A stretch of DNA of 51,479 nucleotides from a virus. Taxonomy: Duplodnaviria > Heunggongvirae > Uroviricota > Caudoviricetes. Numbering within the stretch: the first letter of the stretch is position 1; each line of letters begins with the position of its first letter. This document shows, in pieces, positions 1 through 51,479 of this stretch. The DNA is taken from positions 1-51,479 of the IMG/VR virus record IMGVR_UViG_3300045988_007046, one strand, 5' to 3'. Below the pieces are notes generated by a model, which saw only the letters and a program-made list of their open reading frames with translations, did not search any database and was not told the DNA's origin. Position numbers and translations under genes: made by a program.

Positions 1-68
1 AAAATATTGTTATCTTAGAACTCGATATTCCAGATGATGAGCTAAATGATGATTATTCTTGTGATAAT

Positions 69-323
69 ATGTCGAGTGTAGCAAGTTTTACAGAGTACTT
101 TGATGAAAACTGGATTAAAAAGGTCTATACAACAGAGTTTAACGCTATGTATTCGCCTTTTTGTCTTCCTTCACTGGATAACCCAAATATGAACTATCTT
201 GATGAGACATTAGAACTACTTGCTAAAAGTGTTCAACAGTCGGACAGTATTCAGGTTTTTTGTGACATCATAGATACACTGACAGGAAACATTGCAGAAG
301 AGGATTTAAAGAGCTTTTTCTAA
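69..323 (+). CDS. hypothetical protein (small early-region ORF)
   Basis: 84-aa ORF in a co-oriented run of small ORFs; followed by a GC hairpin plus T-run at 356-376. Confidence 0.45.
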   Translation: MSSVASFTEYFDENWIKKVYTTEFNAMYSPFCLPSLDNPNMNYLDETLELLAKSVQQSDSIQVFCDIIDTLTGNIAEEDLKSFF

Positions 324-355
324 AAACCTATGCAATCACCTTATAAACACTAATC

Positions 356-376
356 AGCCCCTTGTAGGGGCTTTTA
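356..376 (+). terminator. rho-independent terminator-like hairpin
   Basis: AGCCCC-TTGT-GGGGCT stem-loop followed by TTTT. Confidence 0.5.
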
Positions 377-389
377 GAGGGCTTAAATC

Positions 390-623
390 ATGCTTACAAC
401 CATTTATCTCATCCTCTCAATTTGTAATGGCCATTCATGTGACTTTAAAGGGCTTGAAGAGTTTACAGGAAGTAAAGAAAATGCTATTCAAGTTTGCCAG
501 ATAGCAAGGCAAGACTATCCCGCCAGTGATGATATACAATGTTACTTTAAGACAGAAGATGACGACGGAATCTATTTCGACAGTGTTGACGGTCAATATG
601 AAATTATCATTGAAAAAGACTAG
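390..623 (+). CDS. hypothetical protein
   Basis: 77-aa ORF; hairpin/RBS cassette follows at 636-714. Confidence 0.45.
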   Translation: MLTTIYLILSICNGHSCDFKGLEEFTGSKENAIQVCQIARQDYPASDDIQCYFKTEDDDGIYFDSVDGQYEIIIEKD

Positions 624-635
624 ACAAGCCTGATA

Positions 636-714
636 AAAGTCTGTAAATTGTCAATCAACGGGGAGGGAATGACCTTCCCCACTAAATAAAACCCTTAAAC
701 TAGGAGATTCAAAA
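636..714 (+). repeat. conserved intergenic hairpin+RBS cassette, copy 1
   Basis: AAAAGTCTGTAAATTGTCAATCAACGGGGAGGGAATGACCTTCCCCACTAAATAAAACCCTTAAACTAGGAGATTCAAAA directly upstream of ATG at 715; GGGGAGG/CCTTCCCC hairpin plus AGGAG Shine-Dalgarno. Confidence 0.7.
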
Positions 715-1056
715 ATGGCTTATGTAACCGTAATTACCGATAAAGCTGGCGCATCTTGGTCAACTCAAGTAAGTGATAAGATGTCACCTATGCAGTGCCT
801 AAAATACTTTGAACAGTGGAACAAAGGCGAGGACACAAGCCCCTTTCAAGTGATGCAGATTATCCATGTAGATAACGAAGGGAATAAAACGGTTTTAAAT
901 AGTGAATACTACGCAAGCCGTTTTGAAACGAGAAGTAAAACAATGAAGCTTTTACGTGAATCCGGTTATGCCCATATCGCCGCGTTAATCTGGGATGACC
1001 TGCTAAAAAACCAACGTATCAGCTATGTAAAGCCTGAAAAAATATTCATCAGTTAA
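715..1056 (+). CDS. hypothetical protein
   Basis: 113-aa ORF; start sits at the fixed distance from the AGGAG of the cassette. Confidence 0.55.
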   Translation: MAYVTVITDKAGASWSTQVSDKMSPMQCLKYFEQWNKGEDTSPFQVMQIIHVDNEGNKTVLNSEYYASRFETRSKTMKLLRESGYAHIAALIWDDLLKNQRISYVKPEKIFIS

Positions 1057-1080
1057 TCAATAACTTACAAAAAACTTTTA

Positions 1081-1125
1081 AAAAAGTGTTGACAATACCC
1101 CTTGACATTGGTAACTTTGTTCGAG
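1081..1125 (+). promoter_or_regulatory. sigma70-like promoter candidate (AAAAGTGTTGACA family)
   Basis: TTGACA at 1089-1094 preceded by an A-tract; second TTGACA at 1102-1107; the -10 is ambiguous. Confidence 0.35.
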
Positions 1126-1207
1126 GGGGTTTATCTAAAAGGGATTCACTTAAAAGATTCTTTATAGATAAGCTCAAAAAATTACTTGCAATCAACTATC
1201 AAAACAA

Positions 1208-1276
1208 GTAAATTACTAATCAACGGGAAGGCAATAACCTCCCCACTAAATAAAGTCCTAAACTGGAGATTCTAAA
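1208..1276 (+). repeat. conserved intergenic hairpin+RBS cassette, copy 2 (diverged)
   Basis: GTAAATTACTAATCAACGGGAAGGCAATAACCTCCCCACTAAATAAAGTCCTAAACTGGAGATTCTAAA upstream of ATG at 1277. Confidence 0.65.
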
Positions 1277-1807
1277 ATGAACAAATTTCAAGCTATCAAC
1301 TTCATTCGTTCAAATGCTGTAATGTCTAAGCCTGTAAAAGATACATACGAATTCCGTTGTAATGGGGTACATTTCGCAACAATCACCAAATCAGAAAACG
1401 GGGCTTATTACGTTCATCGTCGTAATGTTTCCACTGTTGTAGTCTCTCACTTTATGCAAGCTGTAGCGGAATTATTACCGTTATTCTTAGAGATTTACTT
1501 AGATGAGTGTAAAAACGTTCACAACCACGTTAAAAACCTTTTAAACGGTTATAAAATGGCTTATGAACGTTCTATCAAGTCCTTAAACAAGTTCTATAAA
1601 GCCCCTGAAAACTCTGTTGCTTCAGCCTATGGCGTAGGCGGTTGGACTGTTAGTCTCTTCGAAGTGGAAGAAATCGAGCTTTACGACCATCGACCTAACG
1701 GTTACTCTAAGACTCTCGGTGAAGGTTTAACGTTCAATATCAAGAACTTAGAAAAAACTTTAAAAGATATTGAAAAAGATATTGACGAGACAATAAAAAG
1801 TCTGTAA
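1277..1807 (+). CDS. hypothetical protein
   Basis: 176-aa ORF preceded by cassette copy 2; its 3' end (AAAAGTCTGTAA) is itself the start of cassette copy 3. Confidence 0.6.
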   Translation: MNKFQAINFIRSNAVMSKPVKDTYEFRCNGVHFATITKSENGAYYVHRRNVSTVVVSHFMQAVAELLPLFLEIYLDECKNVHNHVKNLLNGYKMAYERSIKSLNKFYKAPENSVASAYGVGGWTVSLFEVEEIELYDHRPNGYSKTLGEGLTFNIKNLEKTLKDIEKDIDETIKSL

Positions 1808-1873
1808 ATTGTCAATCAACGGGGAGGGAATGACCTTCCCCACTAAATAAAACCCTAAACTGGAGTTATCAAG
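1797..1873 (+). repeat. conserved intergenic hairpin+RBS cassette, copy 3
   Basis: Nearly identical to copy 1 (AAAAGTCTGTAAATTGTCAATCAACGGGGAGGGAATGACCTTCCCCACTAAATAAAACCC...), upstream of ATG at 1874. Confidence 0.7.
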
Positions 1874-2137
1874 ATGGAAAACGTAGAATTAACCACACTT
1901 TTACAAATTGCAACTGACAAAGAAGATGTAGCACTGTTTCACCGTATCGAAAGCGATTTATTCAATGGTGAAATCATCAAAGAGTCTTACGAAGTTGTCG
2001 GATTCAAAGATGGTAAAGCGTTTGGCTTTTTTGACCTCGACAAAGGCAACGCTGTCACAAAGTATGATGTCGTATCTTGTGAGATTCTTACAAAATACAA
2101 CGAAAAAAGGCTTGCAACATACGCCAATATGCAGTAA
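1874..2137 (+). CDS. hypothetical protein
   Basis: 87-aa ORF preceded by cassette copy 3. Confidence 0.55.
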   Translation: MENVELTTLLQIATDKEDVALFHRIESDLFNGEIIKESYEVVGFKDGKAFGFFDLDKGNAVTKYDVVSCEILTKYNEKRLATYANMQ

Positions 2138-2203
2138 ATTACTAATCAACGGGAGGCGATAACCTCCCCACTAAATAAAACCCTTAAACTAGGAGATTCA
2201 AAA
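2137..2203 (+). repeat. conserved intergenic hairpin+RBS cassette, copy 4
   Basis: GTAAATTACTAATCAACGGGAGGCGATAACCTCCCCACTAAATAAAACCCTTAAACTAGGAGATTCAAAA upstream of ATG at 2204; GGGAGG/CCTCCC hairpin. Confidence 0.7.
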
Positions 2204-2452
2204 ATGGCAACTATCCGCGCTACTGTCAATGCCTATGGCTGTTATACTCTGGACGTTAAATTCGATATTGGTGGAACTGATGAGTGTTTTTCATTAGTGA
2301 AGACAGTTATCAAACAAGTTATTCCAGATTATAACCCTACTGATGACTTCTGGAAAGATGCTGTAAAAGAGGCATTAAACGACGAGCATCACTATCATTA
2401 CTGGGGTGACTTGATTGTTTCCCTGTACTACAATAAACAAGGTTACAACTAA
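2204..2452 (+). CDS. hypothetical protein
   Basis: 82-aa ORF preceded by cassette copy 4; terminator downstream. Confidence 0.55.
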   Translation: MATIRATVNAYGCYTLDVKFDIGGTDECFSLVKTVIKQVIPDYNPTDDFWKDAVKEALNDEHHYHYWGDLIVSLYYNKQGYN

Positions 2453-2490
2453 TCGACGCAGCGGGGCTAAATAGCCCCAGATACCTCAAC

Positions 2491-2517
2491 AGCCCCTATT
2501 TAAAGGGGCTTTTTTAC
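2491..2517 (+). terminator. rho-independent terminator
   Basis: AGCCCCT-ATTTA-AGGGGCT hairpin followed by TTTTTT; a second GGGGCT/AGCCCC hairpin sits at 2463-2480. Confidence 0.6.
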
Positions 2518-2519
2518 GT

Positions 2520-4100
2520 CTATTGAATCCTTATACAATCCCTTTCCAGAATCTTATCAGACCTTAAAAGCAATAACTCTATAGTCTACTCTATAACCTC
2601 TTATCAAATCAACTTAAATAAAAGCCAATAACCCCCAGAAAGGGGATGGCCCATTTAAACGCTCTATAAAGCTCTATAACAGCCTTATCAACCTAACTTA
2701 AGGGATTGCATTAACCAACCTTAAAAAGCTCTTTACAGGGCTTTATAGAGACTTAAAAGAATCTTATAAGGGTGTAAGCTTTATCATCTCGTTAGTATCT
2801 TGTGAATAACTAAAAAGGGCTATGAGATAGGAATCTATCGAATCCTATTGTTAGTGTCTTAAAAGTATGTTATAGGGGCTTAAAAGTTACTTCAAAGTTA
2901 CGTAAAAGGGGTTATAAAGTTACGTAAATGCTAACCCCCTTAACAAATTCTTAACAATCCCTACATAGTTATGCTTGTTAGAGACTTGTTAGCCACTTGT
3001 TAAATCTCTGTTAAGACCACGTAAAAGCCTTGTAAGAGTCTTTGACATAGCCTTAAAAGTTCCTGTAAAGCCCTATAAAGAGGTGTCTGTATAGTTGGGG
3101 TGTAACTACTAGGAAGAGACTTAAAAGGGGCTATACAGAGCTATAGAGAGCTTTTAAGAGGTATGTTTAAGGAATCACTAAGAAGGGAAAGGGAACGATA
3201 AGAAAGAGATAGTGACCATGTTAATAGCTTGTTAAAAAGATTAAACACTTGTTAGAGACTTGTTAATTATCTTAACAAAATAACTCTTAAAAATTAACTT
3301 GTTAGCTCTTGTTAGTCATCTGTTAAGATTCTGTAAAGCCCATGTATCAACTGTTAAGAAACTGTTAAGCCCTTGTTAGTTCTGTTAAGAATCTGTTAAG
3401 ACCTATGAAGAGTTGTTAAGAGCTTGAGAGAGTTGTTAAGAAATTGTTAAGGATATTTTAAAATTTTGCAAAGTACTTGTAAGGGAGTTGTTAAGGGCTA
3501 CCAAGCAGATATACACCCTATTCAGATATTTTTGAGTTCCTTCAAAGACCCTAAAAAATGACTTGATAGTCCTATTTTATAAAAATTTTAAGATTCTGAA
3601 TAATTACCTAGACAGTCTTTTAAAAATACAGGTAATAACAGGCTTATAAGATACCTTGTTAGTACCGTGTTAGACCTTGTGAGATAAGGTCTGTAAAGAT
3701 ATTCCTGTTAAGTTTGTTAAAACAGTCTATATAGAGGCTTAGTAATACCTAGTGAACACCTATAGAGAGTAACATAGCTGACATAGAGATTAAGAGGTGT
3801 ATAGGAGCTTCTAAGAGGGTATAGAGAGATGGTTAAGGTGATTGTATAGGTTGTTTAGAAGGCTTGTTAGAAGAGTGTTTAGAAGGGCTATTTAGAAGGG
3901 TTATACAGAGGGCTATTAAGACCACTAGATAGTTACTAAGATACTATATAGTACTATATAACTATATAGAGAGTAAGATTAAGAAGGTTGTTAAGAAGGA
4001 TAGATATTTTATTCACATATGATGGTGACCAAGAGGTTGGGACAACCGATAAAATTTTATAAAAATTAAAAAGCCCCCAATTAAGGAGGCTCTTAAGATA
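2520..4100. repeat. 1.6-kb ORF-free iteron-rich region
   Basis: No ORF of 60 aa or more on either strand; dense degenerate direct repeats CTTGTTAG/CTGTTAAG/GTTGTTAAG (densest 2960-3050, 3216-3500, 3650-3730), tandem GTTTAGAAGG x4 (3863-3912), ACTATATAG x3 (3936-3965). Confidence 0.7.
4061..4091 (-). terminator. rho-independent terminator-like hairpin (minus strand)
   Basis: On the minus strand, AGCCTCC...GGGGGCT hairpin followed by a T-run, directly downstream of the 4103-4726 ORF stop. Confidence 0.4.
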
Positions 4101-4102
4101 TT

Positions 4103-4726
4103 TTAAATCAGTGTTTCCAGAACTGTCTTCAGTGATGACTTGGTTGTCTGATAAAAATGAGTAAATCCATTGTTGTTATCGAATATCTGCATCATGATAT
4201 CATCACCCTTGATTGGGTAAACTCGGATATCATAGTGAAAACCATTAAAGACACAAGAGCCATTACAGAATGCACTAAAGTCATCAACTGAGATATACTC
4301 TTCATGTCCTGTGATTTTTATACAAACGCCTTTACTCGGTCTCTTAGGGTTGATATCTTCCATCACAGACATACTCTGTCCACCAAGAGATACCATAGTG
4401 ACCACTTTACGGTTCTTCTGTTTAAAGTACATCTTAACTTTCTGCAAAGTGTCTTCATAGAATGGATAAGACTTCTCTACAAAGATTCCTTCAAGTGGCT
4501 CTTTACCATTTTCAACTTCTCGGTTATGCCGTACTGCAAAGATAATTTGTTCGAACCAGTCAAGATTTTCTTCGGAGAGTGCTTCCCGAACATCCTTCCA
4601 GTCAAGTACTAAGTAGTTACCTTCAACTTCTTTTAAGTTATCTTTTTCCATATCTATCACACCATTATCGTAAAACTTGATATTCTGGTACTGCGAATTT
4701 ATTACTATTATTCTTGATGAGGTCAT
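4103..4726 (-). CDS. hypothetical protein
   Basis: 207-aa ORF; overlaps the upstream gene by 62 nt, so the true start may be the internal Met near 4651. Confidence 0.5.
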   Translation of the reverse strand: MTSSRIIVINSQYQNIKFYDNGVIDMEKDNLKEVEGNYLVLDWKDVREALSEENLDWFEQIIFAVRHNREVENGKEPLEGIFVEKSYPFYEDTLQKVKMYFKQKNRKVVTMVSLGGQSMSVMEDINPKRPSKGVCIKITGHEEYISVDDFSAFCNGSCVFNGFHYDIRVYPIKGDDIMMQIFDNNNGFTHFYQTTKSSLKTVLETLI

Positions 4727-5129
4727 CCTCTGAAACTAAAAATGTAATACCACATAAGTGTCTGTAACGACTATCATACTCGAATATCTTAAACAGATAT
4801 TTACCATCATGATAAACCTGTTGCACTTCACCTTCTGCAACAATCTCGCCTGTAATAAAATTTTTTAGTTTATACACATTACCAACCTTAGGTACTGTTT
4901 TCATCTCAGGCTCTTTTAGTGCTACACCTATTTTTACATCACCGAGTAAATGAGAACTCTCAAAAGCTACGTGTTTCATATAGGCTTCTGAGCATTCCCA
5001 AATAAAACAATGTACAAGAACCTTAGCAGCATGTCTTGAGCAGTTCAACTTATCACAAATTTCTGTGTACATCTCATCTTTAGTAGAATTGTCAAGCATT
5101 GCTCTTTGCACTACTTCTTTAATTTTCAT
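4665..5129 (-). CDS. hypothetical protein
   Basis: 154-aa ORF in a co-oriented compact block. Confidence 0.5.
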   Translation of the reverse strand: MKIKEVVQRAMLDNSTKDEMYTEICDKLNCSRHAAKVLVHCFIWECSEAYMKHVAFESSHLLGDVKIGVALKEPEMKTVPKVGNVYKLKNFITGEIVAEGEVQQVYHDGKYLFKIFEYDSRYRHLCGITFLVSEDDLIKNNSNKFAVPEYQVLR

Positions 5130-5547
5130 AAGCTCTCCGAATAACCCTATTAAGCATCTCTAAAGTCAGCTTTCCAGATTCTAAATGTGGCATAACAAGC
5201 TTTAAAGCTTTTTCAACATCATGCACAACATCTATTATACCTTCCGCGTAGGCTTCTACAAGGATATCTTTTACATTTTGTGATTTACCTTTTTGTGGTA
5301 TCACTAGACGCATATCAAACTCATTTGCTTGAGGATGGTTCTTACCACGCCAGAAACCGTCCTTATCAAAGCTTATAAAGTTATCCTCATTAAAATTAAT
5401 ACCACAAACCTTAAACTTATCTAAAACTATGCAGTTGAGAGGGTAATCATCACTTGCATCATTCATTCCAAGAAACTTAACAGTAGCTATATACCTCTGT
5501 GTCTTTGCATCTACAACGTCAAGCTCTTTACCTATAAGTTCTTTCAT
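5119..5547 (-). CDS. hypothetical protein
   Basis: 142-aa ORF; 11-nt overlap with the downstream gene suggests coupling. Confidence 0.5.
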   Translation of the reverse strand: MKELIGKELDVVDAKTQRYIATVKFLGMNDASDDYPLNCIVLDKFKVCGINFNEDNFISFDKDGFWRGKNHPQANEFDMRLVIPQKGKSQNVKDILVEAYAEGIIDVVHDVEKALKLVMPHLESGKLTLEMLNRVIRRAYEN

Positions 5548-5600
5548 TTCGCTACCTTCTAAGTTCCTACAAAGGGGCTATCAAGTAACCCCTCAAGTTA

Positions 5601-5825
5601 TTACTCAGATTTTTCAGTCTTCTTATCAGATTTCTTACTAGTCTTCTTCTCAGCTTTCTGTTCAGGCTCCTTCTCAGAAGTTGCCTTAATAACCATATCA
5701 AGAAGCTCTGATAAGTCACTCTTCAGAAGTGTTACAGGCTGCTCGTTGTAGAAGTTTTTGTCAAGATAAACTTTGAATTCTTCTATAGAAGGAAATCCAA
5801 AAATTGGTACAGGTGTCTTAATCAT
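5601..5825 (-). CDS. hypothetical protein (Lys/Glu-rich C-terminus)
   Basis: 74-aa ORF; C-terminal KKTSKKSDKKTEKSE tail. Confidence 0.4.
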   Translation of the reverse strand: MIKTPVPIFGFPSIEEFKVYLDKNFYNEQPVTLLKSDLSELLDMVIKATSEKEPEQKAEKKTSKKSDKKTEKSE

Positions 5826-5901
5826 TACTTAGTCTCTCCATAGGCATCTTTTAAGATTGCCTTGTTAATCATTTCAGCGATTGCAAAACGAACACATACA
5901 G

Positions 5902-6435
5902 CTATAATTGTAGGTTGCATTCTTTACTTACCTCTTCAAGTTTAACCTCAGAATCCTTAAGTCGTTTCTTATGAACTCTGAATCTTAGTAGTGAGATAAT
6001 GATACCAGCTAAAGGAACAGCATACAAGTACCATACATCATATACCTTTGCAGTAATCTGTGTGATAGTTAAATCTTGAGCTATGTAGCTGATTGCTGAT
6101 ACTGCCAGTAACATTGCTAAGAAGAACGCCAGTACCATAACAATACTTAGGCAGCCTCTGGCATGGTGTTCATGCTTAATACACTTATTCTTCTCTTCAA
6201 CAACCCTGTTGTAGTCATTTGTAAAATCTCTGTAGAAAGCTTTCAAGTATTCTTGAGTGTAGCCTTCAAAGCAACCTGTACCGTACCAATAATCACCACC
6301 AAAATGTGCTATGATACCAGTATCCCCATTTGGTTTGGTTACTCTTAGTGAAGTATGATGACCAGTCTTCTGATAATCTATCTTGTATCTTTCTTCGTAA
6401 ATCATTTCCCAACCCCTCTCAATCGTTTGTTCCAC
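5902..6435 (-). CDS. hypothetical membrane protein
   Basis: 177-aa ORF; hydrophobic stretch LSIVMVLAFFLAMLLAVSAISYIA consistent with one TM helix. Confidence 0.5.
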   Translation of the reverse strand: MEQTIERGWEMIYEERYKIDYQKTGHHTSLRVTKPNGDTGIIAHFGGDYWYGTGCFEGYTQEYLKAFYRDFTNDYNRVVEEKNKCIKHEHHARGCLSIVMVLAFFLAMLLAVSAISYIAQDLTITQITAKVYDVWYLYAVPLAGIIISLLRFRVHKKRLKDSEVKLEEVSKECNLQL

Positions 6436-6620
6436 TCAAGGTCAACAAGCCTTTGCAGGACTTTACCTCTAGGTGTTACACCTTTTAAATCTGCATCGTA
6501 GCAACGGTAAAAGTCACCTTCAGCGTGTTTACCGTAGCATTTTCTGATATTCTGGCTCCTACGATACTGCTCTAACAGGGACAGTTTGTAGTAGTCTTCA
6601 ACTGTAGTTAGTTTTTTCAT
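6402..6620 (-). CDS. hypothetical protein
   Basis: 72-aa ORF overlapping the downstream gene. Confidence 0.4.
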   Translation of the reverse strand: MKKLTTVEDYYKLSLLEQYRRSQNIRKCYGKHAEGDFYRCYDADLKGVTPRGKVLQRLVDLEWNKRLRGVGK

Positions 6621-6703
6621 TCTTTTACCATGTCTCTTATCTAGAAACTAAAAAGGGAACTACCTCTCGATAGCTCCCATCATAATCAGTGTTGTATACT
6701 CGG

Positions 6704-7285
6704 TCAAGAGTATTTTTTAGGCAGCAATGCACTGCGCTTGTTACTCTCTTCACTCAATAGTGCAATGAAATCATCACTTTTACCTTTCCACGGGCTGAAT
6801 GAAGGGATATGTTCGCGGATAGCCTCAATCACTGTTTTAAGTGCTGTGTTCTTCATCCACCAATCAGAATCTGCTGATGCTACCACGTAGTATCCACCGT
6901 CATCAGTTAAAATTGGCTCTGAAATACATGGTGAAATCAAAGTGGTGATGATTGAACCGTTGTTCATGTAGTATGTGCGCTTCATAACCTTTTCAAGAAG
7001 CTTGTGAAGGTCACCAAACAGTGTTACAAGTTCTTTGTGGTCGATGTCTTTTTCGAGGCTTGCTCGGTACTTCAATAGTGCGGCATCAACCTCTCTGTCA
7101 TTGAACTTGAAATATTGAACTTCTTCAACAAGGCAAACACTGATGTTGTTAACATTCATAGTCAACTTACAAACTTTTACAGGAGAGTTGATATTTGGTT
7201 GAAAAAGTGCAATACACCCTTCAATATTTCCAAAATGCTGTACCAGTGTTACTTGTGGAGTGATATTCTGTTGCTCTTCGGACAT
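6704..7285 (-). CDS. hypothetical protein
   Basis: 193-aa ORF. Confidence 0.5.
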   Translation of the reverse strand: MSEEQQNITPQVTLVQHFGNIEGCIALFQPNINSPVKVCKLTMNVNNISVCLVEEVQYFKFNDREVDAALLKYRASLEKDIDHKELVTLFGDLHKLLEKVMKRTYYMNNGSIITTLISPCISEPILTDDGGYYVVASADSDWWMKNTALKTVIEAIREHIPSFSPWKGKSDDFIALLSEESNKRSALLPKKYS

Positions 7286-7629
7286 TACAGTTTCCTCATT
7301 AAATACTTTTTAAGTTGTGTGTTTGGTTTCTCAAAAACTTCTATAGAAGATATCTTTACAGATTCACCACGCATACCAGTATGTTTGAATATATAGTACT
7401 CTAACATCCCTATGTACTTTGCTGGCAAGTCATACTTGACATACACCGTTACAGAATCTTCAAACTCAACAACCTTTGTACCATCTTTGTAGTTAAACTC
7501 TTTAGGATGGTTGTAGTTGTCTATATCGTACATTAAGAAGAGTCTTTTACGTTGTAAGTCAAGCTTATTTGTTAAAGACTCTTTAATATCTGAGAAGTTT
7601 TTGTAAACTGTGACATGGAGCTTACTCAT
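7285..7629 (-). CDS. hypothetical protein
   Basis: 114-aa ORF; 1-nt overlap with neighbour. Confidence 0.5.
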   Translation of the reverse strand: MSKLHVTVYKNFSDIKESLTNKLDLQRKRLFLMYDIDNYNHPKEFNYKDGTKVVEFEDSVTVYVKYDLPAKYIGMLEYYIFKHTGMRGESVKISSIEVFEKPNTQLKKYLMRKL

Positions 7630-7915
7630 CGTTAAACTCTCTGACGAAGAAATAGTTGACTTTATTATTACCTACCATAAGGTCAAAGCAGGTGTTCTCA
7701 AAAGGCTTGTTGTAGGCATCATATGAAGTGTACGTATCAGCTACTTGCTTAGTAGTGAGCTTTTTACTTGATGGATTTAAGAGGCCACCATACAGTTTCT
7801 TGATAGCCTCTTCTACAACAGACCATATAATTTCGTCAGTAATTTCTTCGTACAGGTCAAGTTCACGCTCTAGTGAGAAGTCACAAATAGGGAAAATAAC
7901 CTGTACTTTACTCAT
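7622..7915 (-). CDS. hypothetical protein
   Basis: 97-aa ORF; overlapping start/stop with neighbours. Confidence 0.5.
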   Translation of the reverse strand: MSKVQVIFPICDFSLERELDLYEEITDEIIWSVVEEAIKKLYGGLLNPSSKKLTTKQVADTYTSYDAYNKPFENTCFDLMVGNNKVNYFFVREFNDE

Positions 7916-8313
7916 TAACGAATCACCTGTGAGACTTGAATTGCTTCAGTTACTGACAAGTCACCTACTTTCTCTTCTTTGATAAAGGTGAAGGTAAGTT
8001 CAACAGGCTCTCGCTCTTCTTGCTCAACTGGAACACCATTAAGCTCATCAAAGATTGATTGGGTTGTCCAATCTTCACCACCATCTGGGTAGTGGATTGC
8101 GTAAAGAGGGAACTCCCTGTCAAACCAACCAAATACAGGACAACCATCTTCATCATCTCGTACTCGATGAAGTGTGCTTCCAGACCCTGTAAACTGAAGG
8201 AATAAATCTCCGTTGCACTTGTATATTACTGCATCGGCAAAACCTATATCTTCTCGACCATCATGGCCAAACGTGTCAACTTTTACTTGGATATCTCTAA
8301 CATCTTTATTCAT
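7915..8313 (-). CDS. hypothetical protein
   Basis: 132-aa ORF. Confidence 0.5.
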   Translation of the reverse strand: MNKDVRDIQVKVDTFGHDGREDIGFADAVIYKCNGDLFLQFTGSGSTLHRVRDDEDGCPVFGWFDREFPLYAIHYPDGGEDWTTQSIFDELNGVPVEQEEREPVELTFTFIKEEKVGDLSVTEAIQVSQVIR

Positions 8314-8704
8314 AAAAACCTCTCTCTGCTTGTTCGATTTTTGCTTTTAGAACTTCACACCGTTCAATGTGATATCTGGCTTCATGCTCATGTGTCGCCA
8401 AAGTTCTTTCAAGAATGGTTTTATAGTAACCTGCAAGTTGCTCTCTTGTCAATGGGTTCTCTGAAATAATATCGAGACCACTTTCACCTAGAGTATTAAA
8501 CTGTCCATGCTCATTTACATGGTAAGTTTCAAACTTGAATAAACCATTATTAGCAGACTCAATAGGCGATAGTTCAACCAACTCAACAGTAAACCTTGTA
8601 TGTACCCTATCTCCAACTGTAACAACGTTACTTCCAATGATACGTACAAGCGAGCCGTTACGAGTGTACTTAAAAGTTCCAAAGTCACTAGCCCAAAGCT
8701 TCAT
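8306..8704 (-). CDS. hypothetical protein
   Basis: 132-aa ORF. Confidence 0.5.
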   Translation of the reverse strand: MKLWASDFGTFKYTRNGSLVRIIGSNVVTVGDRVHTRFTVELVELSPIESANNGLFKFETYHVNEHGQFNTLGESGLDIISENPLTREQLAGYYKTILERTLATHEHEARYHIERCEVLKAKIEQAERGFYE

Positions 8705-8722
8705 AGTTTTCTCCTTAGAAAA

Positions 8723-8746
8723 TAAAAAAGGCTCCCGAAGGAGCCT
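8723..8746 (-). terminator. rho-independent terminator (minus strand)
   Basis: Minus strand reads GGCTCC-TTCG-GGAGCC followed by TTTTTTATTTT, immediately downstream of the lysozyme stop. Confidence 0.65.
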
Positions 8747-8755
8747 ATGAAGATA

Positions 8756-9220
8756 TTACTTTGGGTATACACTGTCAAGATAAATGTCAGCTTCCATTCT
8801 ACGTCTGTTTTTCAGTCCGTTTGAAGTGACCTTCTGACCTTTGACTGTAACCTTGTTCCACCACTGCATAGCTTCTGCACAACCTACCTTATTACCAGCA
8901 TTGTGGCGCTTGATAAATGTAGAATCCTGCATAGCTGTGATACCGATGTTGTATGTTTCACTTACAAGTGCATCGAACTCATTCTGAGAAGTTGGAACCT
9001 TGATGGCTTTGTTCACTGCTACAACGAACTTTTCAACATCTGCGAGAAGATACTGTTCAGCTTGTTCAGCAGTAATTTTCATACCCATCTTAACAGGTTT
9101 TCCGTCAATACGGATTGTCCCATACCCAATTGTTGGGATTCCGGCAGAGTCTTCGTAAGCCTCTAACTTCAGACCTTCGAAGAACTTAATAGCATCTAAA
9201 CCTTTTCTTGAGAGTTGCAT
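8756..9220 (-). CDS. lysozyme / endolysin (glycoside hydrolase family 24, T4-lysozyme-like)
   Basis: N-terminal FEGLKLEAYEDSAGIPTIGYGT motif typical of GH24 lysozymes; 154 aa; terminator downstream. Confidence 0.8.
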   Translation of the reverse strand: MQLSRKGLDAIKFFEGLKLEAYEDSAGIPTIGYGTIRIDGKPVKMGMKITAEQAEQYLLADVEKFVVAVNKAIKVPTSQNEFDALVSETYNIGITAMQDSTFIKRHNAGNKVGCAEAMQWWNKVTVKGQKVTSNGLKNRRRMEADIYLDSVYPK

Positions 9221-10104
9221 TATGCCTCCCCTGCTGGATTAACTGTAACTGTTGCTGCATTAGATGTTACAGAGCCACCTGCGCCAGTAACTACACAGGT
9301 GTAGCTTCCTGAATCAGCAGCGGTTGCTCCTTCTTTGGTGTAGGTTGCAGTAGTTGCATCGAGGATGTCTTCCTCATCTTTCTTCCACTGATAACCTGTC
9401 GCACCTGTTGCCACAACATTCAGTGTTAAGGTCTCACCTTCAGTGATTTCTTGATTGGTTGGTTGCTGAGTGATGACAGGAAGTGCATTCACAGTCACTG
9501 TTGCTGCATCTGAGGTAACACTTGTTCCACCCTCTCCAGATACAACACAAGTGTATGAACCAGCATCAGAAGGTGCTACTGACTGTTTTGTGTAAGTTGC
9601 AGAATTGGCACTAGGGATGTCCTCACCATCCTTCTTCCACTGATATCCAGTGGCGTTAGTTGCTAGAATGCTTAGAGTAAGTGTGCCACCCTCATTGACT
9701 GTTTGACCTGTCGGTTGCTGAGTAATTGCTGGTGACTTAATAGCATCCTTCAACTTAGCATTCAACATTGAGAACGGCTTAACTCTTGCCAACCATTCAC
9801 AGTAAATTGTGTCAACATCTTTACCATTGATGATTGCATACTGCAAATCCATGAAGAAATCAGCAGTTCTCATCTGTGCACCAACACTGTAAAGCAATTC
9901 ATCACTAAATGGAACTTTGTAGTCTGGTTTGTAGTCAAACTTCTCAACTTCTGCAATATCAGCTTCAGGCCAATATGAACTATAGGTAAGTGGTAAAATA
10001 GCCTCTTGATATGTTCTAAAATCATACCTCTTACCAGCCTTTACATTTGCAATGAAACCCTTCACAAACTCTTTGAAGTCTGGGTAAGTCTTTGCTTTAA
10101 TCAT
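9220..10104 (-). CDS. Ig-like-domain protein (two tandem I-set-like repeats after an N-terminal domain)
   Basis: Two repeats of the pattern ATGYQWKKDGEDI...ATYTK...DSGSYTCVV...AATVTVN; N-terminal 125 aa is paralogous to the adjacent 10101-10472 product. Confidence 0.65.
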   Translation of the reverse strand: MIKAKTYPDFKEFVKGFIANVKAGKRYDFRTYQEAILPLTYSSYWPEADIAEVEKFDYKPDYKVPFSDELLYSVGAQMRTADFFMDLQYAIINGKDVDTIYCEWLARVKPFSMLNAKLKDAIKSPAITQQPTGQTVNEGGTLTLSILATNATGYQWKKDGEDIPSANSATYTKQSVAPSDAGSYTCVVSGEGGTSVTSDAATVTVNALPVITQQPTNQEITEGETLTLNVVATGATGYQWKKDEEDILDATTATYTKEGATAADSGSYTCVVTGAGGSVTSNAATVTVNPAGEA

Positions 10105-10472
10105 TTCTTTTTAGCCTCTAAATGTGCGTTTAGTCTAAAATAACCTTTGTGATGCGGAGATACATCACCAACAACAATACCTTTAACCTTATAACCTTTA
10201 CCAATTACATACTGGATATACATAAGGAATCTTCCAAGTCCAACAATATGGAACATTGGATATAATAGGTTCTCAGAATCTGGAATATTGATTTCAGGTT
10301 TGTAGGTACGCTGTTCGATTGTTGGTGTAATATCTTCTTCAGGCCATTTGCTGAGTCTCCATGTCAAAGGTGTTGGGATAACATCATTAAGGTTGTACCT
10401 TTCACCATTTTGCACGGAATTGATATAGGATTGTAGGAAGCAATAAAAGTCTTTTGCACTCTTAGCTTTCAT
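10101..10472 (-). CDS. hypothetical protein, paralogue of the N-terminal domain of the Ig-like protein
   Basis: Shared pattern MKAK..DF..F......V..G.RY...........WPE.DI.....YKP....P....LLY with 9220-10104. Confidence 0.55.
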   Translation of the reverse strand: MKAKSAKDFYCFLQSYINSVQNGERYNLNDVIPTPLTWRLSKWPEEDITPTIEQRTYKPEINIPDSENLLYPMFHIVGLGRFLMYIQYVIGKGYKVKGIVVGDVSPHHKGYFRLNAHLEAKKK

Positions 10473-10519
10473 TAAATATCCTTATAAATAGTTAAAGGGG
10501 CATCAGCCCCTATTCACAC

Positions 10520-11110
10520 TTAAGCTTTGGTCTTAAGTAGGTTCTTAAGTTTTTTAAGATTCATACTCTCATCAAACTTAAAACCAAATCCATTGACATA
10601 ATCAATGAACTCGGATTTCTTACTGAGTGACAATGCGTAACTCATATCAAAGTTCTTACTTGTTTCTGCGTCTGGACTAGAGTTCACATCAAATGAAATT
10701 TCTGTAGGCTCTTGCTTACTTTTTCTCATATTATCAACCAACAAACATGTATAGTTTGCTGGATAGAAATTTACACTACCATCAACGTAGCTGTACTTAT
10801 TATTATGGATAAGGTTGGAAAATACCTTAAGGAATGTTTCTGAGTCGTGGCAAACAAGTTTGAATTGGCTGCTCTCTCCAAGCGCAACTAATGAGTACGG
10901 ACTTTCACTATCAAAGTCATAATTTTGATTCGATGCCGTTACTGTTACACGCATCAAGTTATTAGCAATAGTCTTCTGTTTAAAAGAATTTTGAACATAG
11001 TGAAGACCTCTATCACACTGATTGACTAGCTCTTTAAGCAGGTCATTTGCATATGGTGAATTAATTGATACAGAGCCATCACTATTGTAATTAAAACTTA
11101 CTGTTAACAT
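10520..11110 (-). CDS. hypothetical protein
   Basis: 196-aa ORF. Confidence 0.5.
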   Translation of the reverse strand: MLTVSFNYNSDGSVSINSPYANDLLKELVNQCDRGLHYVQNSFKQKTIANNLMRVTVTASNQNYDFDSESPYSLVALGESSQFKLVCHDSETFLKVFSNLIHNNKYSYVDGSVNFYPANYTCLLVDNMRKSKQEPTEISFDVNSSPDAETSKNFDMSYALSLSKKSEFIDYVNGFGFKFDESMNLKKLKNLLKTKA

Positions 11111-11337
11111 TTTTCAGTTCTCCTGCGGTTTATAATTTTGCTGCAATAGAGAAACGAAGTAAACTCACTGGAAGAAACCATTAAGTGTTGTTCACTAGAT
11201 TGAGCCATTGCCCTGAAATACATTCCAGTCAAAGCATCATAGTGACTATTCTTTCCAATTGAGGTTATATAGCCATGACTCTTTGCAGTTTGATATAAAT
11301 CTATAATATCTGCGATTTCTAATTGGGAACTACACAT
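11104..11337 (-). CDS. hypothetical protein
   Basis: 77-aa ORF overlapping the downstream gene by 7 nt. Confidence 0.4.
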   Translation of the reverse strand: MCSSQLEIADIIDLYQTAKSHGYITSIGKNSHYDALTGMYFRAMAQSSEQHLMVSSSEFTSFLYCSKIINRRRTEKC

Positions 11338-11570
11338 AGATAATCCTCTTGTCTTCTGTAATTTTGAAAGAACAGGTACAGACCAATTTCAGAGGATGAA
11401 TAGTAGATTAACTCTACCCTTTTTGATTCCTTACAGTGATTGGTATTCTTACCTTTCTTCGGTTTATTTGATTTTCTCATTAAGTCTCCTTTGTAGAACA
11501 AGGCAGACCTACAGCTTTAAGTAAGATGGTACAGTAATCCATACAACAAGTCAAGAACTATTGCAAGTTA

Positions 11571-11615
11571 AAAAAGTTGTTGACAAAGTACTTGACAAGG
11601 TGTAGGCTTATAAAT
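11571..11615 (+). promoter_or_regulatory. sigma70-like promoter candidate (AAAAAGTTGTTGACA family)
   Basis: A-tract plus TTGACA at 11579-11584, second TTGACA at 11592-11597, TATAAAT downstream; sits in the divergent region upstream of 11730. Confidence 0.4.
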
Positions 11616-11729
11616 ACTTAGAAGATAACTTAAAAGGTTCCTCTAAAAAGGCTATTTAAACAGATATCTTTCTGGATATCTATCTTTTATCTTAAAAGCC
11701 TTTTAAGAGGTCTTATAAGAGGCATACCA

Positions 11730-12101
11730 ATGAAAAACAGAACAAACAAAGGCCAGTTTAAAAAAGGCCAGTCTGGAAACCCATCTGGAAGACCAAAAGG
11801 CTCTCGTAACAAAAGCTCACTTGTAAAAGCTCAACTGACCATTGATAATTCTGCTGAGTTTGCTGCAAAGTTGTTTGAGGCGGTTGTTACAAGGGATGCT
11901 GCTAAGCTTGCAGAGTTCGGTTTGACGACTGACGATGTAAACCTGAAGTCGATGATGGAGGCTGGTAAAACCATCATGACTCACTCAGCAGGTGAGATGA
12001 AAGCGATTGCAGCAGACACTAAGAAGACCCCTGATAATGGTGGTCAGTCTCAGACAGATAACAAACCAACGTTCTCTGCTGTAGCGACTCTCAAAAAATA
12101 A
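11730..12101 (+). CDS. hypothetical small basic protein (possible DNA-binding)
   Basis: 123 aa; N-terminus KGQFKKGQSGNPSGRPKGSRNK is strongly basic and Gly/Pro-rich. Confidence 0.5.
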   Translation: MKNRTNKGQFKKGQSGNPSGRPKGSRNKSSLVKAQLTIDNSAEFAAKLFEAVVTRDAAKLAEFGLTTDDVNLKSMMEAGKTIMTHSAGEMKAIAADTKKTPDNGGQSQTDNKPTFSAVATLKK

Positions 12102-12105
12102 TTTT

Positions 12106-12150
12106 AAAAGGTGTTGACAGACTCTACAAAGTTGCTCTAAAGTCTGTCAC
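12106..12150 (+). promoter_or_regulatory. sigma70-like promoter candidate overlapping an 8-bp inverted repeat
   Basis: AAAAGGTGTTGACA with TTGACA at 12114-12119, TAAAGT about 18 nt downstream; GACAGACT...AGTCTGTC inverted repeat spans the core. Confidence 0.45.
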
Positions 12151-12182
12151 ATCAACAAACAAATGAGAGAAGAGAGTAAAAT

Positions 12183-13598
12183 ATGAGCGAATTATTTAAA
12201 CATGCGCACCTTCATGCAGGTCGAACTGAAAATGGTGCTGTAAACCATACTTCATCAATGTCTGCTCTTGTAGACTTTTACAAAGCTGCTGGTTCAAGCC
12301 GTAGCAACGTAGAAATCTTACCAGACCTGTTCTACAAAGCTTTGCGTGAGGATGTTGATGTTGCAGTTCGTATTTTGCTTCATATGCGAGATGTACGAGA
12401 AGGTATGGGTGAGCGTAAAGCCTTCAGAACTGTTTTACTTCAAGCGATTGAAGACAAAGTTTTAGAGCCTACGCAGGTTCTTCGCATTATGGATAAGATT
12501 GCAGAACTTGGTCGTTTTGATGACTTCAAAATCTTCGTAGGTACTCGTTTCGAGACAGATGCCTTCAAACATCTAGAAGCAGCATTACTAGACCCTGCAA
12601 CAGCAGGTTTGGCGGCTAAGTGGTTACCACGAGTCAAACCACGTCATAAGCAGTTTGTAAAACGTTTCTGCAAGTTTGCCAACTTGAGTGAGAAAGAGTA
12701 CCGCACACTGTTGTCTGCACTATCTGATACAGTTGAGCAAAAAATCTCTGCTAATGAGTTTGGTAAGATTGACTACAGTAAGATTCCTTCACTTGCTGCT
12801 GCACGTTACCAAAAACTGTTTAACCGCAAAGATGGAGAACGCTACAAAGCTTACATCGAGTCCTTATCAAAGGGTGAGACTAAGATTAATGCTGGTGCTG
12901 TTTACCCATACGATGTAATTAAATCTGTTAAGCATGGTAATGCAGATGTTGCTAATGAGCAGTGGAAAGCACTACCAAACTGGATGGCAGAGGGTGAAAA
13001 CATCTTGTGTATGTCTGATGTTTCAAGCTCAATGTCTTGGGTGAATTTTGGTTCAATTACTGCTCTTGATATTGGTGTTTCACTTGCATTGTATGTAGCA
13101 GAACGTAATACAGGTTGCTTTAAGAATGAGTTGATGGTTTATTCAACAAACCCTCACTTCATCGAACTGAGTGGTGATTTACGAAACCGTCATCGTCAGG
13201 TGATGCGACACGTTGAATATGGCTCAACTAACTTACAAGCAGCTTTTGACCGTATTCTTGAAACAGGTAAAAGAAACAACTTGACTCAGAAAGATATGCC
13301 AAGTAAGCTTATCATCTTCTCCGATATGGAGTTCAATCAGGTTGATGGAGCTAACGGTCGTACAAACTTTGAAGCAATTCGTAGTAAGTACAAAAAAGCT
13401 GGATACGAAATGCCTCAACTGGTATTCTGGTACTTAGCAAACCGTAATGGTACTTGCGAAGTGTCTGTTAAGGATAACGGTGTAGCAATGGTATCTGGTT
13501 TTTCTCCAGCTACTTTAAAAGCTCTGCTTGGTGGTGAGAAGTTTGACCCAATCAGCGTAATGCTCAAAGCAGTAATGATTGACCGTTATATCTGGTAA
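12183..13598 (+). CDS. vWA-domain protein, possibly Ro60/TROVE-like RNA-binding protein
   Basis: 471 aa; MIDAS-like D-x-S-x-S (MSDVSSSMSW) followed by vWA-like strands (ELMVYS, GSTNLQAAF, KLIIFSDMEF, GVAMVSGFS) whose order resembles the Ro60 C-terminal vWA domain; helical N-terminal region. Confidence 0.4.
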   Translation: MSELFKHAHLHAGRTENGAVNHTSSMSALVDFYKAAGSSRSNVEILPDLFYKALREDVDVAVRILLHMRDVREGMGERKAFRTVLLQAIEDKVLEPTQVLRIMDKIAELGRFDDFKIFVGTRFETDAFKHLEAALLDPATAGLAAKWLPRVKPRHKQFVKRFCKFANLSEKEYRTLLSALSDTVEQKISANEFGKIDYSKIPSLAAARYQKLFNRKDGERYKAYIESLSKGETKINAGAVYPYDVIKSVKHGNADVANEQWKALPNWMAEGENILCMSDVSSSMSWVNFGSITALDIGVSLALYVAERNTGCFKNELMVYSTNPHFIELSGDLRNRHRQVMRHVEYGSTNLQAAFDRILETGKRNNLTQKDMPSKLIIFSDMEFNQVDGANGRTNFEAIRSKYKKAGYEMPQLVFWYLANRNGTCEVSVKDNGVAMVSGFSPATLKALLGGEKFDPISVMLKAVMIDRYIW

Positions 13599-13609
13599 AA
13601 AGTTTTAAA

Positions 13610-13646
13610 AAGGGTATTGACAATGTGTTTGATGCCCTTTAATATG
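13610..13646 (+). promoter_or_regulatory. sigma70-like promoter candidate
   Basis: AAAAAGGGTATTGACA with TTGACA at 13617-13622, 17-nt spacer, TAATAT at 13640-13645. Confidence 0.5.
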
Positions 13647-13699
13647 TTCTACATAGAAACGAAACGAGAGCTTTTCTAAGATACTGAAAAATATTTTAA

Positions 13700-13738
13700 A
13701 AAAGTTCTTGACAACCACTAAAAAATAATGTTAAAGTG
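13700..13738 (+). promoter_or_regulatory. sigma70-like promoter candidate upstream of the tRNA array
   Basis: AAAAAGTTCTTGACA with TTGACA at 13708-13713, TAAAGT at 13732-13737. Confidence 0.45.
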
Positions 13739-13763
13739 GTTACATAGAGTTTGAAAAGTTTAT

Positions 13764-13840
13764 CTCTGTTTAGCTCAGCTTGGTAGAGCGTTCCGTTTGG
13801 GGCGGTAAGGCCGGAGGTTCAAGTCCTCCAACAGAGACCA
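13764..13840 (+). tRNA. tRNA-Pro (anticodon TGG)
   Basis: Hand-folded: acceptor CTCTGTT/AACAGAG with C1-G72, T-arm GGAGG-TTCAAGT-CCTCC, anticodon loop TTTGGGG, CCA encoded. Confidence 0.65.
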
Positions 13841-13847
13841 AATTAAT

Positions 13848-13925
13848 GTTCCAGTAGACAAAATGGTAAAGTCACCACTCTTTCAAAGTGGATATCTGAG
13901 GGTTCAAATCCCTTCTGGAACGCCA
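13848..13925 (+). tRNA. tRNA-Glu (anticodon TTC)
   Basis: Acceptor GTTCCAG/CTGGAAC, anticodon arm CCACT-CTTTCAA-AGTGG, T-loop TTCAAAT, CCA encoded. Confidence 0.75.
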
Positions 13926-13930
13926 GTTTT

Positions 13931-14004
13931 GACAGAAGACCAATTACAGCAAACTTAATCTACTCATCTGACACGAAATCGGACAAAGAAGATATTTGGT
14001 CTGG
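13931..14004 (+). ncRNA. structured spacer element E1 (CAGAAGACC...GGTCTGG family)
   Basis: 5' GACAGAAGACCAA pairs with 3' TTGGTCTGG; conserved internal ACAGCAA. Confidence 0.35.
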
Positions 14005-14015
14005 TCATTGAGAAT

Positions 14016-14092
14016 TGCGGGTATAGAGAAAGGGCGTCTCACATGTCTCATTAGCATGGTATCGGCAGGTTCGACTCCTGCACCCGCCTCCA
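14016..14092 (+). tRNA. tRNA with CAT anticodon (Met or Ile2), with a 1-72 mismatch
   Basis: Acceptor TGCGGGT/ACCCGCC (U1 opposite C72), anticodon arm CATGT-CTCATTA-GCATG, T-arm GCAGG-TTCGACT-CCTGC, CCA encoded. Confidence 0.55.
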
Positions 14093-14097
14093 ATTTT

Positions 14098-14158
14098 GCA
14101 GAAGACCGTATTCAGCAACAAAATACTTTTTGCGGATAAAAGAAAAAACACGGTCTGG
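14098..14158 (+). ncRNA. structured spacer element E2 (CAGAAGACC...GGTCTGG family)
   Basis: 5' GCAGAAGACCGT pairs with 3' ACGGTCTGG; internal TTCAGCAA. Confidence 0.35.
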
Positions 14159-14169
14159 CAATGTATTAA

Positions 14170-14246
14170 GGTTAGGAAGCACATAAGGTATGTGCGGTCG
14201 CCTGTTAAGCGAATGGCACAGGGTTCGAATCCCTGACTAACCGCCA
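14170..14246 (+). tRNA. tRNA-Asn (anticodon GTT)
   Basis: Acceptor GGTTAGG/ACTAACC, D-arm GCAC/GTGC, anticodon loop CTGTTAA, T-arm CAGGG-TTCGAAT-CCCTG, CCA encoded. Confidence 0.7.
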
Positions 14247-14255
14247 AATTTAAAT

Positions 14256-14343
14256 GTGTCGTTATCCCGTAGATGGTAGCGGTGGGGACTGTAAATCCCT
14301 TGTCATTGAGACTCGGTAGGTTCGACTCCTACACGACACACCA
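14256..14343 (+). tRNA. tRNA-Tyr (anticodon GTA), long variable arm
   Basis: Acceptor GTGTCGT/ACGACAC, anticodon arm GGGGA-CTGTAAA-TCCCT, long variable arm, T-arm GTAGG-TTCGACT-CCTAC, CCA encoded. Confidence 0.75.
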
Positions 14344-14348
14344 ATAAA

Positions 14349-14426
14349 GGTTATGTAGTTTAATTTGGTTAAAATACTCCCCTGTCACGGGAGATGATGA
14401 GGGTTCAAATCCCTTCGTAACCGCCA
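14349..14426 (+). tRNA. tRNA-Asp (anticodon GTC)
   Basis: Acceptor GGTTATG/CGTAACC, anticodon arm CTCCC-CTGTCAC-GGGAG, T-loop TTCAAAT, CCA encoded. Confidence 0.75.
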
Positions 14427-14432
14427 ATTTTG

Positions 14433-14478
14433 AGAGGGCTATTTAGCCCCTCCCTTAAAGAGTTCTTACGAGTATTCT
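14433..14478 (+). promoter_or_regulatory. paired hairpins in a tRNA spacer (possible processing or termination signal)
   Basis: GGGCT-ATTT-AGCCC hairpin followed by CCCTTAAAGA...TCTTTAAGGG inverted repeat enclosing GTTCTTACGAG. Confidence 0.4.
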
Positions 14479-14487
14479 TTAAGGGAG

Positions 14488-14561
14488 CAGAAGACCAAAT
14501 ACAGCAAGAATGTATGAAATTTCAAGCCAATTTAATTTTGAAAATTTAAAACTTGGTCTGG
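14488..14561 (+). ncRNA. structured spacer element E3 (CAGAAGACC...GGTCTGG family)
   Basis: 5' CAGAAGACCAAA pairs with 3' ACTTGGTCTGG; internal ACAGCAA. Confidence 0.35.
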
Positions 14562-14574
14562 CTCAACAAATTTA

Positions 14575-14706
14575 CAGAAGACCGTTTACAGCAAAACTTA
14601 AACAATCTATTTCTCCGGTAAAGAAAAGGCGAAGGTTCGATTCCTTCACTCGGCAGATGTCGAGTTGGTGTAATGGTAGCACTTAAGATGATAAACAACG
14701 GTCTGG
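14575..14706 (+). ncRNA. structured element E4: CAGAAGACC...GGTCTGG closing helix enclosing a tRNA-like module (Y-RNA/YrlA-like candidate)
   Basis: Closing helix AGACCGTT (14579-14586) with AACGGTCT; inside: perfect T-arm GAAGG-TTCGATT-CCTTC (14631-14647), 7-bp hairpin ACTCGGC-AGAT-GTCGAGT (14648-14665), D-arm-like GTGT-AATGGTA-GCAC (14668-14682). Confidence 0.4.
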
Positions 14707-14707
14707 T

Positions 14708-14851
14708 AATTATCTTTGTAGATAAGTTATTAAGCTTACCTGTGAGTATGCGACCACAAAGGGTGAAAGGGTAAATTCTAGATTTAAACCCAAAAAGGCA
14801 CATCGCTACAGACCTTAAGCAAGTCTGGGTAGCTTATCTACAAAGATAATT
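14708..14851 (+). repeat. 19-bp perfect inverted repeat enclosing a ~106-nt segment
   Basis: AATTATCTTTGTAGATAAG (14708-14726) is the exact reverse complement of CTTATCTACAAAGATAATT (14833-14851); interior holds a CAGAC...GTCTG hairpin. Confidence 0.6.
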
Positions 14852-14855
14852 TAAT

Positions 14856-14931
14856 GGAAGTGTAGCAGAATGGTGATGCGGCAGACTTTTAATCTGACAG
14901 GCGATGGGTTCGAATCCCTCCACTTCTACCA
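14856..14931 (+). tRNA. tRNA-Lys (anticodon TTT)
   Basis: Acceptor GGAAGTG/CACTTCT with G1-U72, anticodon loop CTTTTAA, T-region ATGGG-TTCGAAT-CCCTC (only 3 clean T-stem pairs), CCA encoded. Confidence 0.6.
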
Positions 14932-14936
14932 AAAAT

Positions 14937-15013
14937 GGTTCAGTCGCAGATAAGGTAATGCAAGGGTTTCATAAGCCCTATGAATGTGGGTTCGATTCCC
15001 ACCTGAACCTCCA
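14937..15013 (+). tRNA. tRNA with CAT anticodon (Met or Ile2)
   Basis: Acceptor GGTTCAG/CTGAACC, anticodon arm AGGGT-TTCATAA-GCCCT, T-arm GTGGG-TTCGATT-CCCAC, CCA encoded. Confidence 0.7.
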
Positions 15014-15014
15014 A

Positions 15015-15090
15015 GCTGGTATAGTTAAGAAGGTTATAACACTCCCCTGATAAGGGAACATCGGTGGTTCGATTCCACCTACCAGTACCA
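15015..15090 (+). tRNA. tRNA-Ile (anticodon GAT)
   Basis: Acceptor GCTGGTA/TACCAGT, anticodon loop CTGATAA, T-arm GGTGG-TTCGATT-CCACC, CCA encoded; starts 1 nt after the preceding tRNA. Confidence 0.7.
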
Positions 15091-15097
15091 ATTTCAA

Positions 15098-15136
15098 TAA
15101 AGTTGTTGACATTGAGATGTGACTACTTTATAGTAA
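15098..15136 (+). promoter_or_regulatory. sigma70-like promoter candidate inside the tRNA array
   Basis: AATAAAGTTGTTGACA with TTGACA at 15106-15111, exact 17-nt spacer, TATAGT at 15129-15134. Confidence 0.55.
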
Positions 15137-15294
15137 CCTTAGTTTTCGTTGCGTAGCGTCTATTTTGCAAATTTAAAATAAATGCAAACGACAATGTTTT
15201 TCTGGCAGTAGCTTGATAGGCTAAACACCAGTGAGGTCTTCCAATCCCTCATCAAAGAATTTGGCGTACTCGCCCACGGTATGATTAATAAGGT

Positions 15295-15336
15295 GGGCAT
15301 CTTTAAGGGCTTTCTAAGAGAGTCTTTAAAGATAAT
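15295..15336 (+). promoter_or_regulatory. spacer hairpin (ATCTTTAA...TTAAAGAT inverted repeat)
   Basis: 8-bp inverted repeat enclosing GGGCTTTCTAAGAGAGTC; related to other spacer hairpins carrying TTCTTA/CTAAGA motifs. Confidence 0.35.
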
Positions 15337-15338
15337 TA

Positions 15339-15420
15339 CGGGGCGTATCTCAGCGGTCTTCTAAACCGCCGTTAACCGAGTAAGTGGAGTATGCGGGTTC
15401 GAGTCCTGCCGCCTCGACCA
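15339..15420 (+). ncRNA. atypical tRNA-like element (possible aberrant tRNA-Arg TCT or pseudo-tRNA)
   Basis: Good acceptor CGGGGCG/CGCCTCG, T-arm GCGGG-TTCGAGT-CCTGC and CCA, but the only anticodon-like hairpin GCGGT-CTTCTAA-ACCGC lies 7 nt after the acceptor (no room for a D-arm) and is followed by a 23-nt extra region. Confidence 0.3.
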
Positions 15421-15563
15421 ATTTAGTTAGCAGATTACTTAGACGACCTAAGCGTGTCTTCCTGTAAGGAGGTGGTCTGTATCTCATGTTTTCCAGAACA
15501 TGTAAATAATCTGAGAAGGGGCTTTACAGTGTTGCGAAAATACGGTAAGCTTCGAATTACAGT

Positions 15564-15646
15564 ATGGGACGATGTTAAGACTCTAAGGCATGAGCAACGG
15601 CCTCCAAAACCGTTTCAAAGGGGTTCAACTCCTCCGTCCCATGCCA
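15564..15646 (+). tRNA. tRNA-Trp-like (anticodon CCA) with extended D region
   Basis: Exact acceptor ATGGGAC/GTCCCAT, anticodon loop CTCCAAA (identical to canonical Trp loop), T-loop TTCAACT, CCA encoded; about 7 extra nt between acceptor and anticodon stem. Confidence 0.4.
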
Positions 15647-15659
15647 AAGTCTTATTAGG

Positions 15660-15750
15660 GGTAGGTAGCGGCTAATGGTAGCCAAACTGTCTTGAAAACA
15701 GTTGCCACTGTAGAGATACGGTGAGGGTTCGACTCCTTTACTTACCGCCT
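15660..15750 (+). tRNA. tRNA-Ser (anticodon TGA), long variable arm
   Basis: Acceptor GGTAGGT/ACTTACC, anticodon arm ACTGT-CTTGAAA-ACAGT, long variable arm, T-arm GAGGG-TTCGACT-CCTTT; 3' CCA only partly encoded. Confidence 0.65.
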
Positions 15751-15900
15751 AATAAGATTTACACCGTCCATGCTTGCTCGCATTTTCGGTTTATCCCTCG
15801 TGTATTGTCGTACACTGATAAAGCACCTAGTAGGTGTCACGGAGAAGAGATAATATCAAGCTCTCCAAAGGTTCTAGTCACCGGATTAAACAAGACTATG

Positions 15901-15925
15901 CAAAGACCTATTTAGGTCTTTTTAG
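15901..15925 (+). terminator. terminator-like hairpin inside the tRNA array
   Basis: AAAGACC-TATTT-AGGTCTTT followed by TTTTA. Confidence 0.4.
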
Positions 15926-16003
15926 AGGGCTTCTAAGGTTATTAGTCGCTTGTTGTGGAACCTTGTTGCTCAGGTTCTTAGAAGTTCTCTAAAAAGATTT
16001 AAT

Positions 16004-16082
16004 GGGAGATTGACGGCAACTTGGTAGACCTATCTCGCTTAGAACGAGATGCTTGAGGGTTCGAATCCCTTGTCTCCTACCA
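16004..16082 (+). tRNA. tRNA with Leu anticodon TAG but short variable arm (atypical)
   Basis: Acceptor GGGAGAT/GTCTCCT, Leu-like D-loop CAACTTGGTAGAC, anticodon arm ATCTCG-CTTAGAA-CGAGAT, only ~4-nt variable region, T-arm GAGGG-TTCGAAT-CCCTT, A73, CCA encoded. Confidence 0.5.
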
Positions 16083-16089
16083 AATTAAT

Positions 16090-16165
16090 GCAGGTGTAGC
16101 AAAATGGTTATGCGGCTGACTCTTAATCAGTAAGACGATGGGTTCAATTCCCTCCACCTGTACCA
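16090..16165 (+). tRNA. tRNA-Lys (anticodon CTT)
   Basis: Acceptor GCAGGTG/CACCTGT, anticodon arm GCTGA-CTCTTAA-TCAGT, T-region ATGGG-TTCAATT-CCCTC (same pattern as Lys-TTT), CCA encoded. Confidence 0.65.
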
Positions 16166-16171
16166 GACATT

Positions 16172-16247
16172 GGGGATGTAGTTTACATGGTTAAAACATA
16201 AGTTTTGCAAACTTAAGTACAGGGTTCAATTCCCTGCTTCTCCACCA
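16172..16247 (+). tRNA. tRNA-Ala (anticodon TGC)
   Basis: G3-U70 pair present; D-arm GTTT/AAAC, anticodon arm TAAGT-TTTGCAA-ACTTA, T-arm CAGGG-TTCAATT-CCCTG, CCA encoded. Confidence 0.75.
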
Positions 16248-16253
16248 ATTAGT

Positions 16254-16328
16254 GCATCCATAGTTTAAACGGGAAAATTACAGTCTTCCAAACTGAGGTT
16301 GAGGGTTCGATTCCCTCTGGATGCTCCA
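16254..16328 (+). tRNA. tRNA-Gly (anticodon TCC)
   Basis: Exact acceptor GCATCCA/TGGATGC, anticodon loop CTTCCAA, T-arm GAGGG-TTCGATT-CCCTC, CCA encoded. Confidence 0.7.
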
Positions 16329-16335
16329 AATTAAT

Positions 16336-16411
16336 GCTCCTATCGTATAATTGGCTATTACGGTTGCCTTGTAAGCAACTTATCAGGGTTCGAATCCTTG
16401 TGGGAGCACCA
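16336..16411 (+). tRNA. tRNA-Thr (anticodon TGT)
   Basis: Acceptor GCTCCTA/TGGGAGC, anticodon arm GTTGC-CTTGTAA-GCAAC, T-arm CAGGG-TTCGAAT-CCTTG, CCA encoded. Confidence 0.75.
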
Positions 16412-16414
16412 ATT

Positions 16415-16502
16415 CAGAGGTCAAGTGAAAGACCGCTGGTGTCAACTGAAGACCGTAACAAATTCCACGGAGTTGAGTTAGCGGCACAACTTCAGACCTC
16501 TT
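16415..16502 (+). ncRNA. structured spacer element E5 (AGAGGTC...GACCTCT closing helix, internal GAAGACC motifs)
   Basis: CAGAGGTC at 16415-16422 pairs with GACCTCT at 16496-16502; interior has GAAAGACCG and TGAAGACCG plus CCGCT/AGCGG complementarity. Confidence 0.3.
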
Positions 16503-16506
16503 TCAT

Positions 16507-16581
16507 GCTCGCTTAGTTTATATGGTAAAACATCACCCTTACAAGATGAAGAAAAAGGTTCAAGTCCTTTAGTGAGTACCA
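16507..16581 (+). tRNA. tRNA-Val (anticodon TAC)
   Basis: Acceptor GCTCGCT/AGTGAGT (with G-U pairs), D-arm GTTT/AAAC, anticodon loop CTTACAA, T-arm AAAGG-TTCAAGT-CCTTT, CCA encoded. Confidence 0.65.
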
Positions 16582-16582
16582 T

Positions 16583-16660
16583 GTTCCAGTATCCCAATTG
16601 GCAGAGGATGCAAGCTCAAACCTTGTATTAGTGACGGTTCGAATCCGTCTTGGAACACCA
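16583..16660 (+). tRNA. tRNA with Leu anticodon CAA but short variable arm (atypical)
   Basis: Acceptor GTTCCAG/TTGGAAC, D-loop CCAATTGGCAGAG, anticodon arm GCAAG-CTCAAAC-CTTGT, short variable region, T-arm GACGG-TTCGAAT-CCGTC, A73, CCA encoded. Confidence 0.5.
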
Positions 16661-16665
16661 ATTTT

Positions 16666-16741
16666 GCAGGATTAGTTCAAATGGATAGAGCAACAGTCTA
16701 CGAAGCTGTTAATAGGGGTTCGAATCCCTTATCCTGCGCCA
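16666..16741 (+). tRNA. tRNA-Arg (anticodon ACG)
   Basis: Exact acceptor GCAGGAT/ATCCTGC, anticodon arm ACAGT-CTACGAA-GCTGT, T-arm AGGGG-TTCGAAT-CCCTT, CCA encoded. Confidence 0.7.
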
Positions 16742-16758
16742 GATAAAAAGGTGATACT

Positions 16759-17001
16759 ATGCAAACATTAACAGTAGTTGAACATGAAAACTGTGAGAAT
16801 ATTGAGTTTGTCAGGGTCATTGGTGTTGAACACCACATTTTCTTAAAAGTAGGGTACTTATGTGACCCCGCTAGAGTAGAAAGATTTATACGTGATTGTT
16901 TTGGTGGTAGACAGCTAAAGAGTGTTATTTTTGAGACAGTTTTACCAGAAGGTTTAGAAACGAATAATAACATTTATCTCCTTACAAGGATTAGACGATG
17001 A
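16759..17001 (+). CDS. hypothetical protein embedded in the tRNA array
   Basis: 80-aa ORF starting 18 nt after tRNA-Arg; 4-nt overlap with the next ORF. Confidence 0.4.
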   Translation: MQTLTVVEHENCENIEFVRVIGVEHHIFLKVGYLCDPARVERFIRDCFGGRQLKSVIFETVLPEGLETNNNIYLLTRIRR

Positions 17002-17555
17002 GATATTTAAAATATGCTTCATGGATTTTCCTAGCTTTGCTAGAACCATTAGCAGCAACCTTAGCAGTTATCTTAGCACCTTTCGTAGTTCCATTTTACA
17101 GTGAGAAGAAAGGCCACTTACCTTTCGGATTTAGATGGATGGAGACATATGACAACCCAATTGATGGTGACGAAGGTCATATCGAACGATGGGCTAAGAT
17201 TAGAAAGATTGGTAAGCTGGGTGTCTACATGCAGAGAGTCGGATGGCTCTGGAGAAACAAAGCTTATAACTTCTCTTACCATGTATTAGGAAGAGATGTA
17301 AAAGATGTTACTAAGTGGAAAGGTAATATCAACGTAAGTTCTGACCCTGAAGATAATCAGACAGGTTATCTCCTAATGTGGAACAGTAATGCTTGGGGAT
17401 TATTCGCTTTTATCCCATCAATTAAAGTCTTTGGTAAACAGTTTTACTGGAGAATTTATATTGGATGGAAACTAAAAAGTGTTGTCCCAGAAGAAAGAGC
17501 ATTCTCAAGGGAAAGAGTTATGTTGGCATTCTTTATTCATCCACTGAGAAAGTAA
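16998..17555 (+). CDS. hypothetical membrane protein embedded in the tRNA array
   Basis: 185 aa; N-terminal hydrophobic segment WIFLALLEPLAATLAVILAPFVV; Trp-rich. Confidence 0.5.
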   Translation: MRYLKYASWIFLALLEPLAATLAVILAPFVVPFYSEKKGHLPFGFRWMETYDNPIDGDEGHIERWAKIRKIGKLGVYMQRVGWLWRNKAYNFSYHVLGRDVKDVTKWKGNINVSSDPEDNQTGYLLMWNSNAWGLFAFIPSIKVFGKQFYWRIYIGWKLKSVVPEERAFSRERVMLAFFIHPLRK

Positions 17556-17563
17556 AGATTTAA

Positions 17564-17639
17564 AGGGGATTAGTTTACAAGGTTAAAACCTCGGTCTTTG
17601 AAATCGAAGAAGTTGGTTCAATTCCAACATCCCCCGCCA
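17564..17639 (+). tRNA. tRNA-Gln (anticodon TTG)
   Basis: Acceptor AGGGGAT/ATCCCCC (weak 1-72 pair), D-arm GTTT/AAAC, anticodon arm TCGGT-CTTTGAA-ATCGA, T-arm GTTGG-TTCAATT-CCAAC, CCA encoded. Confidence 0.65.
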
Positions 17640-17641
17640 AT

Positions 17642-17720
17642 GCTCCATTACTCCAATTGGCAGAGAGGCCAGACTTAAAATCTGTGTTATGTATCGGTTC
17701 GAATCCGATATGGAGTACCA
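17642..17720 (+). tRNA. tRNA with Leu anticodon TAA but short variable arm (atypical)
   Basis: Acceptor GCTCCAT/ATGGAGT, D-loop CCAATTGGCAGAG (shared with 16583-16660), anticodon loop CTTAAAA, ~7-nt variable region, T-arm ATCGG-TTCGAAT-CCGAT, A73, CCA encoded. Confidence 0.5.
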
Positions 17721-17725
17721 AATTT

Positions 17726-17801
17726 AGCGGTATAGCATAACTGGCAATGCAACAGTCTCTGAAGCTGTCCTATTAAGGTTCAAATCCTTATGCCGCTGCC
17801 A
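17726..17801 (+). tRNA. tRNA-Gln (anticodon CTG)
   Basis: Acceptor AGCGGTA/TGCCGCT, D-arm GCAT/ATGC, anticodon arm ACAGT-CTCTGAA-GCTGT, T-arm TAAGG-TTCAAAT-CCTTA, CCA encoded. Confidence 0.7.
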
Positions 17802-17802
17802 C

Positions 17803-17830
17803 TTCTAAGGGTTCTTACGAGAGTCCTTAA
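17803..17830 (+). promoter_or_regulatory. spacer hairpin carrying the GTTCTTACGAG motif
   Basis: CTAAGG-GTTCTTACGAGAGT-CCTTAA; same loop motif as the hairpin at 14445-14478. Confidence 0.4.
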
Positions 17831-17832
17831 AT

Positions 17833-17908
17833 GTGGCCTTATCATAAATGGTAATGACCCATGCTGTGAACATGGTCTATACGGGTTCAAATCCCGTAGG
17901 TCACCCCA
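17833..17908 (+). tRNA. tRNA-His (anticodon GTG)
   Basis: Acceptor GTGGCCT/AGGTCAC, D-arm TCAT/ATGA, anticodon arm CCATG-CTGTGAA-CATGG, T-arm ACGGG-TTCAAAT-CCCGT, CCA encoded. Confidence 0.75.
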
Positions 17909-17913
17909 ATTTA

Positions 17914-17990
17914 TAGTCCAAGTAGCTTATATGGTTAAAGCGCGTGTCTGAAAAACATGAGAAGAGGGTTCAAATCCCACTGGACTACCA
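17914..17990 (+). tRNA. tRNA-Phe (anticodon GAA)
   Basis: Exact acceptor TAGTCCA/TGGACTA, anticodon arm CGTGT-CTGAAAA-ACATG, T-loop TTCAAAT; 3' CCA not cleanly encoded. Confidence 0.6.
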
Positions 17991-18006
17991 ATTTCAAAGG
18001 TGCTTA

Positions 18007-18741
18007 ATGAAAGAGATGACAGAACAAGGTAAGGAGATTTTTAATCTCTTAAAAACCGGTAAAGGGTTTTCTAACCCACTTATTACTGGTGCAGCAGTTC
18101 TCGGTGGAACCGTAGCTGCCTCTACATCACTTGTAAGCTCTATTAGTTCTGTAACAGACCCTACAATGCAGGAGAAACTTGTTGCTGCTGGACTTACAAC
18201 AGTCCTTCTAAACAGCTTTACAACAAGCCTTACAAGCACTACAGCAACTACTAAGACCCTGACAGACTACGGTCAAAAGTCTATTGATGAGTTTTCATCA
18301 CGTATGCAGGTAGCAAAGGGATATTCCAATGTTATGAGTGCAGCAGGAGAACAAGTTGGTTGTACACCGTTCAGTGGTATTATGGGTGTTGCTACAGAAT
18401 ATGGTCAAAAAGCTATTGATACAATTAACAGTACACTAGAGAGTGTTAACGATGTATTAAGTGACTTACAAGACGCTATTGATGAGGGTCTTGATACTAT
18501 TTCTGATTTAGCTAATCAGGCTGTTAGTAAGATTAATGAAGGTATTTCAAAGATTACAGCTTATGCAGATGAAGTTGTGCAGATGATTGAAGAAGAAGCT
18601 GCCCTTATTGCAGAGTACCTTAAAACGAATATCAATGGGTTCTTAGCAGGTATCTTACCAGACTGGTTTGACGATGCCTGTAAAACTGGTGTAATTGACA
18701 CTATTGCAACACCAGAAATGAAGAACGCATTACAGAAATAA
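18007..18741 (+). CDS. hypothetical Ser/Thr-rich protein embedded in the tRNA array
   Basis: ORF track gives 17944-18741 but that start overlaps tRNA-Phe; first ATG clear of the tRNA is 18007 (MKEMTEQGKE), preceded by AAGGTG; hydrophobic/Ser-Thr-rich N-half, acidic helical C-half. Confidence 0.5.
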   Translation: MKEMTEQGKEIFNLLKTGKGFSNPLITGAAVLGGTVAASTSLVSSISSVTDPTMQEKLVAAGLTTVLLNSFTTSLTSTTATTKTLTDYGQKSIDEFSSRMQVAKGYSNVMSAAGEQVGCTPFSGIMGVATEYGQKAIDTINSTLESVNDVLSDLQDAIDEGLDTISDLANQAVSKINEGISKITAYADEVVQMIEEEAALIAEYLKTNINGFLAGILPDWFDDACKTGVIDTIATPEMKNALQK

Positions 18742-18743
18742 AT

Positions 18744-18836
18744 GGAAGATTAACCCTAAAAGGTAAGGGAGCAGTTTGCTAAACTGCCAGTAGCTGAGAA
18801 ATCGGTGTACCAGTTCAAGTCTGGTATCTTCCTCCA
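18744..18836 (+). tRNA. tRNA-Ser (anticodon GCT), long variable arm
   Basis: Exact acceptor GGAAGAT/ATCTTCC, anticodon arm GCAGT-TTGCTAA-ACTGC, long variable arm, T-arm ACCAG-TTCAAGT-CTGGT, CCA encoded. Confidence 0.75.
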
Positions 18837-18840
18837 ATTT

Positions 18841-18916
18841 GAATCCGTGACAGAAATGGCTATGTGCCTGTCTGCAAAACAGGTTTATAAGGGTTCGAGT
18901 CCCTTCGGATTCTCCA
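18841..18916 (+). tRNA. tRNA-Cys (anticodon GCA)
   Basis: Exact acceptor GAATCCG/CGGATTC, anticodon arm CCTGT-CTGCAAA-ACAGG, T-arm AAGGG-TTCGAGT-CCCTT, CCA encoded. Confidence 0.75.
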
Positions 18917-18953
18917 AGTTATTTTACTCTCTCTCAATTAAAATAATAATAAT

Positions 18954-19013
18954 GCCCTGCTATAAGTATTCTTCCTTTCGCTACCGAAGAGTATTTTTAG
19001 ACAGGGCTTTTTT
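18954..19013 (+). terminator. rho-independent terminator closing the tRNA array
   Basis: GCCCTG...CAGGGC outer stem with an inner imperfect hairpin, followed by TTTTTT at 19008-19013. Confidence 0.5.
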
Positions 19014-19078
19014 ACAGAGTTATACTTTATAAGAAGGCTTATACAGTATGTCTCTGACGTACATTGTGGTTTCTCCTT

Positions 19079-19104
19079 GACGGTCTCTGTGCCGTCTTTT
19101 TTAA
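19079..19104 (+). terminator. rho-independent terminator
   Basis: GACGG-TCTCTGTG-CCGTC hairpin followed by TTTTTT. Confidence 0.6.
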
Positions 19105-19138
19105 GGAGAAACATGGTTAATTATTTGGAGAAAACATA

Positions 19139-19339
19139 ATGAGTGAGACCGTTTATAAAGAACTTTATGAAGCTAACAAAAAGCTAGAATTTATGCAGAA
19201 TACTATCATGGCAATTGCAGACAGATTGTCTGTAGCAACAGGTATTGATATTAAAGAAGCATCTATGGATGCACTTCTTGATGCTGTTGATGCAAAGTTC
19301 GAAGTTAAGAAAGAAGAGACTGCTACAGACTCTGAATAA
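19139..19339 (+). CDS. hypothetical small acidic protein (possible small terminase or packaging accessory)
   Basis: 66-aa ORF directly upstream of the large terminase, with GGAGAAAACATA upstream of its ATG; function is inferred from position only. Confidence 0.4.
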   Translation: MSETVYKELYEANKKLEFMQNTIMAIADRLSVATGIDIKEASMDALLDAVDAKFEVKKEETATDSE

Positions 19340-19360
19340 TTCTATTTGCGGAGGTGCTTA

Positions 19361-20962
19361 ATGGACTTAAATGCTGTTAAGCAGAAGCGAGTGGAAGATG
19401 TTAGGAAAGTCCTAGCTGGAGAGTTGGGGCTTTCTGATGAAGTAAAAGAAATTATTAAATCATTCGGTAAAGACCCCTCTAAATTCCTTCCAACTCAAAT
19501 TCTGACTTTATTAAGATACACACCAGACCAAGTTCGCCTTATCTTTAAATTGATGACTGATAAGAACTATGTAGCCCCTCAGCCGGGTTCTCAAGAGGTC
19601 TTTTTAAATACTAATGCTGACTTGGTACTCTATGGTGGTGCTGCTGGTGCTGGTAAGACTGCCGCATTGTTAATGGACTCTTTAAGATTTATTGAAGACC
19701 CTAACTATAATGCTGTATATTTCCGTCGAAATACAACACAGTTACAAGGTGGTTTATGGCCTGCTGCAAAGAAACTATTTGGTAAGTTTGGTGGGATTCC
19801 TCACGAGCAGAAAATGACTATCACATTCCCTTCTGGGGCAACTATCAAGTTTACCTACCTAGAACTTGAAAAGCACGCTGAAGGTCATCAGGGTATTGAA
19901 TACTCAGCTATTTACTTTGACGAAGGTACACACTTCTCTGCTTCACAGATTTCATACCTACAAACCCGTCTACGTTCTGGTGCTGAAGGTGATTCATACA
20001 TGAAGATTTCTATGAACCCAGACAGAGACCACTTTATTTACGATTGGGTAGAACCTTTCTTAGATGAAGAAGGTTATCCAGACCCTGAAAAGTGTGGTCG
20101 TATTCGTTGGTATGTAATGAATGATGGTGTGATGGTTTCTGATTGGGAGAGAGACAAGATTCTTGAAATGTTCCCTCTTGAGATTCCTCAAACATACACC
20201 TTCATCTCTGGTACAATTGATGATAACCCAATTCTTGACTTCTTAGAACCTAAGTACCGTGGTAAGTTGGAAAACAACACTCCTGTAAACGTTGCAAGAC
20301 TTCGTTTCGGTAACTGGAAGGCTCGTGCAGAAGGTTCAAATTATTGGCAAAGACAATGGTGTGAAATTGTTGATTCACTCCCAGAAGATGTATTTGATGT
20401 TAGAGCATGGGACTTAGCAGCAACTTTACCATCTGAGATTAACCCTAATCCAGACTGGACAGCAGGTGTTAAGATGGGTAAATCTAAAAAAGACGGTTGC
20501 TATTATATCATTGATGTAGTAAGATTTAGAGATAGACCCTCTGGAGTCGAAACACAAATTAATTTGACTGCTGAAAGTGACGGTAAGCGAACTGGTATTT
20601 TTATCCCTCAAGACCCAGGCGCTGCTGGTAAATCCTACGCAACATCCCTCATCAGGAAACTTGCCGAGAAAGGTTATCGAGCAAGAGCCAAACCAACAAA
20701 TAAAGATAAAGTTACCCGCTTTGCGGGATTTTCTGCTGCTTCTGAAGCTGGACTTGTAAAAGTCTTGAGAGGTAGTTGGAATGAAGCTTACTTTCAAGAA
20801 CTTGAAGGCTTTTGTGGTGACGGTAAAACTAAAGATGACCAAGTGGATGCTACCAGTGATGCTTTCAACAGTCTTAACGAAGTTAAATTATTCAAGCCAC
20901 CATCAATGGGTGCTCACACAGATTTAGTGAGAGGAAACCCATATGAGGGGCTTAGACGTTGA
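19361..20962 (+). CDS. terminase large subunit
   Basis: Walker A motif LYGGAAGAGKT; size and position upstream of portal; ORF track start at 19346 is TTG, the ATG at 19361 with upstream GGAGG is preferred. Confidence 0.8.
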   Translation: MDLNAVKQKRVEDVRKVLAGELGLSDEVKEIIKSFGKDPSKFLPTQILTLLRYTPDQVRLIFKLMTDKNYVAPQPGSQEVFLNTNADLVLYGGAAGAGKTAALLMDSLRFIEDPNYNAVYFRRNTTQLQGGLWPAAKKLFGKFGGIPHEQKMTITFPSGATIKFTYLELEKHAEGHQGIEYSAIYFDEGTHFSASQISYLQTRLRSGAEGDSYMKISMNPDRDHFIYDWVEPFLDEEGYPDPEKCGRIRWYVMNDGVMVSDWERDKILEMFPLEIPQTYTFISGTIDDNPILDFLEPKYRGKLENNTPVNVARLRFGNWKARAEGSNYWQRQWCEIVDSLPEDVFDVRAWDLAATLPSEINPNPDWTAGVKMGKSKKDGCYYIIDVVRFRDRPSGVETQINLTAESDGKRTGIFIPQDPGAAGKSYATSLIRKLAEKGYRARAKPTNKDKVTRFAGFSAASEAGLVKVLRGSWNEAYFQELEGFCGDGKTKDDQVDATSDAFNSLNEVKLFKPPSMGAHTDLVRGNPYEGLRR

Positions 20963-20978
20963 TAGCTAGGTGAGAAGA

Positions 20979-22445
20979 ATGGCAGATATTACAGAAACAC
21001 AAGAAAGCTTACCACCATTTAGAATGGGTGAAGTAGGTTCTTTGGGTCTGAAGGTTAAGAATGGAAGAATCTATGAAGAACCTCGTCAGGCACTAAGGTT
21101 CCCTGAAAGTATTAAAACTTTCCAATTAATGATGCGTGACCCTGCTGTAGCAGCATCTGTAAATATTATTAAGATGTTTGTCAGAAAAGTCAACTGGAGA
21201 TTCGTACCTCCAAAGGGAAAAGAGCAAGACCCTAAAATGCTTGAAAGAGCAGACTTCTTTAATTCTTTAATGGATGACATGGAGCATGATTGGGCAGATT
21301 TTATTAATTCTGTAATGTCATTCTGCACTTATGGGTTTTGTGTTAACGAGAAAGTTTATAAGAAGCGACAGGGTAAAAAAGGAAAGTACCAGTCAAAATT
21401 TGATGATGGTCTAATTGGATGGGCTAAATTACCAATCAGAAACCAATCAACACTTGATAAGTGGTATTTTGACGAAGACTTTAGAAAAGTTACTGGTGTT
21501 AGACAGAATCTGAGAAATGTTTCACATATTGCTGGAGCAATTAATCTTGGAGAAAGACCACTAACAAGAAAACTTCCACGAGCTAAATTCATGCTGTTTA
21601 AGTATGATGATGAATATGGAAACCCAGAAGGTCGTTCACCATTACTTAATGCCTATGTACCGTGGAAGTATAAAGTTCAGATTGAAGAGTACGAAGCTGT
21701 TGGTGTTTCAAGAGACTTGGTAGGTATGCCAAAGATTGGTTTACCACCAGATTATCTGGATGAAAATGCAGAACCTGAAAAGAAAGCTTTCGTACAATAC
21801 TGCAAAACTGTTGTTAATGATATGATTGCTAATGACAGAGCAGGTTTAATCTGGCCTAGATATATCGACCCAGATACTAAAGAGGATATTTTTGAGTTCT
21901 CATTAGTCTCTAGACAGGGTGCTAAAGCATATGATACAGGTTCTATCATTGACAGATATTCCAAGCAAATTATGATGGCATTTATGTCAGATGTTCTTGC
22001 TATGGGTCAGTCAAAATATGGTTCATTCTCTCTTGCAGATTCTAAGACAAGCTTATTAGCAATGTCAGTAGATATTTTGCTGAAGCAAATTAAGAACGTA
22101 ATTAACCGTGATTTAGTTGCACAGACTTATGCTCTTAATATGTGGGATGATGAAGAACATGTACAAATCACATATGATGATATCGAAACTCCAGACCTTG
22201 AAGCAATTGGTTCTTATATTCAGAAGACTGTTGCAGTAGGTGCTTTGGAAGTTGACAAAGAGCTATCTAACAAACTTAGAGAGCATATTGGTCTTCCTCC
22301 TGCTGATGAGTCTCAACCAGTATCTGAAAAGCTTTCTCCAAATAGCCAAAGCCGCTCAGGAGATGGTTATAAGACCGCTGGAGAAGGTACTGCAAAGACA
22401 CCTTCAGCGAAAGACCCAAGCACAGCAAATAAGGCAAATAAATAA
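20979..22445 (+). CDS. portal protein
   Basis: About 490-aa ORF immediately after the large terminase with an acidic, Ser-rich C-terminus; ORF track start 20970 is GTG, the ATG at 20979 is preferred; call is positional. Confidence 0.55.
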   Translation: MADITETQESLPPFRMGEVGSLGLKVKNGRIYEEPRQALRFPESIKTFQLMMRDPAVAASVNIIKMFVRKVNWRFVPPKGKEQDPKMLERADFFNSLMDDMEHDWADFINSVMSFCTYGFCVNEKVYKKRQGKKGKYQSKFDDGLIGWAKLPIRNQSTLDKWYFDEDFRKVTGVRQNLRNVSHIAGAINLGERPLTRKLPRAKFMLFKYDDEYGNPEGRSPLLNAYVPWKYKVQIEEYEAVGVSRDLVGMPKIGLPPDYLDENAEPEKKAFVQYCKTVVNDMIANDRAGLIWPRYIDPDTKEDIFEFSLVSRQGAKAYDTGSIIDRYSKQIMMAFMSDVLAMGQSKYGSFSLADSKTSLLAMSVDILLKQIKNVINRDLVAQTYALNMWDDEEHVQITYDDIETPDLEAIGSYIQKTVAVGALEVDKELSNKLREHIGLPPADESQPVSEKLSPNSQSRSGDGYKTAGEGTAKTPSAKDPSTANKANK

Positions 22446-22945
22446 TGGCTGAAGTTATCTCTATTTCAAATGCTACACGAGTGCATTCGTATAGGGGTGT
22501 CCTTATCATTACTGATAAGTTATCTGTAGAGGCTGGCTCAAGGGTCAGCCTTTCAGGTTATGTTAGTGATGGTGGAATCTCTGACGTTTTCACTATTTGC
22601 AGGTTACTTGATGCACCAATGAGTGGAAAACCGTTTATTTCAGGAAATTGTAGTGAAATTGTTAAAATTCCATTTGACAGTTCATGCCTTTTGGGTGTAA
22701 AGTTATATAACTGCGAGAATAAACGTATCAATGTTAATAGCATTGAAGCCGCTTTCATTACCCTCGATACTGCATTTCAATCTCCAATGACAGTTAATAA
22801 AGAAACAAACAGACTTGAATACATTTTTTCACAAAATGATTACAAAGTACTTGTCAAAGGTAAAGTATATGATATGATTGTAAATGTGGTAGATGAATCT
22901 GGTAACCATTCAACAGTCCTTAAACAAAAAGTAAGGTTTAATTAA
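22445..22945 (+). CDS. hypothetical head-module protein
   Basis: 166-aa ORF with overlapping stop/start to portal. Confidence 0.5.
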   Translation: MAEVISISNATRVHSYRGVLIITDKLSVEAGSRVSLSGYVSDGGISDVFTICRLLDAPMSGKPFISGNCSEIVKIPFDSSCLLGVKLYNCENKRINVNSIEAAFITLDTAFQSPMTVNKETNRLEYIFSQNDYKVLVKGKVYDMIVNVVDESGNHSTVLKQKVRFN

Positions 22946-23277
22946 TGGGAACATTAACTATTGATGGTAAGAATAAAATCCTCGCCACGCTAACCCCAAC
23001 GACTATTATTTTACACAATGTAGACCCAACGGCAGACCCTACAGCAAATAAGGTTACTCAGCCAGTGGCTATTTATTTTTCTGAACCGGATAATGGCTTA
23101 ATTGCCTCAGAAGACACAGTTAATATTACTGTCCCAGCTTCTGCAACGGTCTCACACTATAGCTTGTGGGATGCTAACGATAAATGCGTGGCAACTGGTG
23201 CTCTTAGCAAACCTCAATTCTTTGCTGAAGAAGGTATCTATGTTATCTCTTCAGTCTCTGTAGATTTAAACAAATAG
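22945..23277 (+). CDS. hypothetical head-module protein
   Basis: 110-aa ORF in the tightly packed late operon. Confidence 0.5.
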   Translation: MGTLTIDGKNKILATLTPTTIILHNVDPTADPTANKVTQPVAIYFSEPDNGLIASEDTVNITVPASATVSHYSLWDANDKCVATGALSKPQFFAEEGIYVISSVSVDLNK

Positions 23278-23288
23278 GGTGAGTAAAA

Positions 23289-24635
23289 ATGAGTTCGAAT
23301 ATCTTCAGACTTGCTGATAGATTATTCAACCAACCTTTACTAGCCACTGAATCATTAGCTCACTCAGCAGCAACTTATGTGAATAACAGATTGCTGGGTG
23401 ATGTCCAAGCAGCAGTAAACTTTGATAAACCCAAAGGTGAAGCAAGAAGTCTTTTAAAAGTAAAAGATGACATTGCTATTATCCCTATTATGGGTGGTTT
23501 AACCCATCGTATGACATTCATTGATGCAATGTGTACAGGTGGATTAAGCTCTTATGAAGGTTTGCGTAGAGGCTTTGACGAAGCTTTAGCAGATGAGTCA
23601 ATCAAGACTATTGTTCTGCACATTGATTCTGGTGGTGGTGAAGCTTCAGGTTGCTTTGAATTAGCACGTCACATTATGGCTTCAAGAGGCCAAAAGAAAA
23701 TTATTGCTTATGTAGATGAGTTCGCTTGTTCCGCTGCATACGCTCTTGCATCTTCTGCTGAAGAAATTATTGCATCACCAGATGCAGATGTTGGTTCTAT
23801 TGGTGTAATTATGGTTCATCAGGAATTAACTAAGGCATTTGAAAAGAATGGCGTAACAATTAACGTCATCAAAGCTGGTGAGTTTAAAGGTATGGGTTCA
23901 CCATTCCAAGCACTCTCAGAAGAAAGCAAAGAAAGACTTCAAAAGAGAATTAATGATACCTACGCAACCTTTACAGGTTTTGTAGCCGAATCTCGTAATC
24001 TCTCTGAAGAAGCTGTAAAGAATACTGAGGCGAATGTTTATTCTGCTCAGGAAGCTCTTGAACTTGGTTTAATTAACTCAATCATGTCTCAAGATGATTT
24101 CTTAAATTACTTACAAGGTTCTGAAGAGGCTCCTGTAAGTTTAAACGTTAACAATTCAGGTGAAGAAATGACTGAACAAGAAAAGCAAGAACTAGAAGCT
24201 TTGCGTCTTCAGGTTGCTCAAATGAAAGCTAAAGAACAGGAAGCTGCTTTGTCAGATTTGACTAATAAGATTTCTGCTTCTGCTGAAGCTTTTGGATTTG
24301 ATGCAAAAGAAGCTGCAACGACTATTTTAGGTGCTGGTCTTGATAACCCTCTGAGTGTTCTGTTTATGAATGCTATGGAAGGTGCTAACCAGAAACTTAA
24401 TGAAACTATCGCGTCCCATGCTTCTGCAATGGAAGAAAAAGAATCAGAAATTACCAAGCTGAAAGAAACTGCTGGTGCTGTTCTTGAACATTCCAACGCT
24501 ATGGAAGAAATGGGTAATGACGGCGAAGCTGATTTGGTTGAAGAAGAAAAAGAACCAGCTAAGAATGCTTCCGAAGACACCGCTGAACAACGCAAACTGG
24601 CTCTCCAGAATGCTCTAAAATCTCTTATCAAATAA
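23289..24635 (+). CDS. head maturation protease (S49/ClpP-like) fused to a scaffold-like coiled-coil domain
   Basis: N-terminal region with IIPIMGGL and IDSGGGEASG resembles S49 signal-peptide-peptidase-type proteases; C-terminal 170 aa is Ala/Glu-rich coiled coil; lies between portal and capsid. Confidence 0.6.
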   Translation: MSSNIFRLADRLFNQPLLATESLAHSAATYVNNRLLGDVQAAVNFDKPKGEARSLLKVKDDIAIIPIMGGLTHRMTFIDAMCTGGLSSYEGLRRGFDEALADESIKTIVLHIDSGGGEASGCFELARHIMASRGQKKIIAYVDEFACSAAYALASSAEEIIASPDADVGSIGVIMVHQELTKAFEKNGVTINVIKAGEFKGMGSPFQALSEESKERLQKRINDTYATFTGFVAESRNLSEEAVKNTEANVYSAQEALELGLINSIMSQDDFLNYLQGSEEAPVSLNVNNSGEEMTEQEKQELEALRLQVAQMKAKEQEAALSDLTNKISASAEAFGFDAKEAATTILGAGLDNPLSVLFMNAMEGANQKLNETIASHASAMEEKESEITKLKETAGAVLEHSNAMEEMGNDGEADLVEEEKEPAKNASEDTAEQRKLALQNALKSLIK

Positions 24636-24646
24636 GGAACACAATA

Positions 24647-25024
24647 ATGGCATATCAAGGTTTTACTAAGTTAGGTAAAAGAGAACCTCTGAATGATATC
24701 ATTCTTTGGGAACAGGTTACCCCAACAGGCCACTCTCGTAAAGAGTACACTCCACAGGCATCTACAGAATATCGTGTAGGTGAAGTTCTGAAGGAAGACG
24801 GTACTAAAGTCGCAGCAGGGGAAGAAGCTCAGGCTGATTCTGTATGTATCGTTAACTTTTATTCAGACCTGCAACTGTCTTACCACGGTCAGTTGAAAGT
24901 TGTTGGTATTTACCGTGACGCAGAACTGAAAGACATGCTTACTCTTGAGTCTGGTGTTAATGCTAAGAACGTCAAGAAAGCTCTGGCTGCTAAAGGTATT
25001 GATTTCGTACCAACTGGCCTGTAA
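24647..25024 (+). CDS. hypothetical protein (possible head decoration or scaffold accessory)
   Basis: 125-aa ORF between protease and major capsid. Confidence 0.45.
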   Translation: MAYQGFTKLGKREPLNDIILWEQVTPTGHSRKEYTPQASTEYRVGEVLKEDGTKVAAGEEAQADSVCIVNFYSDLQLSYHGQLKVVGIYRDAELKDMLTLESGVNAKNVKKALAAKGIDFVPTGL

Positions 25025-25057
25025 TAACAATAATAAGACATTCTGGAGAATTTTACA

Positions 25058-26161
25058 ATGTTGACTAATTCTGAAAAAAGCAGATTTTTCCTTGCTGACC
25101 TGACTGGTGAAGTCCAGTCTATCCCAAATACTTATGGGTATATTTCCAACTTAGGTCTGTTCCGTTCAGCACCAATCACCCAAACTACTTTCCTTATGGA
25201 CTTGACTGATTGGGATGTTAGCTTGCTTGATGCGGTAGACCGTGATAGCCGTAAAGCAGAGACTAGCGCACCTGAGCGTGTTCGTCAAATCAGCTTCCCA
25301 ATGATGTACTTCAAAGAAGTTGAAAGCATCACTCCTGATGAAATTCAGGGTGTACGTCAGCCAGGCACTGCAAACGAACTGACTACTGAAGCTGTAGTAC
25401 GTGCTAAGAAGCTGATGAAGATTCGTACCAAGTTCGATATTACTCGTGAGTTCCTGTTTATGCAAGCTCTGAAGGGTAAAGTTGTTGATGCTCGTGGTAC
25501 TCTGTATGCTGACCTGTACAAGCAGTTCGACGTTGAGAAGAAAACTGTTTACTTCGACCTTGACAACCCTAATGCTGACATCGACGCTTCTATTGAAGAA
25601 CTGCGTATGCACATGGAAGACGAAGCTAAGACTGGCACTGTAATCAACGGTGAAGAAATTCACGTAGTTGTTGACCGTGTATTCTTCAGCAAACTGGTTA
25701 AGCATCCTAAGATTCGTGACGCTTATCTTGCACAGCAGACTCCGCTGGCTTGGCAACAGATTACTGGTTCTCTGAGAACTGGTGGTACTGACGGCGTTCA
25801 GGCTCACATGAACACCTTCTACTACGGTGGTGTTAAGTTTGTCCAGTACAACGGTAAGTTCAAAGACAAGCGTGGTAAGGTTCATACTCTGGTGAGCATT
25901 GATGGTGCTGGTGCAGAGGTTGGTGTAGGACACGCTTTCCCTAACGTTTCTATGCTTGGTGAAGCAAACAACATCTTCGAAGTGGCTTATGGTCCATGTC
26001 CTAAGATGGGTTACGCAAATACACTTGGTCAGGAACTGTACGTATTCGAATATGAAAAAGACCGTGACGAAGGTATTGACTTCGAAGCTCACTCTTACAT
26101 GCTGCCATACTGTACTCGTCCTCAGTTGCTGGTAGATGTTCGTGCTGACGCTAAAGACTAA
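25058..26161 (+). CDS. major capsid protein (putative)
   Basis: 367-aa ORF after protease/scaffold; strong codon bias; call is positional. Confidence 0.55.
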   Translation: MLTNSEKSRFFLADLTGEVQSIPNTYGYISNLGLFRSAPITQTTFLMDLTDWDVSLLDAVDRDSRKAETSAPERVRQISFPMMYFKEVESITPDEIQGVRQPGTANELTTEAVVRAKKLMKIRTKFDITREFLFMQALKGKVVDARGTLYADLYKQFDVEKKTVYFDLDNPNADIDASIEELRMHMEDEAKTGTVINGEEIHVVVDRVFFSKLVKHPKIRDAYLAQQTPLAWQQITGSLRTGGTDGVQAHMNTFYYGGVKFVQYNGKFKDKRGKVHTLVSIDGAGAEVGVGHAFPNVSMLGEANNIFEVAYGPCPKMGYANTLGQELYVFEYEKDRDEGIDFEAHSYMLPYCTRPQLLVDVRADAKD

Positions 26162-26182
26162 TATTCTTAAGGAGGGTTATGA

Positions 26183-26632
26183 ATGTGTTATACAGGCGAC
26201 CCAGCCAATAACCCTCTTGATAGAGTAAGAATCCTCTGCACAGACACCAATAATGATGAAATTCTTATTGAACAGTCTGTGCTAGAGTGGTTCTATCTAG
26301 AATCTGGAAAGGATGAAAAGAAAGCAGCCATCAAAGCTCTTAAATATTTACTCTTTCAAGTAGCCAAGATGGGAGATGAGAAGGTTGGTGGTGTTTATTT
26401 ACGTAACTCTTCCAGATTCAAATCTCTGAAAGCTGTTTATGACGACCTTGTTAAAAGCTCTGTTTCAGGACTACCCTATGCAGGTGGTATTAATCAGTGT
26501 GACATTGATATGCGTCGTCAGAATCCTTGCTCTGTCAAGAAATACACAGAATATGGTGATGCTGCCAGATACGAAGGCAGAGATTACTGCAACCGTGTTA
26601 ATGGCGTATTTATTATCGAGCGAGATGAATAA
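26183..26632 (+). CDS. hypothetical head-completion or connector protein
   Basis: 149-aa ORF with GGAGGG RBS. Confidence 0.5.
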   Translation: MCYTGDPANNPLDRVRILCTDTNNDEILIEQSVLEWFYLESGKDEKKAAIKALKYLLFQVAKMGDEKVGGVYLRNSSRFKSLKAVYDDLVKSSVSGLPYAGGINQCDIDMRRQNPCSVKKYTEYGDAARYEGRDYCNRVNGVFIIERDE

Positions 26633-27114
26633 TGGTTAAAAGGGTTATTCACCCCGCTAGAGCAAAATTAGTCGGGGCTATGAAGAACTTGCAAACGGCT
26701 AATGCTCAAGTTGGGTATTTTCAAGAACAAGGTCAACATAGCTCTGGTTTTTCTTATCCTGCTTTAATGTATTTACAAGAAGTTATTGGGGTTCCTTCAG
26801 CTTCTGGTAAAGTATATCGTAGGTTGTTTGAAATCACTATGATGCTAAACAGACAGACCTTGTTAGAGCAGACTAAGAAGAATCTATATAAGCAACTTAG
26901 CAGTCTCAACGTAGACCCCTCAGATACCTTAGAAGCATTTGCAAAGAATGCTCAAAAGGCAATTAAAAGAGGTTTTGGTAATTCTGCTATCCTCCCTCCT
27001 AACGCACCTTCCACAGTCAAGAAAAAAGGCTTTAATGCACCTCTTGTTGAGACAGGTGACTTAAGGGATAACCTTGCTTATAAAATTTCTACTAAGAAGG
27101 GTATTAAGAAATGA
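26632..27114 (+). CDS. hypothetical head-tail joining protein
   Basis: 160-aa ORF with overlapping stop/start. Confidence 0.5.
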   Translation: MVKRVIHPARAKLVGAMKNLQTANAQVGYFQEQGQHSSGFSYPALMYLQEVIGVPSASGKVYRRLFEITMMLNRQTLLEQTKKNLYKQLSSLNVDPSDTLEAFAKNAQKAIKRGFGNSAILPPNAPSTVKKKGFNAPLVETGDLRDNLAYKISTKKGIKK

Positions 27115-27512
27115 GACTCTTAAACAGACACAGCTTTGTAGTAAAGCGTAAAGTCTCTGAAGACGGTTATTATAATGATGATGGTGATTGGGTAGCTTCA
27201 CAAGATATTGTAGAGGTTAACTGTAAAGGTAATATCCAGCCATATATCAAAGGTTCTGTAAAGAATGGTACACAGATTGCTTTACCGGAAGGTATTAGAC
27301 TAACCGATACAAGAATCCTGTATACTACATATAAACTTAGAACTTCAGATGATGTAGAGTGGAATGAGTCTGATATTGTTATGATTGATGGTCATGAGTA
27401 TGAAGTATTTATGACTATGGATTGGTCACAGCAATTAGCCCATACATCCCATTATGAATATATCATTATTAGAAGGGATAAAATGAATGCAGTTAGAAAC
27501 AGCAGAACTTGA
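27111..27512 (+). CDS. hypothetical head-tail joining protein
   Basis: 133-aa ORF with 4-nt overlap. Confidence 0.5.
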   Translation: MRLLNRHSFVVKRKVSEDGYYNDDGDWVASQDIVEVNCKGNIQPYIKGSVKNGTQIALPEGIRLTDTRILYTTYKLRTSDDVEWNESDIVMIDGHEYEVFMTMDWSQQLAHTSHYEYIIIRRDKMNAVRNSRT

Positions 27513-28086
27513 AAAAGGTCTAGTTAGAACCTTAGTGGATGTTATTGGTCACAGATTAGCTCGTGATAAAAATAATAGACCAAACGTAATTAGAGCTTAC
27601 CCTTCTGATAACTCAAATGACAAAGGTTTAAAACCTGACCAGCCATTTATTACCGTATATTGTCAAGATGCTGCAACACCTTATGGTTGGGTTCTTGATA
27701 AGTTTGTTGAAGATGATGTAGTTTGTTACAGAATTGCTTTTCAGATTCCTGTATTAATTACGGTAAATGGGAAAGGTGCTCACAGTATTATGCTTGAGCT
27801 TAAACAACGATTAGAGATGAGTTCAGTCAGGGATTTAATTCTTGAAGAGACAGGAGCTACAGTGCTAGACACTGGAGCCATCCCAAATGACTACACTTAT
27901 CTCAATACAGATTTCGAAAATTCTGCGCCTCTTGTTGTAACTCTTGTAAAAAATTCAGTCCTGAAAGATGAACGCGGAAGTATTATTGAGCGTGTCATTG
28001 TTGATGGCGAGTTGGTTTATGAAGAAGGACAAGAGCCACCAGAATATACTATCCATCTAGATGTAGACTCCAAAGGGGTAAAATAA
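27487..28086 (+). CDS. hypothetical tail-completion protein
   Basis: 199-aa ORF. Confidence 0.5.
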   Translation: MQLETAELEKGLVRTLVDVIGHRLARDKNNRPNVIRAYPSDNSNDKGLKPDQPFITVYCQDAATPYGWVLDKFVEDDVVCYRIAFQIPVLITVNGKGAHSIMLELKQRLEMSSVRDLILEETGATVLDTGAIPNDYTYLNTDFENSAPLVVTLVKNSVLKDERGSIIERVIVDGELVYEEGQEPPEYTIHLDVDSKGVK

Positions 28087-29439
28087 ATGTGGAATCCAAT
28101 TGTTAATGTAGATATTACATTGAACACCGCAGGAACTACAAGAGAAGGTTTTGGTTTGCCACTATTCTTAGCTTCAACAGATAACTTTGAAGAAAGAGTG
28201 CGTGGTTATACTTCCTTAACTGAAGTTGCTGAAGATTTCGATGAGAATACTGCTGCATATAAGGCTGCTAAACAACTTTGGAGTCAGACTCCTAAAGTAA
28301 CTCAGCTTTATATTGGTAGACGCGCTATGCAGTACACTGTATCAATTCCTGATGAGGTTACTGAGAGCACGGACTACTCAATTACTGTAGCTGTCGGTGG
28401 GGGAATGTCACAACCATTCCAGTACACCTCACAAGGTGAAGATACTGCCGAGAATGTATTACAACAGTTTAAAACACAGATTGAAGCTGACCAATCAATT
28501 AAAGATAAAGTTTCAGTCAATGTTACTGGTAGCAACGGTTCTGCCACAATGGTCATCTCCAAAGCTGGTGACAATGATTTCGTGAAGGTAACCACTACAG
28601 CACAAACTGTGTCTATTGCAAGCACAACTGCTGATACAGCGTCAACTGCTCTGGCAGCTATTGAAGCTTATTCTACCGACTGGTATTTCATTGCAGCAGA
28701 AGACAGAACTCAACAGTTTGTTTTGGCAATGGCTTCTGAGATTCAGGCTCGTAAGAAAATCTTCTTCACAGCTAACTCTGATGTAGCAGCACTGCAAGGT
28801 ACAGAATTAAATAGTGCAAATGATGTTCCAGCACAGCTTGCTAAGAGTATGTATACTCGCACAGTTTGCTTGTGGCATCACACAGCGGCAGAAGATTATC
28901 CAGAGATGGCATATATTGCTTATGGCGCTCCATACGATGCAGGGTCAATTGCTTGGGGTAATGCTCAGTTGACTGGTGTAGCTGCTTCTTTACAGCCAGC
29001 TAATAAGAGACCTCTGACAAGCATTCAGAAGTCAGCTTTAGATGTACGTCACTGTAACTTTATCGACCTTGATGGTGGTGTTCCAGTGGTTCGTAGAGGG
29101 ATTACTTCTGGTGGGGAATGGATTGATATCGTCCGTGGTGTTGACTGGTTAGAATCAGACCTGAAAACTTCTCTGAGAGACTTGCTAATTAACCAGAAGG
29201 GTGGTAAGATTACTTATGATGATACTGGTATTACCCGTATTCGTCAAGTCATTGAAACCTCTCTACAAAGAGCAGTCAACAGAAACTTCCTGTCATCTTA
29301 CACAGTTAATGTTCCTAAAGCCTCTCAAGTTGCTTTGGCAGACAAGAAAGCTCGTATCCTGAAAGATGTTACCTTCGCAGGTATCTTAGCAGGGGCTATC
29401 TTGGATGTTGACTTGAAAGGTACAGTGGCTTACGAATAA
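28087..29439 (+). CDS. tail sheath protein (putative)
   Basis: 450-aa ORF immediately upstream of a ~150-aa tube-sized ORF and the chaperone/tape-measure genes; positional inference. Confidence 0.45.
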   Translation: MWNPIVNVDITLNTAGTTREGFGLPLFLASTDNFEERVRGYTSLTEVAEDFDENTAAYKAAKQLWSQTPKVTQLYIGRRAMQYTVSIPDEVTESTDYSITVAVGGGMSQPFQYTSQGEDTAENVLQQFKTQIEADQSIKDKVSVNVTGSNGSATMVISKAGDNDFVKVTTTAQTVSIASTTADTASTALAAIEAYSTDWYFIAAEDRTQQFVLAMASEIQARKKIFFTANSDVAALQGTELNSANDVPAQLAKSMYTRTVCLWHHTAAEDYPEMAYIAYGAPYDAGSIAWGNAQLTGVAASLQPANKRPLTSIQKSALDVRHCNFIDLDGGVPVVRRGITSGGEWIDIVRGVDWLESDLKTSLRDLLINQKGGKITYDDTGITRIRQVIETSLQRAVNRNFLSSYTVNVPKASQVALADKKARILKDVTFAGILAGAILDVDLKGTVAYE

Positions 29440-29454
29440 TAGAGGTAAATTGGA

Positions 29455-29901
29455 ATGGCTATGTATCAGCAATATTCCCCTAAAGACGTTGTATGTAGCT
29501 GGAATGGTATTGCCATTGAAGGCTTTGCCCCAGACTCATTTTTACGTCTACAGAGAACATCACCACTTATCACACCAGTTGTAGGTGCAGGTGGTCAGGT
29601 TGCTCTGACAAGAAATGCAGACAAGACAGGTACTATTGAGATTGAGCTAATGCAGACTTCTCTCTCTAACCAGATGCTTTCTGCAATTCAAGCTAAACAA
29701 GACAACATGGAACTTGAAGAAGATATTTCTTCTAACTTCGTAATCTACGACCCATCAGGCTCTGTTCTGGCAACTGGTATTAATGCTTGGTTGCAGGAAT
29801 TACCACAGATTGAACTTGGGCGTGACCAGAACTCTAAAACTTGGATTTTTGGTTGTGAGAAGCTAGACTACACTTCTACAATTCCAGCGTCAAGTGTTTA
29901 A
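29455..29901 (+). CDS. tail tube protein (putative)
   Basis: 148-aa ORF followed by a strong terminator; positional inference. Confidence 0.45.
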   Translation: MAMYQQYSPKDVVCSWNGIAIEGFAPDSFLRLQRTSPLITPVVGAGGQVALTRNADKTGTIEIELMQTSLSNQMLSAIQAKQDNMELEEDISSNFVIYDPSGSVLATGINAWLQELPQIELGRDQNSKTWIFGCEKLDYTSTIPASSV

Positions 29902-29913
29902 TAAATCCTATAA

Positions 29914-29946
29914 GGGGGAGACTTTAAAAGGTCTTCCCCTTTTTTG
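29914..29946 (+). terminator. rho-independent terminator after the putative tube gene
   Basis: GGGGGAGAC...GTCTTCCCC hairpin followed by TTTTTTGTTT. Confidence 0.65.
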
Positions 29947-29974
29947 TTTCTTTTAAAAGTATTAAGGAATCACA

Positions 29975-30373
29975 ATGAAAACAGAATCTAAAGTAATTAA
30001 TGGTAAGAAAGTAAATATCGTTCTGCTTGGGGCAAGAGATGGGATTAAGATGTCTATGAAGCTGGGTAAAATTGTTGTTCCAACATTTGCACAGATGCTA
30101 TCAAGTCTGACTGATAAAGATAAGAAAGAAGCTCCAATGGTTCCATTTAAAGACCTTGTTGAAGCTTGTTTTGACAGAATTGAAGAAATTAACCTTGAAG
30201 AAATGGCTACCCTGTTATTTCAAGGGGCAACTGTTGATGACTTCCCACTCAATATTGATACATACTTCCAAGCAAACTACGGTGAGTTTATTGATTACTT
30301 AGCATTTGCGCTGGAGGCAAACTTCGGAAGTTTTTTCGAAGCAAGCATTTTCAAAAGCCTAACTTCTCAGTAA
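29975..30373 (+). CDS. tail assembly chaperone (putative)
   Basis: 132-aa acidic ORF directly upstream of the tape measure. Confidence 0.45.
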   Translation: MKTESKVINGKKVNIVLLGARDGIKMSMKLGKIVVPTFAQMLSSLTDKDKKEAPMVPFKDLVEACFDRIEEINLEEMATLLFQGATVDDFPLNIDTYFQANYGEFIDYLAFALEANFGSFFEASIFKSLTSQ

Positions 30374-30375
30374 AC

Positions 30376-30614
30376 ATGGGTAATACTCTACAGACACCAC
30401 TAACTGATGCTGCTGTAGAGGCAACCTATGAAGAAGCAGACGAGATGAAATTTGTGCTTGCTATTTATGGTATGGAAGGGTGTAAAGAAACACTTGACCA
30501 ACTCTTTGCTATGACATTCTCTGATTTATTATCATTGAGACAATTTCTTGAAATTCAGAGGTCGTATAAAGAGGAAATTGCTTACAACGAACTTAGAAGA
30601 GCAGGAAAAATGTA

Positions 30615-30615
<1 letters not shown>
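30376..30615 (+). CDS. tail assembly chaperone, second ORF (putative)
   Basis: 79-aa ORF between chaperone and tape measure, in a different frame. Confidence 0.4.
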
Positions 30616-38631
<8,016 letters not shown>

Positions 38632-38633
38632 TA

Positions 38634-39806
38634 ATGGCAGTAGGTGAAATTCAAATTAGTGCCTTGCCTCAAGCAGCCTTACCAATTGACCTTAGTGATA
38701 TCTTCCATCTTAAGCAGGGTATTGAGGATAAGAGGTGTACTCTTGAGCAATTACTTGCTCCACACGCAAGCCTAAGAAATAACCCTCATGGTGTTACTAA
38801 AACACAAATTGGTTTAGATAATGTTATTAATGCTCTTCAGTTAGTCGCTGCAAATAACTTATCAGATATTGTTAATGTAGCTGAGGCAAGAGCAAATCTA
38901 CAGATTATGTCTTCAGAAGAGGTTAATAACCTTGTCCAGCAACATATCAAGGACAAGAGTAACCCACACAATACAACTAAGGCACAGGTTGGTTTAAGTA
39001 ATGTTCAGAACTGGACAACATCTAATCTGTATAACGAAGATGCAGATAAGTATGCTACAGCAAGAGCAGTAAATAACTTGTACAAGGCTGTTCAGGCTTC
39101 TTATCCAGTAGGTACTATCCATCTTTCTATGAACTCTGCAAACCCTTCTACATACTTAATTTGTGGAGGTACTTGGGAGTTAGTTTCAAAAGGCAGGGCA
39201 TTGGTTGGCTATGACTCTGATACAAGACCAGCAGGTTCTGTATTTGGTGCTTCAACTGTCACTTTGTCAGTTAATAACATGCCTCAACACTCCCACTCTG
39301 TGTCACTTAGTGGTGGTGGTCACACTCATAACGCAACTGTGTCAATTTCAGCTTTTGATTATGGGACTAAGACTACAAACTCTTTTGACTATGGGACAAA
39401 AGCTACTAACACAACTGGTAACCATACACACAGTGTGTCAGGTAACACTAGCACCAATGGTACTCACAACCATGATGTGTATCCTAGAGAAAATGATGGT
39501 ACTGGCAATGCTGTGGCTGACTCTGATGGTGGTGGTGCAAGAAGGACATCAAGGACTTCTAGTGATGGTGCGCACTCACACAGCTTTAACGTCACATCTG
39601 GTGCATCAGGTGACCACAGCCACACGGTTGGTATTGGTGCTCACAGTCATACAGTTGGTATTGGTTCACATACGCATAGTGGCACTGTAACAGTTTCTTC
39701 TTCTGAACATACACATAGTGGCAATACAAATAGTGTTGGTGGAGGTCAGGCAGTTAATATTGAACAGCCATCCTTCGTACTGTATGTATGGCAGAGAACA
39801 GCTTAA
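38634..39806 (+). CDS. tail fibre protein with His-rich (HxH) C-terminal tip
   Basis: 390 aa; C-terminal GGHTHNATVS, NHTHSVSG, GAHSHSFNV, GDHSHTVGIGAHSHTVGIGSHTHSG repeats; C-terminal region paralogous to 39853-42201. Confidence 0.65.
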   Translation: MAVGEIQISALPQAALPIDLSDIFHLKQGIEDKRCTLEQLLAPHASLRNNPHGVTKTQIGLDNVINALQLVAANNLSDIVNVAEARANLQIMSSEEVNNLVQQHIKDKSNPHNTTKAQVGLSNVQNWTTSNLYNEDADKYATARAVNNLYKAVQASYPVGTIHLSMNSANPSTYLICGGTWELVSKGRALVGYDSDTRPAGSVFGASTVTLSVNNMPQHSHSVSLSGGGHTHNATVSISAFDYGTKTTNSFDYGTKATNTTGNHTHSVSGNTSTNGTHNHDVYPRENDGTGNAVADSDGGGARRTSRTSSDGAHSHSFNVTSGASGDHSHTVGIGAHSHTVGIGSHTHSGTVTVSSSEHTHSGNTNSVGGGQAVNIEQPSFVLYVWQRTA

Positions 39807-39852
39807 TTTCTTTACAGGGGCTTTATAGCCCCTTTTAAGAGGAAAATTTATA

Positions 39853-42201
39853 ATGGCAGATTACAAATTGAGTGAACTAAACTCAATCGACACAATCCGT
39901 TCAGATGACCTTCTTCATGTCAGAGTTAAAAAGAGACCTGAAATGCTGGGTGATGAAGACCGTCGAATGACCTATCAAGATTTCTTAGCATCTTTTAAGC
40001 TTGAAAGATTTGTTCAGATTGCTGGTAGCACTATGACGGGTGACTTAGGAATTGTTAAGCTACTTTACGGTGGTAAGGCTGTATTCGACCCCACAGGCTC
40101 TTCTGAGATTACTGTTGGGGATGTTTTAAAGACTTTTAAAATCAACGCAAACGGCCTTAAACTAACTATTGCAGACGCTTCAAGGTCGGCAACTGTTTAT
40201 CATACTTTGAATAAGCCAAGACCTAATGAACTTGGGATGAGAACTAATGAAGAGAATGACGCAAGGTATGCAAGACTAGCCGTGAATAATACCTTTAGAG
40301 GTACTCAAGCTATCCTCTCTGACAATGAAGCGCTCATTATTAAAAATATCACTCAAGGTGCTCCACTCTATCTTCGTGGTCAAGATGCAGATGGTACTAA
40401 CAGATGGTATCTAGGTAATGATAATAGAGGTACAAATAATCTTGTATTGAAGAATGTAAAGTCTGACGTTTCAATTGCTATTTTAGAGAATTTGGTGACA
40501 GTCAACAGAACTCTTCAAATTGCTGGTCAAGTTCAGCCTTCAAGTTTTGCTAACTTAGATGCTAGATATTTTACCCAGACAGCAGCTAATCAAAGATTTG
40601 CACAGTTAACTGCGAATAACACTTTTACTGGCACTAACACTTTCGCTAATTTTGTTGCTAAGAAGAATGCTGAAGCCATCACTCTTCAGAATGTGGACAC
40701 TGCTCCCTCTTTATATATCCGAGCAAGAAAGTCAGATGGGAATTATAAGTGGTACATTGGTAATGACGGTGATGAGAGTATTTTAAAAATCTATAATTAT
40801 CTAACAAAAACACAAGTCTCACTAGGTAACACCATTACCATGAGCAAAACAGTTCAAATTGATGGTCAAGTACAACCTTCTGATTGGACTAATATTGATT
40901 CTCGATACATTCCAGCAGCTACTTTGAGTAATCTTGCTAAACTTAATGTTGCTAATACTTTCACAAATGTGCAGACTATTGTATCAGATAATGAAGGTTT
41001 AGTATTAAGGAGCTTAACACAGGGACAGCCACAATATATCCGTGGTGTTGATACTGCGAATGTATCTAGGTGGTGGCTGGGCGTAGGAACTGCTAATTCT
41101 AACGTGGTAACCTTGAGCAACAGCTTTTCAGGCACTCAAATTTCCCTAGAGCCAACATTGGTTAGTATGAATAAGAATCTGTATATTAATGGGCAGGTTC
41201 AACCACAAAATTGGTCTAACTTAGATGCTAGATACTTTGTTAAGACTCAGTTATTAAATCAATCTTTGATGACTGCATCTGTAAATAATCTTGGAAACCC
41301 TTCAGCATTTAATCTTGGGTATTCAGGTTTTGTCAGAAACAACGATGTGACTAGTGGTCTGAGAGAGTTGGCAATTCATGTTGCTCACTCTAGTAAGACT
41401 GCTGCACACGCAAGGGGTATCTCTTTTGTATACGGTTCAAACGGTTTGGCAACATTCACCTATGCCTATGACAAAAATGGTGACTATGCCGGAGAGGCAC
41501 AGCTTTACACAACTGATTTTAAACCAACCCCTTCAGAGATTGGTGCATATACTAAAGCAGAAACTGACCAGAAAATTGCAACAGCAATTAGTGACTCTAC
41601 AGACCTTAATAAAATCTATCCAGTAGGTATTGTAACTTGGTTTAACAGTGATGTTGACCCTAATACAGCACTACCTGGGTTAACTTGGACGTATCTTAAC
41701 AATGGTGTTGGTAGGACTATCAGGATTGCAGCAGCAGATGGTTCAGATGTTGCTACAACAGGTGGTTCAGACTCTGTGGTGTTATCTGTTGGTAACTTAC
41801 CGTCACACACCCATAGTTTCTCTGCTACCACTTCATCTTTTGATTATGGTACGAAGAACACTAATAGTACTGGTGCTCACACCCACTCAGTTAGTGGTAC
41901 TGCTGCATCTGCTGGGCAACACGCACACAGAATTTCACAGGGTGACAACGCTAACGTTCCATCAGGTAGAGTTGCATCTTCGAACTCTGCTCAGACCCAT
42001 GTTGGTTGGACTGAAAATGATGGTGCTCACACCCACTCAGTTAGTGGTACTGCTGCATCTGCTGGTGGACATGCTCACTCTGTAGGTATTGGTGCTCACA
42101 GCCACACAGTTAGTGGTAACACTGGTGGTACAGGCTCTGGTTCAGCATTTAGTGTTACTAACCAGTTCTACAAGTTAATGGCTTGGGTAAGAACTGCTTA
42201 A
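39853..42201 (+). CDS. long tail fibre protein with repeated shaft modules and HxH C-terminal tip
   Basis: 782 aa; internal repeated modules (LQIAGQVQPSSFANLDARYF / VQIDGQVQPSDWTNIDSRYI / LYINGQVQPQNWSNLDARYF); C-terminal GAHTHSVSGTAASAG x2 and GAHSHTVSG. Confidence 0.7.
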   Translation: MADYKLSELNSIDTIRSDDLLHVRVKKRPEMLGDEDRRMTYQDFLASFKLERFVQIAGSTMTGDLGIVKLLYGGKAVFDPTGSSEITVGDVLKTFKINANGLKLTIADASRSATVYHTLNKPRPNELGMRTNEENDARYARLAVNNTFRGTQAILSDNEALIIKNITQGAPLYLRGQDADGTNRWYLGNDNRGTNNLVLKNVKSDVSIAILENLVTVNRTLQIAGQVQPSSFANLDARYFTQTAANQRFAQLTANNTFTGTNTFANFVAKKNAEAITLQNVDTAPSLYIRARKSDGNYKWYIGNDGDESILKIYNYLTKTQVSLGNTITMSKTVQIDGQVQPSDWTNIDSRYIPAATLSNLAKLNVANTFTNVQTIVSDNEGLVLRSLTQGQPQYIRGVDTANVSRWWLGVGTANSNVVTLSNSFSGTQISLEPTLVSMNKNLYINGQVQPQNWSNLDARYFVKTQLLNQSLMTASVNNLGNPSAFNLGYSGFVRNNDVTSGLRELAIHVAHSSKTAAHARGISFVYGSNGLATFTYAYDKNGDYAGEAQLYTTDFKPTPSEIGAYTKAETDQKIATAISDSTDLNKIYPVGIVTWFNSDVDPNTALPGLTWTYLNNGVGRTIRIAAADGSDVATTGGSDSVVLSVGNLPSHTHSFSATTSSFDYGTKNTNSTGAHTHSVSGTAASAGQHAHRISQGDNANVPSGRVASSNSAQTHVGWTENDGAHTHSVSGTAASAGGHAHSVGIGAHSHTVSGNTGGTGSGSAFSVTNQFYKLMAWVRTA

Positions 42202-42212
42202 TCCCTTGTTGA

Positions 42213-42254
42213 CTGATTGTTAAGATGGTGTTAATATTCTTTATGGGTATTCTC
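42213..42254 (+). promoter_or_regulatory. 9-bp inverted repeat between the tail fibre and the next gene
   Basis: AAGATGGTG (42213-42221) and CACCATCTT (42246-42254); no T-run, so not a classic terminator. Confidence 0.3.
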
Positions 42255-42280
42255 ACCATCTTGGCTGATGAGGTGATTAA

Positions 42281-42475
42281 ATGCCTACAATCCTAGCAAT
42301 TCTTCTAAAAAATCTAGGTAGCTTCTTCTGGAAACTCATTTTATCCCTTCTAAGTGAATACATGATTGAGAAAGTGTTCTTTAAGCTTGCAAGATATCTT
42401 GCGAGTAAAACAGACACACCTATTGATGATGAGTTCGTAGATAACTTAGAAAAAGCTTTTAAGGGGGAGAAATAA
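42281..42475 (+). CDS. hypothetical small protein (holin-like candidate)
   Basis: 64 aa; N-terminal hydrophobic segment ILAILLKNLGSFFWKLILSLL, charged C-terminus. Confidence 0.3.
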   Translation: MPTILAILLKNLGSFFWKLILSLLSEYMIEKVFFKLARYLASKTDTPIDDEFVDNLEKAFKGEK

Positions 42476-42847
42476 ATGAAGTGGCTAGAGGAAGCTTTTA
42501 AAAATAATATTGGTGCAATTGTAGTTGGTATTTTTAGTGTTATTGGGATGTATACCACCATGCAAGTTTCAAGTGGTAAACAAGAAGTGTCTGTCACAAC
42601 AAAGTTACAGCAGCTAGATAATTATTCAAAAAGTAACTATTTAGCTATTCGTGATTTACAGTCTGACATGAGATTGATTCAGCTAGGGATGGAGAACCAG
42701 AAAGTTCAGTTAGAGAATGTTAAGGGCGAAAACGCAAAACTTACCAAAACTCTTGATAAATTCTCTGACAGTGTAAATAATCTGGCTCAATCAGTATCAG
42801 CCCTCCAAGCTATTACTGAGAAGAACACAAAGAATACTGAAAAATAA
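42476..42847 (+). CDS. membrane-anchored coiled-coil protein (i-spanin-like candidate)
   Basis: 123 aa; one N-terminal TM (IGAIVVGIFSVIGMYTTMQV) followed by a helical heptad-like region. Confidence 0.35.
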   Translation: MKWLEEAFKNNIGAIVVGIFSVIGMYTTMQVSSGKQEVSVTTKLQQLDNYSKSNYLAIRDLQSDMRLIQLGMENQKVQLENVKGENAKLTKTLDKFSDSVNNLAQSVSALQAITEKNTKNTEK

Positions 42848-42852
42848 AATTT

Positions 42853-42884
42853 AAGGCTCCCGTAAAAAGGAGCCTTTTTTGTTT
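42853..42884. terminator. bidirectional rho-independent terminator between convergent genes
   Basis: GGCTCC-CGTAAAAA-GGAGCC hairpin flanked by an A-run upstream and a T-run downstream. Confidence 0.65.
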
Positions 42885-43783
42885 TACTTACCTACTGACA
42901 GAGGTGCTTCAATCTTCCCTGCATGTTGGTAGTTGTTAATGCCACCAATAAAATCACTTGCAGTAAGGTGTTTTAAATCACTTAGAGTGTTAAGCTGCAC
43001 ACCAATCTCAAAAGTAGGTGCATGGAACTCTTCATTATTCATCAGTTCATAAACCTGTTTCATATGGTTCTGATAAATCTGAGTATCTCCAAATACACCT
43101 ATCAAGTACCGTGGAGTGTATCCAGTCATCTTGCAAAGAACTTCCAGAATAAAACCATAAGATGCAATGTTAAACGGAAGTCCTAAAAAGGTGTCTACAG
43201 AACGTTGATACCATTGTAAGTCAACTTCACCTTCGTTAGTGATATAAATCTGAAACAGAACATGACAAGGTGCTAAAGCCATTGAGTTAGCTGCAATATC
43301 TGCTGCATTCCAAGCATTAACAAGCATGTAACGGTCTGTGATATCACCTTTCATCTTCGTTACTAAGGTCTCTAACTGGTCTACAACACAACCATTATGG
43401 CCTTCAAAGTTTCTCCACTGAACCCCGTAGATTCTCCCACCTGCATCCTCTAACCAGTCTTGTTCAGAAGAATAGTTAGAGCTTAACCAGCGTTTAAAAT
43501 CATCTGACCAGATAGTCCAGCGTTCCCCATCATTTTCACCCCAAGTACGGTAACGGAGTTCACCAAGTTTATTCTCACCATTTAGGAACCATAAAGCTTC
43601 TCCGATAACTTGCCGTGTAAACACCTGTTTAGATGTTAAGAGTGGGAAACCAGTTCGCATATCAAAACGAAACTGAGGTGGAGCAAATGCAGAGATAACA
43701 TCTCCAGTTCGTGTAGTACGCAGTTCACCAACGGATAAAACATGGTTTAGAATATTTTTGTAACTCAAATCAGCTTGTGACAT
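42884..43783 (-). CDS. thyA: thymidylate synthase
   Basis: 299 aa; active-site region MALAPCHVLFQIY matches the ThyA catalytic-Cys motif. Confidence 0.9.
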   Translation of the reverse strand: MSQADLSYKNILNHVLSVGELRTTRTGDVISAFAPPQFRFDMRTGFPLLTSKQVFTRQVIGEALWFLNGENKLGELRYRTWGENDGERWTIWSDDFKRWLSSNYSSEQDWLEDAGGRIYGVQWRNFEGHNGCVVDQLETLVTKMKGDITDRYMLVNAWNAADIAANSMALAPCHVLFQIYITNEGEVDLQWYQRSVDTFLGLPFNIASYGFILEVLCKMTGYTPRYLIGVFGDTQIYQNHMKQVYELMNNEEFHAPTFEIGVQLNTLSDLKHLTASDFIGGINNYQHAGKIEAPLSVGK

Positions 43784-43784
43784 A

Positions 43785-44330
43785 TCAAAAGTGTCCTTTT
43801 ACTTGTGGAACATAGATTTCAAAGGTTGCTTTACCATCATCCGATGGCCTTGACTGTACCTTTGCAAATACACGGCTATCATACAGCTTATCGAAGAAGT
43901 TTTCAAAAGGTAAATATACAGTGGCCTCTTCAGTAACCTTATGGAAAACTGTATGGAAAACTACACCAGCATACGGTAAAGCATTGACAAGGACACCTGC
44001 ACCACCAATTACAAAGACATCTTCATCAATAGAGCTATCAAGATACTTCAAAAATGCTCCAAAGGATTCTTTACTGGCCTTAGCATACATTACATCATCT
44101 TTGTCAAAGTCTATACCCAAATATAGAACAGAGTTCGTTAAGACGATGTTTGTACGTTCTGGTAATGGTTTGCTACCCAGAGTCTTAAAAGTCTCATTAC
44201 CCATTACTACTAAGTTATCTTTAGTGAGTCTCTTAAACTCTTGCATGTCCTGTTTATGTCGAGGCCACGGCATACCAGTTGGAGTACCGAACTCCCCATT
44301 TTCACCACTTGCAAAGATTAATTTAATCAT
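43785..44330 (-). CDS. folA: dihydrofolate reductase
   Basis: 181 aa; N-terminal MIKLIFASGENGEFG...GMPW...VVMGNETFKTLG matches the DHFR fold signature; adjacent to thyA. Confidence 0.8.
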   Translation of the reverse strand: MIKLIFASGENGEFGTPTGMPWPRHKQDMQEFKRLTKDNLVVMGNETFKTLGSKPLPERTNIVLTNSVLYLGIDFDKDDVMYAKASKESFGAFLKYLDSSIDEDVFVIGGAGVLVNALPYAGVVFHTVFHKVTEEATVYLPFENFFDKLYDSRVFAKVQSRPSDDGKATFEIYVPQVKGHF

Positions 44331-44587
44331 TTTGTAAATCCTTTCTTAATGAACCAGTTGATAACACTCTTCACAACTTTACTACGATGGTAGATAAAAT
44401 GTGGAGAGGGTTGGTATGAACCATAAGCCCAGAAAGCGATAATTTCATTACACCCTGTGCATCGGGTACTTTCTTCAGCAATATGACCGTTGACTATTTC
44501 ACTTACCTCACCTTGTAAGTCTGTACACCCGCAATGTGGACAACGGATAGGTGTTCCATCAGACTCATAGCAGTGTTCAATTTTCAT
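44327..44587 (-). CDS. hypothetical zinc-ribbon protein
   Basis: 86 aa; CPHCGC...CTGCNE four-Cys arrangement. Confidence 0.5.
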   Translation of the reverse strand: MKIEHCYESDGTPIRCPHCGCTDLQGEVSEIVNGHIAEESTRCTGCNEIIAFWAYGSYQPSPHFIYHRSKVVKSVINWFIKKGFTK

Positions 44588-45109
44588 CTATTTAACCTCA
44601 AAAACTGGCTCAAGAACCAATATAAAGTCTACACAGTCATCTTCTTCATCCAGAATACCATCAAAGTTCTTAGGTACAAAGTCGAAGAGGCTCATAGAAT
44701 ATCGGTCAGAAGTAACCCTGATAGTGTTCCCTATATTCTCTACAGTTAATATTGTACGGCTTTCTGTTACCTCACTTAGAAGATTACTCACAAAGTCATC
44801 TAAGAAGTGTTTCATCAGTGACTTGAAGCCTTTAGGGTAATCTGTACCAGAGTATGTTTCAATCTGAGGAACAAGCTTAACATTTATACTAGTCTTTGTT
44901 AAGAACGTTTTAGAGAACATGCTATCAGGTAGCTTACAAACAGTCTTTCCAGTACCTTCATGCTCAATCTCAACAAAACCAGCTTCATCGCCACATGTAA
45001 CTATTTTAAAAGATGCTTCATTCTCATACTGTGAAGCCATAAACTTCTTAAGCATTTCTTTAAGGAAGTCTGCATGAGCATCTTGTAAGTAGATATCAAT
45101 CATAATCAA
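44588..45109 (-). CDS. hypothetical protein
   Basis: 173-aa ORF. Confidence 0.5.
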   Translation of the reverse strand: MIMIDIYLQDAHADFLKEMLKKFMASQYENEASFKIVTCGDEAGFVEIEHEGTGKTVCKLPDSMFSKTFLTKTSINVKLVPQIETYSGTDYPKGFKSLMKHFLDDFVSNLLSEVTESRTILTVENIGNTIRVTSDRYSMSLFDFVPKNFDGILDEEDDCVDFILVLEPVFEVK

Positions 45110-45116
45110 TCACCTA

Positions 45117-45476
45117 TTATGGGAACAAACACTTGATGTCATCGTTTTTGAAAACAAAACTTGTGTAGTTATGACCATCAACATCCAGCCAAACAGCCTG
45201 AACATCTACACCATCAAGATTCTGGTAAAGCTCTTTGATGAAGTGGTCTTTTACAATATGACTGCTAGTGGTTTCCAGCTTAATGTTCGAGATTGCTGAA
45301 CCTACAGCCATATAGCCCATGACACGTTTCTTCTCAGTATGCTTAATCTTACCATCTTTGTAAGCCATAATGAGATTGGAGAGAATCTTCACACCATAAT
45401 ACTTTTCAAGGTGAGTGGGTACGCCATAAAAGCCTAATGCGAAGTTTTCAGAGTGGATAATGTTTTCACGTTTCAT
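45117..45476 (-). CDS. hypothetical protein
   Basis: 119-aa ORF. Confidence 0.5.
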   Translation of the reverse strand: MKRENIIHSENFALGFYGVPTHLEKYYGVKILSNLIMAYKDGKIKHTEKKRVMGYMAVGSAISNIKLETTSSHIVKDHFIKELYQNLDGVDVQAVWLDVDGHNYTSFVFKNDDIKCLFP

Positions 45477-45477
45477 A

Positions 45478-45807
45478 TTAATCTGCCAACCTTAAATTGA
45501 AATTAACACCAAATTTTTCACATACTTCCAACATATACTCAAGGGAAACATTACCAGTGAGGTGGATTATGTTGGATACACGAGCTTGAGAGATACCACA
45601 AATTTTAGCGACTTGCTCTTGAGAAAGACCTCTGGATTTAATCTCTCTCTTAAAACGATGTGCAACGAAGTCTCTCATTTCGTCTACATCCATTGGACAA
45701 ATATAACTCTCCATTTCAGCCTCTCTATCAGCCTCCCAATCATCTTGTGGAGCATAAGGGTCAAAAACCTCATTCATCTTTCTTCTTCCGTTTGCGTGAA
45801 GTATCAA
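45478..45807 (-). CDS. helix-turn-helix DNA-binding protein (XRE-like)
   Basis: 109 aa; LSQEQVAKICGISQARVSNIIH is a classic HTH pattern. Confidence 0.6.
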   Translation of the reverse strand: MILHANGRRKMNEVFDPYAPQDDWEADREAEMESYICPMDVDEMRDFVAHRFKREIKSRGLSQEQVAKICGISQARVSNIIHLTGNVSLEYMLEVCEKFGVNFNLRLAD

Positions 45808-45982
45808 TCAATGAATCTATGTTTGTAGCCCTAACCTTTTCACGTTCATCGTTAAGATAATCATCAAGAGCCTTTTCAATCTGTGAATCATCTTGACAGA
45901 TAACTGTAAAGACTGTAAAGCCGTCTGTATCGTCAATTATCTTACCATAACCGCTTCTGGGATGTAACTTTTTAAGAGCCAT
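45770..45982 (-). CDS. hypothetical protein
   Basis: 70-aa ORF with basic C-terminus. Confidence 0.4.
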   Translation of the reverse strand: MALKKLHPRSGYGKIIDDTDGFTVFTVICQDDSQIEKALDDYLNDEREKVRATNIDSLIDTSRKRKKKDE

Positions 45983-45983
45983 A

Positions 45984-46367
45984 TCAAATACCTGTGCAGC
46001 TTCTGTTTTCTAAGAAATACTCAACACCATACATAGCTTTTTGCATCAAATCTTCTTTAAACTGAATACGATGATTAAGCATAGCCTGTACATCAATATC
46101 ATCATGGTGCTTCTCTTTAATATTTGCAGATTGCAGGAAATACTCTGCAAGAACACGATACTGATAGTCAGTTACCTTGTCAGTCATCTCTGTTAAAGAC
46201 TCTTCAGAGATTGGTTTAAGTAACTCACCATTAGCCAAAGCAACACCTTTAACAATCTGACAAGTGTCTTCTGGAACACCTGATAAGTCCACATTTGGAA
46301 GTTCTGTTGCATTGACTGGTAAATTCATTGCCATAACCATTGCAGCAGCTAATAAAATCTTTTTCAT
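45984..46367 (-). CDS. secreted or periplasmic hypothetical protein
   Basis: 127 aa; N-terminal signal-peptide-like MKKILLAAAMVMAMNLPVNA. Confidence 0.55.
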   Translation of the reverse strand: MKKILLAAAMVMAMNLPVNATELPNVDLSGVPEDTCQIVKGVALANGELLKPISEESLTEMTDKVTDYQYRVLAEYFLQSANIKEKHHDDIDVQAMLNHRIQFKEDLMQKAMYGVEYFLENRSCTGI

Positions 46368-46439
46368 AATGACCTCAAAGTTATATTGAATTTTGTATTA
46401 CATTGAGTATAAAAATAAGCTATAACACCTGACTTGTCA

Positions 46440-46883
46440 ACAGACTTTATAGCTTATTTGGCAGATTTTTTATAAGGCTACTGCCATCCTTCCATACCAC
46501 ACCTCACCCAACCATACCATGCCTTACCAGACCGCACCTTGCCTCATTAAAAGACCCTCTTAAAAGACCTTTTAAAAAGGTAAGTCTCATTTTAATGTAG
46601 CTGAGACTAACTACCCGCACCGAACCTCACCTGACCTAACCGCGCCATACCTAACCGCGCCTTACCACACCTCACTTAAAAACCCTATGAGATACTCTAT
46701 CGAATATAATTTAAAGACTCTTAAGTGATGTAATCGAATTTTTATGTAGCTCCGATTAACTACCCGCACTTTACCAAACCTCACCCTACCCTACCAGACC
46801 TTACCTAACCGCGCCGTACCTCATTAAAAGACCCTCTTAAAGACCTTTTAAAAAGGAGCCTCCGAAGAGGCTACCTAGTCAAC
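46440..46883. repeat. repeat-rich intergenic region: C/A-rich 10-bp-periodic tracts plus a conserved ~70-bp module
   Basis: Strongly G-poor tracts on the plus strand with ~10-bp periodic CC-rich units (46485-46545, 46618-46678, 46766-46822); module TAAAAGACCCTCTTAAAAGACCTTTTAAAAAGGTAAGTCTCATTTTAATGTAGCTGAGACTAACTACCCGCAC at 46546-46618, reused in part at 46706-46770 and 46824-46856. Confidence 0.65.
46846..46872 (-). terminator. rho-independent terminator-like hairpin (minus strand)
   Basis: On the minus strand, AGCCTC-TTCG-GAGGCT hairpin followed by CTTTTTAAAA, just downstream of the 46884-47324 stop. Confidence 0.45.
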
Positions 46884-47324
46884 TTAGAAAGGTTTTCTAC
46901 GTTGCTTGTTAATGTTAGCTTTCATAGCAGCTAAATGGTTTTGCTGTTCAATTAGTCGTGAACGTTCTTGATGGCTAAGTACCATAGTGTTCACATTCTC
47001 AATCGCTTGAGTGGCTTGCTTTAAAGCACGACCAATCTTACCAGACATTTTACGTTTTGCAATAGTTGCTTGATGCTTAGGTTCAACCACACGATAACCA
47101 ACACCCATTGAAGCAACCAGATAAATCTTCTCTTCTTTAAGAAGCTTCTCAATAAACTTCTCAAGTCGATTTAAGCGTGTAAGTGCGTAAGCTTTCATTT
47201 CATCTTCGTACTTAACAATGTCACCTTGATAAGTTGGCTTCACAATACCTAAGAAGGTATCCATCTCAGAGTGTGATACAGTGTCACCGTAACTAAACTT
47301 TGCTGCTAATGCTTTTGTATTCAT
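46884..47324 (-). CDS. hypothetical protein
   Basis: 146-aa ORF with basic C-terminus; flanked by repeat regions. Confidence 0.5.
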   Translation of the reverse strand: MNTKALAAKFSYGDTVSHSEMDTFLGIVKPTYQGDIVKYEDEMKAYALTRLNRLEKFIEKLLKEEKIYLVASMGVGYRVVEPKHQATIAKRKMSGKIGRALKQATQAIENVNTMVLSHQERSRLIEQQNHLAAMKANINKQRRKPF

Positions 47325-47326
47325 AA

Positions 47327-47932
<606 letters not shown>

Positions 47933-47989
47933 TTAGTTGATTGTTAAGTTGTTTGTAAAGAACCCTCAACAGAAGACTCTTTAGAAACT

Positions 47990-48300
47990 TGGTAGATTTT
48001 TAACGTGGCTACTACCATCCACCCACACCGTGCCACACCACACCATACCCAACTCCACCTAACCCTACCACACCTTATTAAAAGACCCTCCTAAAGACCT
48101 TTTAAAAAGGTAAGTCTCATTTTAATGTAGCTGAGACTAACTACCCATACTTCACATCACCGCACCATACTACACCTGACACCACCTTACACCACCTTAC
48201 ACCACCGCACCATACCTGACCAAGCTACACATCACTTAAAAACCCTCTTAAAAGACTCTTAAGTGATGCTGGTGAGTACCCGTTGGTTTATGCTGCTCAG
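47990..48300. repeat. second repeat-rich intergenic region (C/A-rich 10-bp tandem repeats plus the conserved module)
   Basis: Near-identical module at 48071-48146; tandem ACACCACCTT x3 within 48196-48228; G-poor tracts 48021-48075 and 48147-48240. Confidence 0.65.
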
Positions 48301-48332
48301 TATACTCACCAAATTTTCTATGTCAACAACTT

Positions 48333-49469
48333 TTATTCGTAGTCTCGAATAACGAGACCAACAGGCAACTGTAAAGAACCCTTACGAGTCATCTTCTGGA
48401 ACTGAACCGTTAAAGGTTTCCCGATAAACTCTTCAGGATGCTCAGCAAGATACTGTTTCTTCTCATGAGTGGTCTTCCATGAAACATCTACAAAGACGTT
48501 AGGAAGAGTCTCTACAACGAACTTACCGTGACCACGCTTATCGGTCTTGACACCAGTCACTTTAAACTCTTCAGTGTGCATCTTCTTGTGCTTAATCAAG
48601 AAGTAGGAACGGTGACCACACTCATAGAAAGAGTCTTCAGAGATTGAACGGTACATTGCACCTTCAAACTTAGCTTCAACCCACTTATCATGAGCTTCAT
48701 CAAACTCTTCCCAAGAATTTACACGACGAGACTTAACAGGAACAACTTTACAGCCGTCTCTGAAGTCATTCAATGGTGAAGTCTCAATAATATCTCTACG
48801 CTCAGGCCACGTCTTAGTGCTGTCACAGATATCGTACCAGTAGAACTGGAGTAGATGTCGGTCTGGATTGTCAGCATTCTTAATCATAGACACAATATCT
48901 TCTAAGTCCCAACCATGAGCATAAATCTCACCATCAAAGTCTTCTACTTGTGGATGCAATTTAAGCAACAAAAGCAAATCTGGGATTAGTTCTTCTGGGA
49001 CGTTGTAAATAGTATTCTCACGAGAATAAGCCGTGAAGCTAACTAAATCAGCATCTCTTGAAATCCTACAACGGACACCATCAAGTTTCGGTTGAGCATC
49101 AGCAGGGAACTTCAGATACTTTGCATGGCTAACCTTTGCAGCATCATGAGCAAGCTGTACACCTACCTTCTCAGTATTCTGTGCAGACTCTTTTGTGTAA
49201 GAATAACCTTTGCGGTCAACCTGCTTTTTATACTTTGCAGCAACTTCAAAGAGAGCTTGCTGTTCAGCGTTACGCTCATTCTTTTTACCGATGTTTTTAG
49301 GTTCTGCTGTATACTCTTCAAACATCATCTTGCCATTTTCTTTGCCATACGTGGTAACAACTTTGTCACCTACAGCAACGCATGACCAGACGTTAAAAGA
49401 GCCGTCTTTATTTTGTTTGTATAGAATTGTCATTTTTAACCTCTGAGTGATACCAAGTATTGCAAGCAT
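48333..49469 (-). CDS. ATP-dependent DNA ligase
   Basis: Motif I KLDGVR, motif III FDGEIYAHGW, motif IV EGAMYRS, motif V FLIKHKK in correct order; 378 aa. Confidence 0.8.
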   Translation of the reverse strand: MLAILGITQRLKMTILYKQNKDGSFNVWSCVAVGDKVVTTYGKENGKMMFEEYTAEPKNIGKKNERNAEQQALFEVAAKYKKQVDRKGYSYTKESAQNTEKVGVQLAHDAAKVSHAKYLKFPADAQPKLDGVRCRISRDADLVSFTAYSRENTIYNVPEELIPDLLLLLKLHPQVEDFDGEIYAHGWDLEDIVSMIKNADNPDRHLLQFYWYDICDSTKTWPERRDIIETSPLNDFRDGCKVVPVKSRRVNSWEEFDEAHDKWVEAKFEGAMYRSISEDSFYECGHRSYFLIKHKKMHTEEFKVTGVKTDKRGHGKFVVETLPNVFVDVSWKTTHEKKQYLAEHPEEFIGKPLTVQFQKMTRKGSLQLPVGLVIRDYE

Positions 49470-49626
49470 TACATGCGTAAAGCTCTAAGTCATTTTTATC
49501 TGGTTTGTGGAAACAGTTTGACCCACAACGACACCGGAATAGCTTACCATCAACACGAAGAATGAATGTTTCAAGCTCACCATCTTCTGTAAGAACTGCG
49601 TTCTTAAATTTATCTTCTACAGTCAT
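49408..49626 (-). CDS. hypothetical zinc-finger protein
   Basis: 72 aa; CRCGSNCFH...CNACN Cys cluster; overlaps the ligase start region, so one of the two starts is probably later. Confidence 0.4.
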   Translation of the reverse strand: MTVEDKFKNAVLTEDGELETFILRVDGKLFRCRCGSNCFHKPDKNDLELYACNACNTWYHSEVKNDNSIQTK

Positions 49627-49880
49627 TTTCTCTTACCACCAATCTCTACGTCGATAACTTGAACATCGCCAGCAACATCAAACTTATGAATGATGCTTTC
49701 CACAGTGTAAGTCCAACCCTCAATGCGAACCAACTCACCTTCTCGTGGGACGATTGGATTACGTTGAGCTACGGTTGTAGTGGAGTGAACAACATCATAA
49801 CAATAGATGTAGTTTACTAAGACTTCCATCGTGAAAACCTCACTCAATAACCGTAGTGTGTGATTGTCCATTTTTGCCAT
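49623..49880 (-). CDS. hypothetical protein
   Basis: 85-aa ORF. Confidence 0.45.
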   Translation of the reverse strand: MAKMDNHTLRLLSEVFTMEVLVNYIYCYDVVHSTTTVAQRNPIVPREGELVRIEGWTYTVESIIHKFDVAGDVQVIDVEIGGKRK

Positions 49881-50109
49881 AGCTGTAAGATGTTGTTGTT
49901 TGAGAATTTGGACATCTTACAACAACAATATCTCTACTTATAGCATCACCATGTAACTTGTATACTCTGCAATCTTGCATCTCTGGTGGGAGGCTGTAAG
50001 AAGCATTTTTATCTTCATAAGAAGGGTTGCAGCCAGATAGAAAAATAACACCAAGCACAATTACTGCTTTCCACATAACACTTCCACAGAGACTGTACAT
50101 TTTCTTCAT
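49840..50109 (-). CDS. putative lipoprotein
   Basis: 89 aa; signal peptide followed by lipobox-like LSGC (MKKMYSLCGSVMWKAVIVLGVIFLSGC). Confidence 0.55.
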   Translation of the reverse strand: MKKMYSLCGSVMWKAVIVLGVIFLSGCNPSYEDKNASYSLPPEMQDCRVYKLHGDAISRDIVVVRCPNSQTTTSYSYGKNGQSHTTVIE

Positions 50110-50339
50110 AGCAACTCCAGAATATCAATACGCTCACCTTTGAGTACTCCAGTACGGTCTTTTGCAATCTTACCTTCAACAATAAGAATGTGTGCAGACC
50201 TTAAAGTGTCACTGTTAAAGGCTTTTACGAACTTGCTAGGCATCACTACAATACACATCTCCTGAATCAACTCTGGAGTATAGCAGTTGTCGTGAAGTTG
50301 CTGAATAACGTCTGCAAGTGTCATTTTTGATGTCTCCAA
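50106..50339 (-). CDS. hypothetical protein
   Basis: 77-aa ORF. Confidence 0.45.
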   Translation of the reverse strand: METSKMTLADVIQQLHDNCYTPELIQEMCIVVMPSKFVKAFNSDTLRSAHILIVEGKIAKDRTGVLKGERIDILELL

Positions 50340-50530
50340 TACTCAATGTCAATAAGTTCTTGTGCAATGCTTTTCAGATTACCTTTCAAGAAAACCTTCT
50401 CAGAACCTGAAAGAGATGAATTGTCAATTAACCTGTTCATTCTCTCAAACAACTTCTGCTTACGGTTCTTGATAGTTTCCTTTGAAGCACCTTTCATCAT
50501 CGCTGCATGGGTTCTTCCACGGTGGCTCAT
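50321..50530 (-). CDS. hypothetical basic protein
   Basis: 69-aa ORF. Confidence 0.4.
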   Translation of the reverse strand: MSHRGRTHAAMMKGASKETIKNRKQKLFERMNRLIDNSSLSGSEKVFLKGNLKSIAQELIDIEYWRHQK

Positions 50531-50581
50531 AAGCCCTCCTATACAAGATGTAGTATAAGGTACTCTTCCCTGAGCACCTTG

Positions 50582-51145
50582 TCAACTTAGTTTTGCAAAC
50601 TCTCCGTGGAGTTTTACAGCAGCTTCACAGTAAGCTTTATGGGCTTCTTCAGGGGTGTCAAACATACCAAGATGATAGCTTTTACCTTGTAAACGTATCA
50701 TTGCTCGAAACCTTTTACTTATCTTCTGTACACCTTTTGGCATCCCAGATGGGGACTTTCTTGACCGATTGCAAGAGTTTTGTGAAGCTGTACAAACCCT
50801 TAAATTCAAGTACCTATTGTCCCAACCGTCCCCATTCTTATGGTCAACCTGTAAGGTTTTATCAGGTAGATAGCCATCCACATATAGTATTGCTAGACGG
50901 TTAGCTTGGTAGCCTTTACCATCAAGCAATAACTGAACAGACTTGTGACCATCTGTGTTTATCCTATAATTTCCTGCCTTTTTGCCTCCAAAACGAGAGT
51001 TGAAGTTCTTATTGCCTCGTGATACCGGCTCTCTAAACTTCCAAGTAAAGACCCCTGTTTCGGGGTCGTAGTCCAATAACTCCTTAAGACGAATTTCTGT
51101 AATCATTTCAACACCATCAATGTACTTCCAACCAGCTCTTACCAA
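50582..51145 (-). CDS. HNH homing endonuclease with C-terminal AP2-type DNA-binding domain
   Basis: HNH_3-like motif LQVDHKNGDGWDNRYLNLRVCTASQNSCN followed by AP2-like FRAMIRLQGKSYHLGMFDTPEEAHKAY. Confidence 0.8.
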   Translation of the reverse strand: MVRAGWKYIDGVEMITEIRLKELLDYDPETGVFTWKFREPVSRGNKNFNSRFGGKKAGNYRINTDGHKSVQLLLDGKGYQANRLAILYVDGYLPDKTLQVDHKNGDGWDNRYLNLRVCTASQNSCNRSRKSPSGMPKGVQKISKRFRAMIRLQGKSYHLGMFDTPEEAHKAYCEAAVKLHGEFAKLS

Positions 51146-51446
51146 CCTTACCTGTGCCAGTTACAAGCGTCTCACTCTTCAAACCTAAATTCTTAGATGC
51201 CTGACCATACATCCAGTCAGTTATGGCTTTAACTTCTTGAGTCATACTTTCTGGGCATTCCCAACTGTTTTCATCGTGGTATGCCAGCAAAAGCCTAGCA
51301 CCGATTGCTGGTTTTCGTCCATTTAATTTTGTCAATCCTTCTTCACATGCTCTTCTACAAGCAAGGTTAATTGCCTCATTTTGAATCTGAGCCTCTGAAC
51401 CCATGAGCAAATAATTCAACAACTTATGTGGAGATTTACACCACAA
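51117..51446 (-). CDS. hypothetical protein
   Basis: 109-aa ORF overlapping the HNH gene start by 29 nt; lies near the window edge. Confidence 0.4.
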   Translation of the reverse strand: MWCKSPHKLLNYLLMGSEAQIQNEAINLACRRACEEGLTKLNGRKPAIGARLLLAYHDENSWECPESMTQEVKAITDWMYGQASKNLGLKSETLVTGTGKVGKSWLEVH

Positions 51447-51479
51447 CCAAGCTCCAGCAACTTTTACAAAGCCCCCTTT

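What the first reader, a model, noticed from the sequence alone, without database searches (positions are those of the whole stretch)
14575..14706. tRNA-like module (T-arm, closed acceptor-like hairpin, D-arm) inside a helix-closed element
Read directly: a perfect T-arm GAAGG-TTCGATT-CCTTC (14631-14647), then a 7-bp hairpin ACTCGGC-AGAT-GTCGAGT (14648-14665) that mimics an acceptor stem closed by a tetraloop, then a D-arm-like GTGT-AATGGTA-GCAC (14668-14682). The whole is enclosed by the AGACCGTT/AACGGTCT helix. No 5' acceptor strand exists upstream, so this is not a normal tRNA gene. It looks like a tRNA mimic that could be a substrate for tRNA-modifying or processing enzymes.
Basis: seen in the sequence. 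Interest (0 to 1): 0.8.

Follow-up and report, generated by a model that had tools for sequence, protein, structure and literature searches.

The report
Phage Y-RNA-like tRNA mimic
This is a small structured RNA gene in a Felix O1-like phage that imitates a tRNA and probably partners with a neighbouring Ro60-shaped protein, revealing a widespread but undescribed phage cousin of the Ro60/Y-RNA particle.

The parts
12183..13598 (+). Gene for a 471-aa Ro60-fold protein (Pfam DUF2828 + DUF7788; helical N-terminal part plus vWA domain with a MIDAS motif), the proposed protein partner
13617..13737 (+). Two sigma-70-like promoter matches (TTGACA-17-TAATAT at 13617-13645; TTGACA-18-TAAAGT at 13708-13737) between the protein gene and the first tRNA
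   Evidence: No terminator-like site on the + strand between 13640 and 15100. Consensus matches only; co-transcription of the RNAs with the tRNAs is inferred.
13931..14012 (+). Shell-only element E1, between tRNA-Glu and tRNA-Met
   Evidence: Shell model R2, built without Ounavirinae: 26.6 bits, E 0.005. Motif CAGAAGACCAATTACAGCAA with a GGTCTGG partner.
14097..14166 (+). Shell-only element E2, between tRNA-Met and tRNA-Asn
   Evidence: R2: 33.9 bits, E 0.00015.
14486..14569 (+). Shell-only element E3, directly upstream of the finding; it contains an internal hairpin
   Evidence: R2: 21.9 bits, E 0.05, the weakest of the four. Exact motif match. Invariant across three genera.
14573..14714 (+). 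Element E4, the finding: shell plus tRNA-like module
   Evidence: R3, a full model without Ounavirinae: 74.7 bits, E 3.7e-13. R2: 27.3 bits. R1: 96.7 bits.
14579..14594 (+). 5' strand of the shell helix (AGACCGTT, 14579-14586) followed by the conserved UACAGCAA (14587-14594)
   Evidence: C, G, C and A of CAGCA are invariant in 16 diverse elements.
14610..14626 (+). V hairpin UUUCU-CCGGUAA-AGAAA, in the position of a tRNA variable arm; its loop looks like an anticodon loop
   Evidence: Conserved in Suspvirus SUSP2 and Mooglevirus KPS64 (loop CUGGUAA) but replaced in Mooglevirus Mordin and Michonne.
14631..14647 (+). T arm GAAGG-TTCGATT-CCTTC
   Evidence: Invariant in Ounavirinae. T stem 98% paired with compensatory changes in 21 family members.
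14648..14665 (+). Closed acceptor-like stem (AS): ACTCGGC-AGAT-GTCGAGT, 7 bp
   Evidence: Compensatory changes to ACACG/CGTGT and ACCCTTC/GAAGGGT in other genera. AS 97% paired, and all 6 counted pairs change on both sides.
14666..14682 (+). U8-G9 linker and D arm GTGT-AATGGTA-GCAC (A14, G18 and G19 equivalents present)
14697..14710 (+). 3' strand of the shell helix (AACGGTCT, 14697-14704) followed by GGUAAU; GUAA (14706-14709) can pair with UUAC (14572-14575) as a lower helix
   Evidence: The lower helix covaries among the four paralogues (TGAC/GTCA, TTGC/GCAA, GAGC/GCTC, TTAC/GTAA), read.

Best explanation
The element is a non-coding RNA of about 140 nt that works like a bacterial Y RNA of the YrlA type. 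It is probably transcribed with the phage tRNA array from promoters just downstream of the gene for a Ro60-shaped protein, and released by the nucleases that process the neighbouring tRNAs (inferred). Its two ends pair into a conserved 'shell': a 7-8 bp helix that starts AG and ends CU, followed on the 5' strand by UACAGCAA and on the 3' strand by GGUAAU. I propose that this shell is the docking site for the Ro60-like protein (inferred from genomic linkage). Three shorter RNAs in the same array (E1-E3) carry the same shell without the insert. They would bind the same protein, as YrlB does beside YrlA. The insert (V hairpin, T arm, closed acceptor stem, D arm) would fold into a tRNA-like L-shape. 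That shape would present the particle to proteins that recognise tRNA. These could be modification enzymes, RNase P or the CCA-adding enzyme, or an effector such as PNPase, as in the Rsr/Y RNA/PNPase machine. The RNA would thereby tether or gate the Ro-like ring (inferred by analogy). Shown here: the structure, its covariation, the family, the linkage to the gene, and the fold of the protein. Not shown: expression, binding, processing, and biological role.
For: (1) Structure under selection. The AS stem changes on both strands between genera. In 16 diverse elements aligned by MAFFT, 16 of 18 predicted pairs keep pairing through double changes. In 21 elements aligned to the model, the shell is 95.9% paired, the T stem 98% and the AS stem 97.3%, with 154 compensatory cells, against 33-47% paired when the partners are slid. 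The shell helix alone, on a plain MAFFT alignment of 17 shell-only elements, is 99.2% paired with all 7 pairs changed on both sides. (2) Non-circular membership. Model R3, built without any Ounavirinae, scores the finding 74.7 bits. Shell model R2, likewise independent, finds exactly four hits in the 51-kb window, all in the tRNA array. (3) Partner protein. The gene 975 nt upstream has a Ro60 fold over its full length and an invariant MIDAS motif. (4) Linkage. Of 75 loci whose protein is only 38-47% identical, 50 carry at least one element. All 76 elements are on the gene's strand, and 30 lie within 100 nt of the gene, against about 2% expected. The minus strands give no hit. (5) Same architecture in loci used in no model: L093 has gene, two shell elements, two full elements, then a 19-tRNA array. 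Mycobacteriophage Rumpelstiltskin has a 58.5-bit element about 100 nt after its DUF2828 'Ro-like' gene. (6) tRNA-like tertiary signal. Positions 15 and 48 are G-C (7) or A-U (5) in 12 of 16 parsed modules, and U8, A14 and the D-loop GG are always present. (7) Precedent. YrlA has the same arm order, lies within 4 kb of Ro60 on the same strand, and is modified by TruB and DusA; M. smegmatis YrlA, with a 7-bp acceptor stem, is cut by RNase P and receives CCA (PMC4201824). (8) Indirect expression evidence. In Listeria phage A511, three tandem shell elements follow a TTGACA promoter and end 26 nt before the DUF2828 gene gp57. A study of the related phage CKA15 reports three very abundant unannotated RNAs within 2 kb upstream of its Rsr-like gene (PMC12282133).
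Against: There is no direct evidence of expression, binding or processing in this phage. The protein's relation to Ro60 is seen only at the level of fold: there is no TROVE hit in Pfam, no Ro60 hit for a 37-sequence profile against PDB sequences, and BLASTP against a phage TROVE Ro60 gives E 0.91. The canonical Ro60-binding motif GNCGAA is absent, and Rfam's YrlA model gives nothing at E<=10. In this clade the 15-48 pair is A-C or A-A, not a Levitt-type pair. 25 of the 75 distant loci gave no hit. E3 is weak (E 0.05). E-values from these quickly calibrated models are rough, and alignment A7 was fitted to the model. The folding energy alone is not exceptional (z -1.7). I could not map the abundant Listeria phage RNAs onto the shell elements by coordinate.
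Confidence: 0.75

Rival explanations
1. The shell elements are cis-acting signals rather than free RNAs. They could be operators through which the Ro-like protein regulates its own mRNA, or processing and insulator structures that organise cleavage of the long tRNA-array transcript. The tRNA-like insert would then serve as an extra RNase P entry site.
For: Many shell elements abut the gene, 22 of 76 within 50 nt. In A511 they lie between a promoter and the start codon. In the window they sit between tRNAs with no terminator. The neighbouring 25-bp helix at 14707-14855 looks like an RNase III-type substrate (that it is a substrate is my inference).
Against: Elements occur upstream or downstream of the gene, in tandem sets of 2-4, and up to several kb away. 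In the window two promoter-like sites and two tRNAs separate them from the gene. A complete tRNA-like module with covarying tertiary positions is far more than a cleavage signal needs. Canonical Y RNAs are likewise co-transcribed with rsr, so proximity does not discriminate.
Confidence: 0.1
2. The RNA is a tRNA mimic that acts on its own, for example as a decoy or sponge for host tRNA-targeting nucleases or other anti-phage factors. Its linkage to the Ro-like gene would then reflect shared regulation, not binding.
For: The element sits in a 25-tRNA array. Such loci are tRNA-rich in many phages. One distant locus carries an RNA ligase, an ADP-ribosylglycohydrolase and a NADAR gene nearby. That phage tRNA arrays counter host tRNA cleavage is general knowledge, not tested here.
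Against: It does not explain the shell, which is the most conserved and most tightly gene-linked part and also occurs without any tRNA-like insert.
Confidence: 0.08
3. It is a circularly permuted or split tRNA gene that matures into a working tRNA-Thr(GGU). The V hairpin would be the true anticodon arm, and the ends would be joined or held together by the enclosing helix.
For: All tRNA parts are present in permuted order. The V loop is CCGGUAA here and CUGGUAA (U33, GGU, A37) in SUSP2 and KPS64. The Rfam tRNA model aligns the V hairpin, a 4-nt linker and the T arm as anticodon arm, variable loop and T arm. One GenBank record annotates a 131-nt 'tRNA-Thr GGT' here.
Against: The V hairpin is replaced in Mordin and Michonne and is not conserved in the wider family, and it has C33 in this phage. 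The same shell encloses inserts with no tRNA parts. The acceptor loop AGAT lacks the CCA that this phage's tRNA genes encode. No bacterial pathway for circularising tRNA precursors is known (my knowledge).
Confidence: 0.04
4. It is a decaying remnant of two tandem tRNA genes, the 3' half of one and the 5' half of the next, with no function.
For: Junctions of adjacent tRNA genes do mimic the T-AS-D pattern. The models give 34.5 and 29.2 bits at two such junctions in the window, and the pattern scan picks up several in other loci.
Against: The two acceptor strands are perfectly complementary and stay so through compensatory changes in three genera. The element is 95-99% conserved in about 200 phage genomes. 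It sits in a shell shared with hundreds of unrelated phages.
Confidence: 0.02

Closest known systems
YrlA (Y RNA-like A) with Rsr/Ro60 of Salmonella, Mycobacterium and actinobacteriophages (Chen et al. 2014, PMC4201824; Rfam RF02553)
   Same: A terminal stem formed by the two ends, enclosing V, T, closed acceptor (AS) and D stem-loops in the same order. Nearly invariant T and D arms with a variable, covarying AS. Covariation of positions 15 and 48 in the family. Encoded close to, and on the strand of, a ring-plus-vWA protein. Accompanied by shorter sibling RNAs that share the protein-binding end. My clade-excluded model cross-hits the ET08 YrlA at 33.9 bits through the T-AS-D part.
   Different: The partner protein is DUF2828/DUF7788, not TROVE/vWA_Ro60, with no detectable sequence similarity. 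The conserved end motif is a 7-bp AG...CU helix plus UNCAGCAA and G-R/U-U-A, not GNCGAAN0-1G. Rfam YrlA finds the canonical ET08 RNA (37.4 bits) but nothing here. The shell model finds nothing in the canonical locus. The element is embedded in a tRNA array. Host range is different: 710 phage records of enterobacteria, Vibrio, Aeromonas, Campylobacter, Listeria, Staphylococcus, Enterococcus and mycobacteria, against 357 mostly actinophage records for TROVE Ro60.
YrlB and other short Y RNAs; Yrl1/Yrl2 of Thermus phage phiLo (PMC12135203)
   Same: E1-E3, and the shell-only elements of other phages, are short stem-plus-loop RNAs next to the protein gene that share the binding end of the longer RNA. 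Two distant ones carry only a T arm, as reported for M. smegmatis YrlB.
   Different: phiLo Yrl RNAs carry the CGAA motif and bind a TROVE Ro60. The present ones have CAGCAA and a different protein family.
[quoted passage not shown]
   Same: A 7-bp acceptor-like stem, which Chen et al. consider the determinant for RNase P cleavage. In this family 4 of 13 seven-bp stems are followed by N-CCA in the loop (P about 4e-5), including the Mooglevirus orthologue of the finding (GCCAAACA).
   Different: The window's own loop is AGAT, without CCA, and other members are closed by GNRA-type loops. Opening of the hairpin may therefore be clade-specific, and it is untested.
Circularly permuted tRNA genes of the red alga Cyanidioschyzon merolae (from memory; cf. 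PMC4090602, listed)
   Same: The 3' half of a tRNA lies upstream of the 5' half, and the two acceptor strands are joined by a short intervening sequence.
   Different: Those genes mature through a circular intermediate made by the archaeal/eukaryal splicing endonuclease and yield a working tRNA. Here the break lies between the D arm and the anticodon-stem position, the ends extend into a conserved protein-binding-like shell, and the anticodon-like hairpin is not conserved.
Two-piece (permuted) tmRNA (from memory)
   Same: A permuted gene order, with the T arm and 3' acceptor strand before the 5' acceptor strand.
   Different: No tag reading frame or pseudoknots. ARAGORN finds no tmRNA, and Rfam gives no tmRNA match at E<=10.

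Membership tests
YrlA / bacterial Y RNA (Chen et al. 2014; Rfam RF02553) | V, T, AS and D stem-loops in that order inside a stem formed by the 5' and 3' ends | tested here: met
   Read. The MFE fold shows the four hairpins inside the enclosing helix. The alignment to model R3 covers all arms.
YrlA / bacterial Y RNA (Chen et al. 2014; Rfam RF02553) | Conserved 5' motif GNCGAAN0-1G (the proposed Ro60/Rsr contact) | tested here: not met
   The 5' strand reads ACAGAAGACCGUUUACAGCAA. The family consensus is AG-N5-UNCAGCAA.
YrlA / bacterial Y RNA (Chen et al. 2014; Rfam RF02553) | Match to the curated covariance model | tested here: not met
   No RF02553 or Y_RNA match in 14400-14880 at E<=10. The same library finds the canonical YrlA of phage ET08 at 37.4 bits, E 2e-5.
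YrlA / bacterial Y RNA (Chen et al. 2014; Rfam RF02553) | Encoded within about 4 kb of, and on the same strand as, a Ro60 orthologue | tested here: inconclusive
   The position criterion is met: 975 nt downstream, same strand. However, the protein is a Ro60-fold DUF2828 protein, not a TROVE orthologue.
YrlA / bacterial Y RNA (Chen et al. 2014; Rfam RF02553) | tRNA-like tertiary contacts, with covariation of the 15-48 Levitt pair | tested here: inconclusive
   Met for the family (G-C 7, A-U 5 of 16 parsed modules). The window's element and its two Ounavirinae orthologues have A-C or A-A. U8, A14, the D-loop GG and the T loop are present.
YrlA / bacterial Y RNA (Chen et al. 2014; Rfam RF02553) | Physically bound by Ro60/Rsr; modified by TruB and DusA | not testable with these tools
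   Needs immunoprecipitation and modification mapping.
Ro60 / TROVE proteins (for the neighbouring gene) | HEAT-repeat ring plus C-terminal vWA domain with a MIDAS motif (fold) | tested here: met
Ro60 / TROVE proteins (for the neighbouring gene) | Sequence membership: Pfam TROVE PF05731 and vWA_Ro60 PF25045 | tested here: not met
   Only DUF2828 and DUF7788 match. The control protein ET08 gp220 hits TROVE and vWA_Ro60. The profile against PDB sequences finds no Ro60. BLASTP gives E 0.91.
Canonical tRNA gene | Cloverleaf with the 5' acceptor strand upstream of the D arm; detector call | tested here: not met
   No ARAGORN call. The Rfam tRNA match is partial, 22 bits against a 29-bit threshold.
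Permuted tRNA gene that yields a functional tRNA | A conserved anticodon arm, and processing signals for circularisation | tested here: not met
   The anticodon-like V hairpin has C33 here and is replaced in Mordin and Michonne. It is not conserved in the family. No bulge-helix-bulge motif was searched for formally.
tmRNA (one- or two-piece) | tRNA-like domain plus tag reading frame and pseudoknots | tested here: not met
   ARAGORN finds none. Rfam gives no tmRNA match at E<=10.

The most novel reading that the evidence does not exclude
DUF2828/DUF7788 proteins and the CAGCAA-shell RNAs form a second Ro-like ribonucleoprotein class, carried mainly by phages, with its own RNA recognition code. 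Its job is tied to the phage tRNA array. The tRNA-shaped members would be matured by RNase P and 3' trimming or CCA addition into two-piece molecules with a real acceptor end. The particle would then survey, protect or repair the phage and host tRNA pool, or decoy host nucleases that cleave tRNAs, rather than simply tethering PNPase as in bacteria.
Probability: 0.25. Interest if true: 0.8.

Novelty: new variant of a known kind. Interest (0 to 1): 0.65.

Why it matters
Ro60 and its Y RNAs are conserved from bacteria to humans, yet what the tRNA-like part of bacterial Y RNAs does is still unknown. This finding points to a parallel system that is more common in sequenced phages than the canonical one: 710 phage records against 357. 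It occurs in tractable and applied phages, namely Felix O1-like phages of E. coli and Salmonella, Listeria phages A511 and P100-like, Vibrio and Aeromonas T4-like phages, and Campylobacter, Staphylococcus and Enterococcus phages. It gives DUF2828/DUF7788 a testable function and a predicted RNA ligand with a defined motif. It also explains recurrent mis-annotations, such as over-long 'tRNAs' and small hypothetical ORFs in tRNA arrays. Finally, it offers a sequence-level candidate for the very abundant unexplained RNAs reported in a Listeria phage. If the link to the tRNA array is functional, it bears on how phages manage or defend their tRNA supply.

Tried and rejected
(1) Rfam at gathering and at E<=10 gave only ordinary tRNAs and noise at the locus. 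No family claims the elements in 11 distant loci. (2) Folding energy alone is not significant (z -1.7). (3) A MAFFT alignment of a length-matched subset (A4) misplaced the shell and was dropped. MAFFT alignment A3 and the CM alignment A7 both mix two registers of the D arm, so column-wise D-arm statistics (59% paired) understate it; I checked D stems sequence by sequence instead. (4) Sequence searches for a Ro60 link all failed: phmmer and a 37-sequence profile against PDB sequences, NCBIfam and BLASTP against a phage TROVE Ro60. Only fold comparison shows the relation. (5) A literature search for DUF2828 found five unrelated papers, mostly on plants. No paper links Felix O1-like phages to Ro or Y RNAs. 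The supplementary tables of Chen et al. 2014 listing their 22 phages are not held, and two Wolin reviews are not held. (6) A search for a second conserved protein neighbour found none. (7) I considered a kink-turn reading of the AGA/G internal loop and rejected it, because the unbulged strand lacks the required G-A. (8) I considered GOLLD/ROOL-type large phage RNAs for the whole 430-nt spacer and rejected that, because there is no Rfam match. (9) I considered two-piece tmRNA and rejected it.

Full report
WHAT IS THERE. The window is a Felix O1-like phage (Felixounavirus): the 429-nt spacer that holds the finding matches 252 phage records, most at 95-99% identity. The finding lies in a gap of a 25-tRNA array, between tRNA-Asp (ends 14426) and tRNA-Lys (starts 14856). 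The T arm is at 14631-14647, the 7-bp closed hairpin at 14648-14665, the D arm at 14668-14682, and the enclosing helix pairs 14579-14586 with 14697-14704. The region also contains a hairpin upstream of the T arm (14610-14626, loop CCGGUAA) and a 4-bp inner helix (14597-14600 with 14684-14687). ARAGORN calls no tRNA or tmRNA here. The Rfam tRNA model gives only a partial 22-bit match.

IT IS UNDER SELECTION AS A STRUCTURE. In the sister genera Suspvirus and Mooglevirus the T arm, the D arm and the enclosing helix are invariant. The closed acceptor-like stem changes on both strands: ACTCGGC/GTCGAGT becomes ACACG/CGTGT or ACCCTTC/GAAGGGT.

THE ENCLOSING HELIX IS A REPEATED 'SHELL'. The motif CAGAAGACCNNNTACAGCAA occurs four times in the window, only in the tRNA array (0.27 expected). 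Each copy is followed by GGTCTGG. The central base pairs differ between copies but stay complementary (CCAA/TTGG or CCGT/ACGG), and so does a lower helix (TGAC/GTCA, TTGC/GCAA, GAGC/GCTC, TTAC/GTAA). Only the fourth copy, the finding, carries the tRNA-like insert.

THE RNA AND THE PROTEIN TRAVEL TOGETHER. I collected 75 viral loci whose protein is only 38-47% identical to the window's. A strict pattern scan found T-AS-D modules that overlap no tRNA in 11 of them, all on the gene's strand. Their flanks show the same shell. It consists of a 7-bp helix that begins AG and ends CU, with five freely varying but complementary pairs. UNCAGCAA follows on the 5' strand, an A-rich run precedes the 3' strand, and G-R/U-U-A follows it. 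On a plain MAFFT alignment of 17 shell-only elements the helix is 99.2% paired, all 7 pairs change on both sides, and sliding the register drops pairing to 34-44%. Covariance models found 76 elements in 50 of the 75 loci, every one on the gene's strand. 30 of the 76 lie within 100 nt of the gene, where about 2% would be expected, and the opposite strands gave no hit.

NON-CIRCULAR TESTS ON THE WINDOW. The shell model (R2), built without any Ounavirinae sequence, finds exactly four hits in the whole window on either strand, and they are the four copies. The full model (R3), also built without Ounavirinae, scores the finding 74.7 bits (E about 4e-13). The next hits, at 34.5 and 29.2 bits, are junctions of adjacent tRNA genes, the false-positive class already noted by Chen et al..

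SAME ARCHITECTURE ELSEWHERE. A 148-kb marine phage used in no model has the gene, then two shell elements, then two full elements (75.8 and 79.1 bits), then a 19-tRNA array. The protein family occurs in 710 phage records. Elements were found in several of them:
- Mycobacteriophage Rumpelstiltskin: 58.5 bits, about 100 nt after its DUF2828 'Ro-like RNA binding protein' gene, with shell-only copies on both sides.
- Aeromonas phage Aeh1: the hit overlaps a 122-nt 'tRNA-Val' annotation.
- Yersinia phage P778: one full-length hit.
- Campylobacter phage Los1: a shell-only hit immediately upstream of the gene.
- Listeria phage A511: three tandem shell elements between a TTGACA promoter and gp57.
A multi-omics study of the related Listeria phage CKA15 reported three very abundant unannotated RNAs within 2 kb upstream of its Rsr-like gene and speculated that they are Y RNAs (PMC12282133). 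I could not match coordinates, so this is only indirect evidence of expression.

THE INSERT LOOKS LIKE A FOLDED tRNA. In 21 full elements the shell, T and AS helices are 96-98% paired, with 154 compensatory cells. Position 15 of the D loop and the base before the T stem are G-C (7) or A-U (5) in 12 of 16 parsed modules, which is covariation of the Levitt tertiary pair. U8, A14 and the D-loop GG are always present. The window's element and its two Ounavirinae orthologues are exceptions (A-C or A-A). Acceptor loops fall into types. N-CCA follows a 7-bp stem in 4 of 13 (P about 4e-5), including the Mooglevirus orthologue of the finding (GCCAAACA). Four others have GNRA-type loops. The window has AGAT. 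Some members have a short acceptor stem or none.

COMPARISON WITH WHAT IS KNOWN. Chen et al. 2014 defined YrlA by five features: a 5' GNCGAAN0-1G motif, nearly invariant T and D stem-loops with AS and V, location within 4 kb of Ro60 on the same strand, tRNA-like tertiary covariation, and recognition by tRNA enzymes. M. smegmatis YrlA, with a 7-bp acceptor stem, is cut by RNase P and receives CCA. The finding shares the anatomy and the genomic logic but fails three membership tests. The GNCGAA motif is absent. Rfam's YrlA model gives nothing at E<=10. The partner protein is not TROVE by sequence.

The controls make these negatives meaningful. Canonical Ro60 occurs in 357 phage records, nearly all from actinobacterial hosts; I found them with human Ro60 written from memory as a probe, and the hits validate themselves at E down to 1e-113. 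In phage ET08 the protein is TROVE + vWA_Ro60. There Rfam YrlA hits at 37.4 bits, about 190 nt upstream of the gene. My model R3 cross-hits that RNA at 33.9 bits through the T-AS-D part only. The shell model finds nothing in that locus. The two proteins show no sequence similarity. The annotators' label 'Ro-like RNA binding protein' therefore covers two different protein families, each with its own RNA end motif.

MECHANISM. The two promoter-like sites, and the absence of a + strand terminator, suggest that E1-E4 are transcribed with the tRNAs (inferred). By analogy with Ro60/Y RNA, the shell would dock on the Ro-like protein, and the tRNA-shaped insert would recruit tRNA-recognising factors or an effector, or gate the ring. 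None of this is shown. The main rivals are a cis-regulatory or processing role for the shell, a protein-independent tRNA decoy, a functional permuted tRNA-Thr, and a decayed tRNA pair. The last two are poorly supported.

NOVELTY. I found no description of this RNA family, its motif, or its link to DUF2828, nor any connection between Felix O1-like phages and Ro or Y RNAs. There is partial prior knowledge. Some annotators call the protein Ro-like. One paper notes a Ro60-like structural homologue in a Vibrio jumbo phage. A survey mentions ROT/TROVE proteins in some jumbo phages. The Listeria phage paper speculates about Y RNAs. I could not see the list of 22 phages in Chen et al.'s supplement, so some of their phage hits might belong to this class. 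I rate the finding as a new variant of a known kind.

Noticed in passing
window 14707-14855: Directly after the finding lies another helix-closed element: a closing helix of about 25 bp (GGTAATTATCTTTGTAGATAAG... / ...CTTATCTACAAAGATAATT) that keeps pairing through four double changes in Suspvirus and Mooglevirus. Inside it is a small hairpin ACAGACC-TTAAGCAA-GTCTGG (AAACC-CTTTAGCAA-GGTTT in the other genera) that resembles a miniature shell. Its 5' strand overlaps the 3' flank of the finding, so the two structures may compete. No Rfam match.
   Followed up: partly
window 14432-14486: Two hairpins between tRNA-Asp and shell element E3 (GAGAGGGC...GCCCCTC, and CCCTTAAAGA...TCTTTAAGGG with a 15-nt loop) are almost invariant across three genera. 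Their function is unknown, and the first is not followed by a T-run.
   Followed up: no
L001 401-531 (phage REP6); L090 8184-8305 (phage Aeh1); window 14510-14686 and 14546-14803: Public records mis-annotate this RNA family. REP6 has a 131-nt 'tRNA-Thr GGT' across E3 and E4. Aeh1 has a 122-nt 'tRNA-Val' overlapping a family member. Several Felixounavirus records call 'hypothetical protein' on the small ORFs that cross the spacer.
   Followed up: partly
L037 8690-8801; L031 5841-5952; L020 1526-1644; L037 5783-5907; L014 3260-3390: The insert inside the shell is modular. Some elements hold only a T arm, some have T and D arms with no acceptor hairpin between them, and one has a 3-bp acceptor stem.
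   Followed up: partly
window 15339-15417: Rfam calls a tRNA here (31.7 bits) that ARAGORN misses. A RefSeq relative annotates a tRNA-Arg in the corresponding gap of the array, between tRNA-Ile and tRNA-Ser.
   Followed up: no
GU169904.1 (Staphylococcus phage SA1), record positions 58619-59046: A 147-kb Staphylococcus phage record contains this Felix O1-type spacer at 96.5% identity. That suggests a chimeric or contaminated assembly.
   Followed up: no
L087 (Listeria phage A511) and PMC12282133: The Rsr-like protein of the related phage CKA15 (CKA15_055, 56.8 kDa, likely the gp57 counterpart) was detected in purified virions with 57% sequence coverage. The Ro-like protein may therefore be packaged and delivered with the DNA.
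   Followed up: no
L028 11696-11922; L093 4231-4305: Incidental features in distant loci: a group I intron (Rfam, 71.5 bits) and an ARAGORN-called suppressor-type tRNA with anticodon CTA.
   Followed up: no
window 11730-12101: A DUF5681 protein gene sits directly upstream of the Ro-like gene. I did not test whether this pairing is conserved outside the Ounavirinae.
   Followed up: no

What the first reader, a model, noticed from the sequence alone, without database searches (positions are those of the whole stretch)
14708..14851. 19-bp perfect inverted repeat enclosing ~106 nt immediately upstream of tRNA-Lys
AATTATCTTTGTAGATAAG (14708-14726) is the exact reverse complement of 14833-14851. A 19-bp perfect inverted repeat is far beyond chance in 51 kb. 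It would form a long closing stem around a ~106-nt insert that itself holds a CAGAC...GTCTG hairpin. It could be a highly structured sRNA, an RNase III substrate, or the terminal inverted repeats of a miniature inserted element.
Basis: seen in the sequence. Interest (0 to 1): 0.6.

Follow-up and report, generated by a model that had tools for sequence, protein, structure and literature searches.

The report
Structured RNA in Felix-O1 tRNA operon
The 19-bp inverted repeat is the closing stem of a conserved, non-coding, about 144-nt folded RNA in the tRNA operon of Felix O1-like phages; it lies next to a row of small RNAs that resemble Y RNAs (the partners of the Ro60 protein) and about 1.1 kb downstream of a gene for a Ro60-like protein, and it is not a mobile element.

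Summary
14708-14726 and 14833-14851 are exact reverse complements, the longest perfect inverted repeat in the window and longer than any in 200 random sequences.

The window is a Felix O1-like phage. The repeat is the base of a 23-24 bp helix closing a 144-nt + strand RNA with three inner hairpins. Across three genera every helix position stays paired. Six pairs change on both sides. Invariant U·G pairs point to RNA of the tRNA strand.

It is single-copy, always at the same site, has no target-site duplication, and is absent from E. coli genomes and plasmids. The two natural deletions have unrelated end points. It is therefore not a miniature transposon, although its interior behaves as a swappable cassette (52% identical between two types, with 99-100% identical flanks).

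Context gives the best reading. A gene 1.1 kb upstream encodes a Ro60-fold protein. Four stem-closed RNAs sharing an AGACC…CAGCAA…GGUCUG signature lie between the tRNAs. One of them abuts the repeat and carries a circularly permuted tRNA-like domain, as in bacterial YrlA. The flagged element holds a miniature copy of the signature.

It is most likely a fifth, lineage-specific Y-like RNA; RNase III cleavage of its long helix is plausible. Protein binding and processing are inferred, not shown.

The parts
14708..14731 (+). 5' strand of the terminal helix: 19 nt of perfect repeat (14708-14726) plus 5 further pairs that include G.U
   Evidence: There are 23 pairs, 100% of cells are paired in 16 distinct sequences, and 4 pairs change on both sides.
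14828..14851 (+). 3' strand of the terminal helix. It ends in CAAAGAUAAUU, a motif shared with three other pre-tRNA leader hairpins.
14736..14766 (+). 5' inner hairpin. It is predicted for the window's version (type A) only. It contains the UGAGU..CGA island that is also recognisable in type B.
   Evidence: Minimum-free-energy fold. No covariation support. Type B has a different hairpin at the equivalent place.
14769..14791 (+). Middle hairpin GGGUAAA-UUCUAGA-UUUAAACCC. The loop UUCUAGA (14776-14782) is invariant in all versions.
   Evidence: The GGG/CCC stem of type A corresponds to AGC/GCU in type B. Within type B the longer stem has 2 further compensatory pairs in the formal count, plus a third (U-A to G-C) seen by eye in the sequences.
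14809..14827 (+). 3' inner hairpin CAGAC-CUUAAGCAA-GUCUG, a miniature copy of the AGACC..(C)AGCAA..GGUCUG signature of the neighbouring stem RNAs
   Evidence: G-C changes to A-U compensatorily. (motif found 9 times against 0.88 expected, 5 of them in this sub-cluster).
14852..14855 (+). UAAU spacer. RNase P cleavage at the 5' end of tRNA-Lys (14856) would set the 3' limit of the released RNA (inferred).
   Evidence: Similar AAUUAAU-type spacers separate other tRNAs.
14572..14709 (+). Y4, a stem-closed RNA with a circularly permuted tRNA-like domain. Its parts are an anticodon-like hairpin (14610-14626), a T arm (14631-14647), a loop-closed 7-bp acceptor stem (14648-14665) and a D arm (14668-14682). 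Its terminal helix is UUAC[AGA]AGACCGUU / AACGGUCU[G]GUAA, which overlaps the repeat's 5' arm by 2 nt.
14485..14564 (+). Y3, a stem-closed RNA with the same bulged signature helix, GAGC[AGA]AGACCAA / UUGGUCU[G]GCUC
14097..14160 (+). Y2, a stem-closed RNA with the signature helix, between tRNA-Met and tRNA-Asn
   Evidence: (45 bits to model R2).
13931..14006 (+). Y1, a stem-closed RNA with the signature helix, between tRNA-Glu and tRNA-Met
   Evidence: (31.5 bits).
12183..13598 (+). Gene for a 471-aa protein with the Ro60 fold (helical-repeat ring plus a vWA domain). Pfam calls it DUF2828 + DUF7788.
   Evidence: pLDDT 89.2; top 12 PDB matches are all Ro60, TM-score up to 0.66; PHROG 850, 'RNA-binding protein'.
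13617..13737 (+). Two sigma-70-like promoters (13617-13645 and 13708-13737) between the Ro-like gene and the first tRNA. They are the likely start of the transcript that carries tRNAs, Y1-Y4 and the flagged element.
   Evidence: These are consensus matches only.

Best explanation
The inverted repeat is the base of a 23-24 bp terminal helix. The helix closes a roughly 144-nt non-coding RNA (14708-14851, + strand) with three inner hairpins.

The RNA is transcribed as part of the first tRNA sub-cluster of a Felix O1-like phage. It is the last unit of a tandem array of five stem-closed small RNAs (Y1-Y4 plus this one). The array is interleaved with tRNA genes and lies 0.3-1.3 kb downstream of a gene for a Ro60-fold protein.

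Proposed mechanism:
1. Host RNA polymerase transcribes the cluster from the promoters at about 13.6-13.7 kb (inferred).
2. RNase P cleavage at tRNA-Lys, and probably RNase III and/or RNase E acting on the long helix and the AU-rich spacer, release the RNA. Its ends stay locked in the helix and so are protected from exonucleases (inferred).
3. The 3' inner hairpin carries a miniature copy of the AGACC..AGCAA..GUCUG signature shared by Y1-Y4. It serves as a docking site for the phage Ro-like protein. The RNA would then act as a Y-RNA-like regulator or scaffold of that particle, by analogy with the Ro60/Y RNA/PNPase complexes of bacteria and of Thermus phage phiLo (inferred by analogy).

Shown here: the RNA-level structure and its strand, conservation, single-copy fixed position, non-coding nature, the Ro60 fold of the neighbouring protein, and the link between that protein family and tRNA-like Y RNAs across distant phages.

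Not shown: the transcript ends, the processing, and any protein binding.
For: Structure:
- The helix has 23 pairs, 100% paired in 16 distinct sequences from Felixounavirus, Suspvirus and Mooglevirus.
- 6 pairs change on both sides: 4 in the terminal helix and 1 in each of two inner hairpins. With partners slid, 26-49% of cells pair and 0-1 pairs change on both sides.
- Two more compensatory pairs are counted within type B, and a third is visible by eye.

Strand:
- U.G pairs are invariant at two helix positions, and A-U/G.U switches occur at three others.
- The covariance model scores 157.7 bits on + and 50.6 on -.
- The minimum free energy is -48.3 on + and -44.8 kcal/mol on -.
- This is the strand of all 25 tRNAs.

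Non-coding: 1-2 nt indels among close variants.

Context:
- The protein from 12183-13598 has a confident model, and its 12 best PDB matches are all Ro60.
- The signature motif is enriched 10-fold, and 5 of the 9 copies lie in this sub-cluster, one of them inside the element.
- Y4 abuts the element and has a covarying, loop-closed acceptor stem.
- The same RNA architecture lies on the gene's strand near homologous genes (38-47% identity) in distant phages, often within about 25 nt of the stop codon. In that set 28 of 33 pairs are compensatory.
- In distant locus L073 the Ro-linked RNA has its own 21-22 bp near-perfect terminal helix. Such helices are therefore a feature of this RNA class.

Precedent: phage phiLo Ro60 binds two stem-bulge-stem Y-like RNAs encoded beside its gene and engages host PNPase (PMC12135203). 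YrlA RNAs lie within 4 kb of Ro60 genes on the same strand (PMC4201824).
Against: - No Rfam family, YrlA included, matches the element even at E <= 10.
- The element has no tRNA-like domain.
- It lacks the GNCGAA(N0-1)G / CGAA Ro-binding motif of bacterial Y RNAs. Type A reads UGCGAC and type B reads GCCGAU.
- Its model finds nothing in 75 distant loci that encode the Ro-like protein, so it does not travel with the protein outside the Felix O1 group.
- The signature copy is short (19 nt) and its role as a protein site is conjecture.
- The base of the helix (AUCUUU...AAAGAU plus an AAUUUAAU-type spacer) recurs in three other hairpins just upstream of tRNAs. That points to a cis role in pre-tRNA processing.
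- Phage SP116 lacks the element, so it is dispensable for plaque formation.
- No expression data were available.
Confidence: 0.5

Rival explanations
1. It is a purely cis-acting leader or processing hairpin. The long duplex is an RNase III (or RNase E-guiding) site that separates the upstream RNAs from tRNA-Lys, like the processing stalks of rRNA operons. The enclosed sequence is a by-product with no function of its own.
For: - The duplex has 19 perfect bp and 23-24 bp in all, which meets the length needed by E. coli RNase III (established knowledge).
- Four hairpins end in AAAGAU(N0-2)UUAAU immediately before the first tRNA that follows a long gap: Lys 14856, Arg 15339, Leu 16004 and Gln 17564.
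- The one at 15912-16002 has a 26-bp stem, is conserved in Suspvirus, and is favoured on the + strand.
- The interior diverges to 50-52% identity between types while the arms stay at 68-84%.
Against: - The interior is not free to drift. The loop UUCUAGA is invariant, the middle and 3' hairpins are maintained by compensatory changes, and 125 of the 190 type A records are at least 99% identical.
- The interior holds a copy of the signature shared with Y1-Y4.
- A bare processing site does not need 106 nt of structured insert.
- This rival is not exclusive of the best explanation, because RNase III cleavage could be how the RNA matures.
Confidence: 0.27
2. It is a miniature inverted-repeat transposable element, or another mobile insertion, whose terminal inverted repeats are the two arms.
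For: - Perfect 19-bp terminal repeats enclose about 106 nt.
- The interior is replaced as a block between two types while the flanks stay 99-100% identical. This shows that the arms act as recombination boundaries.
Against: - There is one copy per genome in 190 records, always between Y4 and tRNA-Lys, and the arms occur nowhere else in the window.
- There is no match in E. coli genomes or plasmids.
- The flanks CTGGT | TAATG show no target-site duplication.
- No empty site exists. The SP116 deletion runs from the T arm of Y4 to the T arm of tRNA-Lys, and ESCO45 keeps the whole element while losing both neighbours.
- The arms keep pairing through compensatory and G.U changes. That is selection on RNA pairing, not on a transposase-binding sequence.
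Confidence: 0.03
3. It is a DNA-level palindrome: a cruciform or a protein-binding site used in replication, recombination or packaging.
For: - A perfect 19-bp palindromic pair could extrude as a cruciform.
- Compensatory changes also preserve DNA symmetry.
- The invariant TCTAGA in the middle hairpin loop is itself a DNA palindrome.
Against: - Invariant U.G pairs, and A-U/G.U alternation at five helix positions in all, are A.C mismatches on the other strand and mismatches in duplex DNA.
- The asymmetric inner hairpins covary as + strand RNA.
- The element sits inside a tRNA transcription unit.
- It is dispensable in SP116.
Confidence: 0.05
4. It encodes a small protein, as some GenBank records imply by annotating a 'hypothetical protein' across it.
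For: - Mechanical ORFs overlap it: 14673-14774 (+, 33 aa), 14546-14803 (-, 85 aa) and 14834-14932 (-, 32 aa).
- Several records carry a 'hypothetical protein' here.
Against: - Close type A variants differ by 1- and 2-nt indels at about 14760-14768 and 14792-14800, which would shift the frames.
- The 85-aa ORF runs antisense through the tRNA-like RNA Y4.
- Types A and B share no reading frame.
- Most records annotate nothing here.
Confidence: 0.02

Closest known systems
Bacterial and phage Y RNAs (YrlA/YrlB of Salmonella and Mycobacterium, Yrn1 of Deinococcus, Yrl1/Yrl2 of Thermus phage phiLo)
   Same: - A 100-150 nt non-coding RNA whose 5' and 3' ends form a long stem around a structured interior.
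- Encoded within about 1.1 kb of a Ro60-fold protein gene and on the same strand.
- Occurs as one of several paralogous RNAs at the locus.
- Its immediate neighbour Y4 has the YrlA hallmark: T arm, loop-closed acceptor stem and D arm inside a terminal stem (PMC4201824, PMC12135203).
   Different: - It has no tRNA-like domain of its own, no GNCGAA/CGAA motif and no Rfam YrlA match.
- Its terminal helix is an uninterrupted 19-bp duplex rather than a bulged stem.
- The partner protein is a DUF2828/DUF7788 protein that Pfam does not class as TROVE.
- The RNAs are embedded in a tRNA operon.
- The candidate protein site is a different signature (AGACC..CAGCAA..GGUCUG).
RNase III processing stalks (the stems flanking 16S and 23S rRNA, T7 early-mRNA sites, and the RNase III site in the T4 tRNA precursor). 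This comparison is from general knowledge, not tested here.
   Same: - A long, nearly perfect duplex formed by sequences that flank an RNA segment within a polycistronic stable-RNA transcript.
- It lies directly upstream of a tRNA.
   Different: - Cleavage has not been shown.
- The enclosed RNA is small, with conserved hairpins of its own.
- The duplex base belongs to a family of leader hairpins of very different lengths (8 to 26 bp), and only two of them are long enough for RNase III.
Stable small RNAs encoded in the phage T4 tRNA gene cluster (species 1 and 2, rnaD/rnaC). This is from general knowledge.
   Same: - Non-tRNA stable RNAs encoded among phage tRNA genes.
- Presumably matured from the same precursor.
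- Function unknown.
   Different: - No sequence or Rfam relationship was detected.
- The T4 RNAs have not been linked to a Ro-like protein, as far as I know.
Miniature inverted-repeat transposable elements
   Same: Terminal inverted repeats around a short non-coding interior.
   Different: - It is single-copy and fixed in position, with no target-site duplication, no empty site and no host copies.
- The arms evolve under base-pairing constraint.

Membership tests
Y RNA / YrlA-like RNA (Ro60 partner) | Encoded within about 4 kb of a Ro60 ortholog, on the same strand | tested here: met
   The element starts 1,110 nt after the stop codon of a + strand gene. That gene's model (pLDDT 89) has Ro60 as all of its 12 best PDB matches. 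Caveat: the protein is DUF2828/DUF7788 rather than Pfam TROVE.
Y RNA / YrlA-like RNA (Ro60 partner) | 80-150 nt RNA with a long stem formed by its 5' and 3' ends around a large internal loop or structured interior | tested here: met
   It is 144 nt with a 23-24 bp terminal helix, which is conserved and covarying.
Y RNA / YrlA-like RNA (Ro60 partner) | Ro-binding motif GNCGAA(N0-1)G / CGAA (bacteria) or GGUCCGA (vertebrates) in the stem region | tested here: not met
   Neither type has CGAA (sequences). The nearest strings are UGCGAC (type A) and GCCGAU (type B). The element instead carries a short copy of the locus-specific signature AGACC..AGCAA..GUCUG.
Y RNA / YrlA-like RNA (Ro60 partner) | tRNA-like domain (T arm, D arm, loop-closed acceptor stem), which defines the YrlA subclass | tested here: not met
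   The flagged element has none. The adjacent RNA Y4 (14572-14709) does.
Y RNA / YrlA-like RNA (Ro60 partner) | Scores at or above the gathering threshold of Rfam RF02553 (YrlA) | tested here: not met
   No YrlA hit on the element or on Y1-Y4 at E <= 10, nor on the distant tRNA-like homologs at the gathering threshold.
Y RNA / YrlA-like RNA (Ro60 partner) | Physically bound by the Ro60-type protein | not testable with these tools
   This needs RIP/CLIP or gel-shift assays with the 12183-13598 protein.
Miniature inverted-repeat transposable element | Multiple dispersed copies in the genome or the host | tested here: not met
   Each arm occurs once in the window. There are 193 places in 190 phage records and none in E. 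coli genomes or plasmids.
Miniature inverted-repeat transposable element | Target-site duplication flanking the terminal repeats | tested here: not met
   The flanks are ...GGTCTGGT | TAATGGAAG..., with no direct repeat.
Miniature inverted-repeat transposable element | Presence/absence polymorphism with a precise empty site | tested here: not met
   246 of 252 related records span the region. The only two deletions inspected, SP116 and ESCO45, have end points unrelated to the repeat.
RNase III substrate | About two helical turns (20 bp or more) of largely uninterrupted double-stranded RNA | tested here: met
   19 perfect bp, and 23-24 bp with G.U pairs. In type B one position (column 5) is often a C.U or U.U mismatch.
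RNase III substrate | Staggered cleavage in vivo or in vitro that depends on rnc | not testable with these tools
   This needs end mapping in rnc+ and rnc- hosts.
Intrinsic (Rho-independent) terminator | G+C-rich hairpin followed by a U tract | tested here: not met
   The terminator scan reports no site here. The stem is AT-rich and is followed by UAAUGG.

The most novel reading that the evidence does not exclude
Felix O1-like phages, and many other tRNA-rich phages, carry a previously unrecognised ribonucleoprotein system. It consists of a divergent Ro60-fold protein (DUF2828/DUF7788) and an array of Y-like RNAs embedded in the tRNA operon, including a circularly permuted tRNA mimic. In this reading the flagged element is a fast-evolving, cassette-like effector RNA of that system. 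Its two types (A and B) would be alternative specificities, for example decoys or scaffolds aimed at host RNases (PNPase, RNase III) or at tRNA-targeting defence nucleases.
Probability: 0.3. Interest if true: 0.8.

Novelty: new variant of a known kind. Interest (0 to 1): 0.62.

Why it matters
Felix O1 is a classic Salmonella typing phage, and its relatives are widely used as biocontrol and therapy phages. Even so, this 429-nt 'empty' gap in their tRNA cluster is unannotated, mis-annotated as a 129-nt tRNA-Thr, or annotated as hypothetical proteins.

The gap turns out to hold a row of conserved structured RNAs next to a Ro60-fold protein gene. That extends the Ro60/Y RNA theme, known from animals, some bacteria, mycobacteriophages and one Thermus phage, in two ways. 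It adds a large protein family that domain databases do not label as Ro (more than 2,500 relatives in the search). It also ties the theme to phage tRNA operons.

The flagged RNA is a lineage-specific member with a swappable interior. It is a tractable handle for asking what these particles do during infection: RNA quality control, protection of phage tRNAs, or interference with host RNases or defences.

It also warns annotators that tRNAscan-SE and ORF callers mislabel these RNAs.

Tried and rejected
- Rfam scans gave no family for the element or for Y1-Y4. I scanned 6.5 kb and then 781 nt with lax filters. Only a partial tRNA match falls inside Y4. Self-cleaving ribozymes, riboswitches and tmRNA are thereby not supported.
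- The covariance model of the element (R1) found no hit in 75 distant Ro-like loci.
- L017 was fetched by the junction pattern, but it is a chance match inside a GC-rich coding region of an unrelated contig, so I discarded it.
- My first hand-typed structure string for the Y4 alignment was out of register and gave meaningless counts. I redid it by projecting the fold onto the alignment columns.
- Sequence searches of the protein and of its profile against PDB chains found nothing. Only the fold comparison showed Ro60. NCBIfam has no model.
- 'GGCGAAGG' at 14628-14635 in Y4 matches the bacterial GNCGAAG Ro motif. It is GGAGAAGG or GAGAGAAGG in relatives, so I treat it as coincidence.
- The motif hits at 22193, 22412 and 23034 lie inside tightly packed ORFs. 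The hit at 2559 has no GGUCU partner. All four are incidental.
- Some weaker R2 hits overlap ordinary or tandem tRNAs, and I did not count them.
- The supplementary tables of the YrlA survey are not held. I therefore could not confirm that no Felix O1-like phage was among its 22 phages. The survey was restricted to TROVE-annotated genomes.
- Literature searches for DUF2828, and for Felix O1 together with Y RNA, found nothing relevant. The Felix O1 genome paper does not mention the feature.

Full report
**Observation.** 14708-14726 (AATTATCTTTGTAGATAAG) is the exact reverse complement of 14833-14851.
- The arm occurs nowhere else in the window, against 0.01 matches expected by chance.
- It is the longest perfect inverted repeat in the 51 kb. 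The next longest are 13 and 12 bp. The longest arm in 200 random sequences was 15.
- The repeat encloses 106 nt.
- The CAGAC/GTCTG hairpin is at 14809-14827.
- tRNA-Lys(UUU) begins at 14856.
- As RNA, 14700-14856 folds to -48.3 kcal/mol, with z = -4.9.

**Where it is.** The window is a Felix O1-like myovirus (Ounavirinae, Felixounavirus), 99.8% identical over 8 kb to phage vB_EcoM_ASO1A. The element is 100% identical in Felix O1 itself. It lies in a 429-nt gap (14427-14855) between tRNA-Asp and tRNA-Lys, in the first sub-cluster of 25 + strand tRNA genes.

**It is an RNA structure, not a mobile element.** I collected 16-19 distinct versions from Felixounavirus, Suspvirus and Mooglevirus genomes and from viral contigs.
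- They fall into two types. Type A (the window's) occurs in 190 phage records. Type B occurs in a minority of Felixounavirus and in the other two genera.
- In both types the arms extend to a 23-24 bp helix.
- All 537 cells of the consensus structure are paired. Four pairs in the terminal helix and one in each of two inner hairpins change on both sides.
- When the partners are slid by 1-3 columns, only 26-49% of cells pair and 0-1 pairs change on both sides.
- Two further compensatory pairs are counted within type B, and a third is visible by eye.
- Two helix positions are U.G in every sequence, and three others alternate between A-U and G.U. This works only for + strand RNA. In agreement, the model scores 157.7 bits on + and 50.6 on -.
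- Close variants differ by 1-2 nt indels, which rules out the small ORFs that some records annotate.

Against transposition:
- There is one copy per genome, always at the same site.
- There is no copy in E. coli genomes or plasmids.
- There is no target-site duplication.
- There is no empty site. SP116 lost everything from the T arm of the upstream tRNA-like RNA to the T arm of tRNA-Lys, by recombination between the two T arms. ESCO45 kept the whole element while losing both neighbours.

One grain of truth remains in the 'inserted element' idea. In Seyj1-1 the flanks are 99-100% identical to the window but the interior is only 52% identical. The interior has therefore been exchanged as a cassette, with the arms as its boundaries.

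**Anatomy (window coordinates).**
- Terminal helix: 14708-14731 with 14828-14851.
- A 5' hairpin at about 14736-14766, predicted only.
- A middle hairpin at 14769-14791, whose loop UUCUAGA (14776-14782) is invariant in all versions.
- A 3' hairpin at 14809-14827, CAGAC-CUUAAGCAA-GUCUG.

**Context that changes the interpretation.**

1. *A Ro60-fold protein.* The 471-aa ORF at 12183-13598, just upstream of the tRNA cluster, is Pfam DUF2828 + DUF7788 and PHROG 850, 'RNA-binding protein'. It has no sequence match in the PDB. An AlphaFold model built from 47 homologs is confident (pLDDT 89.2, pTM 0.88). Its 12 best PDB matches, all full length, are Ro60 proteins: Xenopus Ro60, Deinococcus Rsr and Thermus phage phiLo Ro60, with E from 3e-8 to 2e-6 and TM-scores up to 0.66.

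2. *Four signature RNAs.* The sub-cluster holds four stem-closed RNAs: Y1 13931-14006, Y2 14097-14160, Y3 14485-14564 and Y4 14572-14709. Each has a terminal helix of the form NN[AGA]AGACCRN...NYGGUCU[G]NN, followed on the 5' side by WUNCAGCAA. The composite motif AGACC-N2-7-AGCAA occurs 9 times on the + strand against 0.88 expected. Five of the copies lie here, and the fifth of those is the 3' hairpin of the flagged element.

3. *A tRNA mimic next door.* Y4 overlaps the repeat's 5' arm by 2 nt and contains a circularly permuted tRNA: an anticodon-like hairpin, a T arm, a 7-bp acceptor stem closed by a 4-nt loop, and a D arm. The closed acceptor stem covaries fully between genera: ACUCGGC/GUCGAGU, ACACG/CGUGU and CCCUUC/GAAGGG. 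This is the architecture that defines bacterial YrlA RNAs (PMC4201824). tRNAscan-SE mislabels it as a 129-nt 'tRNA-Thr-GGT' in some records.

4. *The same RNA in distant phages.* A model of Y4 finds the same architecture, always on the gene's strand, near genes for 38-47% identical Ro-like proteins. Several hits start within about 25 nt of the stop codon. The signature (A)AAG-[variable helix]-UUNCAGCAA...[helix]-CUG is conserved while the helix covaries. In the alignment of 13 hits, 28 of 33 pairs change on both sides and 95% of cells pair, against 38-45% when slid. The alignment was fitted to the model, which favours it.

5. *Long terminal helices elsewhere.* In one distant group (L073) the Ro-linked RNA has its own 21-22 bp near-perfect terminal helix around about 157 nt. 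The flagged feature's most striking property therefore recurs in this RNA class.

**Best explanation.** The element is a fifth, lineage-specific stem-closed RNA of this array.
- It is co-transcribed with the tRNAs from the promoters at 13617-13737 (consensus matches only).
- It is freed by RNase P at tRNA-Lys, and probably by RNase III and/or RNase E.
- Its signature hairpin probably recruits the Ro-like protein, by analogy with phiLo Ro60, which binds two Y-like RNAs encoded next to its gene and engages host PNPase (PMC12135203).

The structure, the strand, the conservation and the context are shown. The processing, the binding and the function are inferred.

**Why confidence is limited.**
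- The element has no tRNA-like domain and no CGAA motif.
- It has no Rfam match.
- It has no homolog outside the Felix O1 group.
- It is dispensable in SP116.
- The base of its helix belongs to a recurrent leader-hairpin theme. AAAGAU(N0-2)UUAAU precedes four tRNAs that each follow a long gap: Lys 14856, Arg 15339, Leu 16004 and Gln 17564. In each case it forms the 3' base of a hairpin whose 5' base is (A)UCUUU.
- The hairpin at 15912-16002 has a 26-bp stem, is conserved at 75% identity with the stem maintained, and folds far better on the + strand, -37.6 against -26.8 kcal/mol.

A purely cis-acting processing role is therefore the main rival. It is not exclusive of the best explanation.

**Novelty.** I found no description of Y-like RNAs, or of this hairpin, in Felix O1-like phages.
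- The Felix O1 genome paper lists only tRNAs.
- The literature searches found nothing.
- The 2014 YrlA survey searched only genomes annotated with a TROVE domain, which would exclude these proteins.
- No database record inspected annotates an RNA here.

I classify the element as a new variant of a known kind: a Y-RNA-like, stem-closed phage small RNA. The wider system, a DUF2828-type Ro-fold protein plus signature RNAs in tRNA operons, is the more interesting result.

Noticed in passing
window 14572-14709: A circularly permuted tRNA-like RNA (Y4). An anticodon-like hairpin, a T arm, a loop-closed 7-bp acceptor stem and a D arm sit inside a bulged terminal helix. It has YrlA-like architecture but gets no Rfam YrlA hit. 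Homologs lie next to DUF2828-type Ro-like genes in distant phages (28 of 33 pairs compensatory).
   Followed up: yes
window 12183-13598: The 471-aa DUF2828/DUF7788 protein has a Ro60 fold. Its 12 best PDB matches are all Ro60, although no sequence-level match exists. The family has more than 2,500 relatives, many of them in large tRNA-rich phages, including the KVP40-like Vibrio phage phi-pp2 and a Yersinia phage.
   Followed up: yes
window 13931-14006, 14097-14160, 14485-14564: Three further stem-closed RNAs (Y1-Y3) lie between tRNA genes. They share the bulged helix NN[AGA]AGACC.../...GGUCU[G]NN and the CAGCAA motif, and they have no tRNA-like domain.
   Followed up: partly
window 15912-16002: A second long hairpin (26-bp stem, about 39-nt interior) ends 1 nt before tRNA-Leu(UAG). 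It is conserved in Suspvirus at 75% identity with the stem kept. It is preceded by an AAAGACC...GGUCUUUUU hairpin that overlaps its 5' arm, so the two are possibly alternative structures.
   Followed up: partly
window 15299-15333 and 17530-17558: Two shorter hairpins whose 3' bases (AAAGAU) and following spacers resemble the flagged 3' arm. They lie just before tRNA-Arg (15339) and tRNA-Gln (17564). Together with the two long hairpins they form a leader-hairpin family in front of four of the tRNAs that follow long gaps.
   Followed up: partly
window 15339-15417: ARAGORN misses a tRNA here, but Rfam finds it (31.7 bits). Relatives annotate tRNA-Arg(UCU) at this position.
   Followed up: partly
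window 14436-14487 and 17802-17832: A double hairpin at the start of the gap is nearly invariant across three genera. Its second hairpin has 17-nt arms and the loop region GUUCUUACGAG. The same loop sequence recurs in the 31-nt leader of tRNA-His.
   Followed up: no
L001 700-828 (phage ASO1B), corresponding to window ~14526-14654: tRNAscan-SE annotates a 129-nt 'tRNA-Thr-GGT' in ASO1B and REP5-7. This is an artefact caused by the anticodon-like, T-arm and acceptor parts of Y4.
   Followed up: yes
L011 (phage SP116) 880-900; L010 (phage ESCO45) 780-1010: Natural deletions inside the tRNA/Y-RNA array. In SP116, recombination between two T arms removed half of Y4, the flagged element and most of tRNA-Lys. 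ESCO45 lost tRNA-Asp through most of Y4, and the 3' half of tRNA-Lys through tRNA-Ile, but kept the flagged element intact.
   Followed up: yes
L073 5368-5568; L057 340-451: In distant phages the Ro-linked tRNA-like RNA can have a 21-22 bp terminal helix (L073). In L057 another stem-closed RNA of about 112 nt with three hairpins lies between two tRNAs, next to that phage's tRNA-like RNA.
   Followed up: partly
window 15032-15337: Weak sub-threshold Rfam matches to permuted tmRNA (29.2 bits, 15032-15216) and tmRNA (16 bits, 15148-15337). They span tRNA-Ile, a strong promoter (15106-15134) and the region upstream of tRNA-Arg.
   Followed up: no
window 16998-17555 and 17944-18741: ORFs of 185 and 265 aa interrupt the tRNA cluster. 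Relatives annotate HNH endonucleases in the tRNA region. I did not check the window's ORFs.
   Followed up: no
window 14603-14608 and 14779-14784: The invariant loop of the element's middle hairpin (UAGAUU) is complementary to AAUCUA in the linker of Y4. This AAUCUA is conserved in Felixounavirus and Suspvirus but not in Mooglevirus. A 6-nt match could be chance.
   Followed up: no

What the first reader, a model, noticed from the sequence alone, without database searches (positions are those of the whole stretch)
15339..15646. Two atypical tRNA-like genes with canonical acceptor and T-arms but aberrant D regions
15339-15420 has a good acceptor helix, T-arm and CCA, but its only anticodon-like hairpin (loop CTTCTAA, anticodon TCT) sits 7 nt after the acceptor strand, with no room for a D-arm and a 23-nt region before the T-arm. 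15564-15646 has an exact 7-bp acceptor, a canonical Trp anticodon loop (CTCCAAA) and CCA, but about 7 extra nucleotides in the D region. These may be non-canonical functional tRNAs, tRNA-derived regulatory RNAs or pseudogenes. The 140 nt between them (15421-15563) holds no recognisable tRNA.
Basis: seen in the sequence. Interest (0 to 1): 0.5.

Follow-up and report, generated by a model that had tools for sequence, protein, structure and literature searches.

The report
Two structurally rewired phage tRNAs
Both odd genes look like real tRNAs of a Felix O1-like phage: an arginine tRNA whose D-arm pieces are joined in a different order (shared by hundreds of phages, missed by gene finders) and a tryptophan tRNA with an 8-base insert; together they complete the phage's set for all 20 amino acids.

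Summary
The window is a Felixounavirus tRNA cluster. ARAGORN finds 25 tRNAs covering 19 amino acids, with no Trp and no Arg(UCU), which are exactly the anticodons of the two candidates.

15339-15420 belongs to a large phage family: 263 GenBank phage records, more than 140 IMG/VR loci, and 12 metagenome-assembled bacterial (MAG) contigs. Acceptor, anticodon and T helices covary strongly. The "missing" D-arm is relocated. CUC in the 7-nt connector pairs with GAG just before a normal D-loop (UAAGUGGA) that now lies after the anticodon arm. This pairing covaries across 88 sequences. Every anticodon seen on this scaffold is arginine (UCU, CCU, ACG, UCG). In sister phages the same slot holds a canonical tRNA-Arg(UCU). 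AGA makes up 45% of the window's Arg codons.

15564-15646 is a tRNA-Trp(CCA) conserved in Felixounavirus and Mooglevirus. It has a 10-nt acceptor-to-D connector and compensatory changes in three helices.

Both are most likely functional, non-canonical tRNAs. Expression and charging are untested. I found no description of the rewired scaffold in the literature searched.

Side finding: the upstream co-transcribed RNA (15140-15338) is antisense to host tmRNA and carries its own tag template.

The parts
15339..15420 (+). Rewired tRNA-Arg(UCU) gene, 82 nt with encoded CCA
   Evidence: Rfam tRNA 31.7 bits. Family alignment: 99.4% of cells paired and 15 of 17 pairs with compensatory changes. Allelic with a canonical tRNA-Arg(TCT) in sister phages.
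15339..15345 (+). Acceptor stem 5' strand CGGGGCG. It pairs with 15410-15416 (CGCCTCG), with G3.U70 in this copy.
   Evidence: All 7 pairs show double changes in the family. There are 75 distinct acceptor stems among 93 members.
15346..15352 (+). Connector TATCTCA, read as U8, A9, U22, then C23-U24-C25 (the D-stem 3'-strand equivalent, 15349-15351), then A26.
   Evidence: Connector positions 4-6 pair with the 3 nt just 5' of TAANTGGA. Two of the pairs are 100% Watson-Crick with 4 pair types each; 0 of 2000 shuffles reach the observed pairing. UA starts the connector in 92 of 93 members.
15353..15369 (+). Anticodon arm GCGGT-CTTCTAA-ACCGC; anticodon TCT at 15360-15362.
   Evidence: All 5 stem pairs covary. 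The loop is CTTCTAA or CTTCTAC, or carries another Arg anticodon, across the family.
15370..15377 (+). Linker CGTTAACC between the anticodon stem and the relocated D-stem strand.
   Evidence: Linker length varies from 4 to 10 nt among subfamilies.
15378..15392 (+). Relocated D-stem 5' strand GAG (15378-15380), D-loop-like TAAGTGGA (15381-15388; U13 A14 A15 N U G18 G19 A20), then GTAT ending in A21-U48 equivalents.
   Evidence: The GAGTAA..GGA core was recovered even when it was not part of the search pattern. The last two bases before the T-stem are A (89 of 93) and T (92 of 93), although they were not specified.
15393..15409 (+). T-arm GCGGG-TTCGAGT-CCTGC.
15417..15420 (+). Discriminator A73 and encoded CCA.
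   Evidence: In the family the discriminator is G in 57, A in 28, U in 7 and C in 1; CCA is encoded in 51 of 93.
15564..15646 (+). Atypical tRNA-Trp(CCA) gene, 83 nt with encoded CCA.
   Evidence: ARAGORN -mt calls Trp(cca) with these bounds. 6 pairs show compensatory changes among 8 distinct sequences, and 0 of 500 shuffles reach this.
15571..15580 (+). 10-nt connector GATGTTAAGA between the acceptor stem and the D-stem, where a canonical tRNA has 2 nt.
   Evidence: Invariant in Felixounavirus and Mooglevirus copies. SUSP1 has only AG here.
15581..15594 (+). D-arm: CTC - TAAGGCAT - GAG.
   Evidence: The middle pair switches U-A to A-U (CAC/GTG) in Sf14, L258, L259 and L269.
15596..15614 (+). 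Anticodon arm AACGG-C-CTCCAAA-A-CCGTT: 5 Watson-Crick pairs plus a conserved C.A next to the 7-nt loop. Anticodon CCA at 15604-15606.
   Evidence: AACGG/CCGTT becomes GTAAG/CTTAC in L258 and L269, so 4 pairs change on both sides.
15619..15635 (+). T-arm AGGGG-TTCAACT-CCTCC. The first pair, A.C, never forms. G15571 could pair with C15635 instead, giving an 8/4 acceptor/T arrangement.
   Evidence: that pair is 'other' in 8 of 8 sequences, while G-C becomes U-A at the second pair in Sf14. ARAGORN drew the 8/4 form.
15106..15134 (+). Sigma-70-type promoter TTGACA-17-TATAGT. It drives the upstream RNA plus the rewired tRNA-Arg.
   Evidence: Best promoter match in the tRNA region, 11 of 12. Annotated as a promoter in the ASO1A record.
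15140..15338 (+). Co-transcribed upstream RNA. It has a 5' antisense domain against host tmRNA (15140-15169) and a tmRNA-like tag template (15184-15219, ANDNVFLAVA then two stops). Its 3' end abuts the tRNA's 5' end.
15421..15563 (+). Conserved spacer between the two tRNAs. No tRNA in it.
   Evidence: Conserved in TP1, Sf14, SUSP1 and partly in Hena2, with helix insertions. Folding energy is not exceptional, z = -0.9.

Best explanation
Both loci are genuine tRNA genes of a Felix O1-like phage.

15339-15420 encodes a tRNA-Arg(UCU) with a rewired core.
- After the acceptor strand come U8 and A9.
- Next comes what is normally the 3' strand of the D-stem (CUC) and A26, running straight into the anticodon stem.
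- The 5' strand of the D-stem (GAG) and an ordinary-looking D-loop (UAAGUGGA, with G18, G19 and A20) follow the anticodon arm, where the variable loop normally lies.
- This segment ends in A-U before the T-arm.

In effect, segment 10-21 of a normal tRNA has been moved to between positions 44 and 48. Every helix and every tertiary-contact base of the L-shape is kept (U8-A14, A15-U48, G18/G19 with the T-loop). Each new junction joins residues that are neighbours in the known tRNA fold.

I expect the following, none of which is shown here:
- RNase P cuts it out of the promoter-15106 transcript.
- Host ArgRS charges it, using A20, C35, U36 and A73.
- It reads AGA (and AGG). AGA is the phage's commonest Arg codon and is rare in the host.

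15564-15646 encodes the phage's only tRNA-Trp(CCA).
- It carries an 8-nt insertion between the acceptor stem and a 3-bp D-stem.
- Its anticodon stem is lengthened and has a conserved C.A pair.
- Its acceptor/T branch may be 8/4.
- I expect host TrpRS to charge it (A1-U72, G73, CCA anticodon).

Shown here: sequence architecture, covariation, distribution, allelic replacement and codon usage. Inferred: 3-D fold, processing, aminoacylation and decoding.
For: Identity of the window and its tRNA set
- The window is 99.7% identical to Escherichia phage vB_EcoM_ASO1A, a Felixounavirus.
- Its 25 ARAGORN tRNAs lack only Trp, and lack the UCU anticodon.
- Neither candidate is annotated in close records.

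Allelic replacement at the first locus
- In typing phage 1, Sf14 and SUSP1 the same slot, with homologous flanks, holds a canonical 77-nt tRNA-Arg(TCT).
- REP10 has the odd form, annotated 'tRNA-OTHER Nd_NNN'.

Family size
- 263 GenBank phage records from several unrelated groups; in the rows listed almost all are unannotated.
- 133 records carry the canonical allele.
- More than 140 IMG/VR loci.

Covariation in the rewired family
- Acceptor, anticodon and T helices: 99.4% paired, 15 of 17 pairs with double changes, 0 of 500 shuffles as good.
- Relocated D-stem, with positions fixed by register only: two pairs are 100% Watson-Crick in 88 sequences with 4 pair types each, and the third forms in 74%.
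- Overall 91% of D-stem cells pair, against 54% after shuffling (0 of 2000) and 43-50% when the register is slid.
- There are 15 different trinucleotide combinations.

Conserved tertiary-contact bases
- UA at positions 8-9 in 92 of 93.
- A-U before the T-stem in 89 and 92 of 93, although not specified in the pattern.
- GGA in the D-loop was recovered when it was not required.

Arginine specificity
- Anticodons seen on the scaffold are UCU, CCU, ACG and UCG only. Some contigs carry two rewired Arg isoacceptors.
- The bacterial Arg identity set is A20, C35, U/G36 and A/G73 (PMC9976931), and all are present.

Context and need
- In dense tRNA arrays the rewired gene fills the UCU gap.
- Only 5 of 144 loci also hold a canonical Arg(tct).
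- AGA is 45% of Arg codons in the window's ORFs.
- The Felix O1 paper noted an expected but missing tRNA for AGA (PMC3185647).

Trp gene
- D-stem CTC/GAG switches to CAC/GTG.
- Anticodon stem AACGG/CCGTT switches to GTAAG/CTTAC.
- T-stem G-C switches to U-A.
- A1-U72, G73 and CCA match the Trp identity elements (PMC9976931).
- Sf14 is published as encoding tRNAs for 19 amino acids (PMC12482277).
Against: - There are no expression, end-mapping or aminoacylation data.
- ARAGORN default mode misses both genes. Rfam scores are marginal (31.7 bits) or below threshold.
- Several 'invariant' stretches were imposed by my own search patterns.
- The third D-stem pair is mismatched in 26% of members.
- The Arg-only result comes from loci fetched with Arg-anticodon patterns, so it is a biased sample, even though the flanking tRNA arrays were scanned without any anticodon constraint.
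- This window's copy has G2-C71, G3.U70 and A73, the alanine identity set, so AlaRS mischarging or dual identity cannot be excluded. G3.U70 occurs in only 10 of 93 members.
- The Trp gene has a weak T-stem (A.C and G.U, with U.U in some relatives). REP10's copy has an acceptor mismatch and changes at positions 32 and 38.
- Only 8 distinct Trp sequences were available.
Confidence: 0.72

Rival explanations
1. The RNAs are made and folded but do not decode. They might act as decoys or sponges for host tRNA-targeting nucleases or other tRNA-binding factors. Alternatively they might serve mainly as RNase P/RNase E punctuation that sets the ends of neighbouring RNAs, for example the 3' end of the upstream anti-tmRNA RNA.
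For: - The rewired tRNA abuts the 3' end of the upstream RNA.
- In other phages a canonical tRNA (Arg or Leu) occupies that position.
- Phage tRNAs that neutralise tRNA-cleaving defences are an established theme (own knowledge).
Against: - A pure decoy or punctuation role does not explain strict retention of Arg anticodons together with A20 and A/G73.
- It does not explain why the gene fills the UCU gap in full tRNA arrays.
- It does not fit the 45% AGA usage.
- The family also occurs without the upstream RNA.
Confidence: 0.13
2. 15339-15420 is a tmRNA tRNA-like domain (TLD) mimic, like the TLD-only tmRNA of mycobacteriophage DS6A. On this reading it is charged with alanine through G3.U70/A73. 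It would either partner the upstream tmRNA-like tag RNA as a two-piece tmRNA, or titrate SmpB.
For: - This copy has G3.U70 and A73, and no D-stem in the usual place.
- It lies directly 3' of an RNA with a tmRNA-like tag template.
- Its T-arm and acceptor resemble the permuted-tmRNA model (12.6 bits).
- DS6A is a precedent (PMC4131195).
Against: - G3.U70 is present in only 10 of 93 family members.
- A conserved anticodon stem-loop with Arg anticodons is present, whereas tmRNA has none.
- The upstream RNA is equally conserved in phages where the slot holds a canonical tRNA-Arg or tRNA-Leu.
- The rewired tRNA occurs in many phages without that RNA.
- ARAGORN finds no tmRNA in the window.
Confidence: 0.05
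3. One or both are decaying pseudogenes: remnants of tRNA-Arg and tRNA-Trp that picked up indels.
For: - Gene finders reject them.
- The cluster does contain tRNA debris (14598-14648 is a partial tRNA at 22 bits).
- Published Felix-type genomes list 'pseudo' tRNAs.
- The Trp gene's T-stem is weak.
Against: - Compensatory substitutions occur in every helix.
- There are 75 distinct acceptor stems on an otherwise conserved core.
- The family is spread across unrelated phage families and environments.
- Identity nucleotides and CCA are retained.
Confidence: 0.04
4. The Trp gene is functional, but its altered hinge makes it read UGA as well as UGG, as a built-in suppressor. The altered hinge here means the 10-nt connector, the 3-bp D-stem and the lengthened anticodon stem with C.A.
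For: Changes at position 9, position 24 (the Hirsh mutation) and the top of the anticodon stem of tRNA-Trp(CCA) give UGA read-through in E. coli (PMC13092985). This gene is altered in the same region.
Against: - TGA ends 10 of 50 long ORFs in the window and 25.5% of ORFs in the related phage UAB_Phi87, so there is no avoidance of TGA.
- The anticodon stem here is longer, not shorter.
Confidence: 0.06

Closest known systems
Canonical bacterial/phage tRNA-Arg(UCU), e.g. the allele in Escherichia typing phage 1, Sf14 and SUSP1 at the same locus
   Same: Same genomic slot. Same anticodon loop CUUCUAA. Same T-loop type. D-loop of the form AAnUGGA(U)A with A20, A/G73 and CCA. Presumably the same job of reading AGA.
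   Different: The D-stem 5' strand and D-loop lie after the anticodon arm instead of before it. The acceptor strand leads directly into the D-stem 3' strand. The D-stem is 3 bp. The apparent 'variable region' is 20-28 nt.
D-arm-lacking mitochondrial tRNAs, e.g. metazoan mt-tRNA-Ser(AGY/UCU) (review PMC7609411)
   Same: There is no D-arm between the acceptor and anticodon stems, only a short connector in its place.
   Different: The mitochondrial forms have lost the D-loop and its contacts with the T-loop. Here the D-stem and D-loop are kept but relocated, and the molecule is of normal length (75-81 nt). The setting is phages of bacteria, not organelles.
Circularly permuted and split tRNA genes (Cyanidioschyzon, Nanoarchaeum; own knowledge)
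   Same: The order of tRNA segments in the gene differs from the cloverleaf order.
   Different: In those cases processing restores a canonical mature tRNA. Here nothing suggests re-joining: the rearrangement is internal, and the mature RNA itself would have the new topology.
tRNA-Sec and allo-tRNAs with an 8/4 or 9/3 acceptor/T branch (PMC5389517, PMC7609411)
   Same: The Trp gene can be drawn with an 8-bp acceptor and a 4-bp T-stem. Its best Rfam match is the tRNA-Sec model.
   Different: It has a short variable loop, a Trp anticodon and TrpRS identity elements, and a 9-10-nt connector that those classes lack. The 8/4 pairing is invariant here, so it could not be tested by covariation.
tmRNA tRNA-like domain; TLD-only tmRNA of mycobacteriophage DS6A (PMC4131195)
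   Same: A tRNA-like RNA with no D-stem in the usual place. This copy has G3.U70 and A73, and a tmRNA-like RNA lies next door.
   Different: It has a conserved anticodon arm with Arg anticodons. G3.U70 is not conserved in the family.

Membership tests
tRNA (Rfam RF00005 / cloverleaf) | 7-bp acceptor stem, discriminator, CCA end (encoded or added) | tested here: met
   Both genes. Acceptor pairs covary in the Arg family.
tRNA (Rfam RF00005 / cloverleaf) | T-arm with 5-bp stem and UUCRANY loop | tested here: met
   Arg: GCGGG-TTCGAGT-CCTGC. Trp: 4 pairs plus an A.C, loop TTCAACT.
tRNA (Rfam RF00005 / cloverleaf) | Anticodon arm: 5-bp stem, 7-nt loop with U33 and a purine at 37 | tested here: met
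   Arg: met, all 5 pairs covary. Trp: loop CUCCAAA, closed by a conserved C.A on top of 5 Watson-Crick pairs.
tRNA (Rfam RF00005 / cloverleaf) | D-arm between positions 10 and 25, 2 nt after the acceptor strand | tested here: not met
   Arg: only 7 nt lie between the acceptor and anticodon stems, and the D-stem partner and D-loop lie 3' of the anticodon arm. Trp: a D-arm is present but sits 10 nt after the acceptor strand.
tRNA (Rfam RF00005 / cloverleaf) | Detection by standard tools at their thresholds | tested here: inconclusive
   Arg: Rfam 31.7 bits against a gathering score of 29, met; ARAGORN default, not met. Trp: neither met; found only by ARAGORN -mt. Only 4 of 144 rewired genes are found by ARAGORN default. 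tRNAscan-SE was not available.
Bacterial tRNA-Arg (ArgRS identity set) | A20 in the D-loop, C35, U/G36, A/G73 (PMC9976931) | tested here: met
   GGA in the relocated D-loop. All anticodons are NCU or NCG. The discriminator is A or G in 85 of 93. Actual charging is not testable with these tools.
Bacterial tRNA-Trp (TrpRS identity set) | Anticodon CCA, discriminator G73, first pair A1-U72 | tested here: met
   Some relatives have G1.U72. Charging is not testable here.
tmRNA tRNA-like domain | G3.U70 plus A73 (alanine identity), conserved across members | tested here: not met
   Present in this copy, but in only 10 of 93 family members.
tmRNA tRNA-like domain | No anticodon stem-loop; helix P2 leads to an mRNA-like domain | tested here: not met
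   A covarying 5-bp stem with an Arg anticodon loop is closed on itself.
tRNA pseudogene | Helices broken, substitutions not compensatory, patchy conservation | tested here: not met

The most novel reading that the evidence does not exclude
The rewired scaffold is a distinct, arginine-specific topological class of tRNA. Phages keep and exchange it because it still satisfies ArgRS, EF-Tu and the ribosome. At the same time it escapes a factor that recognises the canonical D-arm geometry of tRNA-Arg. That factor could be a host anticodon nuclease or defence system, or a phage enzyme that depletes host tRNAs. In this phage the gene is co-transcribed with an RNA that docks on host tmRNA and carries a substitute tag template. 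The promoter-15106 unit would then be a small translation-takeover module.
Probability: 0.2. Interest if true: 0.92.

Novelty: new variant of a known kind. Interest (0 to 1): 0.8.

Why it matters
- **A break from the cloverleaf.** The cloverleaf strand order is treated as universal outside organelles. The known exceptions lose arms rather than re-join them.
- **A tractable test case.** A natural, widespread tRNA that keeps the L-shape contacts with a different chain topology, in E. coli and Salmonella phages that are easy to handle, offers a direct test of what ArgRS, RNase P, EF-Tu, modification enzymes and the ribosome really need from the tRNA core.
- **An annotation gap.** Hundreds of phage genomes, including Felix O1-type therapeutic and typing phages, are annotated as lacking tRNA-Arg(UCU) and tRNA-Trp when they most likely have them. 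That changes codon-usage and tRNA-complement analyses. For example, Sf14 is published as covering 19 amino acids, and the Felix O1 paper remarks on a 'missing' AGA tRNA.
- **A gene-finder gap.** tRNA finders need a model for this class.

Tried and rejected
1. **tmRNA TLD reading of 15339-15420.** It was prompted by G3.U70/A73 and the upstream tag-like ORF. I rejected it once the family showed variable 3-70 pairs and conserved Arg anticodons.
2. **A self-contained hairpin in the 23-nt region (a class-II-like variable arm).** RNAalifold gave only an invariant 2-bp CG/CG. The covarying partner is the connector.
3. **ARAGORN options -i, -ps and -ps80 on 15090-15760.** They gave nothing useful. -ps80 gave a spurious Pyl call, and -mt -ps60 on the Arg gene gave only overlapping artefacts.
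4. **ARAGORN's D-stem for the Trp gene (TTAA/TGAG).** It is not supported. CTC/GAG covaries instead.
5. **The spacer 15421-15563 as a stable structured RNA.** Its folding z-score is only -0.9.
6. **A standard or permuted tmRNA around 15140-15420, or in Det7, UTK0002 or Hena2.** None was found. The swi2 call uses a neighbouring tRNA-Met and is probably spurious.
7. **UGA-suppressor reading of the Trp gene.** There is no TGA avoidance.
8. **Literature searches.** Searches for the scaffold, for Felix-type odd tRNAs and for phage anti-tmRNA RNAs found no description. The library is incomplete, so this is weak evidence of novelty.
9. **Supplements of the tmRNA database paper.** They held nothing on these phages.
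Full report
**What the window is.** The window is 99.7% identical over the tRNA region to Escherichia phage vB_EcoM_ASO1A and 94-98% identical to many Felix O1-like phages, genus Felixounavirus. ARAGORN finds 25 tRNAs between 13764 and 18916, all on the + strand. They cover 19 amino acids. Trp is missing, and so is the UCU anticodon of Arg. Neither candidate is annotated in the closest GenBank records.

- 15339-15420 has a 7-bp acceptor, a T-arm, A73-CCA, one hairpin with loop CTTCTAA starting 7 nt after the acceptor strand, and 23 nt before the T-arm.
- 15564-15646 has a perfect 7-bp acceptor, loop CTCCAAA, G73-CCA and extra bases 5' of the D-arm.
- ARAGORN default finds neither.
- Rfam's tRNA model passes its gathering score on the first (31.7 against 29 bits), but only by deleting the D-arm and inserting 20 nt.
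- The second gets only a weak tRNA-Sec match (23 bits).
- A scan for T-arm plus closing-acceptor modules finds only these two extra CCA-ended tRNA-like units in the whole window.

**The first gene is an allele of tRNA-Arg(UCU).** In Escherichia typing phage 1, Shigella phage Sf14 (Mooglevirus) and phage SUSP1 (Suspvirus), the same slot holds an ordinary 77-nt tRNA-Arg(TCT). The flanks on both sides are homologous. Phage REP10 has the odd form, annotated 'tRNA-OTHER Nd_NNN'. REP10 and the window differ by a compensatory change in the hairpin (GCGGT/ACCGC against GCTGT/ACAGC). In GenBank phages the odd form occurs in 263 records, and in the rows listed it is almost always unannotated. These include Felixounavirus, Klebsiella phage Sugarland, 310-383-kb jumbo phages, Vequintavirinae/Stephanstirmvirinae, and Serratia and Streptomyces phages. 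The canonical allele occurs in 133 records, where it is annotated tRNA-Arg.

**A large, covarying family.** Pattern scans of IMG/VR returned 37, 44 and then more than 119 loci as the pattern was relaxed.

- In 29 distinct sequences of the window's subfamily, the acceptor, anticodon and T helices are paired in 99.4% of cells. 15 of 17 pairs have changes on both sides. No shuffle out of 500 and no slid register comes close.
- In the wider set of 93 distinct members there are 75 different acceptor stems and 42 different anticodon stems.
- CCA is encoded in 51 of 93, as for ordinary tRNA genes. The discriminator is G or A in 85 of 93.

**Where the D-arm went.** The region after the anticodon arm always contains the core GAGUAAnnGGA or a variant. 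This reads like a D-stem 5' strand followed by a D-loop: G10 A11 G12 U13 A14 A15 N U G18 G19 A20. The canonical allele's D-loop is AAUUGGAUA.

I tested whether the three bases before UAA pair with bases 4-6 of the 7-nt connector, defining both by position only.

- In 88 sequences the first two pairs are Watson-Crick in every case, with four pair types each.
- The third pair forms in 74%.
- Overall 91% of cells pair, against 54% after shuffling (0 of 2000) and 43-50% in shifted registers.
- Fifteen different trinucleotide combinations occur, for example CTC/GAG, CGG/CCG, CCC/GGG, CAC/GTG and CTT/AAG.

The connector always starts UA (U8 A9). The two bases before the T-stem are A-U in 89 and 92 of 93, although the pattern left them free. 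That fits A21 and U48, the Levitt partner of A15.

The chain therefore runs: acceptor, U8-A9, D-stem 3' strand, A26, anticodon arm, linker (4-10 nt), D-stem 5' strand, D-loop, A-U, T-arm. The three new joins are 9 to 22, 44/45 to 10, and 21 to 48. From established knowledge of yeast tRNA-Phe, each links residues that touch in the classical crystal structure: A9 with the 12-23 pair, 45 with the 10-25 pair, and 21 with 8-14 next to 15-48. That the molecule folds into a normal L-shape is an inference, not a result.

**It is an arginine scaffold.** With the anticodon loop left free, the window's subfamily showed only UCU, plus one CCU. A structure-based scan of all 270 held loci (2.3 Mb, many of them dense tRNA arrays) found further rewired tRNAs with anticodons ACG, CCU and UCG, and none for another amino acid. 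Several contigs carry two rewired Arg isoacceptors. The bacterial Arg identity set is A20 (the main determinant), C35, U/G36 and A/G73 (PMC9976931), and all are present. The sample is biased towards Arg, so this result needs a wider search.

**Distribution and context.**

- In 185,579 species-representative bacterial and archaeal genomes, the same pattern with a slightly longer T-loop anchor (GGTTCGA in place of GGTTC) hit 19 times. Twelve hits are true members. All are on metagenome- or single-cell-assembled contigs, and most sit in arrays of up to 35 tRNAs.
- In those arrays ARAGORN lists other Arg isoacceptors but no UCU, and the rewired gene sits in the gap.
- Of 144 held loci with a rewired gene, ARAGORN default detects 4, and only 5 also hold a canonical Arg(tct).

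**Need for the tRNA.** In the window's 50 ORFs of at least 120 codons, AGA is 45% and AGG 11% of Arg codons. The Felix O1 genome paper reports AGA as over-represented relative to the host and remarks that a tRNA for it 'might have been expected' (PMC3185647).

**The second gene.** IMG/VR and GenBank relatives gave 8 distinct sequences of the Felix/Moogle type.

- Three of the four helices show compensatory changes:
  - D-stem CTC/GAG becomes CAC/GTG.
  - Anticodon stem AACGG/CCGTT becomes GTAAG/CTTAC.
  - T-stem G-C becomes U-A.
  - The acceptor varies only on one side (A1-U72 to G1.U72).
  - In total 6 pairs change on both sides, and 0 of 500 shuffles reach this.
- The D-arm is a 3-bp stem with loop UAAGGCAU. 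It is preceded by an invariant 10-nt connector GAUGUUAAGA, where SUSP1's homologue has 2 nt.
- The anticodon stem has five Watson-Crick pairs plus a conserved C.A next to the loop CUCCAAA.
- The first T-stem pair, A.C, never forms. G8 could pair with that C to give an 8/4 branch. Because the bases are invariant, this could not be tested.
- A1-U72 (or G1.U72), G73 and CCA are the Trp identity elements (PMC9976931).
- Sf14, which has the same gene, is described in 2025 as encoding tRNAs for 19 amino acids (PMC12482277), so the gene has gone unrecognised.
- Weak points are the poor T-stem (U.U in some relatives), REP10's acceptor mismatch, and the small sample.

**Rivals.**

- The tmRNA-TLD reading of the first gene arose from G3.U70/A73 and the neighbouring tag-like RNA. 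It fails on family-wide tests.
- Pseudogene status is contradicted by covariation.
- A non-decoding decoy or punctuation role cannot be excluded, but it explains less.
- A UGA-reading Trp tRNA is conceivable, because hinge changes in tRNA-Trp do this (PMC13092985). It has no support from stop-codon usage.
- This copy's G3.U70 plus A73 leaves possible alanine mischarging as an open point.

**Side finding.** The near-consensus promoter at 15106-15134 drives an unannotated RNA of about 200 nt that ends where the rewired tRNA begins.

- It contains a tmRNA-like resume context and a 10-codon tag frame: AAAAUAAAU|GCA..., ANDNVFLAVA, then TGA TAG, at 15184-15219.
- The downstream hairpins covary.
- Its first 30 nt (15140-15169) are antisense to E. 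coli ssrA nt 76-107. That stretch is the frame-setting region, the resume codon and codons 2-6. The predicted duplex is -27.1 kcal/mol, and 0 of 60 shuffles are as good.
- In the swi2 and UTK0002 homologues the duplex reaches ssrA nt 64/67-107 at -34 and -35 kcal/mol (z = -4.7 and -6.8). In Sf14, SUSP1, Hena2 and Det7 the same site comes out best, but 3 to 8 of 60 shuffles are as good (z = -1.1 to -2.0).
- The 5' 10-mer UAGUUUUCGU is the exact complement of the host tag codons ...AC GAA AAC UA. It is kept exactly in 51 of the 101 elements, with a 7-9-mer core in nearly all the rest, although each phage's own tag differs at those codons.
- No tRNA-like domain is present in cis.

I read this as a phage RNA that docks on host tmRNA. 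It could either block trans-translation or substitute its own tag. This is untested, and I did not find it in the literature searched.

**Verdict.** The first gene belongs to a widespread, apparently undescribed, arginine-specific class of phage tRNA with a relocated D-arm. The second is a lineage-specific tRNA-Trp variant. Function remains to be shown experimentally.

Noticed in passing
window 15140-15338 (+); promoter 15106-15134; homologues in L004, L260, L010, L007, L008, L009 and more than 100 IMG/VR loci (L290-L39x): An unannotated RNA of about 200 nt. Its 5' 30 nt are antisense to host tmRNA (E. coli ssrA nt 76-107, covering the resume codon and the first tag codons). It then carries its own tmRNA-like resume context and a 10-codon tag frame (ANDNVFLAVA then two stops, 15184-15219). 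It has no tRNA-like domain. The 5' 10-mer TAGTTTTCGT is the exact complement of the host tag codons D-E-N-Y. It is conserved across unrelated phage families whose own tags differ there. This could be a trans-translation blocker or a tag-swapping RNA.
   Followed up: partly
window 15421-15563, especially 15465-15477: The spacer between the two tRNAs is highly conserved across Ounavirinae genera, with helix insertions in Sf14 and SUSP1. It contains TAAGGAGGTGGTC. From my own knowledge of the 16S rRNA 3' end (…GAUCACCUCCUUA), this could pair with it over 13 nt with one wobble. It can also pair with AGACGACCT upstream. A promoter-like TTTACA-17-TAAGCT precedes the Trp gene.
   Followed up: partly
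window 14598-14700: tRNA debris lies in the 430-nt gap between tRNA-Asp and tRNA-Lys. There is a partial tRNA (anticodon arm plus T-arm; Rfam 22 bits, below threshold). It is followed by what looks like a 5' acceptor/D-arm fragment (GTCGAGTTGGTGTAATGGTAGCAC).
   Followed up: partly
window 15915-15997 and 15300-15322: A long perfect-ish hairpin (GGTCTTTTTAGAGGGCTTCTAAGG ... CTTAGAAGTTCTCTAAAAAGA) lies immediately upstream of tRNA-Leu(tag). A related half-motif (TCTTTAAGGGCTTTCTAAGAGAG) lies at the 3' end of the anti-tmRNA RNA, just before the rewired tRNA. These may be processing signals.
   Followed up: no
L005 658-777 (phage SUSP1): A tRNA-like unit of about 120 nt (GGTCAAG ... T-arm GTAGGTTCGACTCCTAC ... 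CTTGACT-G-CCA) with a large internal insertion lies directly after the canonical tRNA-Arg. It is not called by ARAGORN.
   Followed up: no
L014 1602-1630 and 1642-1756 (Kuravirus vB_EcoP_HC-25922): Right after its rewired tRNA-Arg there are two further elements. One is an orphan T-arm plus acceptor 3' strand plus ACCA. The other is a 115-nt tRNA-like RNA with acceptor GGGCUA/UAGUCC (G3.U70), A73 and CCA, and a long insert, so it looks alanine-like or TLD-like. ARAGORN finds nothing in this locus.
   Followed up: no
L007 455-521 (Kuttervirus Det7): A tRNA-like unit with acceptor GGUGAGG/CCUCGCC, a D-arm and a T-arm, but only about 16 nt where the anticodon arm should be. It lies about 190 nt upstream of Det7's anti-tmRNA/tag RNA.
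   Followed up: no
L009 589-645 and L007 848-905: A conserved motif, CACTTGATYGAGGTC ... CTGTAAAATGAATCCACNGAGTG, lies inside a closing helix. It sits next to the tag RNA in two unrelated phages: upstream in UTK0002 and downstream in Det7. There was no Rfam match at E-value up to 0.05 in those loci.
   Followed up: no
window 14016-14092: ARAGORN's tRNA-Met(cat) here does not reach Rfam's tRNA gathering score. The Felix O1 paper lists its homologue with a low Cove score (28.9).
   Followed up: no

Follow-up and report, generated by a model that had tools for sequence, protein, structure and literature searches.

Compact tRNA-Leu genes with short variable regions in the tRNA cluster of a Felix O1-like phage

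Do three phage tRNA genes that carry leucine anticodons, and seem to lack the long variable arm of bacterial tRNA-Leu, decode leucine codons, or are they charged with something else? The question arises from a stretch of 51,479 nucleotides (the window), which belongs to a Felixounavirus (Felix O1-like). An earlier note, made by hand folding from the sequence alone, had placed three such genes in it, with anticodons TAG, CAA and TAA. ARAGORN returns exactly these positions and anticodons, with lengths of 78-79 nt, in a large tRNA cluster that also holds long-armed tRNAs:

13764..18916, + strand: tRNA gene cluster, 25 tRNAs (ARAGORN), all on the + strand, holding all three Leu genes
14256..14343, + strand: tRNA-Tyr(GUA), 88 nt, long variable arm (ARAGORN structure), internal control
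15660..15749, + strand: tRNA-Ser(UGA), 90 nt, long variable arm (ARAGORN structure), internal control
16004..16082, + strand: tRNA-Leu(UAG) (ARAGORN), 79 nt including CCA, 5-nt variable loop UGCUU
16583..16660, + strand: tRNA-Leu(CAA) (ARAGORN), 78 nt including CCA, 6-nt variable loop AUUAGU
17642..17720, + strand: tRNA-Leu(UAA) (ARAGORN), 79 nt including CCA, 7-nt variable region GUUAUGU
18744..18836, + strand: tRNA-Ser(GCU), 93 nt, long variable arm (ARAGORN structure), internal control

Escherichia phage vB_EcoM_ASO1A has 99.8% identity to this cluster, and homologous tRNA clusters are found in 349 phage records. The window encodes no LeuRS gene.

Structure of the three genes

By both Rfam and ARAGORN, all three genes have the marks by which we recognise a tRNA, namely a 7-bp acceptor stem, a 5-bp T-stem, a 7-nt anticodon loop, a T-loop of the form UUCRANU (UUCGAAU in each case) and an Rfam RF00005 score above the gathering threshold of 29 bits (UAA 47.5, CAA 44.0, UAG 30.5). 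The Rfam alignment gives each of them a class I cloverleaf, in which the variable loop holds merely 1-3 inserted bases. Assuming a standard 5-bp anticodon stem and 5-bp T-stem, the variable regions measure 5 (UAG), 6 (CAA) and 7 nt (UAA; 6 nt when U44 is counted as a bulge) and contain no stem, so that the long arm is missing, as the earlier note had claimed. Class II tRNAs are defined here by a variable region of more than 10 nt with a stem-loop, type I tRNA-Leu by a leucine anticodon and a short variable loop; all three genes are of the latter kind. The anticodon loops (CUUAGAA in Leu(UAG), CUCAAAC in Leu(CAA) and CUUAAAA in Leu(UAA)), A73, the encoded CCA and the Leu-like D-loop motifs are likewise present as described from hand folding.

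Could hand folding have missed a long arm or misplaced the anticodon? We rejected both possibilities. ARAGORN, Rfam/Infernal and two covariance models introduced below (R1 and R2) agree on the register, automated folding yields the same anticodons and isotypes, neither ARAGORN nor Infernal finds a long arm, and 78-79 nt including CCA leave too little room for one. The short arms are no artefact of the tRNA finder either, because the tRNA-Tyr and both tRNA-Ser of the same cluster come out long-armed; the tRNA-Tyr, as internal control, retains class II architecture where the synthetase requires the arm. Single-sequence MFE folding gave z-scores of -0.5 to -1.8, which are uninformative for tRNAs, and was set aside as evidence.

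Apart from the arm, the genes resemble ordinary tRNA-Leu in many respects. The anticodons UAA, CAA and UAG recur among the E. coli genes leuZ, leuX, leuW and leuV/P/Q and in T4 tRNA-Leu. With canonical class II tRNA-Leu the window genes share A73, U8-A14, A15-U48, the placement of G18G19, A20a, the 3-bp D-stem, the unpaired 13.22 position and the D-loop AAUUGGYAG; G1.U72 occurs in E. coli leuZ as in the window. The main difference is the variable region, which is a stem-loop of 13-15 nt in canonical tRNA-Leu (15 in phage T4, 13-14 in EmilieFrey, 13-15 in leuV/P/Q, leuZ, leuW and leuX of E. coli K-12, the host comparison that the earlier note had proposed) and 5-7 nt without a stem in the window. 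Smaller differences are C.A instead of G.A or A.A at 13.22, A instead of G at position 9 of the CAA and UAA genes, A37 instead of G37 in Leu(UAG), and C38 in Leu(CAA). Leu(CAA) and Leu(UAA) have the D-loop AAUUGGCAG. The D-stem of Leu(CAA) consists of 3 bp plus C13.A22, and its anticodon arm lacks the A36A37A38 motif; Leu(UAA) has G1.U72 and a C27.U43 mismatch.

Leucine identity, codon use and distribution

According to a review, the leucine identity set of E. coli comprises A73, A14, A15-U48, G18G19 and A20a, LeuRS charging needs neither the long arm nor the anticodon, and arm-less constructs remain active. Every identity element published for E. coli LeuRS, U8-A14 included, is present in the three genes: A73 followed by CCA, U8, A14 and A15 with U as the final variable nucleotide, and G18G19 at the Leu-type D-loop position with A20a. 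From their sequences, the tertiary contacts G18:U55, G19:C56 and U54:A58 should form as well. Of 64 non-redundant viral short-arm tRNA-Leu, all have U8, A14, A15, G18, G19, A20a, A22 and A73, and 63 have U48; 152 unique sequences all have A73, and 151 of them U48. The anticodons UAA, CAA and UAG contain none of the determinants of anticodon-reading synthetases (established identity rules, as reviewed), and G3.U70 is absent from the three genes, both of which speak against the other branch of the earlier note, charging with something else.

Two isotype models were scored against the tRNAs of the window, one built from unrelated viral short-arm tRNA-Leu (R1) and the other from ordinary long-arm bacterial tRNA-Leu (R2). 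In R1, Leu(CAA) ranks first (72.5 bits) and Leu(UAA) second (72.1), with the best other tRNA at 57.5; in R2 the order is reversed (UAA 56.3, CAA 53.1, next 44.8). Leu(UAG) reaches 54.5 bits in R1, rank 4 behind tRNA-Glu, and 41.7 bits in R2, rank 7, no higher than generic tRNAs. A top score in Leu-specific profiles thus holds for Leu(CAA) and Leu(UAA) only, which are the confident cases of leucine decoders. The tRNAscan-SE isotype scores published in the Sf14 tRNA study place Leu on top for homologues of all three genes. Identity elements, the Leu models (for CAA and UAA), these isotype scores and the use of the cognate codons together favour the branch of the earlier note that took the genes for compact leucine-decoding tRNAs.

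The fold itself is conserved. Across the 64 diverse viral short-arm tRNA-Leu, 98.8% of the cells of the class I cloverleaf pair, a share that falls to 58% after shuffling and to 32-46% when the controls are slid; compensatory changes affect 19 of the 20 pairs, and the covariation score is 1.08 versus 0.24. Covariation also links positions 13 and 21 with the variable loop, which suggests that the core has been re-engineered and optimised, beyond the mere removal of an arm. Felixounavirus and Mooglevirus share a Leu(CAA) of 100% identity (the Sf16 and Moogle genes match that of the window), which occurs in 160 records at at least 99% identity; this two-genus identity indicates that it is under purifying selection. 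Sf16 also has a Leu(UAA) gene that differs from that of the window by one substitution. Pseudogene status for Leu(CAA) and Leu(UAA) was ruled out by 100% cross-genus identity and top scores in the Leu models.

Of the leucine codons of the window, 54% are TTA, TTG or CTA, in a phage of 39% GC. In comparison with Panisse, these codons interchange with CTT, CTC or CTG at 21 of 30 Leu-aligned sites in orthologues, and where another residue replaces leucine, it is I, V or M. Judged by such alignments, the phage genome uses TTA, TTG and CTA as leucine.

Short-arm tRNA-Leu occurs in all three sampled genera of Ounavirinae and in T5-like Epseptimaviruses. The genes of the Mooglevirus phages Sf16 and Sf14, of the Kolesnikvirus Panisse and of the Epseptimaviruses Stitch and TrudiRoth, as well as more than 150 viral short-arm Leu sequences from IMG/VR, share architecture and invariant positions with those of the window; most other phage genes have 5 variable nucleotides, whereas those of the window have 6 (CAA) and 7 (UAA), or an irregular D-arm (UAG). 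For a survey we used a scan neutral to arm length, whose descriptor also catches some tRNA-Lys that were filtered out with ARAGORN. In this sample, 30 of 111 Leu(YAA) tRNAs in viral contigs (27%) were short-armed versus 6 of 107 in bacterial genomes (6%; p=1.7e-5), and 27 of the 30 had exactly 5 variable nucleotides. Short arms characterise 34% of all tRNA-Leu in real phage tRNA clusters and are commoner in multi-tRNA clusters than in singletons. Across viral loci they were found in 48 of 168 tRNA-Leu, in none of 43 tRNA-Ser (p=7e-6) and in 1 of 21 tRNA-Tyr, and 18 viral loci hold both long and short tRNA-Leu. Viral short Leu(NAG) tRNAs have A37 in 34 of 45 cases, long-arm bacterial ones G37 in 5 of 5. 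A short-armed tRNA-Leu is a common phage trait that is rare in bacteria, and no peculiarity of this phage. The earlier note took class II to be the norm for phage tRNA-Leu, a premise that is right only in part, given the 27% of Leu(YAA) in viral contigs that are short.

Compact phage tRNA-Leu has apparently never been discussed before. A literature search, with older subscription literature outside its range, found no prior description of arm-less phage tRNA-Leu; none is mentioned in the Felix O1 genome paper, the Sf14 tRNA study, van den Berg 2023, Mukai 2017, the paper on tRNA-dependent lysogeny or the review on tRNAs and virulence.

Charging by the host leucyl-tRNA synthetase

Together, these data suggest a model, to which we assign a probability of roughly 0.75, in which the three genes are genuine leucine decoders on a class I scaffold that the host LeuRS charges. 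Charging by LeuRS, its efficiency and the use of the tRNAs by the ribosome are what we infer here. During infection, host LeuRS would load the phage tRNAs with leucine, guided by the discriminator A73 and by how elbow and core are shaped (U8-A14, A15-U48, G18G19, A20a), and by neither the anticodon nor a long arm. The charged tRNAs would then supplement the decoding of UUA, UUG and CUA, codons that the phage uses heavily and that minor isoacceptors serve in E. coli. Deletion of the arm would be tolerated in tRNA-Leu alone, because, on the established view, SerRS and bacterial TyrRS require the long arm and LeuRS does not.

Arm-less or minimal versions of E. coli and A. aeolicus tRNALeu were reportedly chargeable in experiments of Asahara in 1993 and 1998, Larkin in 2002 and Yao in 2008. 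Such engineered tRNAs are charged if A73, the tertiary contacts between D- and T-arm and U48 are intact, and this is the set that the phage tRNAs conserve; the former are, however, laboratory constructs of reduced efficiency, whereas the phage tRNAs occur in nature and are widely distributed. For A. aeolicus LeuRS, deletion of the variable arm leaves 7.8% of kcat/Km (a loss of about 13-fold), the long arm adding binding energy, and deletion of U48 abolishes charging.

A natural tRNA-Leu with a short variable loop like those of the window, compared here by description, is the type I tRNALeu(CAA) of Streptomyces coelicolor. It shares compartment and a single LeuRS with long-arm tRNA-Leu, the number of its variable-loop nucleotides affects charging, and charging relies on special features of the leucine-specific domain of ScoLeuRS, with A73 no identity element (Fan et al., 2019; PMC6614811). 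E. coli LeuRS failed on this tRNA and is described as charging type II tRNALeu only (Fan et al., 2019). The two cases differ in that the Streptomyces gene is chromosomal and actinobacterial, whereas the phage genes enter enterobacteria whose LeuRS lacks the features of ScoLeuRS, and in that A73 is strictly kept in phage short-arm tRNA-Leu. Animal mitochondrial tRNA-Leu(UUR/CUN) also has the class I shape and takes its identity from A73 and A14 with no long arm (as reviewed). Those tRNAs have a dedicated mitochondrial LeuRS and a degenerate, floppy structure, in contrast to the canonical, strongly covarying cloverleaf and standard D/T elbow of the phage tRNAs.

We found no aminoacylation, expression or ribosome data for these tRNAs in the literature. 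The classical charging and suppressor data of T5 were considered as proof and rejected, since the Leu(UAG) of T5 proper is long-armed (85 nt, 13-nt variable region); of T5 and its Epseptimavirus relatives, only the latter have the short form.

Alternative explanations and implications

The likeliest of the rival readings concerns Leu(UAG), which is structurally aberrant and may work poorly. In this gene, acceptor and anticodon stems are 22 nt apart (20-21 nt in relatives), one additional base follows U8 G9, the D-stem (C.U / G-C / G-C / C.A) has only two G-C pairs, and the D-loop AACUUGGUAG has one extra base in its alpha region. It has G1.U72 and A73, and A37 replaces G37, which leaves no m1G37 site. 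Rfam shifts the acceptor stem by one base, which would give a discriminator U followed by ACCA; we rejected this in favour of the ARAGORN register, because the latter gives A73 and CCA as in all relatives. The closest relative outside is the T5-like Leu(UAG), the TrudiRoth gene being about 76% identical. Leu(UAG) may be a copy in decay or of poor function next to functional Leu(CAA) and Leu(UAA), a possibility we take seriously, though we think it somewhat doubtful. An Rfam score barely above gathering, a rank behind non-Leu tRNAs in R1 and R2, the additional base at the junction of acceptor and D-arm, just two Watson-Crick pairs in the D-stem, and a D-arm that drifts among close alleles all speak for it. 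So do the GenBank labels 'pseudo,tRNA-Leu(tag)' in Ro111lw and 'tRNA-OTHER' in Si3, and the different, canonical short-arm allele (Sf16, wV8 type) at the same locus of other Ounavirinae. However, the allele of the window is retained in more than 200 records (68 at at least 99% identity), its acceptor stem, T-arm, anticodon loop, A73 and CCA are intact, its anticodon stem forms a compensated series (UCUCG/CGAGA to CCUCG/CGAGG to CCAUC/GUUGG), and at 1:72 G.U gives way to G-C along the alleles. In the Felix O1 genome paper, the 78-nt form has a Cove score of 52 and no pseudo flag, and CTA accounts for 12% of the leucine codons of the window.

A further explanation holds that arm loss is adaptive, the class I shape escaping tRNA-targeting effectors that recognise class II, or phage-induced turnover of host tRNAs, so that the phage would retain a protected supply for decoding leucine. 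It concerns the origin of the trait and is compatible with charging by LeuRS. We regard it as unlikely. Viral contigs show about 6-fold enrichment of short-arm tRNA-Leu relative to bacteria, and the form is also enriched in multi-tRNA clusters over singletons; the abortive-infection toxin AbiEii, according to a preprint, probably prefers class II long-arm tRNAs, as MenT3 does; phage tRNAs are known to evade anticodon nucleases by loop changes; and the prevalence of A37 in short viral Leu(NAG) and the covariation of position 13, position 21 and variable loop would fit as well. Yet no effector is known in E. coli or Salmonella that hits tRNA-Leu via its arm, and an effector directed at class II would still hit the tRNA-Ser and tRNA-Tyr of the same phages, which stay long-armed. 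Long and short tRNA-Leu side by side in 18 viral loci also argue against an adaptive loss, and relaxed constraint, deletion bias and genome compaction explain the pattern without defence.

Very improbable is a role as tRNA-shaped decoys, sponges or primers outside translation: phage tRNAs can neutralise defences (reportedly T5 tRNA-Lys against PARIS and tRNA-Tyr against retrons), but known counter-defence tRNAs act by staying usable in translation, and the strict conservation of A73, CCA, the 7/5 acceptor/T branch and the anticodon loops (elements for charging, EF-Tu and the ribosome) as well as the match to codon usage count against it. Least credible of all is non-Leu or promiscuous charging that recodes or blurs UUA, UUG and CUA, for which one can argue formally from a class I shape atypical of Leu, the failure of EcLeuRS on one natural type I tRNALeu and the presence of A73 in several other isotypes, but which is opposed by the Leu signature of D-loop and core, the top ranks of the CAA and UAA genes in Leu-specific models, the alignment of TTA, TTG and CTA sites to Leu codons (mostly CTN), and the harm that misreading of 54% of the leucine codons would do to the whole proteome.

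Charging by host LeuRS, our preferred reading, gives the genes a wider meaning. Coliphages that rely on the LeuRS of E. coli or Salmonella carry three short-arm tRNA-Leu that strong purifying selection maintains, and this build accounts for about a quarter to a third of the tRNA-Leu of viral contigs, while tRNA-Ser and tRNA-Tyr retain the arm. Nature has thereby set up an experiment that can tell, for each class II synthetase, which features of its tRNA it can spare. The single type I tRNALeu of Streptomyces has been treated as a rare exception (Fan et al., 2019; PMC6614811), and the phage tRNAs are ready natural substrates for the question of EcLeuRS and type I tRNALeu. If charging should turn out poor, the puzzle would be why hundreds of phages conserve these genes. 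A far-reaching version, which we consider improbable, is that phages hold a large unremarked class I Leu family which ordinary LeuRS, including that of E. coli, charges efficiently, and whose arm loss is no neutral deletion but an adaptation that hides it from tRNA-targeting effectors, of the host or triggered by the phage, that recognise class II. If true, this would overturn the view that tRNALeu has a long arm everywhere except in animal mitochondria, and tRNA architecture, beyond the sequence of the anticodon loop, would join the arms race of phage and host; architecture as a target in this conflict is a testable idea. Because LeuRS ignores the anticodon, compact tRNA-Leu are also possible scaffolds for suppressors and for genetic-code engineering. 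The compact build explains, finally, the occasional labels 'pseudo' and 'tRNA-OTHER' in annotations.

Three class I leucine tRNA genes in the window

According to ARAGORN, the tRNA cluster of the window (13764-18916) comprises 25 tRNA genes, all on the + strand. Three of them are the Leu genes under study:

16004-16082, + strand, tRNA-Leu(UAG), called by ARAGORN as Leu(tag), 79 nt
16583-16660, + strand, tRNA-Leu(CAA), called as Leu(caa), 78 nt
17642-17720, + strand, tRNA-Leu(UAA), called as Leu(taa), 79 nt

These calls match exactly the coordinates and anticodons in an earlier note on this DNA. [quoted passage not shown] By comparison, it spans 13-15 nt in E. coli K-12 leuV/P/Q, leuZ, leuW and leuX, 15 nt in T4 Leu tRNA and 13-14 nt in the Leu tRNAs of phage EmilieFrey. 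The Rfam tRNA model scores all three genes above its gathering score of 29 bits (UAA 47.5, CAA 44.0, UAG 30.5) and aligns each as a class I cloverleaf whose variable loop has 1-3 insertions. All three carry A73 and encode their CCA end. The earlier observation is upheld in all details. The long arms of the Tyr (88 nt) and Ser (90 and 93 nt) tRNAs in the same cluster are normal.

Scores in bits within the tRNA region of the window, against R1, a covariance model of 64 viral short-arm Leu tRNAs, and R2, the same from 63 long-arm bacterial Leu tRNAs
Gene: R1; R2
Leu(CAA): 72.5; 53.1
Leu(UAA): 72.1; 56.3
Best non-Leu: 57.5 (tRNA-Glu); 44.8 (tRNA-Met)
Leu(UAG): 54.5; 41.7 (7th)

In the R2 alignment, the CAA and UAA genes have variable loops that look like the arm minus its stem. 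Together with the scores, this makes the two genes Leu tRNAs as judged by body sequence. For Leu(UAG), the only marks of Leu are the anticodon, A73 and the motif in the D-loop. As a side observation, Leu(CAA) and tRNA-Glu(UUC) (13848-13925) have the acceptor 5' strand GUUCCAG in common, with the 3' strands UUGGAAC and CUGGAAC, respectively; the likeness may stem from duplication within the cluster or from shared processing constraints.

The region matches 349 phage records and is 99.8% identical to Escherichia phage vB_EcoM_ASO1A, a Felixounavirus. Most records annotate three tRNA-Leu genes and some use 'tRNA-OTHER'. Felixounavirus tRNA-cluster sequence (94-97% identity) also lies inside two records labelled as phages of other hosts, GU169904 (Staphylococcus phage SA1) and MG065664 (Campylobacter phage A132), which suggests that these entries are mislabelled or contaminated.

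Short-arm leucine tRNAs in phages and bacteria

Short Leu tRNAs occur in all Ounavirinae genera sampled, for example in Mooglevirus Sf16 (77, 78 and 79 nt) and Kolesnikvirus Panisse (Leu(caa) 77, Leu(aag) 78 and Leu(taa) 77 nt), and Leu(CAA) is 100% identical between Felixounavirus and Mooglevirus (160 records at 99% identity or more). T5-like Epseptimaviruses also have them, with 77-nt genes in Stitch (Leu(taa)) and TrudiRoth (Leu(tag)), while T4, EmilieFrey and T5 itself carry long-arm Leu tRNAs. The Leu(tag) of Stitch, at 81 nt with a 9-nt loop, resembles E. coli leuW with the arm trimmed (D-arm UGGCGAAAUUGGCAGACGCG in Stitch, UGGCGAAAUUGGUAGACGCA in leuW; anticodon loop UUUAGGU in both), and this likeness suggests that a class II ancestor underwent a deletion.

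A structural descriptor of short spacing, consisting of D-loop, YAA anticodon loop and T-loop and followed by an ARAGORN filter, detected at least 161 short Leu tRNAs in 120 diverse IMG/VR contigs among the matches listed. The scan was repeated with the spacing open to both arm lengths, on the first 120 stretches of each collection in scan order.

Leu tRNAs by arm length in the repeat scan
Sample: short; long; short fraction
Leu(YAA) matches in viral contigs: 30; 81; 27%
Leu(YAA) matches in bacterial species representatives: 6; 101; 5.6%
Viral loci with five or more tRNAs, all Leu: 36; 71; 34%
Viral loci with two or fewer tRNAs, all Leu: 3; 38; 7%

For a descriptor that requires a Leu-like D-loop and YAA anticodons, and an IMG/VR sample that includes prophage fragments, the short-arm fraction is higher in the viral than in the bacterial matched sample (Fisher p=1.7e-5). 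Viral loci with two or fewer tRNAs are likely host genes at prophage ends. Arm length has two peaks, at 5 nt and at 11-18 nt. In the same viral loci, the arm is long in 43 of 43 Ser and 20 of 21 Tyr tRNAs, so that arm loss is Leu-specific.

Of the six short cases in bacteria, most are actinobacterial (Gordonia, Nocardia, Herbiconiux and an Actinomycetales MAG) and one is acidobacterial. Five actinobacterial genomes, these four and one further, each have a lone short-arm tRNA-Leu(UAA/CAA), and the D-arm of the actinobacterial genes, AGCCCAAUUGGCAGAGGC, is also that of many phage copies. The acidobacterial case, an Acidobacteriota MAG (JANRKX010000072.1, about 80-2900), holds an array of 29 tRNAs with four short-arm Leu tRNAs (76-78 nt) and long-arm Ser and Tyr tRNAs, a pattern as in phages; the array may be mobile or phage-derived.

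We aligned 64 non-redundant 74-nt viral short-arm Leu tRNAs without gaps; identity is below 85% within the set and below 80% to the Leu genes of the window. All 64 share U8, A14, A15, G18, G19, A20a, A22 and A73, and 63 have U48. For the class I cloverleaf, pairing holds in 98.8% of cells, as against 58% in shuffled and 32-46% in slid controls; 19 of 20 pairs show compensatory change, with a covariation score of 1.08 vs 0.24. Position 13 shares 0.99 bit of mutual information with position 21 and 0.60 bit with the centre of the variable loop, where sequences with C13/G21 have a purine and those with G13/U21 a U; the CAA and UAA genes of the window are of the C13/G21 subtype. This covariation suggests that the tertiary core has been re-fitted, rather than the arm simply deleted.

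Probable charging by the host, and leucine codon demand

The long arm is used by bacterial TyrRS, and for SerRS arm size is the major identity element. [quoted passage not shown] In A. aeolicus, removal of the arm left LeuRS with 7.8% of kcat/Km, chiefly through Km, and deletion of U48 abolished charging. The LeuRS identity elements are all kept in the three Leu genes of the window and in the viral short-arm family. LeuRS would thus tolerate loss of an arm on which SerRS and TyrRS depend, and for this reason the loss would be confined to Leu.

In the ORFs of the window (39% GC), TTA, TTG and CTA encode 28.9%, 13.0% and 12.4% of leucines, 54% together. In E. coli, about half of the leucines are CUG, and the UAA, CAA and UAG isoacceptors have a single gene each. 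We compared the terminase and portal genes with their Panisse orthologues (66-69% identical). Leu codons of Panisse stand opposite 30 of 44 TTA/TTG/CTA sites, 21 of the 30 being CTT/CTC/CTG, and opposite 28 of 34 CTT/CTC/CTG sites; non-Leu replacements are mostly I, V or M. The alignment indicates that the genome treats TTA, TTG and CTA as leucine.

From sequence, we therefore predict that the three Leu tRNAs of the window are leucine decoders charged by the host LeuRS, with a probability of about 0.75. Confidence is held at this level mainly by the finding that E. coli LeuRS, described as charging type II tRNALeu only, could not aminoacylate a type I tRNALeu(CAA) that S. coelicolor carries naturally (Fan et al., 2019; PMC6614811). 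However, the S. coelicolor type I system does not use A73, whereas A73 is strictly conserved in the phage short-arm Leu tRNAs, so the result need not carry over to them. T5, the phage with classical charging data, carries long-arm Leu tRNAs, unlike the window; its record (NC_005859) has notes for each tRNA from amber-suppressor conversion experiments.

It has to be considered whether arm loss also helps phage Leu tRNAs to evade defences that target tRNAs. The abortive-infection toxin AbiEii probably favours class II long-arm tRNAs, according to a preprint, and base 37 would fit as well: Leu(UAG) of the window has A37 where the CUN-reading Leu tRNAs of E. coli have G37, the m1G37 site, and A37 is found in 34 of 45 short-arm viral Leu(NAG) tRNAs vs G37 in all five long-arm bacterial ones. 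However, Ser and Tyr tRNAs would still be exposed, and we consider escape of this kind improbable. Leu(CAA) has C38 and is thus without the A36A37A38 motif for i6A37.

Leu tRNAs of class I shape have precedents in animal mitochondria and in Streptomyces, and constructs made in the laboratory without the arm are known to be chargeable. Genes of the type in the window, labelled tRNA-Leu, have been in GenBank since Felix O1 was sequenced; the paper on that genome gives the same three at 78, 78 and 79 nt without comment. For the related phage Sf14, a computational tRNA study of 2025 has Leu as the top tRNAscan-SE isotype for all three homologues (TAG 67.4, CAA 49.1, TAA 60.2), and the word "variable" does not occur in it. 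Full-text searches and a reading of the papers nearest to the subject gave no prior notice of arm-less phage Leu tRNAs; older subscription literature was outside our reach and may hold one. What appears to be new is that phage Leu tRNAs are frequently without the arm, that its loss is specific to Leu and commoner in phages than in bacteria, and that it leaves exactly the LeuRS identity set intact.

The Leu(UAG) allele and neighbouring elements

Two allele families occupy the Leu(UAG) locus of Ounavirinae. One is canonical short-arm (GCACCUA..., 77 nt) and occurs in Sf16 and wV8-type phages; the other, which includes the window, begins GGGAGAU UGACGG... and is 78-79 nt long. The second is about 76% identical to Leu(UAG) of TrudiRoth, a likeness that suggests tRNA gene exchange between Demerecviridae and Ounavirinae, with allele replacement inside the cluster. 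Its spacing from acceptor to anticodon stem is 21-22 nt, not 20. In the 78-nt form the D-stem pairs in a new register (GGU/ACC); in the window form only two G-C pairs are left of it, with C.U and C.A on either side. The anticodon stem forms a compensated series (UCUCG/CGAGA, CCUCG/CGAGG, CCAUC/GUUGG), and the anticodon loop, T-arm, A73 and CCA are unchanged across the family. The allele of the window recurs at 99% identity or more in 68 records; GenBank labels the gene 'pseudo' in one record and 'tRNA-OTHER' in another. Judged by these features, Leu(UAG) is probably functional, but maybe impaired.

Two further elements resemble tRNAs:

15339-15417, + strand, tRNA-like element, Rfam 31.7 bits, no ARAGORN call
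15566-15641, + strand, weak tRNA-like match, R1 17.0, R2 12.3 and Rfam tRNA-Sec 23 bits

In the first, the 7-bp acceptor stem is good, the T-arm is normal and the 3' end is ACCA; the anticodon arm is that of an Arg(UCU) tRNA (loop CUUCUAA). About 7 nt take the place of the D-arm, and the anticodon stem and T-stem are 23 nt apart. The normal tRNA-Arg(TCT) genes of Sf16 and Panisse align with it in the anticodon arm, T-arm and 3' end, and it may be either a decayed gene or a variant without a D-arm. The second, which sits between the first and tRNA-Ser(UGA), is perhaps a tRNA remnant. The T5 record annotates several 'tRNA-like stable RNAs' between tRNA genes; a 74-nt ARAGORN call there, 'Ser(act)' with a 3-nt variable loop, falls within the annotated RNAX region and is probably spurious or a tRNA-like RNA.

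Three protein genes lie among or beside the tRNA genes, all on the + strand: 12183-13598 (DUF2828 and DUF7788, 471 aa), 16998-17555 (DUF7338, 185 aa, with a hydrophobic N-terminus) and 17944-18741 (DUF7217, 265 aa). None of the three products has a known function or a likeness to aminoacyl-tRNA synthetases.
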